Positions 1-17,770 of a stretch of DNA of 17,770 nucleotides are shown here, one piece after another. Location: positions 1-17,770 of the forward strand of contig JBDRLP010000065.1 of the NCBI GenBank assembly GCA_043812975.1. Reading direction: 5' to 3'. The position numbers and the translations under genes were made by a program. The notes below the pieces were generated by a model that was not told the DNA's origin, did not search any database, and saw only the letters and a program-made list of their open reading frames with translations. Origin of the DNA: Candidatus Iainarchaeum sp. (lineage in GTDB: Archaea; Iainarchaeota; Iainarchaeia; Iainarchaeales; Iainarchaeaceae). The first letter of the stretch is position 1. Every line of letters begins with the position of its first letter.

Positions 1-1
1 T

Positions 2-922
2 GATCGCTGGGGTGTTGACAGGCCTGATTTAAGATTTGGTTTGGAATTAGTTGATGTTACAGAAATAATCGGAAATGCAGGCTTCAATGCTTTCGAATCA
101 GTGGTTGCCGGCGGCGGAATAATAAAAGGAATAACTGTTCCTGGAAAAGCCGATTTCACAAGAAAAGAATTAACTGAATTAGAGGATTTTGTGAAAATTT
201 ACAAAGCAAAAGGAATTGCTTCATTAAAAATTGTTAATGGAAAAGTTGAAGGAGGAACTGCAAAGTTTTTCAACCCAAAAGCTCTGGATGAATTGAAAAA
301 CAAAATGAAAGCAAAAGACAATGACATAATGCTTCTTGTTGCTGATGCTCCGAAAATTGTGAATGATTCATTAGGTTATCTGAGAAACCATTTAGCAGAA
401 AAACTTGGTTTGATTAACAAAAAAGAATGGAATTTTTTATGGGTAAAAGATTTCCCGATGTTTGAATGGGATGAAGAAAATGGAAAATTAAAAGCAATGC
501 ATCATCCTTTTACTTCTCCAAAGAAAGAAGATTTTGGATTATTGGAAAAAGAACCTTTAAAAGTCAGAAGTAATTCTTATGATCTTGTCCTTAACGGATT
601 GGAAATTGGTGGCGGTTCTATCAGAATACACCAGTCAGATATTCAGGCTCTGGTTTTCAAAACATTAGGGCTAAGTGAAAAGGATGCCAAGGAAAAATTC
701 GGTTTTATGATGGATGCATTCAAATACGGCGCTCCTCCACATGGAGGAATAGCATTTGGCCTTGACAGGATGATAATGCTTCTGGTCGGAGCAACAAGTA
801 TTAGAGATGTTATTGCTTTCCCTAAGAACAAGGCAGCAATATCACTTATGGATGGTTCTCCAAGCGAAGTTGATGAAAAGTCGTTGAAGGAACTTAGCCT
901 GAAGCTTGACCTGAAAAAATGA
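2..922 (+). CDS. aspS: Aspartyl-tRNA synthetase, bacterial type (GAD insertion domain plus C-terminal extension); 5'-truncated by the window edge
   Basis: The frame is open from nt 2 (DRWGVDRPDLRFGLELVD, matching the bacterial RYGSDKPDLRF motif). It continues through a GAD domain, WVKDFPMFE, HHPFTSP, YDLVLNGLEIGGGSIRIH, motif 3 GAPPHGGIAFGLDR and IRDVIAFPK. Confidence 0.97.
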   Translation, partial: DRWGVDRPDLRFGLELVDVTEIIGNAGFNAFESVVAGGGIIKGITVPGKADFTRKELTELEDFVKIYKAKGIASLKIVNGKVEGGTAKFFNPKALDELKNKMKAKDNDIMLLVADAPKIVNDSLGYLRNHLAEKLGLINKKEWNFLWVKDFPMFEWDEENGKLKAMHHPFTSPKKEDFGLLEKEPLKVRSNSYDLVLNGLEIGGGSIRIHQSDIQALVFKTLGLSEKDAKEKFGFMMDAFKYGAPPHGGIAFGLDRMIMLLVGATSIRDVIAFPKNKAAISLMDGSPSEVDEKSLKELSLKLDLKK

Positions 923-1221
923 TTTTTATGCCTAAACCAAAGGTGGATGAAAAATTATTGCAAAGCGTGGCAAAAAACGCGCGTTTAAACCTCACAAAAG
1001 CAGAGGAAAAAAAGTTTCTTCCGCAGTTAAAAGAAGTACTTGATTTTTTTTCAAAACTTGATAAGCTTGATGTTTCAAAAGAAAAACCTTCATTCCAGCC
1101 TCTGGAAATGAAAAACGTTTTCAGAGAAGACAAAGTAGAAAAATGTCTTTCACAGGAAGAAGCTCTTTCAAATACTTCTCATAAAAAAGACGGTTATTTT
1201 AAGGGGCCGAAGGTGGTTTGA
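919..1221 (+). CDS. gatC: Asp/Glu-tRNA amidotransferase subunit C
   Basis: VAKNARLNL...FREDKV...EEALSN...DGYFKGPKV pattern; ATGA overlap with aspS (alternative start 928); lies directly upstream of gatA. Confidence 0.93.
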   Translation: MIFMPKPKVDEKLLQSVAKNARLNLTKAEEKKFLPQLKEVLDFFSKLDKLDVSKEKPSFQPLEMKNVFREDKVEKCLSQEEALSNTSHKKDGYFKGPKVV

Positions 1222-1312
1222 TGAGAATTATTGTTGCGAGCACAGCGAGCAAGTCCAACCTTGTGTTGGACGCGGTACCGCCGGTCGCAAACGGCGTGAA
1301 GGTGGTTTGATG
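1209..1312. mobile_element. GC-rich palindromic insert (1224-1297) flanked by an exact 15-bp direct repeat GAAGGTGGTTTGATG (1209-1223 and 1298-1312); MITE/REP-like
   Basis: The direct repeat is read directly. Internal hairpin GTCCAAC-cttgt-GTTGGAC (1253-1271), palindrome GCGGTACCGC (1272-1281), outer TTGCGA/TCGCAA (1234-1239/1285-1290). Mobility is inferred. Confidence 0.65.
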
Positions 1313-2725
1313 GTTTTAAGTGCTGTTGAATTTGTAAAGGAAGTTGCTTCAGGAAATATTTCAGTCATAGATCATACTTCTAAAATAATTAGTGAAATCG
1401 AGAAAAAAAATAAAGAGTTCCATCATTTCAATTATTTTGACAAGAAATTTGTGATTGATCAGGCTAACGATCTTGAAAAACAAATCAAGAAAGGAAAAAA
1501 AGGAAAACTTTTAGGAGTGCCAATTAGCGTAAAAGATTGTGTTTGTGTTAAAGGCCTGGAATCAAGAGCTGGTTCAAAAATTCTTTCCGGTTACAAACCT
1601 GTTTTTGATGCAACTGTAATAAAAAAAGCAAAAGAAGAAGGCGCAATTATTCTTGGAAAAACTTCACAGGATGAATTTGGTTTTGGAACTTTCTCAGTTA
1701 ACCATACAGCAGGAGAAATTCCTCTTAACCCTTTTGACAAGGAAAGAAGCTGTGGTGGTTCTTCCGGCGGAGCAGCTGGTTTTGCAGCTTTAACAAAAAA
1801 TACTCAAATTTCAATCGGGGAAAGTACTGGTGGTTCAATCGCATGCCCAGCATCTTTTTGCGGTGTTTCATCAATTACACCAACTTATGGTTTGGTTTCA
1901 AGATACGGGTTAATGGATTATGCAAGTTCTCTTGACAAGATTGGTGCAATTGGAAAAAATTCAAGTGATATTTCATTGCTCTTAGAGGTAATGAGTGGAA
2001 AGGATGAGAAGGACAGTACTTCTCTTGAGGGGATTTCATTTGGAAAAGAAAAAACTGAGGAATTAAAAATCGGTTTGCCAAAAGAACTTTTTGACGCAAT
2101 CGGAGACGAAAAAATAAAAGAAATTGTGAGAAAAAAAATCGATGAAGCAGAATCTTTTGGAGCAAAAATAGAAGAAATTTCTTTACCTTTAAACACAGAA
2201 TATGGTGTTGCTGTTTATTATCTGATTGCAATGGCTGAAGCATCAACAAACCTTGCAAAATACTGCGGTTTACGCTACGGTTTTGAAAAAAAGCTTGAAG
2301 GAAACTTCAATGAATATTTTTCAAGCGTAAGAAGTGAAGCTTTTGGAGAAGAAGCAAAAAGAAGAATTATGATAGGAACTTTTGCAAGAATGTCAGGTTT
2401 CAGAGATGCTTATTATTTGAAGGCCATGAGAGCCAGAACAAAAATGATTAATGAGTATAAGAGCATTTTCAAGAAAGTTGATGTACTTGCTTTGCCGGCA
2501 ATGCCTATTGTAGCTCCAAAATTCAAAGAAATTGAAAAGCTTTCTCCTTTACAGCATTATCAAATGGATCTTTGTACTGTAAGCCCTAACCTTTGCGGTT
2601 TGCCTCATGCAACTGTTAATGCAGGCTCCCTGAATGACATGCCTGTTGGTTTGATGATTATAGGAAACCACCTTGATGATTCAAGGGTTATTTCGGTTGC
2701 TTCACAATTGGAGGAATTAAAATGA
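1310..2725 (+). CDS. gatA: Asp/Glu-tRNA amidotransferase subunit A (amidase signature)
   Basis: GVPISVKD (catalytic Lys), GGSSGG, TGGSI..PASFCG, PTYGLVSRYGL, SSLDKIG, FGEEAKRRIMIGTF. ATG at 1310 follows an SD-like GAAGGTGG; the ORF track starts at TTG 1307. Confidence 0.96.
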   Translation: MVLSAVEFVKEVASGNISVIDHTSKIISEIEKKNKEFHHFNYFDKKFVIDQANDLEKQIKKGKKGKLLGVPISVKDCVCVKGLESRAGSKILSGYKPVFDATVIKKAKEEGAIILGKTSQDEFGFGTFSVNHTAGEIPLNPFDKERSCGGSSGGAAGFAALTKNTQISIGESTGGSIACPASFCGVSSITPTYGLVSRYGLMDYASSLDKIGAIGKNSSDISLLLEVMSGKDEKDSTSLEGISFGKEKTEELKIGLPKELFDAIGDEKIKEIVRKKIDEAESFGAKIEEISLPLNTEYGVAVYYLIAMAEASTNLAKYCGLRYGFEKKLEGNFNEYFSSVRSEAFGEEAKRRIMIGTFARMSGFRDAYYLKAMRARTKMINEYKSIFKKVDVLALPAMPIVAPKFKEIEKLSPLQHYQMDLCTVSPNLCGLPHATVNAGSLNDMPVGLMIIGNHLDDSRVISVASQLEELK

Positions 2726-2839
2726 ACGAAATAGAAGTAGCACAACCGTTGCGTCGGTTGGGTGCGCATACGGCCGCCCAATCTGCGATTGGGCATAAGT
2801 ATTTAATGGGGTTTTTTGCATGAACGAAATAGAAGTTGC
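2722..2839. mobile_element. GC-rich two-hairpin insert (2742-2819) flanked by a 20-bp direct repeat ATGAACGAAATAGAAGT(A/T)GC (2722-2741 and 2820-2839, 19/20 identical)
   Basis: The repeat duplicates the first codons of the downstream gene. Hairpins CAACCG/CGGTTG (2743-2760) and GCCCAATC-tgc-GATTGGGC (2776-2794). Mobility is inferred. Confidence 0.65.
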
Positions 2840-3590
2840 GAAAAAAGCCTGTGTTGAAGCGGGAAAAATCGCAATGAAATATTTTCAGGGTGATTTTACA
2901 ATTACAAAAAAAGGAAGAATTGATTTAGTTACTAATGCTGATGTTGAATGTGAACAAAAAATAAAAAAAGTAATTTTAGCTGAATATCCAACGCATTCTT
3001 TTTTAGGGGAAGAGGAAGGTTCTCAGGGAGAGAGTAAGAATGTATGGATAATAGATCCTATTGATGGTACAACAAACTTTGCTCACGGTATTGATAATTT
3101 CAGCCATTCAATTGCTTTAGTTAGGGATAATGAAATTATATGCGGTGCTGTTTTTGATCCTGTGAACAAAAAACTTTTTACTGCAGTTAAAGGAAAAGGA
3201 GCCGAATTAAACGGGAAAAAAATCAGTGTTTCAAAAACAGAAAAGCTGATTGACTCTGTAGTAATAACAGGTTTTCCTTATGATAATGGTGAAATAAGGG
3301 GAAAAGCTGTTGCATCAATTAGTTCATTGATTGGTAACTGTCAAGGCATAAGGCGTTTCGGTTCAGCTGCTTTGGATTTTTGTTTTGTTGCTCAGGGAAT
3401 TTGTGACGGTTTTTTTGAGTATTATCTTAAATCTTGGGATGTTGCAGCCGGCTTTCTTATTGCAAAAGAAGCAGGAGCAACAATTACTGACATTAATGGA
3501 AATGAAGCAACTATTAATTCAACGCATTTTATTGTAACCAATGGAAAAATCCACAAGGAGTTAAAAAGTCATTTGGAGGCTGTTTCATGA
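2820..3590 (+). CDS. suhB: Inositol monophosphatase family protein (SuhB-like)
   Basis: DLVTNAD..CE, GEE, WIIDPIDGTTNF, RRFGSAALD and WDVAAG motifs. Confidence 0.93.
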   Translation: MNEIEVAKKACVEAGKIAMKYFQGDFTITKKGRIDLVTNADVECEQKIKKVILAEYPTHSFLGEEEGSQGESKNVWIIDPIDGTTNFAHGIDNFSHSIALVRDNEIICGAVFDPVNKKLFTAVKGKGAELNGKKISVSKTEKLIDSVVITGFPYDNGEIRGKAVASISSLIGNCQGIRRFGSAALDFCFVAQGICDGFFEYYLKSWDVAAGFLIAKEAGATITDINGNEATINSTHFIVTNGKIHKELKSHLEAVS

Positions 3591-4120
3591 AAAATAATGT
3601 TGCAATTGTTCGTGGTTGGTATGTTAGACCTGATGGGAAGCTGGATTTTGCTTCGAGGAAAAGGCTTGAATTAGTAAAAGAACTTTTCAGGTCTGGAGAA
3701 TGTTCGAAGATAATTTTGTCAGGGGGGATAAACAGAGAGACGTTTTGGAAAGGAAAAAGAGTAACTGAATCAGCTATGATGCGCGATTATTTGGTTGATG
3801 AGTTGGGTGTTCCTTCTTCATTATTGTTGATTGAAAGCGATTCTCGTGGTTTAACAGAAAGTGCAATAAATACAAAAAAGATGGTTGATGAATTAGACCC
3901 GGAAAAAGTTTTTGTAATAACAAACGATTTTGCCGAGAAGGAAGTAAAAGATGCATTCTTGAGAAATGGATTTAGTGAATCTAAATTAGTAGTGAAAGGA
4001 GCAGATTTGCGTCCAAGAAGGTTAAGAGATGTTCCAGGTTCCTTTTTTTGGACCGCATATGGGAAAATAGTTGTTCCTTTTAAACGGAGCCGATGGGAAA
4101 GGAAACAAAGGATGAAATAA
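3587..4120 (+). CDS. DUF218/YdcF/ElyC-like protein, divergent
   Basis: RLE..ELF..G...IILSGG, TESAMMRDYL...GVP...LIESDSR..TESA and VITNDF resemble DUF218 motifs, but the usual H-x-x-RA is missing. ATGA overlap with the IMPase gene. Confidence 0.75.
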   Translation: MKNNVAIVRGWYVRPDGKLDFASRKRLELVKELFRSGECSKIILSGGINRETFWKGKRVTESAMMRDYLVDELGVPSSLLLIESDSRGLTESAINTKKMVDELDPEKVFVITNDFAEKEVKDAFLRNGFSESKLVVKGADLRPRRLRDVPGSFFWTAYGKIVVPFKRSRWERKQRMK

Positions 4121-4139
4121 TAAAAGGCGGTATTTTTTT

Positions 4140-6041
4140 ATGGTGAAAACAATAATTGGATTAGAAATCCATGTTCAACTCAATACTGATTCAAAATTAT
4201 TTTGTGGGTGCTCAACTTCTGGAAAAGTTGACCGTGGTTCCTGGGTTAAAGATTATCTTGAAAACAAAAAAATCAAGCATAAATTTGTGGAGCATGGAAT
4301 TGCTTTGAAATGTATTGATTCTGCTCAGGAAAGAAATTTGGAAACAAGGCAAATCGCAAAAGCACTGGTTTACATAGCCGATTCAGAACCAGTTTTGTTT
4401 ATTCTTCCCGGAAACAGGAAACTGGATTTAATGAAAGCTCAGAGTGAATTAAATGTAAAGGATTTCAGAATTGCTACTAAAGAAGAAGTTTTCAAGCACA
4501 CGAATTGTGTTGTTGGTTCAGTGCCGCCAACAATTGAAGGAATAAAAAAAGTTGTTGATAAAAAACTCTTGGAAAATAAAGTTATTTCTTTTAATGCAGG
4601 AAACCATTTTACAGGAATAATAATTGAAAAAGATAATTTCCTGAAATCAATTGACAATTATGAGATTTTGGATATTTCAGAGGATGAAACCATAGTTGAA
4701 CAACCAACTCCTCCAGAAAAGAAAAAAATTCCCGTTCTTAATGATGTTCCTAATACAAGAACCTGTGAAATATGTCTTGGCATGCCTGGCTCGAAACCAG
4801 TTTTGAACAAAAAAGCAGTTGATTATGCTTTAATGGTCGCAATGGCTCTGGGGTGTAAAATAAACAAGGAGTTTTTCTTTTCAAGAAAAACTTATTTTTA
4901 TCCTGATCTTGCAAAAGATTATCAGATTACTCAGTATGAAGTTCCTGTTGGTGAAAAAGGTGTTCTGGAAGTTGACGGGAAAAAAATCAGGATTACAAGG
5001 GTTCATTTAGAAGAAGATCCTGCTTCTCTTATTCATGAATCCGGAACAAAGCAAAGCAATTATTCTTTGATTGATTATAACAGGTCAGGAATTCCTTTAG
5101 TAGAAATAGTTACTGAACCTGATTTGGAAAGTCCTGAACAGGCAAGACACTTTTTGGATAAGATGTTAACAATTCTGAATTATTTAGGAGTTTATACTCA
5201 CGGAGAATCTGTTCTCAAGGCGGATTGTAATCTTTCAATTAAGGGTTCTGAAAGAGTTGAAGTGAAAAACGTTACCGGATTTAAAGCTGTTGAGCTGGCT
5301 TTGAAGGCAGAAGAACAAAGGCAGAGGGAAATGATTGAATCCAAGGAAAAAATTGTGCGGGAAACAAGAGGCTTTGATGCAGAAACAAATTCAACTTATT
5401 CAATGAGGAAAAAAGAAACAGAGGAAGATTATGGTTATATTGCAGATCCAGATTTGCCAAAAGTCGAATTAAATGACGAGTGGCTTGAAGAAATAAAAAA
5501 ATCCATGCCCGAATTGGCAGGGGAAAAAGCAAAGCGTTTTGTAAAAAAATTTGGTCTGAAGGAATATGATGCAAAAGTAATCGCTTCTGATAAAACTTTA
5601 TCCGAATTATTTGAAAAAGCAGCTAAAGTAGATCCTCAGTTAGCTGTCAGGTTTATTTCAAGAGAATTAATGGGTATTCTGAATTACAACAAATTAAAAA
5701 TTGAGAATACAAAAGTTAGTGCTGAGGGGGTAATTGGTTTAATTAAATTGGTTAAAGAGGGGAAAGTGAGTGATAAAAATGCAAAAGAATCCCTCATAAA
5801 GTATGTTATTGATGGTATTGAGCCGAAAGAGTTTTTGGAAAAAAATAATTTGCTTATTGATTCTTCTTCCGGCGATGTTGAAAAAATTGTTAAAGAAGTT
5901 GTTGTCGAAAACAAAACCGTTTTTGAAGAGTATAAGGCGGGCAATTCCAAGTCCCTGAATTTCCTCATTGGACAAGTAATGCGAAAAATGAAAGGAAAAG
6001 CCGACGCAAGGCAAGTGCAGAAAATTTTAGAAGAAAAATAA
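4140..6041 (+). CDS. gatB: Asp/Glu-tRNA amidotransferase subunit B with an inserted YbaK/ProX-like aminoacyl-tRNA deacylase domain
   Basis: IGLEIHVQLNT.SKLFCGC, PNT..CEICLGMPG, FSRKTYFYPDL, RVHLEED, DYNRSGIPLVEIVTEPD, RVEVKN, ETRGFD, MRKKE..EDYGY..DPDLP and a Yqey C-terminus (NFLIGQVMRKMKGKAD). At 633 aa it has ~170 extra residues between C24 and P204. Confidence 0.96.
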   Translation: MVKTIIGLEIHVQLNTDSKLFCGCSTSGKVDRGSWVKDYLENKKIKHKFVEHGIALKCIDSAQERNLETRQIAKALVYIADSEPVLFILPGNRKLDLMKAQSELNVKDFRIATKEEVFKHTNCVVGSVPPTIEGIKKVVDKKLLENKVISFNAGNHFTGIIIEKDNFLKSIDNYEILDISEDETIVEQPTPPEKKKIPVLNDVPNTRTCEICLGMPGSKPVLNKKAVDYALMVAMALGCKINKEFFFSRKTYFYPDLAKDYQITQYEVPVGEKGVLEVDGKKIRITRVHLEEDPASLIHESGTKQSNYSLIDYNRSGIPLVEIVTEPDLESPEQARHFLDKMLTILNYLGVYTHGESVLKADCNLSIKGSERVEVKNVTGFKAVELALKAEEQRQREMIESKEKIVRETRGFDAETNSTYSMRKKETEEDYGYIADPDLPKVELNDEWLEEIKKSMPELAGEKAKRFVKKFGLKEYDAKVIASDKTLSELFEKAAKVDPQLAVRFISRELMGILNYNKLKIENTKVSAEGVIGLIKLVKEGKVSDKNAKESLIKYVIDGIEPKEFLEKNNLLIDSSSGDVEKIVKEVVVENKTVFEEYKAGNSKSLNFLIGQVMRKMKGKADARQVQKILEEK

Positions 6042-6299
6042 TTTTGCATGTGTTTTATTGTTCTAAGAAAACGAACTGTGTTATTGCGATTTTTTTAAAA
6101 ACTTTTTGCAAAATTATAACTCGTTTTTGTTAAGAAGAAAATTTTTGAGAAAGATATTTAAAGCTAATGTTATTGTTTGAGTAGTAACACATTTTTTGAA
6201 AAAATTATCCCGATATTTCGCAATTTTTTTCAATAAAGTTTCAAATGTGTTCAAGATTAAATATTTTTGAATTTTTTAATTGGAAAGGAGGTTAGACAT

Positions 6300-6647
6300 A
6301 TGGCTGTCGTTTCGTTAGTAAATGGTTTTATTGCAAAGGTTGATTCATTGATTACAGGAAAGCTGTTTATGTATTTTATAATGTATTCATATTCAAAAAA
6401 CTTTTTTAATAATATAAAATTATTCGGAAAAATTCCGCTGTTTGCAAATGTTTTTGGATTTCTGGTTGCAGGATTAGTTTTTTCAGTAGTTTCTGTTTTA
6501 TCTTTGATAGAACCGTTTGCAGTTAGAATGATTAATTTTGTGAAAAACATTTTTTCAACAAAAATAAAACTGGAAATAACTATTGGTGCGCATCAAGTAG
6601 CAGTAATAACATTGACTTTGGTTTTGTTTCTTTGGGTAAGTTCTTAA
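6300..6647 (+). CDS. Hypothetical membrane protein (115 aa)
   Basis: ATG at 6300 with a strong SD-like AAGGAGGT upstream; several hydrophobic segments; no family recognised. Confidence 0.6.
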   Translation: MAVVSLVNGFIAKVDSLITGKLFMYFIMYSYSKNFFNNIKLFGKIPLFANVFGFLVAGLVFSVVSVLSLIEPFAVRMINFVKNIFSTKIKLEITIGAHQVAVITLTLVLFLWVSS

Positions 6648-6684
6648 TTTGCTTTTACCCAGAGTTCAAAAAACTCTTGAAAAA

Positions 6685-7281
6685 TTATAATAGGTCTTTT
6701 ACCTCTGGATTTTGCCTCAACTGTTCTCGTATCCTGAAAAAAGCAGTTCTCAAAGAATTAGGTGTTATGCCTTCCCTCTCTGCCAATTCTTTTACTGTGC
6801 TCCGGTTTCTTTCTAGTTCATAATAAGCCTCCCAGAATAATCTCTTGCTCCTTTCTGGTGCGTTTACTTTTTTCAGTGCCGTTTTCAGCACCAATGCAGT
6901 TTCTTTTCTTATGGCGGCCGTTCTCGGGTCAACAGGTTTTTCGGAAACAAGTCTTGAGGTAAGCACATCTTCTTGTTTTTTAATCCTTCTAATTGCAAAA
7001 GTCAAAAAGTTCTTCATTTGGTTTTCGAAAGCAGTTACAGCAAGAGGTTGAAATGGTCTTTCCCCATCATAGGATTCAAGAACAGGTATAATTTTTCTTC
7101 TGACGTATTCCTTGGCAGCATCATGGCTCAAACCAGCACTTTCGTAAATCTTTTTATACCCCCTGTATCGCTTCTTGACAATGCTTTCAAGAATTTTTTC
7201 GGTCCATTCATAAAGCTTTGCGTTTCTCTCTAACCTTTCTGCCCTTTCCATTACACTTTTTTCGACTCTTTTTTTTCGCAT
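6685..7281 (-). CDS. ECF/sigma-70-like protein (region 2-like and region 4 HTH)
   Basis: Region 2-like DAAKEYV...LESYDGERPF.PLAVTAFENQMKNFL. Region 4-like LKTALKKV...RSKRLFW.AYYE....TVKELAEREGITPNSLRTAFFRIREQLR. The 198-aa length is typical of ECF factors. Confidence 0.7.
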   Translation of the reverse strand: MRKKRVEKSVMERAERLERNAKLYEWTEKILESIVKKRYRGYKKIYESAGLSHDAAKEYVRRKIIPVLESYDGERPFQPLAVTAFENQMKNFLTFAIRRIKKQEDVLTSRLVSEKPVDPRTAAIRKETALVLKTALKKVNAPERSKRLFWEAYYELERNRSTVKELAEREGITPNSLRTAFFRIREQLRQNPEVKDLL

Positions 7282-7329
7282 TAAAAAAAAAGGTTTTCCG
7301 CATTATTAACCCTGTTGTTTTATGGTTTT

Positions 7330-7821
7330 TCAACCCGCCTCGATCCACAATTCAAAAAACTCTTTTTGATATTCGTCTGCTAGTTCGTGATCAAAAATAA
7401 AAACAATATTTTCAAAATTTTTTGTATTTGCATTATTGGTCCAGTTATAGGAGCCTGTAACAACAAGTTTATTATCAATAATCATGAACTTATTGTGCAT
7501 TGTTTTTCCGCTTGGCATGATTCTTATTTTGAGGTCATTTTCTAAAAATTCGTCTTTTGAATTTTTGGATGCTGATTGTAGATAATCAGTTATTACCCTG
7601 GGTCTCACTCCTTTGTTATTTGCACTTATCAAGGAAGATGCTATTTTTTCGGAAGTGAAGGAATAAATTGCAGCATCAATAGAGGTTTCAGCGTTATTTA
7701 TCGCTATTATTATGCGTTCTTCGCAATCTTCTTTTGGGCAGAAAAATGCCTGATTTTGCTGTTTTTCAGCACACCCAGAACACAACAACAATAATATCGT
7801 CAATAAACGAATTAATCCCAT
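7330..7821 (-). CDS. Phospholipase D-family (Nuc-like) nuclease with lipoprotein-type signal
   Basis: Single HKD motif MHNKFMIID...TGSYNWT...N.EN; SIDAAIYSFT; N-terminus MGLIRLLTILLLLCSGC (lipobox-like). Confidence 0.88.
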   Translation of the reverse strand: MGLIRLLTILLLLCSGCAEKQQNQAFFCPKEDCEERIIIAINNAETSIDAAIYSFTSEKIASSLISANNKGVRPRVITDYLQSASKNSKDEFLENDLKIRIMPSGKTMHNKFMIIDNKLVVTGSYNWTNNANTKNFENIVFIFDHELADEYQKEFFELWIEAG

Positions 7822-7869
7822 ATTATCTTTATTTTGGGAATTTCTTTTAAATTTTGCTCTTTAACGGGG

Positions 7870-7893
7870 GTTGTACCATATGGCATTTATAAA
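7870..7893 (+). repeat. Left copy of a 24-bp imperfect direct repeat GTTGTACCATA-nnn-CATTTATAAA
   Basis: 21/24 identical to 9620-9643; contains the TATA-like TTTATAAA. Confidence 0.8.
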
Positions 7894-8018
7894 CTGGCAT
7901 AGAATTTTGATGAAATACTGTCGGGAAACATCAAAAAATGTCGCGAAAGTGTCGGGTAAAATAAAATGAGCTAAAGTAAGTTATTGGTCTTTTATTTGAT
8001 TTCTCTGAGTGATTCAGT

Positions 8019-8762
8019 TTAAATTTTTTCTAATAAACTTGTCACTTGAATTTGGTTTATTTTCAGCATGCTGGCCGTCGTTGCGATTGTTCCATCTACT
8101 TTGAACCTTTTCAGTTTTTCCTTGAAGTTTTCAACCAGTTTTTTGTTTAATCCTATTGTTTTTATTTTTAGTCCCTGTTTTATTTCCCACAACTCTTGAT
8201 TGGTGTCCAGTAGCGCATAAAGGTCTGCGATATCTTTTGTACGTTTGAAGGCATCACTCCTGTTTGGAGTTGACTTTAACTTCATTTCCACTAAAATTTT
8301 TGCCGAAGGGATCATTATTTCTATTTCTTCAATTTTTATGAATTCTTTTTCTTTATCAAAAACTTTTTTGAGCAGTGGTTCAGGCATTGAGTGCCTCATT
8401 TTTGTCGAGGTTGCAATGTCGAAGTAAATGTAGGATAAATCATGTATTGGGTGCTTTTTGCTCTCTTCTGTACTCAGTTCTTTTTCTGTTTCACTGTGAA
8501 AGATTTTTACCCATCTGAATGTTGAGTGCCTGTGAAAACCCATGCTTTCCAGAGTATCCTCTAAGCTTTTCAGCTTTATTTTTTGCGGATTAAAGAAAAT
8601 GTCAATGTCCCTCGAACCCATGTGAACAACCTCTTTGTTCTTTAGTGTGTAGTGGACTGCCCATCCACCCATAAGACCAATATTTTTTCTTTCAGTTTCA
8701 TTGAGGTTCCTGAAAAACTTGAGTAAGAGTTCGTCAGATTTTTCAATCATAAGTTTTTCCAC
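8019..8762 (-). CDS. AbiEii-like nucleotidyltransferase (putative type IV toxin)
   Basis: LMGGWAV...GSRDIDIF (Pol-beta NTase motif), MKLKS...R...KDIADL; immediately downstream of an AbiEi-like gene. Confidence 0.75.
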   Translation of the reverse strand: MEKLMIEKSDELLLKFFRNLNETERKNIGLMGGWAVHYTLKNKEVVHMGSRDIDIFFNPQKIKLKSLEDTLESMGFHRHSTFRWVKIFHSETEKELSTEESKKHPIHDLSYIYFDIATSTKMRHSMPEPLLKKVFDKEKEFIKIEEIEIMIPSAKILVEMKLKSTPNRSDAFKRTKDIADLYALLDTNQELWEIKQGLKIKTIGLNKKLVENFKEKLKRFKVDGTIATTASMLKINQIQVTSLLEKI

Positions 8763-8768
8763 TGTAAA

Positions 8769-9479
8769 TCACAACCTGTTATCCAGCCAATTTTCCATAA
8801 TGTTTTTTGCCTGTTCTTCTGCTAAGCCGCCGGAACTGAAGAGGTCACTCAAAAGTATCGGTAAAGGAACAATTGAAAAATTTTTCACTTTTTCAGCCTG
8901 TCTAAAAAAAACTTCCTGCTTTGTTGGAATTAGGAAAAGATTTGCCTGCCCTTTCTCTGCTTTCAGGAATTTTTTAGAAAAAAGATATTTCTTCCATTTT
9001 GGTTCATCCCCCGGTCTGACGTAAATGTGAACCTGGTTTGTTTTTACATATGGTGTGAAAAGTTCACTGCCGGCAAAAATAGTGAATGCATAATCAAATC
9101 CTGCATTGCCAACTGTTTTCAATGTACTGGCGAAATCCAGCGGGGAATAATATTCAATTTTTTCAAGGCTGTTGAATGGTCTTGTAAAGGAAATAAGTTT
9201 CACCAAATCACTTGCCTTTGAAACAGTATACTCATTGGTTCTGGAATCTTTTAATAGAAAGCCACTTTTCTCTAGTTCCTTTACAAAAGAAAAGGTCGGA
9301 CCATAGGTAAGTGTCAGGTTTAAAATCTGAAAAGGTTTTTTTTGGCTGTAAATCCCTGTGTCTTTTCCACCAAGCATTTTTTCTGTTCCTTTCCTTAATT
9401 CAAGAATGTTCCACTTTTTTTCCTTGTTCTTTAGCATCCATAGGATTGAAATCAGGCGCTTATCAGTGAGCTTCAACAT
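8769..9479 (-). CDS. AbiEi-like antitoxin / winged-helix regulator
   Basis: N-terminal wHTH-like segment (TYGPTFSFVKELEKSGFL); C-terminal YAFT..AGSEL..PY....VHIYV and VP.PILLSDL...GG...EQA pattern; 6-bp gap to the NTase gene. Confidence 0.7.
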   Translation of the reverse strand: MLKLTDKRLISILWMLKNKEKKWNILELRKGTEKMLGGKDTGIYSQKKPFQILNLTLTYGPTFSFVKELEKSGFLLKDSRTNEYTVSKASDLVKLISFTRPFNSLEKIEYYSPLDFASTLKTVGNAGFDYAFTIFAGSELFTPYVKTNQVHIYVRPGDEPKWKKYLFSKKFLKAEKGQANLFLIPTKQEVFFRQAEKVKNFSIVPLPILLSDLFSSGGLAEEQAKNIMENWLDNRL

Positions 9480-9484
9480 GAATA

Positions 9485-9510
9485 TATTCGTTAAACGAAT
9501 ACTATATAAA
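9485..9510 (-). promoter_or_regulatory. Putative TATA box (TTTATATA on minus strand, 9503-9510) and operator palindrome TATTCGTT-A-AACGAATA (9485-9501) of the AbiE-like operon
   Basis: Perfect 8-bp inverted repeat between the TATA box and ATG 9479. Confidence 0.65.
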
Positions 9511-9619
9511 TATAATGAATAATGGTTTATTTTGTAGGTTGAAGATTCAAGTTTTTAGTAAATAGATAAAATCGCTAAATATAAGCGGATTCCGTGCATC
9601 ATTTAGACGGTTTATCAAT

Positions 9620-9643
9620 GTTGTACCATAATTCATTTATAAA
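9620..9643 (+). repeat. Right copy of the 24-bp imperfect direct repeat; probable promoter of the downstream + strand genes
   Basis: GTTGTACCATAattCATTTATAAA, 21/24 identical to 7870-7893. Confidence 0.8.
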
Positions 9644-9749
9644 TGCCCGACAGCAATGGTTATAGAAAAGGGTCAAAAATTGGTTTCGCCTCACGCCTCC
9701 TTTTATTTTCCCTTTTTCTTCTTTTTGTTTCTTTATTAAATTGATTTTT

Positions 9750-10145
9750 ATGAAAAAAATGTTAATTCCAGTATTCGTGGTTCTATTTTCCTTGAATGCT
9801 TTTGCCCAGGACTATTTATGGGATACATTAAGACCGGTTGCACAGTTTGCAGTTGATATTGATGTTCCTGTAAAAATGATTGTTTTTCTTTTGTCGATAG
9901 CAATTTTTTTCATTTCTGCTTTAGCTTATCAGAAATCAAAATCTAAAAGAATTCTGCTTGTCGCAATTGCATTTTTCTTCTTTGCATTTAAATGGTTGGT
10001 AAAATTATCAGACATTTTTTATTCTCCAGGTTACTTTTTGTCAGATTCCTCCGAGAATATTTTTGAGCTTATAATTTTGATTTCACTTTTAATTGCTCTT
10101 TTTTACAAAAAAAATGGAAATAAACTTTTCGCCAAAGGGAAGTAG
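9750..10145 (+). CDS. Hypothetical membrane protein (signal peptide plus ~3 TM), cotranscribed with a wHTH regulator
   Basis: MKKMLIPVFVVLFSLNAFA signal-like N-terminus; hydrophobic helices; 8-bp gap to the next gene. Confidence 0.8.
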   Translation: MKKMLIPVFVVLFSLNAFAQDYLWDTLRPVAQFAVDIDVPVKMIVFLLSIAIFFISALAYQKSKSKRILLVAIAFFFFAFKWLVKLSDIFYSPGYFLSDSSENIFELIILISLLIALFYKKNGNKLFAKGK

Positions 10146-10153
10146 GCGTTAAC

Positions 10154-10681
10154 ATGGATGTTTTAGAGCAGGCTCTTAAGTTAGATATAAGAAAAAAAAT
10201 ATACAATACTATTAAACGTAATCCGGGCTTGCATTTCAGGGAAATACAAAGAAGAGTCGGAATAGCTACTGGCGCATTACAATACCATTTAGATTGCTTG
10301 ATGAAAAAAAACTTATTGAAAACAGAAAGGGAAACAAAATTTCTTAGGTATTATCTGGTAAGACAGGATTTTGAGGAAACTTCTCTGATGGCTTTGCTTA
10401 GACAGGACTCAATGAGAAAAATAATTGTTTTCCTTATGCAGAGGCGCTTTGCTAACAATCAAACTATTTCAAAACAAGTAAACCTTAGCCCTTCAACTAC
10501 TTCCTGGCATTTAGAAAAACTTGTTGAAAGCAATGTTGTTGAAAAAAACCGAAGGGGAAGAAAAACGTATTTCAAACTAACTGATAAGGAAAAACTTGCT
10601 GAATTATTAGTTGGTTACAGAAGAAGTTTCTTGGATGAAGCAGTAAACAATTTCGTGGAAATCTGGGAAGAGAGTTTGTAA
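10154..10681 (+). CDS. Tandem winged-helix transcriptional regulator (ArsR-like, archaeal double-wHTH type)
   Basis: RKKIYNTIKRNPGLHFREIQRRVGIATGALQYHL and a second HTH ISKQVNLSPSTTSWHLEKLVE...RRGRKTYF. Confidence 0.88.
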   Translation: MDVLEQALKLDIRKKIYNTIKRNPGLHFREIQRRVGIATGALQYHLDCLMKKNLLKTERETKFLRYYLVRQDFEETSLMALLRQDSMRKIIVFLMQRRFANNQTISKQVNLSPSTTSWHLEKLVESNVVEKNRRGRKTYFKLTDKEKLAELLVGYRRSFLDEAVNNFVEIWEESL

Positions 10682-10712
10682 GTACTTAGTATTGAATTCT
10701 AAAAAAATTGAG

Positions 10713-10787
10713 TGGACACGGGCGGATTTGAACCGCCGATCTTTCCGTTATCAGCGGAATGCTCTAGCCAGACTGAGCCACGCGTCC
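10713..10787 (-). tRNA. tRNA-Ile (anticodon GAT), no intron, CCA not encoded
   Basis: The reverse complement folds as GGACGCG/CGTGTCC acceptor, GCTC/GAGC D-stem, TTCCG-CTGATAA-CGGAA anticodon arm, GGCGG-TTCAAAT-CCGCC T-arm, discriminator A. Confidence 0.97.
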
Positions 10788-10848
10788 ACAATTTACTTAG
10801 AAATTAGCTTGGAATACCTTTTTTAAACTATTTAAAGAATTGAATTTT

Positions 10849-11604
10849 CTATAATCTAGGGCTTCTTTTAGTATTTTCTGCATATATTTTGAGTAAATAG
10901 AATACTGCTACTATTGTGAATAAATATGAAATTACGATTCCTACTATTGGGATTATTGATAGTACTGTGAGTATTGCTGTTGCAGCCAGCATAACAAAAA
11001 TAGCTGCAAGATTGAATATATAATTTTTTACTCCAAATGCAATTGATTTTTGAACTGCTCTTATTCCTCCGGTTTTTTCAAGAACTACTATAGGAGTTGC
11101 ATTAATGAAAAGAGGGGAAACAAAGAATAAAATCACTATTGCAATGAATATTCCGATTAATAATCCAATTTCCTGAAACAATAAGTAAGCCGGAATAAGT
11201 ATTATTGCCATTAGTAAAAAAACAAGAAGGGTGGTTACTATAGTCACTACTATTGTTGGTATTAATCTTTGTCTTATCGCGTGACTTATTTCATCAAAAT
11301 TATAATTTCCTGAAATTTCAATCTGTGAAAATCCTTTATAAGAAAAAATATTCAAAATTGCCTGAACTAGTAGTAATATTATTAATCCAATAATTCCTGC
11401 TAAAAATATTACTATAATCGAAACCCACATGTTATTTATTGCTGCTAAAAAAGCAATCCCTAGAGCACCTACGAGTATTACTATTGCAGCTACTCCTAAA
11501 CCAATTAACATTGCTGCACCAAAATAAATGATTCCTAAAATTAGTGCTGGTTTTTTAATTGCAAGAGAAAATGATTGCATGAACAATTCTACTGGATTAG
11601 GCAT
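10849..11604 (-). CDS. Polytopic membrane protein of unknown function
   Basis: 251 aa with ~6 hydrophobic helices; PIVVLEKTGGIRAVQKS motif typical of small archaeal membrane families. Confidence 0.82.
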   Translation of the reverse strand: MPNPVELFMQSFSLAIKKPALILGIIYFGAAMLIGLGVAAIVILVGALGIAFLAAINNMWVSIIVIFLAGIIGLIILLLVQAILNIFSYKGFSQIEISGNYNFDEISHAIRQRLIPTIVVTIVTTLLVFLLMAIILIPAYLLFQEIGLLIGIFIAIVILFFVSPLFINATPIVVLEKTGGIRAVQKSIAFGVKNYIFNLAAIFVMLAATAILTVLSIIPIVGIVISYLFTIVAVFYLLKIYAENTKRSPRL

Positions 11605-11693
11605 GCAAATATAATCTTAGATTTCCGTTAAAAACCTTTCTTTGGTTGTGAAGCATACTTTTTATAGCTTTGCGAGTAAAATTCATTCTGAAG

Positions 11694-11858
11694 CACTAGC
11701 CCCGTCGTGTAGCGACCTTTTCTTTAGGAAAGAACCTTGCAGAATTAGAAATTCTGCGAGGCCTCCCAGAACGAGAGTTCTGGAAGGAAGCTCGACTAAA
11801 AGAAAAGTGGTTTAAGGGCTTAAATCATAGTTAATTACACTAGCCCCGTCGTCTAGTG
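11694..11858 (+). repeat. Duplicated 5' end of tRNA-Gln (11694-11714 vs 11838-11858, 19/21 identical) separated by a multi-hairpin insert
   Basis: CACTAGCCCCGTCGT is exact at 11694-11708 and 11838-11852. The insert contains CTTTTCTTTAG...CTAAAAGAAAAG, CTTGCAGAATT-aga-AATTCTGCGAG and CCAGAAC-gaga-GTTCTGG. Confidence 0.8.
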
Positions 11859-11989
11859 GCCAAGGATACAGGCCTTTGGAGTAGCCTTTTTCTTTCTTGA
11901 GAAGAAAGAAAAACCCTAGGGAAAAAGAAAGAACTAGGGTCTGGGTACGAAGCCAGCCTGGGACCAGAGTTCGAATCTCTGCGGGGCTA
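11842..11989 (+). tRNA. tRNA-Gln (anticodon TTG) with a 75-nt intron at the canonical 37/38 position (11880-11954)
   Basis: AGCCCCG/CGGGGCT acceptor (A1-U72, archaeal Gln hallmark); CAGGC-CTTTGG|intron|A-GCCTG; T-arm CAGAG-TTCGAAT-CTCTG; bulge-helix-bulge with GGA bulge, CTTT/GAAG helix and CCA bulge. Confidence 0.95.
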
Positions 11990-12038
11990 ATCAGTACTTT
12001 TGGAAAGTCTTTTATATTTCGAACCTTTATTTTTTATT

Positions 12039-12662
12039 ATGCCTGTGAAAACTGCAATTTTTCGTGAAAATCAGAGGAAATTACAAACTGCAAGAAAAAC
12101 ACGTGGTTTTAGTTTGTTTCCTGATTTGCAGACAGATTCAACTAGAAAATTTGAACGTGACCTTGCTAGAAATGCCATAAGACCCGCTCTTGGAACACAC
12201 CTTGAAAGACCAAGCCCTGTACAGAAAAGGCAAAGCCAGAGGGAAGTATTCAGACATATGGTTAGGAGGCTGGGCCATGAGCTTAAGGGTGAAATTTCCA
12301 AAAAAGAAATAGCTGCTCTTAATGAACTCTCAATATTATTTTCCAAACATATAAATGTCAGGCACCAGCCTGAAGAACTCATGCGACGAACTTTTAAGCT
12401 GAGCCGTCGTGAGATAGAACTTGCTAATATGTTAAGTGAAACAACCGTAAAAAAACTTGATTCTTTAATTGACCGTCTGGAATACTTTTTTCCTACTAGA
12501 GAAGAAAGACTTGATAGGGGAGTAATAGAAGGAAATATATTTGATGAAGATCTTGACACAAAATTTTTTTCAAAACAACTTCGATTTAGAATTGCCCATG
12601 ATTTATGGCATTCTGGCGTGAGTTTTAAAATGATGCTGGATTCTGCAAGAAAACCACGCTAA
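12039..12662 (+). CDS. Hypothetical Arg-rich soluble protein
   Basis: 207-aa ORF from ATG 12039 with a TATA-like TTTATAT ~25 nt upstream; no family recognised. Confidence 0.7.
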   Translation: MPVKTAIFRENQRKLQTARKTRGFSLFPDLQTDSTRKFERDLARNAIRPALGTHLERPSPVQKRQSQREVFRHMVRRLGHELKGEISKKEIAALNELSILFSKHINVRHQPEELMRRTFKLSRREIELANMLSETTVKKLDSLIDRLEYFFPTREERLDRGVIEGNIFDEDLDTKFFSKQLRFRIAHDLWHSGVSFKMMLDSARKPR

Positions 12663-12718
12663 AAAGAAAAGTGTCAGCTTCGCTGAAAGCTTTACCAAAA
12701 GAAAAAGCACTAATTTTA

Positions 12719-13066
12719 TTAGTACAAAAATCCAGTAATGATTTCAGCAAGCGGCGGGCCTAAAATAAAGCCATTCACAAAACCAAAAACCAGATTTATT
12801 ATTGAAAAAACCAACGATACTTTTGTTGGCACTCCAAAAAGCGCTTTAATGAGAAAGAAAACTGCAGCTAGAACTGCCAGAAAAAAGAAAGCAGTGTTTG
12901 GCAAAAAATACGCAAAAATCAGAACAAAAAGAGTGTTTCCTCCAACTAAAAGAATTGAGTTCTTTAAAGACGCGTTTGGAGTTTCTGTTACTTTTAAGAG
13001 AAATGTTGTCAAAATTATTCCGAGAATCATTCCGGAAATCAAAGGCAGGTCATAGTAAATCGCCAT
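12719..13066 (-). CDS. Small 4-TM membrane protein (paralog 1)
   Basis: 115 aa, hydrophobic; alignable by eye with 13103-13450 and 15875-16219. Confidence 0.8.
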   Translation of the reverse strand: MAIYYDLPLISGMILGIILTTFLLKVTETPNASLKNSILLVGGNTLFVLIFAYFLPNTAFFFLAVLAAVFFLIKALFGVPTKVSLVFSIINLVFGFVNGFILGPPLAEIITGFLY

Positions 13067-13102
13067 ACTAAATACTGCTCAAACTAAGTTATATAAGTTT
13101 TC

Positions 13103-13450
13103 TCAGAACAAAAACCCAATAAGAGAGTCAGATGCAAAATCTACCAATACTAATGATAATACTGTTTTGAAAATCATGCTCAAAATCAATAAAATTAGTG
13201 TTTTATCTAACGGAGCACTATAAATCACTTTTATCAAAAAATAATAACTAACCAAATACAATGCGATTGAAATAAACGAAGCTGGTGGAAAAAAAGAATC
13301 AAAAAAAGCAGTAAGAATAACAAGCCCGCTTATGAAAATAAAACCATTTTTCAAATTCGCATTTGGAAAACCTGCTGATTTAGTAATGAAAGTAATCAAC
13401 CCGGTTCCTAAAATAATTGCTGTTATATATGGGATTAGGTAATAAACCAT
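13103..13450 (-). CDS. Small 4-TM membrane protein (paralog 2)
   Basis: 115 aa; shares YY..P, ILG, PNA.LKN and FLIK with paralog 1; 6 bp downstream of ychF. Confidence 0.8.
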   Translation of the reverse strand: MVYYLIPYITAIILGTGLITFITKSAGFPNANLKNGFIFISGLVILTAFFDSFFPPASFISIALYLVSYYFLIKVIYSAPLDKTLILLILSMIFKTVLSLVLVDFASDSLIGFLF

Positions 13451-13456
13451 TTTTGA

Positions 13457-14650
13457 TCAGTTTCCGTGAACAATTTCAATAACATCCCGGTTCTTTAATT
13501 CATGATCCTTTCCAATTAATTGTTTTGTTTTAACATCAATTGCTTTGATGAATTTGTTTCCAAAATCAGTGTGTAAAGCAAATGCAAAATCCAAAGCAGT
13601 TGATTTTGGAGGCATAAGGAAACAATCCGGAAGAACATTTCCTTTTGAATCAGTCAAACCTTTAGTTCCTCCTGGAAATATTGCTATAAAACCTAATAAT
13701 TCAAACACTGCTTTCTCCAAAACCTCTTGTACACCAGTGCTTTCGAATGGTTCTAGCACGTGAGTTTTAATGTACTCAATTCCTTTTTGTTGTTTTTCAT
13801 TAAGTTCTCCTTTTATTTCAAAAGAACTTCCTCCCTGCACATAATCAATCGAACCTTCTTTTGCTGCTCTTTTCAGAGTTAATTCTGATATTCCTGAGCA
13901 AGGAATAATTTTTTTATCAGGAAATTCGTTTTTCATTTTTTCAATATTTTCTTTTGCTGATGGAAGATCCATTTTGTTTGCTGCAATTACTATTGGTTTG
14001 GATTTTTCTCTGAGATTTTTTGCAAATATTTTTTTATCATCTTCACTCCAGTCTTTGAGTGGTTTTTCTAATAAGTTTAATTGTTTAAGAGTGCTTTCAA
14101 CTTGTTTTTCATTAGCCCCTATTCCTGAAAGGTTTTGAGTTAAGGTAGTTATTCCCTGTGTTTTTGATTCAAAAGGAGTTCTTGAGAGTTTATCCCAGTG
14201 TTTGTTTAGTATTCCTAATAACCACATATCAAGTTCTTCTTCTAAAAAAGCAATGTCCTCATTAGGGTTATGTGAACCTTGCGGAACTGGTTCTCCTTTT
14301 TCATTAGTGCTTCCGGAAGCATCAACCACATGAATAAGAACATTTGCTCTTGAAAGATCGCTCAAAAACTGATTACCTTTTCCTTTTCCTAAATGAGCCC
14401 CAGGAACCAAACCAGCGACATCAACCAATTCAACAGGAACAAATCTTGTTCCATTATGACAAAAACCAGTCCTTGGATTACACTGAACCTTAAATTCTTT
14501 ATCAACACAATCAACCCTCACAAAACCAACTGCTTTATTGGCCTCTATGGTTGTGAATGGATAGCTAGCCATTGGAACATCCATCATAGTGGCTGCGTTA
14601 AAAAAAGTACTTTTTCCTGAAGAAGGCTTTCCAACTACTCCTATAAGCAT
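13457..14650 (-). CDS. ychF: Obg-family YchF/OLA1 NTPase, archaeal type, with C-terminal TGS domain
   Basis: GKPSSGKST, YPFTTIEAN, DVAGLVPGAH.GKGKGNQFL, ANKMD, STALDFAFALHTD, LKNRDVIEI. Confidence 0.94.
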   Translation of the reverse strand: MLIGVVGKPSSGKSTFFNAATMMDVPMASYPFTTIEANKAVGFVRVDCVDKEFKVQCNPRTGFCHNGTRFVPVELVDVAGLVPGAHLGKGKGNQFLSDLSRANVLIHVVDASGSTNEKGEPVPQGSHNPNEDIAFLEEELDMWLLGILNKHWDKLSRTPFESKTQGITTLTQNLSGIGANEKQVESTLKQLNLLEKPLKDWSEDDKKIFAKNLREKSKPIVIAANKMDLPSAKENIEKMKNEFPDKKIIPCSGISELTLKRAAKEGSIDYVQGGSSFEIKGELNEKQQKGIEYIKTHVLEPFESTGVQEVLEKAVFELLGFIAIFPGGTKGLTDSKGNVLPDCFLMPPKSTALDFAFALHTDFGNKFIKAIDVKTKQLIGKDHELKNRDVIEIVHGN

Positions 14651-14702
14651 TGAATAATTGAGTTTGAAAACAATTAAATACCTTTAATCCCAATTCTTGT
14701 TT

Positions 14703-14900
14703 ATGGGTTTTTTGGATAAACTGACCGGAAAAAAAGAAGAAGAAAAAGAAGAAAAAAAAGCTCCTGAAATCCCTCAGGGAAAGTATTCTGAGGAATGTTC
14801 GGTTTGCGGCAACCTCGGAACTGAAAAAAAGTGGATGGGGCAGTATTTTCATAAGGCTTGCCTCAGAAAAATGAAGAAGCAAGCAAAAAAAATGCTGTGA
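14703..14900 (+). CDS. Small Zn-finger-like protein (C-x2-C...H-x2-C), 65 aa
   Basis: MGFLDKL...ECSVCG...KWMGQYFHKACLRK; fills the gap divergent from ychF. Confidence 0.75.
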   Translation: MGFLDKLTGKKEEEKEEKKAPEIPQGKYSEECSVCGNLGTEKKWMGQYFHKACLRKMKKQAKKML

Positions 14901-14902
14901 AC

Positions 14903-15631
14903 TTATTCTGAATTCCAAATTAGGTTAAAATAGTTTAAATGTGATTTTGCAGTTTCTTTGTTTGGAATTTTTATTGCAAAAGGATTTGAGGACCATTGAA
15001 TAAGCACGACATTGTTTCCATAGATTATTGTTGTACTCGGATTAACATATTCGTTGTCAACAAATTTGACTTTCATTAATTTGAATATAACTAAATCCTT
15101 TTTCACTTTTTTTGCAAAAATCGCCCTGTGCTTAATTTTTTTCTTAACTCTTCTGTTGTGCCACTGAAAGAAATAAGCCCCGAAAAATTTCCTTAACTGT
15201 AATTCCGCGGCTAAAATAGAAATCGGTTTTCCGGTTTCCAGAATTTCTTCAAAAATTGATTTTAATCCCGTTTTTCCGACAAAAATGCTTGCTTCCAGAG
15301 ATTGTTTTTCTTTTGGAGTGTTTTTTTCCAATTTTTTTATTTCCAAGAATAAGTTACTTTTGTTTTTTTCAAATTCTTTGTGTTTTTCTGCAACAAAAAT
15401 TTTAAGGTAATCCAAAGATTTGGCTTCAAACCATTTTATTTTATTTCTCACAATATAGGATATTATTCCTTTTGATAAGAGTCTGTCTAATGCTTCATAA
15501 ACATTGGTCCTGTTTATTCCTGTTTGTGCACTGATTTTGTTGGGATAACTAGAATCTTTTTTTAGGAGGTACAGGTAAATTTTTATTTCGGAAGGGCTCA
15601 ATCCTAATTTTTCTAAACTTTTTTCTAACAC
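14903..15631 (-). CDS. TrmB-family transcriptional regulator
   Basis: LEKLGLSPSEIKIYLYLL...ISAQTGINRTNVYEALDRLLSKGII HTH; IFVGKTGLKSIF; IYGNNV. Likely GTG start at 15631 after GGAG; the ORF track extends to 15682. Confidence 0.9.
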   Translation of the reverse strand: MLEKSLEKLGLSPSEIKIYLYLLKKDSSYPNKISAQTGINRTNVYEALDRLLSKGIISYIVRNKIKWFEAKSLDYLKIFVAEKHKEFEKNKSNLFLEIKKLEKNTPKEKQSLEASIFVGKTGLKSIFEEILETGKPISILAAELQLRKFFGAYFFQWHNRRVKKKIKHRAIFAKKVKKDLVIFKLMKVKFVDNEYVNPSTTIIYGNNVVLIQWSSNPFAIKIPNKETAKSHLNYFNLIWNSE

Positions 15632-15645
15632 ATATAGACTCCGTT

Positions 15646-15689
15646 CAACTATATATTTAATTGTTGTGGTACTGCGCCACAACTAGATA
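15646..15689. promoter_or_regulatory. Divergent promoter region with candidate operator motifs
   Basis: CAACTATATA (15646-15655) and CAACTAGATA (15680-15689) direct repeat; inverted repeat GTTGTGG/CCACAAC (15663-15683); TATA-like TTAAATATAT on the minus strand. Confidence 0.45.
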
Positions 15690-15717
15690 TTATCTTGTAT
15701 TTTGGTGCAATTATTTC

Positions 15718-15873
15718 ATGTACACGTGCTCGTATTGTGGAATGAAGTTTCACATGGCCGGCCCTCCACAGGATGTGCATCGGCATATTGGTATTCACAC
15801 AGGCATCTATGCAAAAATGATTTATTCAAATGCAAAGTTTATGTCAGCTTCCCAAAAGATACGTGAGTGGTGA
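15718..15873 (+). CDS. C2H2-type zinc-finger microprotein (51 aa)
   Basis: MYTCSYCGMKF...VHRHIGIHTG; its stop lies within the GGTGA SD of the next gene. Confidence 0.65.
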   Translation: MYTCSYCGMKFHMAGPPQDVHRHIGIHTGIYAKMIYSNAKFMSASQKIREW

Positions 15874-15874
15874 T

Positions 15875-16219
15875 GTGGCATTATACTATTTTCTCCCGAT
15901 TTTGGCAACCTTGTTTTTCGGGACAATTATGAATTCATTTTTAACTACTGCGATGGGAAATCCAAGGGCGCGTATTGACCGAGCATTTTTTTTCACAGTA
16001 GGAAAGTTATTTCTTTTATATTTTTTTATCAAGTTTGTTTCAGGAAATTTAGGAGTTCTTTTTTTGTTTATTTTTTATTATTTGTTATTTTTAGCTATCT
16101 ATAAAACATCTTTTGTAAGAGGATTAAGATTTCTTTTTTTAAGTACAATTTTTGGAACTACAATAAGATTAATTCTTATGCCGCAAGCTACTCGGGAATT
16201 AATTCATTTTATTTATTAG
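15875..16219 (+). CDS. Small 4-TM membrane protein (paralog 3)
   Basis: GTG at 15875 after GGTGA gives 114 aa collinear with paralogs 1 and 2 (LYYFLP, FFGT, GNPRA). Confidence 0.75.
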   Translation: MALYYFLPILATLFFGTIMNSFLTTAMGNPRARIDRAFFFTVGKLFLLYFFIKFVSGNLGVLFLFIFYYLLFLAIYKTSFVRGLRFLFLSTIFGTTIRLILMPQATRELIHFIY

Positions 16220-16560
16220 ACTCTACCATACTTATCTTCATATCTGGTAATATCGTTCTCATTAAACTTGCCGAATGAAATTTCTAAAAATCGTGCATTT
16301 TCTTTTGCCATTATTCTGTGCTTTGCTTTTGTTGGAATAAGGATTGTTTCGCCTTTTTTGAGTTTTTTCTTTTTTCCAGAAACCTGTGCAATTAATCCCT
16401 CATCCAGTGCAACCCAGAGTTCCTTTCTGTGCTTATGTGATTGTAATGAGAGAATTTCGCCTTTTTTTACAGTAATAATCTTCACAGTAGTTTTTTCATT
16501 AGTGGAATATTCTTCAAATTTACCCCAGGGTTTTTCAACTAATTTAGGTCTTTTTGACAT
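16216..16560 (-). CDS. Cupin, mannose-6-phosphate isomerase type II C-terminal-like
   Basis: KPWGKF, LSLQSHKHRKELW, HRI, LEISFG.F.ENDI.RYEDKYGR. Confidence 0.9.
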   Translation of the reverse strand: MSKRPKLVEKPWGKFEEYSTNEKTTVKIITVKKGEILSLQSHKHRKELWVALDEGLIAQVSGKKKKLKKGETILIPTKAKHRIMAKENARFLEISFGKFNENDITRYEDKYGRV

Positions 16561-16620
16561 TGATTAAAATATGTTAAAAAGCTTTAAATATTGTTACTGG
16601 TAGAATTCTGTTTGATTTAA

Positions 16621-17235
16621 ATGATAAAACTCAGAAATTTGTTGACTACTTTTATCGGAAAAAGGCCTATTGAGTCAATCACAAATGATAATATTTCTCT
16701 GAAAGACGGTCTGTTGAATTACGCGATTCCTTTTCTTTTGGTAACGGTTTTGCTTTCAATTGAAGTGGTTATTTTCAGAATAGGTTCTGGTCTTCTTGGC
16801 GGAGAAGATTTAGTGGCAATGCTTATTGGTTTAATAATTCTTGTTATTGGTCTGTTAGTTGCAATACCGTTAATGTTTATTGTTCAGGTTATTGCAATAT
16901 ATGTTCTTGGAGCAGTAATGTTTTTAGTTGGCGGGTTATACCGAAAAGAAAGAGGAAGTATGAATGATTTCAACGGAGCGTTACTAACATTATTTGCTTC
17001 AATTGTTTTGATTGTTGGTTTATTATTATTGATTCCGATTGTAGGTTGGATAGCAGCAATTGTTGCAAAAATTTATGCTATCGTTCTTATTTATAATTTT
17101 GTAAGAGCCAGATTTAATCTTTCGGATTCCCAATCAGCAATCGTTGTTTTGATTCCGATTGATTTGATTATGGCGGTTGTTTTAATTCTTGCAACAGCTG
17201 TTTCATTCCTTTTAATCGGTTCAAGAGTATTGTAA
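16621..17235 (+). CDS. Yip1-like membrane protein
   Basis: ~5 TM helices; GS..DF, LIPIVGWI and RFNLSDSQSAIVVLIP pattern. Confidence 0.7.
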   Translation: MIKLRNLLTTFIGKRPIESITNDNISLKDGLLNYAIPFLLVTVLLSIEVVIFRIGSGLLGGEDLVAMLIGLIILVIGLLVAIPLMFIVQVIAIYVLGAVMFLVGGLYRKERGSMNDFNGALLTLFASIVLIVGLLLLIPIVGWIAAIVAKIYAIVLIYNFVRARFNLSDSQSAIVVLIPIDLIMAVVLILATAVSFLLIGSRVL

Positions 17236-17769
17236 TTACTTAACTAGTTTTTTAATCCAGTAAGGTATTTCTTTTGCAAAATCAGAAGCAATATAAGAGA
17301 AACCCATTTTTTTGTAAAGTGAATCTCCGATTTTTCCGTTAACAAAAGCACCTGCTTCTGCTGACTGCATTAAGCTCAATCCAAGTGCGCTAAAACCAAC
17401 ACATAAACCTGCTAAAGAATCCCCTGTTCCTGCCACGGTCATTCCTGCATTTCCTGTTTTGTTCAGAATAATTTTTTTACCGTCAGAAATAACATCATTT
17501 TTTCCTTTGAGTAAAATAACGCAATTATGTTTTATTGCAATTGCTTTCACAATTTTTGTTTTTTTATTTAAAGTTTTTCCAGAAATTTTTTCTCCTGAAA
17601 AAATTTCAAATTCCTTTTCATGTGGGGTTAGTAAAACATTTCCTTTGAATGTCATTCCTGCACATGCCTTAATCCCGTCAGCATCAATCACAATTTTTTT
17701 CTTACGCTTTTTCACAAACTCCTTTACAAACAGTTGTGTCTGCTTTTCTTCACCCAAACCAGGACCTAT
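17236..17769 (-). CDS. nnrD: ADP-dependent NAD(P)H-hydrate dehydratase (YjeF C-terminal domain); 5'-truncated by the window edge
   Basis: IGPGLG at the window edge, VIDADG, LLTPHEKEF, LLKGKNDVI, GNAGMTVAGTGDSLAG. Confidence 0.93.
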   Translation of the reverse strand: MGPGLGEEKQTQLFVKEFVKKRKKKIVIDADGIKACAGMTFKGNVLLTPHEKEFEIFSGEKISGKTLNKKTKIVKAIAIKHNCVILLKGKNDVISDGKKIILNKTGNAGMTVAGTGDSLAGLCVGFSALGLSLMQSAEAGAFVNGKIGDSLYKKMGFSYIASDFAKEIPYWIKKLVK

Positions 17770-17770
17770 A

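Follow-up and report, generated by a model that had tools for sequence, protein, structure and literature searches.

Structure of the locus

The window, i.e., the whole stretch of 17,770 nt analysed in this study, comes from a genome assembly of Candidatus Iainarchaeum sp. with 68 contigs, 94.5% completeness and a GC content of 35.1%. In its first part, gatC, gatA and an inositol-monophosphatase-family gene (IMPase) follow one another on the forward strand, and each of the two junctions between them carries an insert flanked by direct repeats. The features are as follows:

919..1221, + strand, gatC (Pfam GatC, E 1.6e-17; ORF list)
1209..1223, insert 1 target duplication, upstream copy (15/15 direct repeat, spacing 89)
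1221..1310, + strand, relay mini-ORF 1, 29 codons plus TGA (ORF list; stop at -2 relative to the true start)
1224..1297, - strand, insert 1, a 74-nt element copy antisense to the operon (covariance model R1, motif, fold, BLAST)
1298..1312, insert 1 target duplication, downstream copy (15/15 direct repeat, spacing 89)
1310..2725, + strand, gatA, amidase (Pfam Amidase, E 1.3e-106; tblastn to relatives)
2722..2738, insert 2 target duplication, upstream copy (17/17 direct repeat, spacing 98)
2722..2823, + strand, relay mini-ORF 2, 33 codons plus TGA (ORF list; stop at +1)
2739..2819, + strand, insert 2, an 81-nt element copy sense to the operon (R1 match, fold)
2820..2836, insert 2 target duplication, downstream copy (17/17 direct repeat, spacing 98)
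2820..3590, + strand, IMPase gene, 3' of insert 2 (Pfam Inositol_P, E 9.1e-67)
11694..11856, + strand, third duplication-flanked insert, of another repeat family (direct repeat 18/19, sequence inspection)

The direct repeat of insert 1, GAAGGTGGTTTGATG, is found at 1209-1223 and 1298-1312. Its upstream copy holds the Shine-Dalgarno-like GAAGGTGG, the gatC stop (TGA, 1219-1221) and a duplicated ATG (1221), and its downstream copy holds the Shine-Dalgarno-like motif, the TGA of relay mini-ORF 1 (1308-1310) and the true gatA ATG (1310), with which this TGA overlaps (TGATG). Read on the - strand, insert 1 is made up of hairpin H1 (1279-1296), a linker, hairpin H2 (1253-1271) and a tail module (1224-1252). 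The direct repeat of insert 2, ATGAACGAAATAGAAGT, is found at 2722-2738 and 2820-2836 (19/20 if extended). Its upstream copy consists of the ATGA overlap and the first 17 nt of the IMPase gene, the gatA stop (TGA, 2723-2725) overlapping the duplicated ATG at 2722; the native Shine-Dalgarno sequence GGAGG (2709-2713) lies just 5' of this copy and is not duplicated. The downstream copy holds the true ATG (2820) and the TGA of relay mini-ORF 2 (2821-2823), which again overlap (ATGA). Insert 2 consists of H1 (2743-2760), a linker, H2 (2776-2794) and an A/T-rich tail ending in GGGG-T6-GC. The T6 run, just 5' of the IMPase start, presumably may act as an archaeal transcription stop and so cause polarity at the RNA level.

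In 60-nt windows the GC content reaches 0.60 in insert 1 and 0.57 in insert 2, against 0.22-0.42 in the flanks. The preliminary description, made from the sequence of this window, had reported two GC-rich inserts at consecutive junctions with a duplicated stop/start, repeat periods of 89 and 98 (both 3n+2), and relay frames open to a TGA at the true start; repeats, GC content and ORFs bear all of this out. Its remark that the window holds no transposase also agrees with a Pfam scan of 24 window ORFs, in which transposase, integrase and reverse-transcriptase families gave no match. The third insert differs in family: its 19-nt repeat duplicates the opening 15 nt of a tRNA gene with an intron (11842-11989; 43.3 bits) together with 4 additional nt, and a 125-nt hairpin insert lies between the repeat copies.

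A dispersed family of hairpin elements

The covariance model R1 was built from 20 copies outside the window. It matches 55 places in the genome at E<=0.1, and matches are present in 20 of the 23 genomes of the taxonomic family and, at the order threshold of E<=1e-6, in 25 of 121 genomes of the order. An exact-pattern scan of a wider collection of genome contigs found 8 stretches in 4 records, the pattern being too narrow to describe the distribution. No Rfam family was found at the inserts, either at gathering thresholds over the whole window or at E<=10 over 1150-2900. The elements form one family: small insertion elements of about 50-135 nt, GC-rich and non-autonomous, with hairpins, found across the taxonomic family and patchily in the order. 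An undescribed family of small non-autonomous elements had been proposed from the two inserts alone, with a covariance-model scan as the way to further copies; the scan recovered such a set genome-wide and family-wide, and no description of the family was found in the literature.

Insert 2 matches R1 on the + strand (2737-2808, 48.5 bits, E 5.6e-17). Insert 1 matches it weakly and only with filters off, on the - strand (1236-1302, 10.8 bits, E 0.004); it is missing from the whole-genome R1 list at E<=0.1, its + strand has nothing matching R1 at E<=10, and nhmmer profiles did not detect it. Its - strand, however, carries H1 and the linker motif and gives BLAST matches to other copies. Insert 1 can be assigned to the R1 family, as a weak match, through the H1/linker motif and related copies scoring 22.9-30.7 bits. 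Since R1 matches insert 2 on the + strand and insert 1 on the - strand, the two inserts are homologous in opposite orientations. The core that they were earlier said to share (1256-1283 versus 2743-2776) is present in its letters on one strand, but the same-strand alignment is wrong because the R1 orientations are opposite; the likeness reflects the hairpin-linker-hairpin symmetry of the element.

Because the fold energies of both inserts were only modestly below those of shuffled sequences (z -1.7 to -2.0), the structure of the element is argued from covariation. Among the 20 seed copies of R1, the six H1 pairs are never broken, and compensatory changes occur in 9 of 13 pairs. Among 87 copies from relatives, 90.4% of the cells are paired versus 72.2% in shuffles (0/500 reach 90.4%), slid partners give at most 45.2%, and double changes number 193 versus 62 expected. 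In the paired columns G-T/T-G combinations (49) do not exceed A-C/C-A combinations (46), i.e., there is no wobble strand asymmetry, and the pairing constraint is therefore strand-symmetric, as in DNA palindromes and not as in a one-strand RNA.

Duplicated targets and unoccupied sites

Flanking repeats were sought with a repeat finder anchored on the hairpin end of the element, with a score cut-off of 12. This score was reached in 22 of 60 element copies in the genome and in none of 300 random genome positions (maximum 11); the window inserts score 15 and 17. The duplications are 12-47 nt long among the 22 scored copies and up to 45 nt in relatives with tandem arrays set aside; such arrays were seen only at some relatives' loci (L079, L095), the window copies being single. 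Of 50 copies that bear a duplication, 25 begin with CCAC or CAAC at the H1 end; no recurrent terminus was found on the tail side, and the inverted repeats are internal hairpins, not terminal. The H1 end of the element is thus precise and the other end variable, and terminal inverted repeats are absent.

Single-copy empty sites, by which the preliminary description had proposed to recognise insertion, exist in relatives at both junctions. The gatC/gatA site is empty in all 11 relatives' loci, while the gatA/IMPase junction is empty in 5 of 11, occupied in 5 and separated by a 20-nt spacer in 1. The insertion in relative G004 has a 16-nt repeat and a period of 83; those in G007 and G011 have repeats of 26 and 24 nt and periods of 104 and 101, the two orthologous copies differing by exactly 3 nt. 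G004 and G007/G011 carry different elements and different duplications at this junction, and in all three the period is 3n+2 and the relay stop is at +1. The 20-nt spacer, a remnant in G003, contains a 7-codon ORF running from ATGA to ATGA. These sequences show at least three independent hits at the gatA/IMPase junction, each with a period of 3n+2.

Reading frames through the inserts

Gene starts were called by a simple script, by which some classes were mis-assigned (e.g., C41:42347, C32:15141), and copies in related genomes are not all independent; read in this way, 11 of the 12 insertions with a stop and a start inside the duplication show a period of 3n+2, one shows 3n (an in-frame fusion) and none 3n+1 (P=4.7e-5). 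The 12 periods lie between 74 and 131. When the two window cases are left out, the count is 9/10 (P=3.6e-4), and for insertions of the same family elsewhere it is 13/37 (Fisher P=7.6e-4 against the stop/start set). The contrast of 11/12 with 13/37 indicates selection for the relay ORF, similar to what has been put forward for mycobacterial MIRUs. The 3n+2 rule with open relay frames, first noted on the two window inserts, thus holds beyond them, both in the 9/10 and in the three relatives' gatA/IMPase copies (two insertion events), whose relay ORFs also end on the overlapping stop.

Of 18 insertions whose duplication includes a start, 16 have a relay ORF that terminates from -17 to +5 relative to the true start, one is fused and one stops early; in 10 of the 18, both window inserts included, the relay ORF ends exactly on the overlapping stop (+1 or -2). 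As judged from stop offsets, the relay frame is stop-free through the insert in 17/18 versus 180/330 under an all-frames null (P=2.9e-4); since chance alone leaves about 55% of all frames through such GC-rich inserts open, frame openness by itself is weak evidence. An ABCE1-like gene hosts five of the six cases in which the duplication holds a start only, and a sixth copy in this genome, below the repeat-score cut-off. The 15 insertions classed as intragenic (6 of 3n, 3 of 3n+1, 6 of 3n+2) include several mis-classed gene ends, and neither window insert is among them. One copy on contig C1 (13696-13761) lies inside a called gene, to which, by our reading of the sequence, it adds 54 nt in frame, and peptides from element copies of one orientation share a frame.

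Candidate mobilizing enzymes

A search for mobilisers (HUH/TnpA, Cas1-like, reverse transcriptase), suggested earlier, yielded no candidate in this genome, and none tracked the element in the family. In this genome (94.5% complete) there was no match to Cas1 (PF01867), RVT_1, Y1_Tnp (PF01797) or Resolvase. One TnpB, two DDE_Tnp_1 and one rve gene are present, with ends or neighbourhoods unrelated to the elements: no element lies at the end of the TnpB gene on C9, and the two DDE_Tnp_1 insertion sequences are bounded by inverted repeats of their own (GGCTCTGTAGAAATC-like), which have no relation to the hairpin elements. The ends of an IS200-like element considered as parent also differ from them. 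Over the cut-off, the 23 family genomes with TnpB number 3, with DDE_Tnp_1 12, with rve 3, with Y1_Tnp 8 and with RVT_1 (PF00078) 0, against 20 with the element, and none of TnpB, DDE_Tnp_1, rve and Y1_Tnp tracks its presence. G003 has 21 R1 matches yet lacks TnpB, DDE_Tnp_1, rve, Y1_Tnp and RVT_1. When 15 Y1 loci were searched with R1, filters off, one match was obtained, 275 nt outside the IS. A retroelement (SINE-like, target-primed) would otherwise fit the one defined end and the variable duplications, but was rejected for want of PF00078 in the 23 family genomes; a casposon-derived element was rejected on the lack of a PF01867 match in this genome and because the duplications are not of fixed length. 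Among the families searched, no enzyme able to make such duplications was identified.

Discussion

Based on these results, it is likely that both inserts are opposite-orientation copies of one hairpin element family, that their long duplications rebuild the junctions, and that copies giving a relay ORF with a 3n+2 period persist. On insertion, a target stretch of considerable and variable length (12-47 nt in the scored copies) would be duplicated, and because the duplication is long, insertion into a tight junction could rebuild both gene ends: the upstream gene would keep its stop in the first repeat copy, and the downstream gene its start, often with a ribosome-binding site, in the second. 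The duplicated start codon would open a relay ORF through the stop-poor element, and only periods of 3n+2 would put the relay stop on the duplicated stop overlapping the true start (ATGA or TGATG); junction copies of this kind would be those that persist. With two re-initiations, ribosomes that leave gatC (or gatA) could then still arrive at gatA (or the IMPase gene). The relay ORFs would thus be translated and termination-reinitiation coupling kept, and the frame was probably set by selection, not by insertion chemistry. The earlier suggestion that the inserts stay non-polar fits the frame statistics, from which we infer non-polarity.

Targeting of the junctions was also suggested. In a simulation of uniform insertion with the observed duplication lengths, 2.9% of the non-intragenic insertions in this genome would be expected to span a stop and a start and 71% to be intergenic, whereas 9/17 (P=3e-10) and 2/17 (P=6e-7), respectively, were found. 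It is possible, though somewhat doubtful, that the machinery recognises stop/start junctions or start codons and that the bias is one of mechanism, beyond survival. The excess is kept among perfect and presumably young repeats (6/10, P=1e-7), at least three lineages independently acquired an insertion at the gatA/IMPase junction, the start of the ABCE1-like gene is occupied in 6 genomes with differing duplication lengths, and the tail-side boundary of sense copies often lies exactly at the A of ATG, though the duplication extends 17-40 nt into the gene. On the other hand, no sequence motif was found at the duplication boundaries of 50 sites, copies are also located at 3' ends, at tRNA ends, within genes and in spacers, and the excess is weak in relatives (3/23, P=0.03; perfect repeats 1/9, P=0.23). 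Duplications at tight junctions are near the minimum that spans ribosome-binding site to stop, as would be expected from survival alone; the census is biased, since repeats under selection can be detected for longer, and the intergenic DNA of a compact genome is not neutral. Much of the enrichment is explained by a long duplication that rebuilds gene ends together with purifying selection; the enrichment in this genome is strong, and targeting as such is not established.

The elements could also be cis modules serving the host (mRNA-stabilising or processing hairpins, attenuators, small RNA genes), not selfish, with incidental mini-ORFs. The conserved hairpins with compensatory changes, the orientation relative to co-directional host genes (25 antisense, 7 sense; P=0.002) and the position of H1, which adjoins the ribosome-binding site in most junction copies, would suit such a role. 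We nevertheless regard it as improbable: congeneric genomes differ in whether an orthologous site is filled, the elements at filled sites are not the same, the flanking duplications mark insertion events, Rfam gave no match, the pairing is strand-symmetric as in a DNA palindrome, and the frame bias would be left unexplained. That the frame pattern arose by chance, or followed from preferred lengths of element and duplication, the mini-ORFs having no effect, might be argued from the two window cases, which alone share a frame with a chance of about 1/9, and from the openness of GC-rich inserts noted above; it is very improbable given the 11/12 over such a range of periods and the 13/37 elsewhere, the orthologous copies that differ by 3 nt and the 7-codon ORF retained in the G003 spacer. 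Slippage duplications or artefacts of metagenome assembly are hardly credible as the source. Repeats often break or mis-join assemblies such as this one of 68 contigs, but the architecture recurs at dozens of loci and in 20/23 family genomes, with inserted sequences that are related between loci and flanking repeats that are locus-specific. A 174-nt contig from a public run is also identical to 2586-2759, passing through the first repeat copy, a weak point as it reaches only 21 nt into insert 2. Of the public runs listed for the stretch none is of RNA, and in the four that were compared, low-depth contigs sharing short identical pieces, neither an insert nor an empty site was spanned.

Several known systems resemble the hairpin elements in part. 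MIRUs are tandem units of 46-101 bp and, to our knowledge, have neither a GC-rich two-hairpin architecture nor long flanking target duplications. They are mycobacterial, whereas the elements here are archaeal, structured and single per site with duplications of 12-47 nt, the comparison being one of descriptions only. In the accessible part of their description, MIRUs insert at start codons and contain an ORF coupled at -4 to the host gene, expression being little disturbed (PMC12548453), which is the same relay-ORF logic; both window inserts likewise lie at a start codon and have an internal ORF whose stop overlaps the host start. RPEs, as far as the accessible text describes them, are palindromic repeats tolerating translation, in frame within protein genes (PMC10969869). 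The C1 copy within a called gene and the frame-sharing peptides of one orientation are similar; RPEs, however, are given there as about 150 bp, bacterial and mostly intragenic, and that text has no relay ORFs at stop/start overlaps and no long variable duplications (PMC10969869).

REP/BIME and IS200/IS605-derived palindromes share with the elements the GC-rich extragenic hairpins and the asymmetric ends without terminal inverted repeats. We know of no target duplication left by Y1 HUH (IS200/IS605) chemistry. The elements differ in their flanking duplications (22/60 vs 0/300) and in the absence of Y1_Tnp from the genome, and Y1_Tnp in 8/23 family genomes against the element in 20/23 shows that a partner of IS200/IS605 type does not track it. 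Like classical MITEs, the elements are small, multi-copy, non-coding, non-autonomous and flanked by target duplications. MITEs are, in the consulted part of one account, defined by terminal inverted repeats of >=10-15 bp and duplications of 2-10 bp, and reach high densities in some DPANN genomes (PMC11602168). The elements here, which have one defined and one variable end, are not classical MITEs, because their duplications (12-47 nt) are long and variable instead of short and fixed and terminal inverted repeats are absent; no parent transposon with the same ends was found. The only prokaryotic precedent found for long variable duplications is the IS1634/IS1549 group (IS4 family), for which the part of the report at hand gives direct repeats of 8-514 bp on insertion, a mechanistic model being lacking (PMC2266710). 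These are autonomous and encode large DDE transposases, unlike the non-autonomous elements, and element-rich relatives such as G003 lack DDE genes.

With long variable duplications and a missing mobiliser, the insertion mechanism is not understood, as is also the case for the IS1634/IS1549 precedent. A bolder reading, rather unlikely in our view, is that the elements are prokaryotic mobile DNA of a new kind, with one hairpin end, no inverted termini and long variable duplications. They would be moved by an enzyme outside the recognised transposases, reverse transcriptases and Cas1, be aimed at stop/start overlaps or start codons, and bring their own relay cassette (an open frame and a ribosome-binding-like G-run), by which essential coupled operons could be colonised without polarity. 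Annotators of metagenome-assembled genomes should be aware that the inserts give rise to spurious small ORFs, displace start calls and break contigs.

If the relay reading is true, the elements would be a natural experiment on archaeal translational coupling, in which dozens of independent insertions reveal the tolerated junction geometry, i.e., a period of 3n+2 with the stop on the overlapping codon. This geometry is consistent with reporter work, in the accessible part of which Haloferax and E. coli lost nearly all termination-reinitiation coupling when genes were separated by about 20 nt (PMC10666635). The elements would also carry the MIRU idea over from mycobacteria to archaea of very small genome size, and would show selfish DNA persisting where non-coding space is nearly absent.

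Structure of the interrupted junctions

The genes at the interrupted junctions lie in the order aspartyl-tRNA synthetase fragment, gatC, gatA, an inositol-monophosphatase-family gene (IMPase), a DUF218 gene and gatB, all on the + strand (Pfam). Two inserts are found between them, each flanked by a perfect direct repeat that contains a stop/start overlap. Relay ORFs are mini-ORFs from the duplicated ATG to a stop at the true start.

Features of the two junctions
2-922, +, aspartyl-tRNA synthetase, fragment at window start (Pfam)
919-1221, +, gatC (Pfam)
1209-1223 and 1298-1312, perfect direct repeat of insert 1, GAAGGTGGTTTGATG, spacing 89
1224-1297, insert 1 (74 nt)
ATG 1221 to TGA 1308-1310, +, relay ORF 1, 29 codons; TGA overlaps gatA ATG 1310
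1310-2725, +, gatA (Pfam)
2722-2738 and 2820-2836, perfect direct repeat of insert 2, ATGAACGAAATAGAAGT, spacing 98
2739-2819, insert 2 (81 nt)
ATG 2722 to TGA 2821-2823, +, relay ORF 2, 33 codons; TGA overlaps IMPase ATG 2820
2820-3590, +, IMPase (Pfam)

The preliminary description of GC-rich inserts with duplicated stop/start overlaps, periods (spacings of the repeat copies) of 89 and 98, and mini-ORFs reading to a TGA over the real start was thus accurate. The inserts reach 0.57-0.60 GC, against 35.1% genome-wide. The same repeat finder scored 12 or more at 0 of 300 random positions; chance is excluded for repeats of such quality. No transposase-like family was present among the 24 ORFs scanned in the window, as had been stated.

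Several other features were observed. A T6 run (2813-2818, sense strand) lies in the insert 2 tail, 2 nt upstream of the IMPase start; since archaeal RNA polymerase can be halted by oligo-T tracts, this run might make insert 2 transcriptionally polar. The synthetase fragment carries a GAD domain (Pfam), which is typical of bacterial-type AspRS and would be unexpected in an archaeon. In the GatB gene (4140-6041) an N-terminal tRNA_edit (YbaK-like aminoacyl-tRNA editing) domain is fused to GatB_N and GatB_Yqey. Two neighbouring ORFs at 8019-9479 (- strand), one with a weak, below-cut-off match to the nucleotidyltransferase NTP_transf_5 and with an AbiEi_2 antitoxin-like match also given, could together form a type IV toxin-antitoxin system or one for abortive infection. 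A third duplication-flanked insert, of another repeat family also seen at C17:7947-7995 of this genome, is a 125-nt hairpin (11713-11837, within 11694-11989). Its duplication (11694-11712) covers the first 15 nt of an intron-bearing tRNA gene and 4 nt upstream; that gene (11842-11989, intron of about 78 nt, 43.3 bits) was called neither by ARAGORN nor by Rfam at the gathering threshold.

A family of structured repeats

BLAST of both inserts against this genome gave numerous partial matches, and a covariance model (R1) was built from 20 seed copies, all from outside the window. R1 consists of a hairpin H1 (6-bp stem, TTGCGT-like loop), which forms the precise element end, a linker, a second hairpin H2 and a variable tail. 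All six H1 pairs are unbroken in the seeds, and compensatory changes occur at 9 of 13 pairs. The proposed scan for further copies matched 55 places in this genome, so that the small-element family does extend beyond the two inserts; 20 of the 23 genomes of the taxonomic family (E<=1e-5) and, patchily, 25 of 121 sampled genomes of the order (E<=1e-6) were also matched. No description of the family was found in the papers searched, in keeping with the suggestion that it is undescribed.

With filters off, insert 2 matched R1 on the + strand (2737-2808, 48.5 bits, E 5.6e-17) and insert 1 on the - strand (1236-1302, 10.8 bits, E 0.004), insert 1 having no + strand match at E<=10; an independent motif script also placed its H1 and linker on the - strand (1279-1296). 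Insert 1 is not among the whole-genome matches at the E 0.1 cut-off, and for its closest copies, C12:19216-19292 and C1:34231-34295, the scores are 30.7 and 22.9 bits in matching orientation. By these alignments, the inserts are copies of one structured repeat family in opposite orientations, insert 1 being a divergent member. The homology proposed from a shared same-strand core therefore stands, but the alignment does not: because R1 orients the inserts oppositely, the core is a by-product of element symmetry.

An alignment of 87 relatives' copies, fitted to R1 itself, had 90.4% of its cells paired; shuffling gave 72.2%, with none of 500 shuffles reaching the observed value, and slid partners gave no more than 45.2%. 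The pairing constraint looks strand-symmetric, as in DNA palindromes and unlike RNA read from one strand, since G-T/T-G (49) was no commoner than A-C/C-A (46) in paired columns and there was no wobble excess. Relative to host genes, 25 copies are antisense and 7 sense (P=0.002), with one of each in the window; most junction copies are antisense with H1 adjoining the ribosome-binding site, and peptides read through antisense copies use one common element frame. Tandem element arrays occur in three relatives (L079, L095 and L115; periods 87, 51 and 105 nt in G003, G007 and G016), where the 'flanking repeat' contains element sequence.

Insertions and empty sites

The 55 R1 matches and 5 insert-1-like copies gave a set of 60, of which 22 are flanked by H1-anchored repeats (12-47 nt) with scores of 12 or more. 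The repeats are specific to each locus while the inserts are related among loci; the elements are insertions. The suggested search for empty sites in relatives was productive. The gatC/gatA junction is single-copy in 11 of 11 loci; gatA/IMPase is empty in 5 of 11 (L004, L006, L007, L011, G005) and occupied in 5 (L003, L008, L009, L010, L012). A spacer of 20 nt separates the two genes in G003, the closest relative; it is still a 7-codon ORF from ATGA to ATGA (L125, G003:C46, reverse strand; gatA ATGA to IMPase ATGA, read as ATG ATT TTG AGT TGT TTT ATA TGA), and it may be the remnant of a deleted element with the relay frame kept. Both elements and duplications differ among occupied sites:

Occupied gatA/IMPase junctions in relatives
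G004: 16-nt repeat, ribosome-binding site to ATGAA; period 83
G007: 26-nt repeat from start codon; period 104; same genus as G011
G011: 24-nt repeat from start codon; period 101; same genus as G007
G015: insert-1-like tail, ended by contig end

Together with insert 2, these amount to at least three independent hits at this junction.

Reading frame at stop/start junctions

Duplication-bearing copies (22 of 60 in this genome and 33 of 86 profile matches in 80 loci of 19 relatives) were classed by the content of the duplication in the reconstructed pre-insertion sequence, using our own gene caller.

Period classes by content of the duplication
Stop and start (n=12): 3n, 1 (in-frame fusion); 3n+1, 0; 3n+2, 11
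Start only (n=6): 3n, 1; 3n+1, 1; 3n+2, 4
All other insertion classes (n=37): 3n, 18; 3n+1, 6; 3n+2, 13

Stop-and-start insertions were 3n+2 in 11 of 12 cases (binomial P=4.7e-5), a larger share than in all other classes (Fisher P=7.6e-4). The 3n+2 bias persists when the two window sites are left out (9 of 10, P=3.6e-4). Of the 18 insertions that contain a start, 16 have an ORF from the duplicated start that stops at -17 to +5 relative to the true one, the other two being one fusion and one early stop; read from stop offsets, the relay frame meets no stop within the insert itself in 17 of the 18, against a chance rate of 180/330 frames (P=2.9e-4). All three relatives' gatA/IMPase copies follow the rule, the two orthologous ones differing by exactly 3 nt. 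On this analysis, the pattern is as predicted by selection for termination-reinitiation. In an archaeon and in E. coli, reporter work described in PMC10666635 found coupling to be nearly abolished by a spacing of about 20 nt between genes.

Aimed insertion or survival

When insertion was simulated as uniform, with duplication lengths as observed, the expected non-intragenic shares were 71% intergenic and 2.9% stop-and-start.

Non-intragenic insertions (in relatives, some 'intergenic' cases are tandem arrays)
This genome, all repeats (n=17): stop-and-start 9 (P=3e-10); intergenic 2 (P=6e-7)
This genome, perfect repeats (n=10): stop-and-start 6 (P=1e-7); intergenic 1
Relatives, all repeats (n=23): stop-and-start 3 (P=0.03); intergenic 8
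Relatives, perfect repeats (n=9): stop-and-start 1 (P=0.23); intergenic 5

The preliminary description had the elements targeting initiation junctions. An excess at stop/start junctions is clear in this genome (9/17; 6/10 among perfect repeats) and could reflect aimed insertion, as could the repeated use of gatA/IMPase and of the start of an ABCE1-like gene (Fer4 and two ABC_tran domains), which argues for hot spots. However, the excess is much weaker among relatives (3/23), neither duplication boundary carried a target motif in the 50 sites examined, and recurrent hits could be explained by unequal tolerance. Moreover, duplications at tight junctions are near the minimum, from ribosome-binding site to stop, which is expected from survival alone. 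Aimed insertion is a tenable but somewhat doubtful reading. At the ABCE1-like start, a sense-oriented copy is present in six genomes (L129 66-175, i.e., G000:C27:107965-108074 in this genome; L055, L059, L074, L077 and L119) with duplications of 18-40 nt and differing periods; the site is a hot spot or else holds an old insertion that was later remodelled.

Mobiliser search and known systems

The mobilisers suggested earlier (HUH/TnpA, Cas1-like, reverse transcriptase) were sought in this genome, which has no match to Cas1, reverse transcriptase, Y1 or serine recombinase. Its remaining candidates were rejected, none being linked to the elements:

Candidate genes in this genome
C9:1157-2374, -, stand-alone TnpB-like gene
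C20:12650-13177 and C3:23821-24324, two diverged IS5-like DDE transposase genes, with their own GGCTCTGTAGAAATC-like inverted repeats at the flanks
C47 (2.2-kb contig), rve integrase gene

Across the 23 family genomes no screened mobiliser family has a distribution that follows the element's, and a reverse transcriptase is present in none of them. IS200-like elements of relatives were rejected as a source, their end hairpins differing from the element's.

One precise and one variable end, with variable duplications, are at odds with classical MITEs and HUH elements. Some DPANN genomes have a high MITE density in the survey of PMC11602168, whose stated criteria are inverted repeats and 2-10 bp duplications, compared with 12-47 nt here. 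Long variable repeats are likewise known from IS1634/IS1549, for which the account in PMC2266710 gives no mechanistic model. The apparent tolerance of the hairpin elements for translation resembles that of RPEs (PMC10969869), and their relay-ORF logic agrees with that described for MIRUs in a review (PMC12548453).

Proposed mechanism

At a tight junction, the long duplication would restore both gene ends, the first repeat copy retaining the upstream stop and creating a decoy start. Ribosomes would then read through the stop-poor element and, if the period is 3n+2, meet the duplicated stop at the true start, where the relay ORF would end. In insert 1 both starts have a ribosome-binding motif, because the duplication covers it. 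In insert 2 the motif lies outside the duplication and the true start has only the GGGG run of the element tail, 7 nt upstream, so that the IMPase start should be more reliant on the relay than that of gatA. Taken as a whole, this relay scheme is most likely how the elements operate at junctions.

Follow-up and report, generated by a model that had tools for sequence, protein, structure and literature searches.

Analysis of the window, a 17,770-nucleotide stretch of a contig from a DPANN archaeon, revealed a gatB gene that carries a tRNA_edit domain in the loop between its two cysteine pairs. The gene is a 633-amino acid open reading frame without a stop (4140..6041, on the forward strand like the other genes described here), its frame is open across both junctions of the insert, and its profile matches and domain content confirmed it as a full GatB. 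The GatB equivalog NF004012 (540.4 bits; cut-off 338), TIGR00133 (483 bits; cut-off 314.8) and GatB_N (309.5 bits) all match in two stretches around the insert, and Foldseek matched the protein to the GatB chains 3ip4_B, 3al0_B and 3h0l_B with target-normalised TM values of 0.75-0.88. The segment 4140..4220 holds the N-terminal strand (IGLEIH, with E9 and H11; a strand is predicted at residues 4-13 in the AlphaFold model) and the first cysteine pair, C22/C24 (nt 4203-4211). The remaining cradle domain (4749..5489) begins at PNTRTC209EIC212, with the second cysteine pair at nt 4764-4775, and its residues 202-450 match GatB_N profile positions 27-277; the helical and YqeY tail domains follow at 5490..6041 (GatB_Yqey at residues 490-633, E 1.2e-33). 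Among 75 aligned GatBs (13 insertion forms and 62 ordinary ones), E9, H11, the four cysteines and 43 further columns are invariant; the invariant residues include G7, K19 and N205. Read off the translation, the cysteines of FCGC and PNTRTCEIC lie where the preliminary description had placed them. Its term zinc-binding loop is upheld as far as the invariance of the four cysteines goes, whereas zinc binding itself is presumed by analogy with the Aquifex GatCAB structure.

Gene matches and the gene order in relatives bear out the assignment of this region to an archaeal aspS-gatC-gatA-...-gatB operon. The window opens with the 3' half of a bacterial-type aspS (2..922; profile positions 285-588 of 590), the 5' half of which (profile positions 3-328) lies at the end of contig C2. 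It is followed by gatC (919..1221; PF02686, E 1.6e-17) and gatA (1307..2725; Amidase, E 1.3e-106), which are codirectional with gatB in an order shared with relatives. Between gatA and gatB lies an inositol-monophosphatase (IMPase)-family gene (2820..3590) that is conserved in relatives, being found at the same position in G003, G004, G009, G037, L029 and L033. The DUF218 gene between it and gatB (3587..4120; PF02698, E 2.1e-13) had no match in the compared loci L019-L024 and occurs only in this genome among those compared. The relatives of the host are labelled Iainarchaeum, Diapherotrites or Forterrea; the host genome is tiny.

The insertion (aa 28-201; 4221..4742) places approximately 175 residues between the CxC and CxxC pairs, where ordinary relatives have about 10, and it has no counterpart in ordinary GatB. 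In the alignment with Thermotoga maritima GatB (3al0_B), residues 3-25 correspond to 4-26 and residues 203-631 to 33-476; about 177 residues thus stand where that protein has about six. The loop of close ordinary relatives reads ...KLFCGCSTKGEAPNTSTCEICLG... and these loops, the T. maritima alignment and the 75-GatB alignment agree in placing the domain between the two cysteine pairs, as first proposed. The domain is tethered by nine residues on one side and about 22 flexible residues on the other. The acidic, proline-rich linker back to the cradle (aa 182-203; 4683..4748) is the least constrained part of the gene (dN/dS 0.17), and no part of the insert region other than aa 185-205 is modelled with low confidence (pLDDT 55-70, below 50 at 198-201), in line with the Pro/Glu-rich linker noted earlier. 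The whole-protein model has a pTM of 0.73, at which the inter-domain arrangement is uncertain. Direct repeats able to mediate excision were not found at the insert junctions, with only A-rich chance matches inside the insert. Derivation of the linker from a duplicated first strand, which would connect the N-terminal fusion with the loop insertion, was considered and not adopted: the lengths are similar (23 versus 30 residues), with no significant similarity.

Profile search of the insert alone matched the Pfam family tRNA_edit (PF04073; E 2.2e-20, 73.4 bits; 70.5 bits for the whole protein; cut-off 25.5). Together with Foldseek and structure comparison, this match substantiates the proposed membership in the INS/YbaK superfamily. 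The folded domain (aa 34-181; 4239..4682) is modelled with a pLDDT of 96.7, and its best structural match is Thermus thermophilus ProX (2cx5_A; Z 22.6, rmsd 1.4 Å, 146 of 148 residues aligned, 27% identity), followed by 1wdv (Z 21.1), YbaK (Z 20.7) and residues 248-386 of Enterococcus faecalis ProRS (Z 18.1). The structures of ProX, YbaK, the ProRS INS domain and ProXp-ala (1vjf) score Z 15-22.6 against the domain, as compared with Z 11.3 for 9bu5, a solution structure of ProXp-ala, and unrelated structures go down to Z 2.4. YbaK, 1WDV and Escherichia coli ProX lie within 1.5 to 2.6 Z units of 2CX5, and by sequence the uncharacterised 3op6 outscores 2CX5. The cut-off of the profile for YbaK proper (TIGR00011, 153.25 bits) was not reached by the insert (43.3 bits) or the whole protein (39.9 bits). 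Of the earlier wording YbaK/ProX-like, the superfamily and the ProX likeness are therefore retained and YbaK proper is dropped. By sequence and predicted fold the domain appears closest to ProXp-x/ProX, an assignment made with a domain tree that holds no reference ProXp-x sequence and with no curated ProXp-x profile among those compared. An ESM Atlas look-up of the insert returned two bacterial YbaK/EbsC clusters by structure and none by features.

The signature of the superfamily is intact. K74 (in QIAKAL; nt 4359-4361), G126-S-V-P-P130 (nt 4515-4529), D140 and F151-N-A-G154 are all present, as first pointed out for K74, GSVPP and FNAG. Across the 24 aligned GatB-fused domains, K74, G126, V128, P129, P130, H52 and F151-G154 never vary, and D140 is found in 96% of them. 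Agreement of this extent lies well outside chance. A lysine occupies the K74 position in 99% of 130 other aligned domains. The 126-130 loop corresponds to the GXXXP loop of the superfamily, a name absent from the text of PMC10164551. According to the available text of that source, the equivalent lysine of ProXp-ala, K45, is nearly universal in the superfamily, contacts A76 and has the accommodation of A76 as its primary role (PMC10164551). Comparison with the nearest orthologue, in G003, gave dN/dS values of 0.07 (domain), 0.078 (cradle) and 0.071 (tail); purifying selection on the domain is equal to that on the rest of GatB.

Searches for the split GatB_N plus tRNA_edit architecture, as had been suggested, identified 24 distinct full or partial homologues (15 clusters, then three more and a fragment, then six more), and 15 of the 215 genomes of the phylum carry it. 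All 11 loci in species-representative genomes read gatC-gatA-(IMPase)-gatB, often with aspS upstream. An N-terminal fusion to GatB was also found, and loop insertion and N-terminal fusion are thus two GatB architectures of the domain. Two further candidates were rejected: the frame of a 685-amino acid 'IMPase-GatB' fusion in G027 is a run of N read as X, and the phylum-scan match in G173 (E 9e-30), considered as a split form, is an unlinked free-standing 157-amino acid protein with 31% identity. Presence of the domain is patchy. The nearest GatB body (P0166, 89% identical) and the GatBs of the same-genus genomes G002 and G004 are without it, and sister species with and without it share 75-89% identity in the remaining GatB. 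Branches with support of at least 95 (quick trees, SH-aLRT only) force at least 13 presence/absence changes on the GatB tree. The module is accessory and dispensable; among close relatives, GatBs that have it are interspersed with GatBs that lack it. A P0005+P0009 clade is rejected by the GatB body data (p-AU 7e-7), whereas with the domain data P0009+P0010 is not rejected (p 0.47) and P0009+P0010+P0027 is borderline (p 0.0505). Sliding identity for P0009/P0010 drops gradually without a clear breakpoint, and recombination of the 5' part in these two is suggestive only.

Comparison of the domain copies separated the GatB-fused ones from the others. In the domain tree they group together (SH-aLRT 81), and their sister clade (SH-aLRT 94) consists of domains fused to the GatB helical and YqeY tail domains without the cradle. 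This cradle-less family (P0019 and 12 relatives) occurs in Thermoplasmata, Hydrothermarchaeaceae and others. Among the matches of a metagenome scan for it only L084, a 2.1-kb contig, was full length; the peptide pattern used sits in the YqeY tail, so the other matches are ordinary GatB tails. The YqeY tail of GatB binds the tRNA D-loop, according to the accessible part of PMC2811023. A free-standing tRNA_edit gene is present in all five carriers checked (this genome, G003, G037, G137 and G169), and the copy in this genome is only 32% identical to the inserted domain and falls in a separate clade from the GatB-fused copies. Judged by sequence, the GatB domain is an extra copy and not the generic ProX of the cell. 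Among the 150 nearest representatives, eight carry tRNA_edit at the C-terminus of ND-type and bacterial AspRS; on the domain tree these copies belong to the opposite half from the GatB-fused domains and, by that position, are parallel cases in a separate clade. Such independent fusions suggest that a need for editing has arisen repeatedly in connection with Asp/Asn charging.

AsnRS and GlnRS were not found in the host assembly, which contains a single, bacterial-type AspRS, no further class IIb Asp/Asn enzyme and a tRNA-Asn gene. With no AsnRS and one AspRS, Asn-tRNA(Asn) is probably made by AspRS and GatCAB. The host tRNA-Asn has G73 and its tRNA-Gln A73; its ProRS is of the archaeal type without an INS domain. 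GatD is present and GatE was not found in the assembly (94.5% complete, 68 contigs). Since a GatE-like gene is found in G003, the nearest carrier, and given this completeness, the missing GatE is a probable gap, and a pairing of GatB with GatD was set aside on this reading.

The function proposed for the inserted domain is that of a cis-acting deacylase on GatCAB-bound tRNA, a reading to which we give about an even chance. The helical and tail domains of GatB would keep the tRNA in place, and the 3' aminoacyl end of the tRNA would be able to move from the kinase/transamidase pocket to the pocket of the tethered deacylase and back, a movement modelled on that of the CCA end between a synthetase's synthetic site and its editing site. 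The domain would hydrolyse an aminoacyl-tRNA that should not be released from the complex. The first-choice candidate substrate is a non-Asp aminoacyl-tRNA(Asn/Asp) from the editing-less AspRS. The second is Asn-tRNA(Asp) arising by mis-amidation, a candidate because recognition by archaeal GatCAB does not extend to the first base pair, and the third is unamidated Asp-tRNA(Asn) when amidation stalls. The intact signature, the purifying selection and the recurrent fusion to parts of GatB favour a putative working deacylase on GatB-bound tRNA. Several considerations count against cis-editing. It would be futile to hydrolyse what the pathway itself produces as intermediate or product, and the substrate must therefore be something else; ProXp-x, the closest family that has been characterised, acts in trans, which fits a generic factor as well; and the domain is dispensable. 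In a more specific form, which we put forward tentatively and consider doubtful, the Asn-transamidosome of these archaea would have its own hydrolytic proofreading site. That site would clear an error product that only indirect charging generates, be it Asn-tRNA(Asp), Asp-tRNA(Asn) left over when amidation stalls, or a non-Asp aminoacyl-tRNA, and the cradle-less sister family, with its tRNA-measuring helical and tail domains, would be a free-standing deacylase directed at tRNA(Asn/Gln). If true, tRNA-dependent amidation would thereby receive its first assigned editing activities.

Several other explanations were weighed against cis-editing. A chimeric assembly or an artefact of gene calling as the origin of the architecture has a negligible probability: the window is a contig of a metagenome-assembled genome, but the frame is open over both junctions and 24 distinct sequences, 47-84% identical and drawn from several sources and assemblies, show the same architecture. 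The read check that had been asked for supported one junction: a 194-nt contig of run X1, possibly the window's own source and so not independent support, covers 4077-4270 with zero differences and spans the 5' junction. For the 3' junction no bridging piece was seen among the listed Logan contigs, most of which are conserved gatB pieces of other organisms. A functionless or decaying passenger, such as a neutrally accreted domain heading for loss, is very improbable. The many gains or losses on the GatB tree and one split or frameshifted copy (L035 / P0018) would suit it; a dN/dS equal to that of cradle and tail, active-site residues invariant across copies as divergent as 47-84% identity and a confidently predicted fold speak against it.

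Two explanations that grant the domain a function seem unlikely to us. The domain might be a generic trans-editing factor of the ProX/ProXp-x type, clearing Ala- or Abu-tRNA from ProRS and other synthetases and merely tethered to GatB. Its best structural and sequence relatives being ProXp-x/ProX, the ProRS without an INS domain and the patchy presence and evident dispensability of the domain all agree with this, but all five carriers checked keep a separate free-standing gene, and the GatB-fused copies group apart from the clade of the host's own free-standing copy. Moreover, members of this one clade are attached to GatB by loop insertion, by N-terminal fusion or by fusion to the tail alone, three arrangements that are difficult to account for unless the domain has a functional tie to the tRNA of GatB. 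Alternatively, a non-hydrolytic module could bind the CCA end so as to hold the aminoacyl end or pass it on between AspRS and the GatB pocket, or protect the ester; this too we hold improbable. The conserved lysine and GxxxP loop serve 3'-end binding as well as catalysis, the accommodation of A76 described for K45 (PMC10164551, available text) is of this kind, and a position next to the catalytic first strand is compatible with both roles. However, the rest of the signature (H52, FNAG and, in nearly all copies, D140) is retained too, every characterised superfamily member named in the available text of a 2024 review is a hydrolase (PMC11295145), and in sister species ordinary GatBs do without a module of this sort.

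To our knowledge, editing is established for synthetases and free-standing factors and not for tRNA-dependent amidotransferases, which are thought to rely on transamidosome channelling and discrimination by elongation factor. An intact editing domain in the GatB loop points to an undescribed proofreading step in indirect charging. It makes testable whether the indirect Asn/Gln route needs hydrolytic quality control, and against which error, with natural controls in sister species with and without the domain, two modes of attachment and a cradle-less relative. The AspRS-tRNA_edit fusions hint at an unrecognised fidelity problem in Asp/Asn charging. Full-text literature searches found no described GatB-YbaK architecture, in accordance with the preliminary description. 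To that architecture this study adds the N-terminal GatB fusion, the cradle-less sister clade, the patchy presence and the retained free-standing ProX-like gene.

Among known systems, GatE, the GatB paralogue of archaeal GatDE, shows that the GatB-family cradle tolerates large insertions: its profile has positions 34-81 between the points flanking the same loop and a block, 269-423, without counterpart in the host GatB. What GatE carries as its large insertion is an AspRS-like (GAD-type) domain, located elsewhere in the protein, and not a deacylase, and we know of no tRNA_edit domain in GatE. Free-standing ProXp-x/ProX (TTHA1699, 2CX5/2Z0K; APE2540, 1WDV) shares the fold over the whole domain, the lysine and GxxxP; it is single-domain, whereas the GatB copy is embedded and forms a separate clade with its own conserved residues. 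In the available text of the 2024 review, superfamily members other than INS are single-domain, and ProXp-x is a trans-acting factor that deacylates the Abu-tRNAs of several synthetases, with a preference for A73 (PMC11295145). YbaK (Cys-tRNA(Pro) deacylase, 1DBU/1DBX) has the superfamily and fold in common with the insert, which misses its profile cut-off. The INS domain of bacterial ProRS is likewise a superfamily deacylase placed within the catalytic domain of an enzyme that handles tRNA, and edits in cis; its host, however, is a class II synthetase and not an amidotransferase, and the ProRS equivalog scores 43 bits on the GatB insert. The SepRS of some bacteria, with a fused ThrRS-type editing domain, also couples an indirect tRNA-dependent route (Sep-tRNA(Cys)) with editing, but with another editing fold (tRNA-Thr-ED), another host enzyme and N-terminal attachment only. 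As far as the available text of PMC8762117 goes, its authors model the CCA end moving between sites and regard the amino acid edited by the fused domain as unknown. For free-standing families of the INS superfamily, the available text of the review names no fusions other than ProXp-ala-ProRS of lower eukaryotes and the C-terminal domain of plant ProXp-ala (PMC11295145). There the partner is the synthetase whose mistakes are corrected or a tRNA-binding extension, whereas in the present case it is an amidotransferase subunit, which extends the catalogue of INS-superfamily architectures beyond that given in the accessible part of the review.

Domain analysis of the window gatB (4140-6041, + strand; an ORF of 633 amino acids) revealed a GatB_N domain split into two stretches, the best of them at residues 202-450, with a tRNA_edit domain (Pfam PF04073; INS/YbaK deacylase superfamily) between them and GatB_Yqey at residues 490-633. 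The whole protein scored 540 bits against the NCBIfam GatB equivalog (cut-off 338). Assignment of the insert (residues 28-201; nucleotides 4221-4742) to the YbaK/tRNA_edit family, proposed in the preliminary description, was borne out by the HMM search, where the insert alone matched PF04073 at 73.4 bits (cut-off 25.5; E 2.2e-20); YbaK proper (TIGR00011) was matched at only 43 bits, with a cut-off of 153. The long insertion noted there between the two GatB cysteine pairs is likewise present, as CGC and PNTRTCEIC are spaced by about 175 residues; the corresponding loop in ordinary close relatives is KLFCGCSTKGEAPNTSTCEICLG. Alignment with Thermotoga maritima GatB (3al0_B) paired its residues 4-26 with window residues 3-25 and its residues 33-476 with 203-631. 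Across 75 aligned GatBs, E9, H11, C22, C24, C209 and C212 are invariant; the four cysteines are presumably zinc ligands, as in the Aquifex structure.

The AlphaFold2 model of the window GatB, built on the 75-sequence alignment, had a mean pLDDT of 89.1 and a pTM of 0.73, with a confident insert and a weak linker (185-205); modelled alone, the inserted domain reached a pLDDT of 96.7. The closest structure was Thermus thermophilus ProX (2cx5_A; Z 22.6, rmsd 1.4 Å over 146 of 148 residues, 27% identity), which stands for ProXp-x in a 2024 review of editing factors (PMC11295145), followed by APE2540 (Z 21.1), YbaK (20.7) and E. coli ProX (20.0), then ProRS INS (18.1) and ProXp-ala (16.2), with unrelated structures down to Z 2.4. 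Comparison of 24 GatB-fused domains found H52, K74, G126, V128, P129, P130 and F151-N-A-G154 to be invariant and D140 to be kept in 96%. Of 130 further tRNA_edit domains, 99% also have K74; the equivalent lysine of ProXp-ala is described as contacting A76 and being nearly universal in the superfamily (PMC10164551). Against the orthologue of the same-genus carrier G003, dN/dS came to 0.07 (domain), 0.078 (cradle, the GatB catalytic domain), 0.071 (helical domain plus tail) and 0.17 (linker), at dS values of 0.6-2.1, which are near saturation. By sequence and model, the insert is a complete, well-kept domain of the deacylase type.

The architecture recurs. The preliminary description had proposed seeking it in other genomes, and a search with the insert alone returned 15 clusters including the query, all with GatB_N, tRNA_edit and GatB_Yqey and with insert identities of 47-84%. 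Exhaustive searching of 1.84 billion representatives with HMMER brought in P0016, P0017 and P0027 as well as the fragment P0018, and a search with the GatB body (GatB minus insert) added six further carriers (P0194, P0231, P0238, P0253, P0266 and P0274). A pattern scan of species-representative genomes found 11 carrier loci, and a profile scan found a GatB-linked copy in 15 of 215 genomes of the window's phylum (E at most 4e-55), representing seven families and all with the same gene order; a sixteenth match (G173) was ruled out as an unlinked free-standing protein. Carrier-locus records are titled Candidatus Iainarchaeum (three), Forterrea, Woesearchaeota, unnamed archaea and one Chloroflexi-labelled bin. 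Of the two junctions for which a check of read coverage had been proposed, the 5' one is crossed by a contig from one public run with zero differences, and no contig bridging the 3' one was found. The insertion architecture is not an artefact. The contig titled Chloroflexi bacterium (L033) holds an N-terminal-fusion gatB within an aspS-gatC-gatA-IMPase-IMPase-gatB operon; with a GC of 0.38 and proteins 51-68% identical to those of the window, it looks like a mis-binned DPANN contig.

The window operon runs aspS-gatC-gatA-IMPase family-DUF218-gatB, and relatives, both carriers and non-carriers, show this order minus DUF218. The inositol-monophosphatase-family gene (2820-3590) is under all NCBIfam equivalog cut-offs; such a gene lies between gatA and gatB across the window's order (L020, L022, L024, L029, L033, L035), at times in two copies. 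The DUF218 gene (3587-4120, +), which overlaps the stop of the former by 4 nt, occurs at the gatB locus only in the window's own genome among the loci compared. The own assembly (1.24 Mb, 68 contigs, 94.5% complete) has neither AsnRS nor GlnRS above cut-off, an archaeal-type ProRS without INS, and a single AspRS, of bacterial type. Its aspS is split by an assembly break between window positions 2-922 (profile positions 285-588) and the end of contig C2 (about 17754-18734; profile positions 3-328), and the two contigs are therefore neighbours. On contig C32 (21756-24132, L017), gatD (471 bits) follows a paralogue of type I asparaginase. The assembly yielded no GatE, probably a gap, since G003, the nearest carrier, has a GatE-like gene. 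The genome encodes tRNA-Asn with G1-C72 and G73; the window holds an intron-containing tRNA-Gln(UUG) with A1-U72 and A73 (11842-11989, +; called by aragorn -i; matched by the whole Rfam tRNA model at 43.3 bits, around a long insertion) and tRNA-Ile(GAU) (10712-10787, -). An adjacent gene pair at 8019-9479 (-) resembles a type IV toxin-antitoxin pair: one gene matches AbiEi_2 (E 4e-5), the other the nucleotidyltransferase family NTP_transf_5, weakly and under the cut-off (E 7e-4).

Distribution of the domain is patchy. Among 40 relatives that share genus, family or order with the window, the only carriers are G003 and G037; in two other genomes of the genus, G002 and G004, the same operon encodes an ordinary GatB (frame lengths 469 and 462 aa; 69% and 75% body identity). 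The domain occurs in 13 of the 120 best GatB-body matches. The closest body homologue (P0166, 89%) lacks it, and of two proteins with 85% body identity, P0002 carries it and P0167 does not. Mapping the label 'no domain' onto a 130-row GatB-body tree takes 17 changes; branches supported at 95 or higher force no fewer than 13 of these, and several carriers are sister to ordinary GatBs (support 97-100). The domain is thus labile on the GatB tree, by either repeated loss or lateral replacement. Identity to the query in the domain tracks that in the body (84/85, 76/83, 65/60, 58/55 and so on), which fits long co-residence with repeated loss; exceptions are P0009 (53/37) and P0010 (52/38). Grouping of these two with P0005 was rejected on body data (p-AU 7e-7) and the converse tests on domain data were not significant, the groups in these tests having been chosen after viewing the tree of the other data set.

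Two fusion forms were found among 24 carriers: loop insertion in 15, including the N-terminally truncated P0238, and N-terminal fusion in nine, where the same domain lies immediately ahead of the IGLExH strand. At one locus of an Iainarchaeum bin (P0018; L035, 2505-4251) a gatB of the N-terminal-fusion form is broken into two overlapping ORFs, one for the domain (181 aa) and one for GatB (417 aa), owing to a frameshift or else to an error in sequencing. In a quick IQ-TREE analysis of 155 tRNA_edit domains (SH-aLRT support), the GatB-fused domains form one group (81), and the own free-standing ProX-like protein falls in a neighbouring clade; a 37-row tree of the domain groups the insertion forms together (93), P0017 excepted. 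Sister (94) to the GatB-fused group is a clade (98) whose members, about 305-330 aa long (P0019, P0034, P0135, P0141, P0279-P0288), join a ProX-like tRNA_edit domain to the GatB helical domain and YqeY tail with no cradle. In P0019, residues 147-308 match GatB profile positions 300-479; its 12 relatives have source names including Thermoplasmata and Hydrothermarchaeaceae. The GatB tail binds the tRNA D-loop (PMC2811023). Joining of a deacylase domain to this D-loop-binding tail alone suggests that the tRNA_edit domain works on tRNAs selected by GatB, and the cradle-less family might act as a deacylase directed at tRNA(Asn/Gln).

Fusion to tRNA_edit was also observed in AspRS, at the C-terminus, in eight of the 150 nearest representatives: the ND-type P0028 (508 bits), the bacterial-type P0070 with GAD (815 bits), P0035 (recorded as a nondiscriminating AspRS from a 'Candidatus' organism), P0076 and the fragments P0041, P0047, P0054 and P0072. 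Since their domains lie dispersed in the 155-domain tree, away from the GatB-fused group, these are parallel, independent recruitments. Other unusual architectures among the nearest representatives were fusions with RuvX, Peptidase_S11 (D-Ala-D-Ala carboxypeptidase) and SnoaL-like domains, as well as tandem arrays of three tRNA_edit domains (P0078, P0083, P0053/P0061, P0026/P0063).

Several roles can be considered for the domain: a generic ProX merely tethered to GatB, a non-hydrolytic module holding the tRNA 3' end, a neutral passenger, or a hydrolytic check acting in cis. Each of the five carrier genomes examined for it (own, G003, G037, G137, G169) also has a free-standing tRNA_edit gene, which makes the GatB copy an extra one rather than the sole ProX of the cell. 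The intact signature, the level of selection, the extra copy and the GatB and AspRS fusions together make a cis-acting hydrolytic check the most likely role: GatCAB would hold the tRNA and the tethered domain would hydrolyse its aminoacyl end. As its substrate, Asn-tRNA(Asp) may be suggested because archaeal GatCAB lacks the 3-10 turn and leaves the first base pair unread, and its missing proofreading step is termed unexplained by the authors (PMC2811023). Further candidates are misacylation products of an AspRS that lacks editing and Asp-tRNA(Asn) whose amidation has stalled.

In the 2024 review (PMC11295145), members of the INS/YbaK superfamily are single-domain proteins, INS excepted, and the sole fusions given are that to ProRS and a plant C-terminal domain. 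Our search of the full-text literature, with subscription-only papers outside its scope, found no fusion of GatB, AspRS or YqeY with a tRNA_edit domain. The window GatB unites a familiar enzyme with a familiar domain in an undescribed arrangement. Nearest to it in spirit is SepRS with an editing domain (PMC8762117): it likewise belongs to an indirect pathway, but its editing domain is of the ThrRS type and the pathway is a different one.
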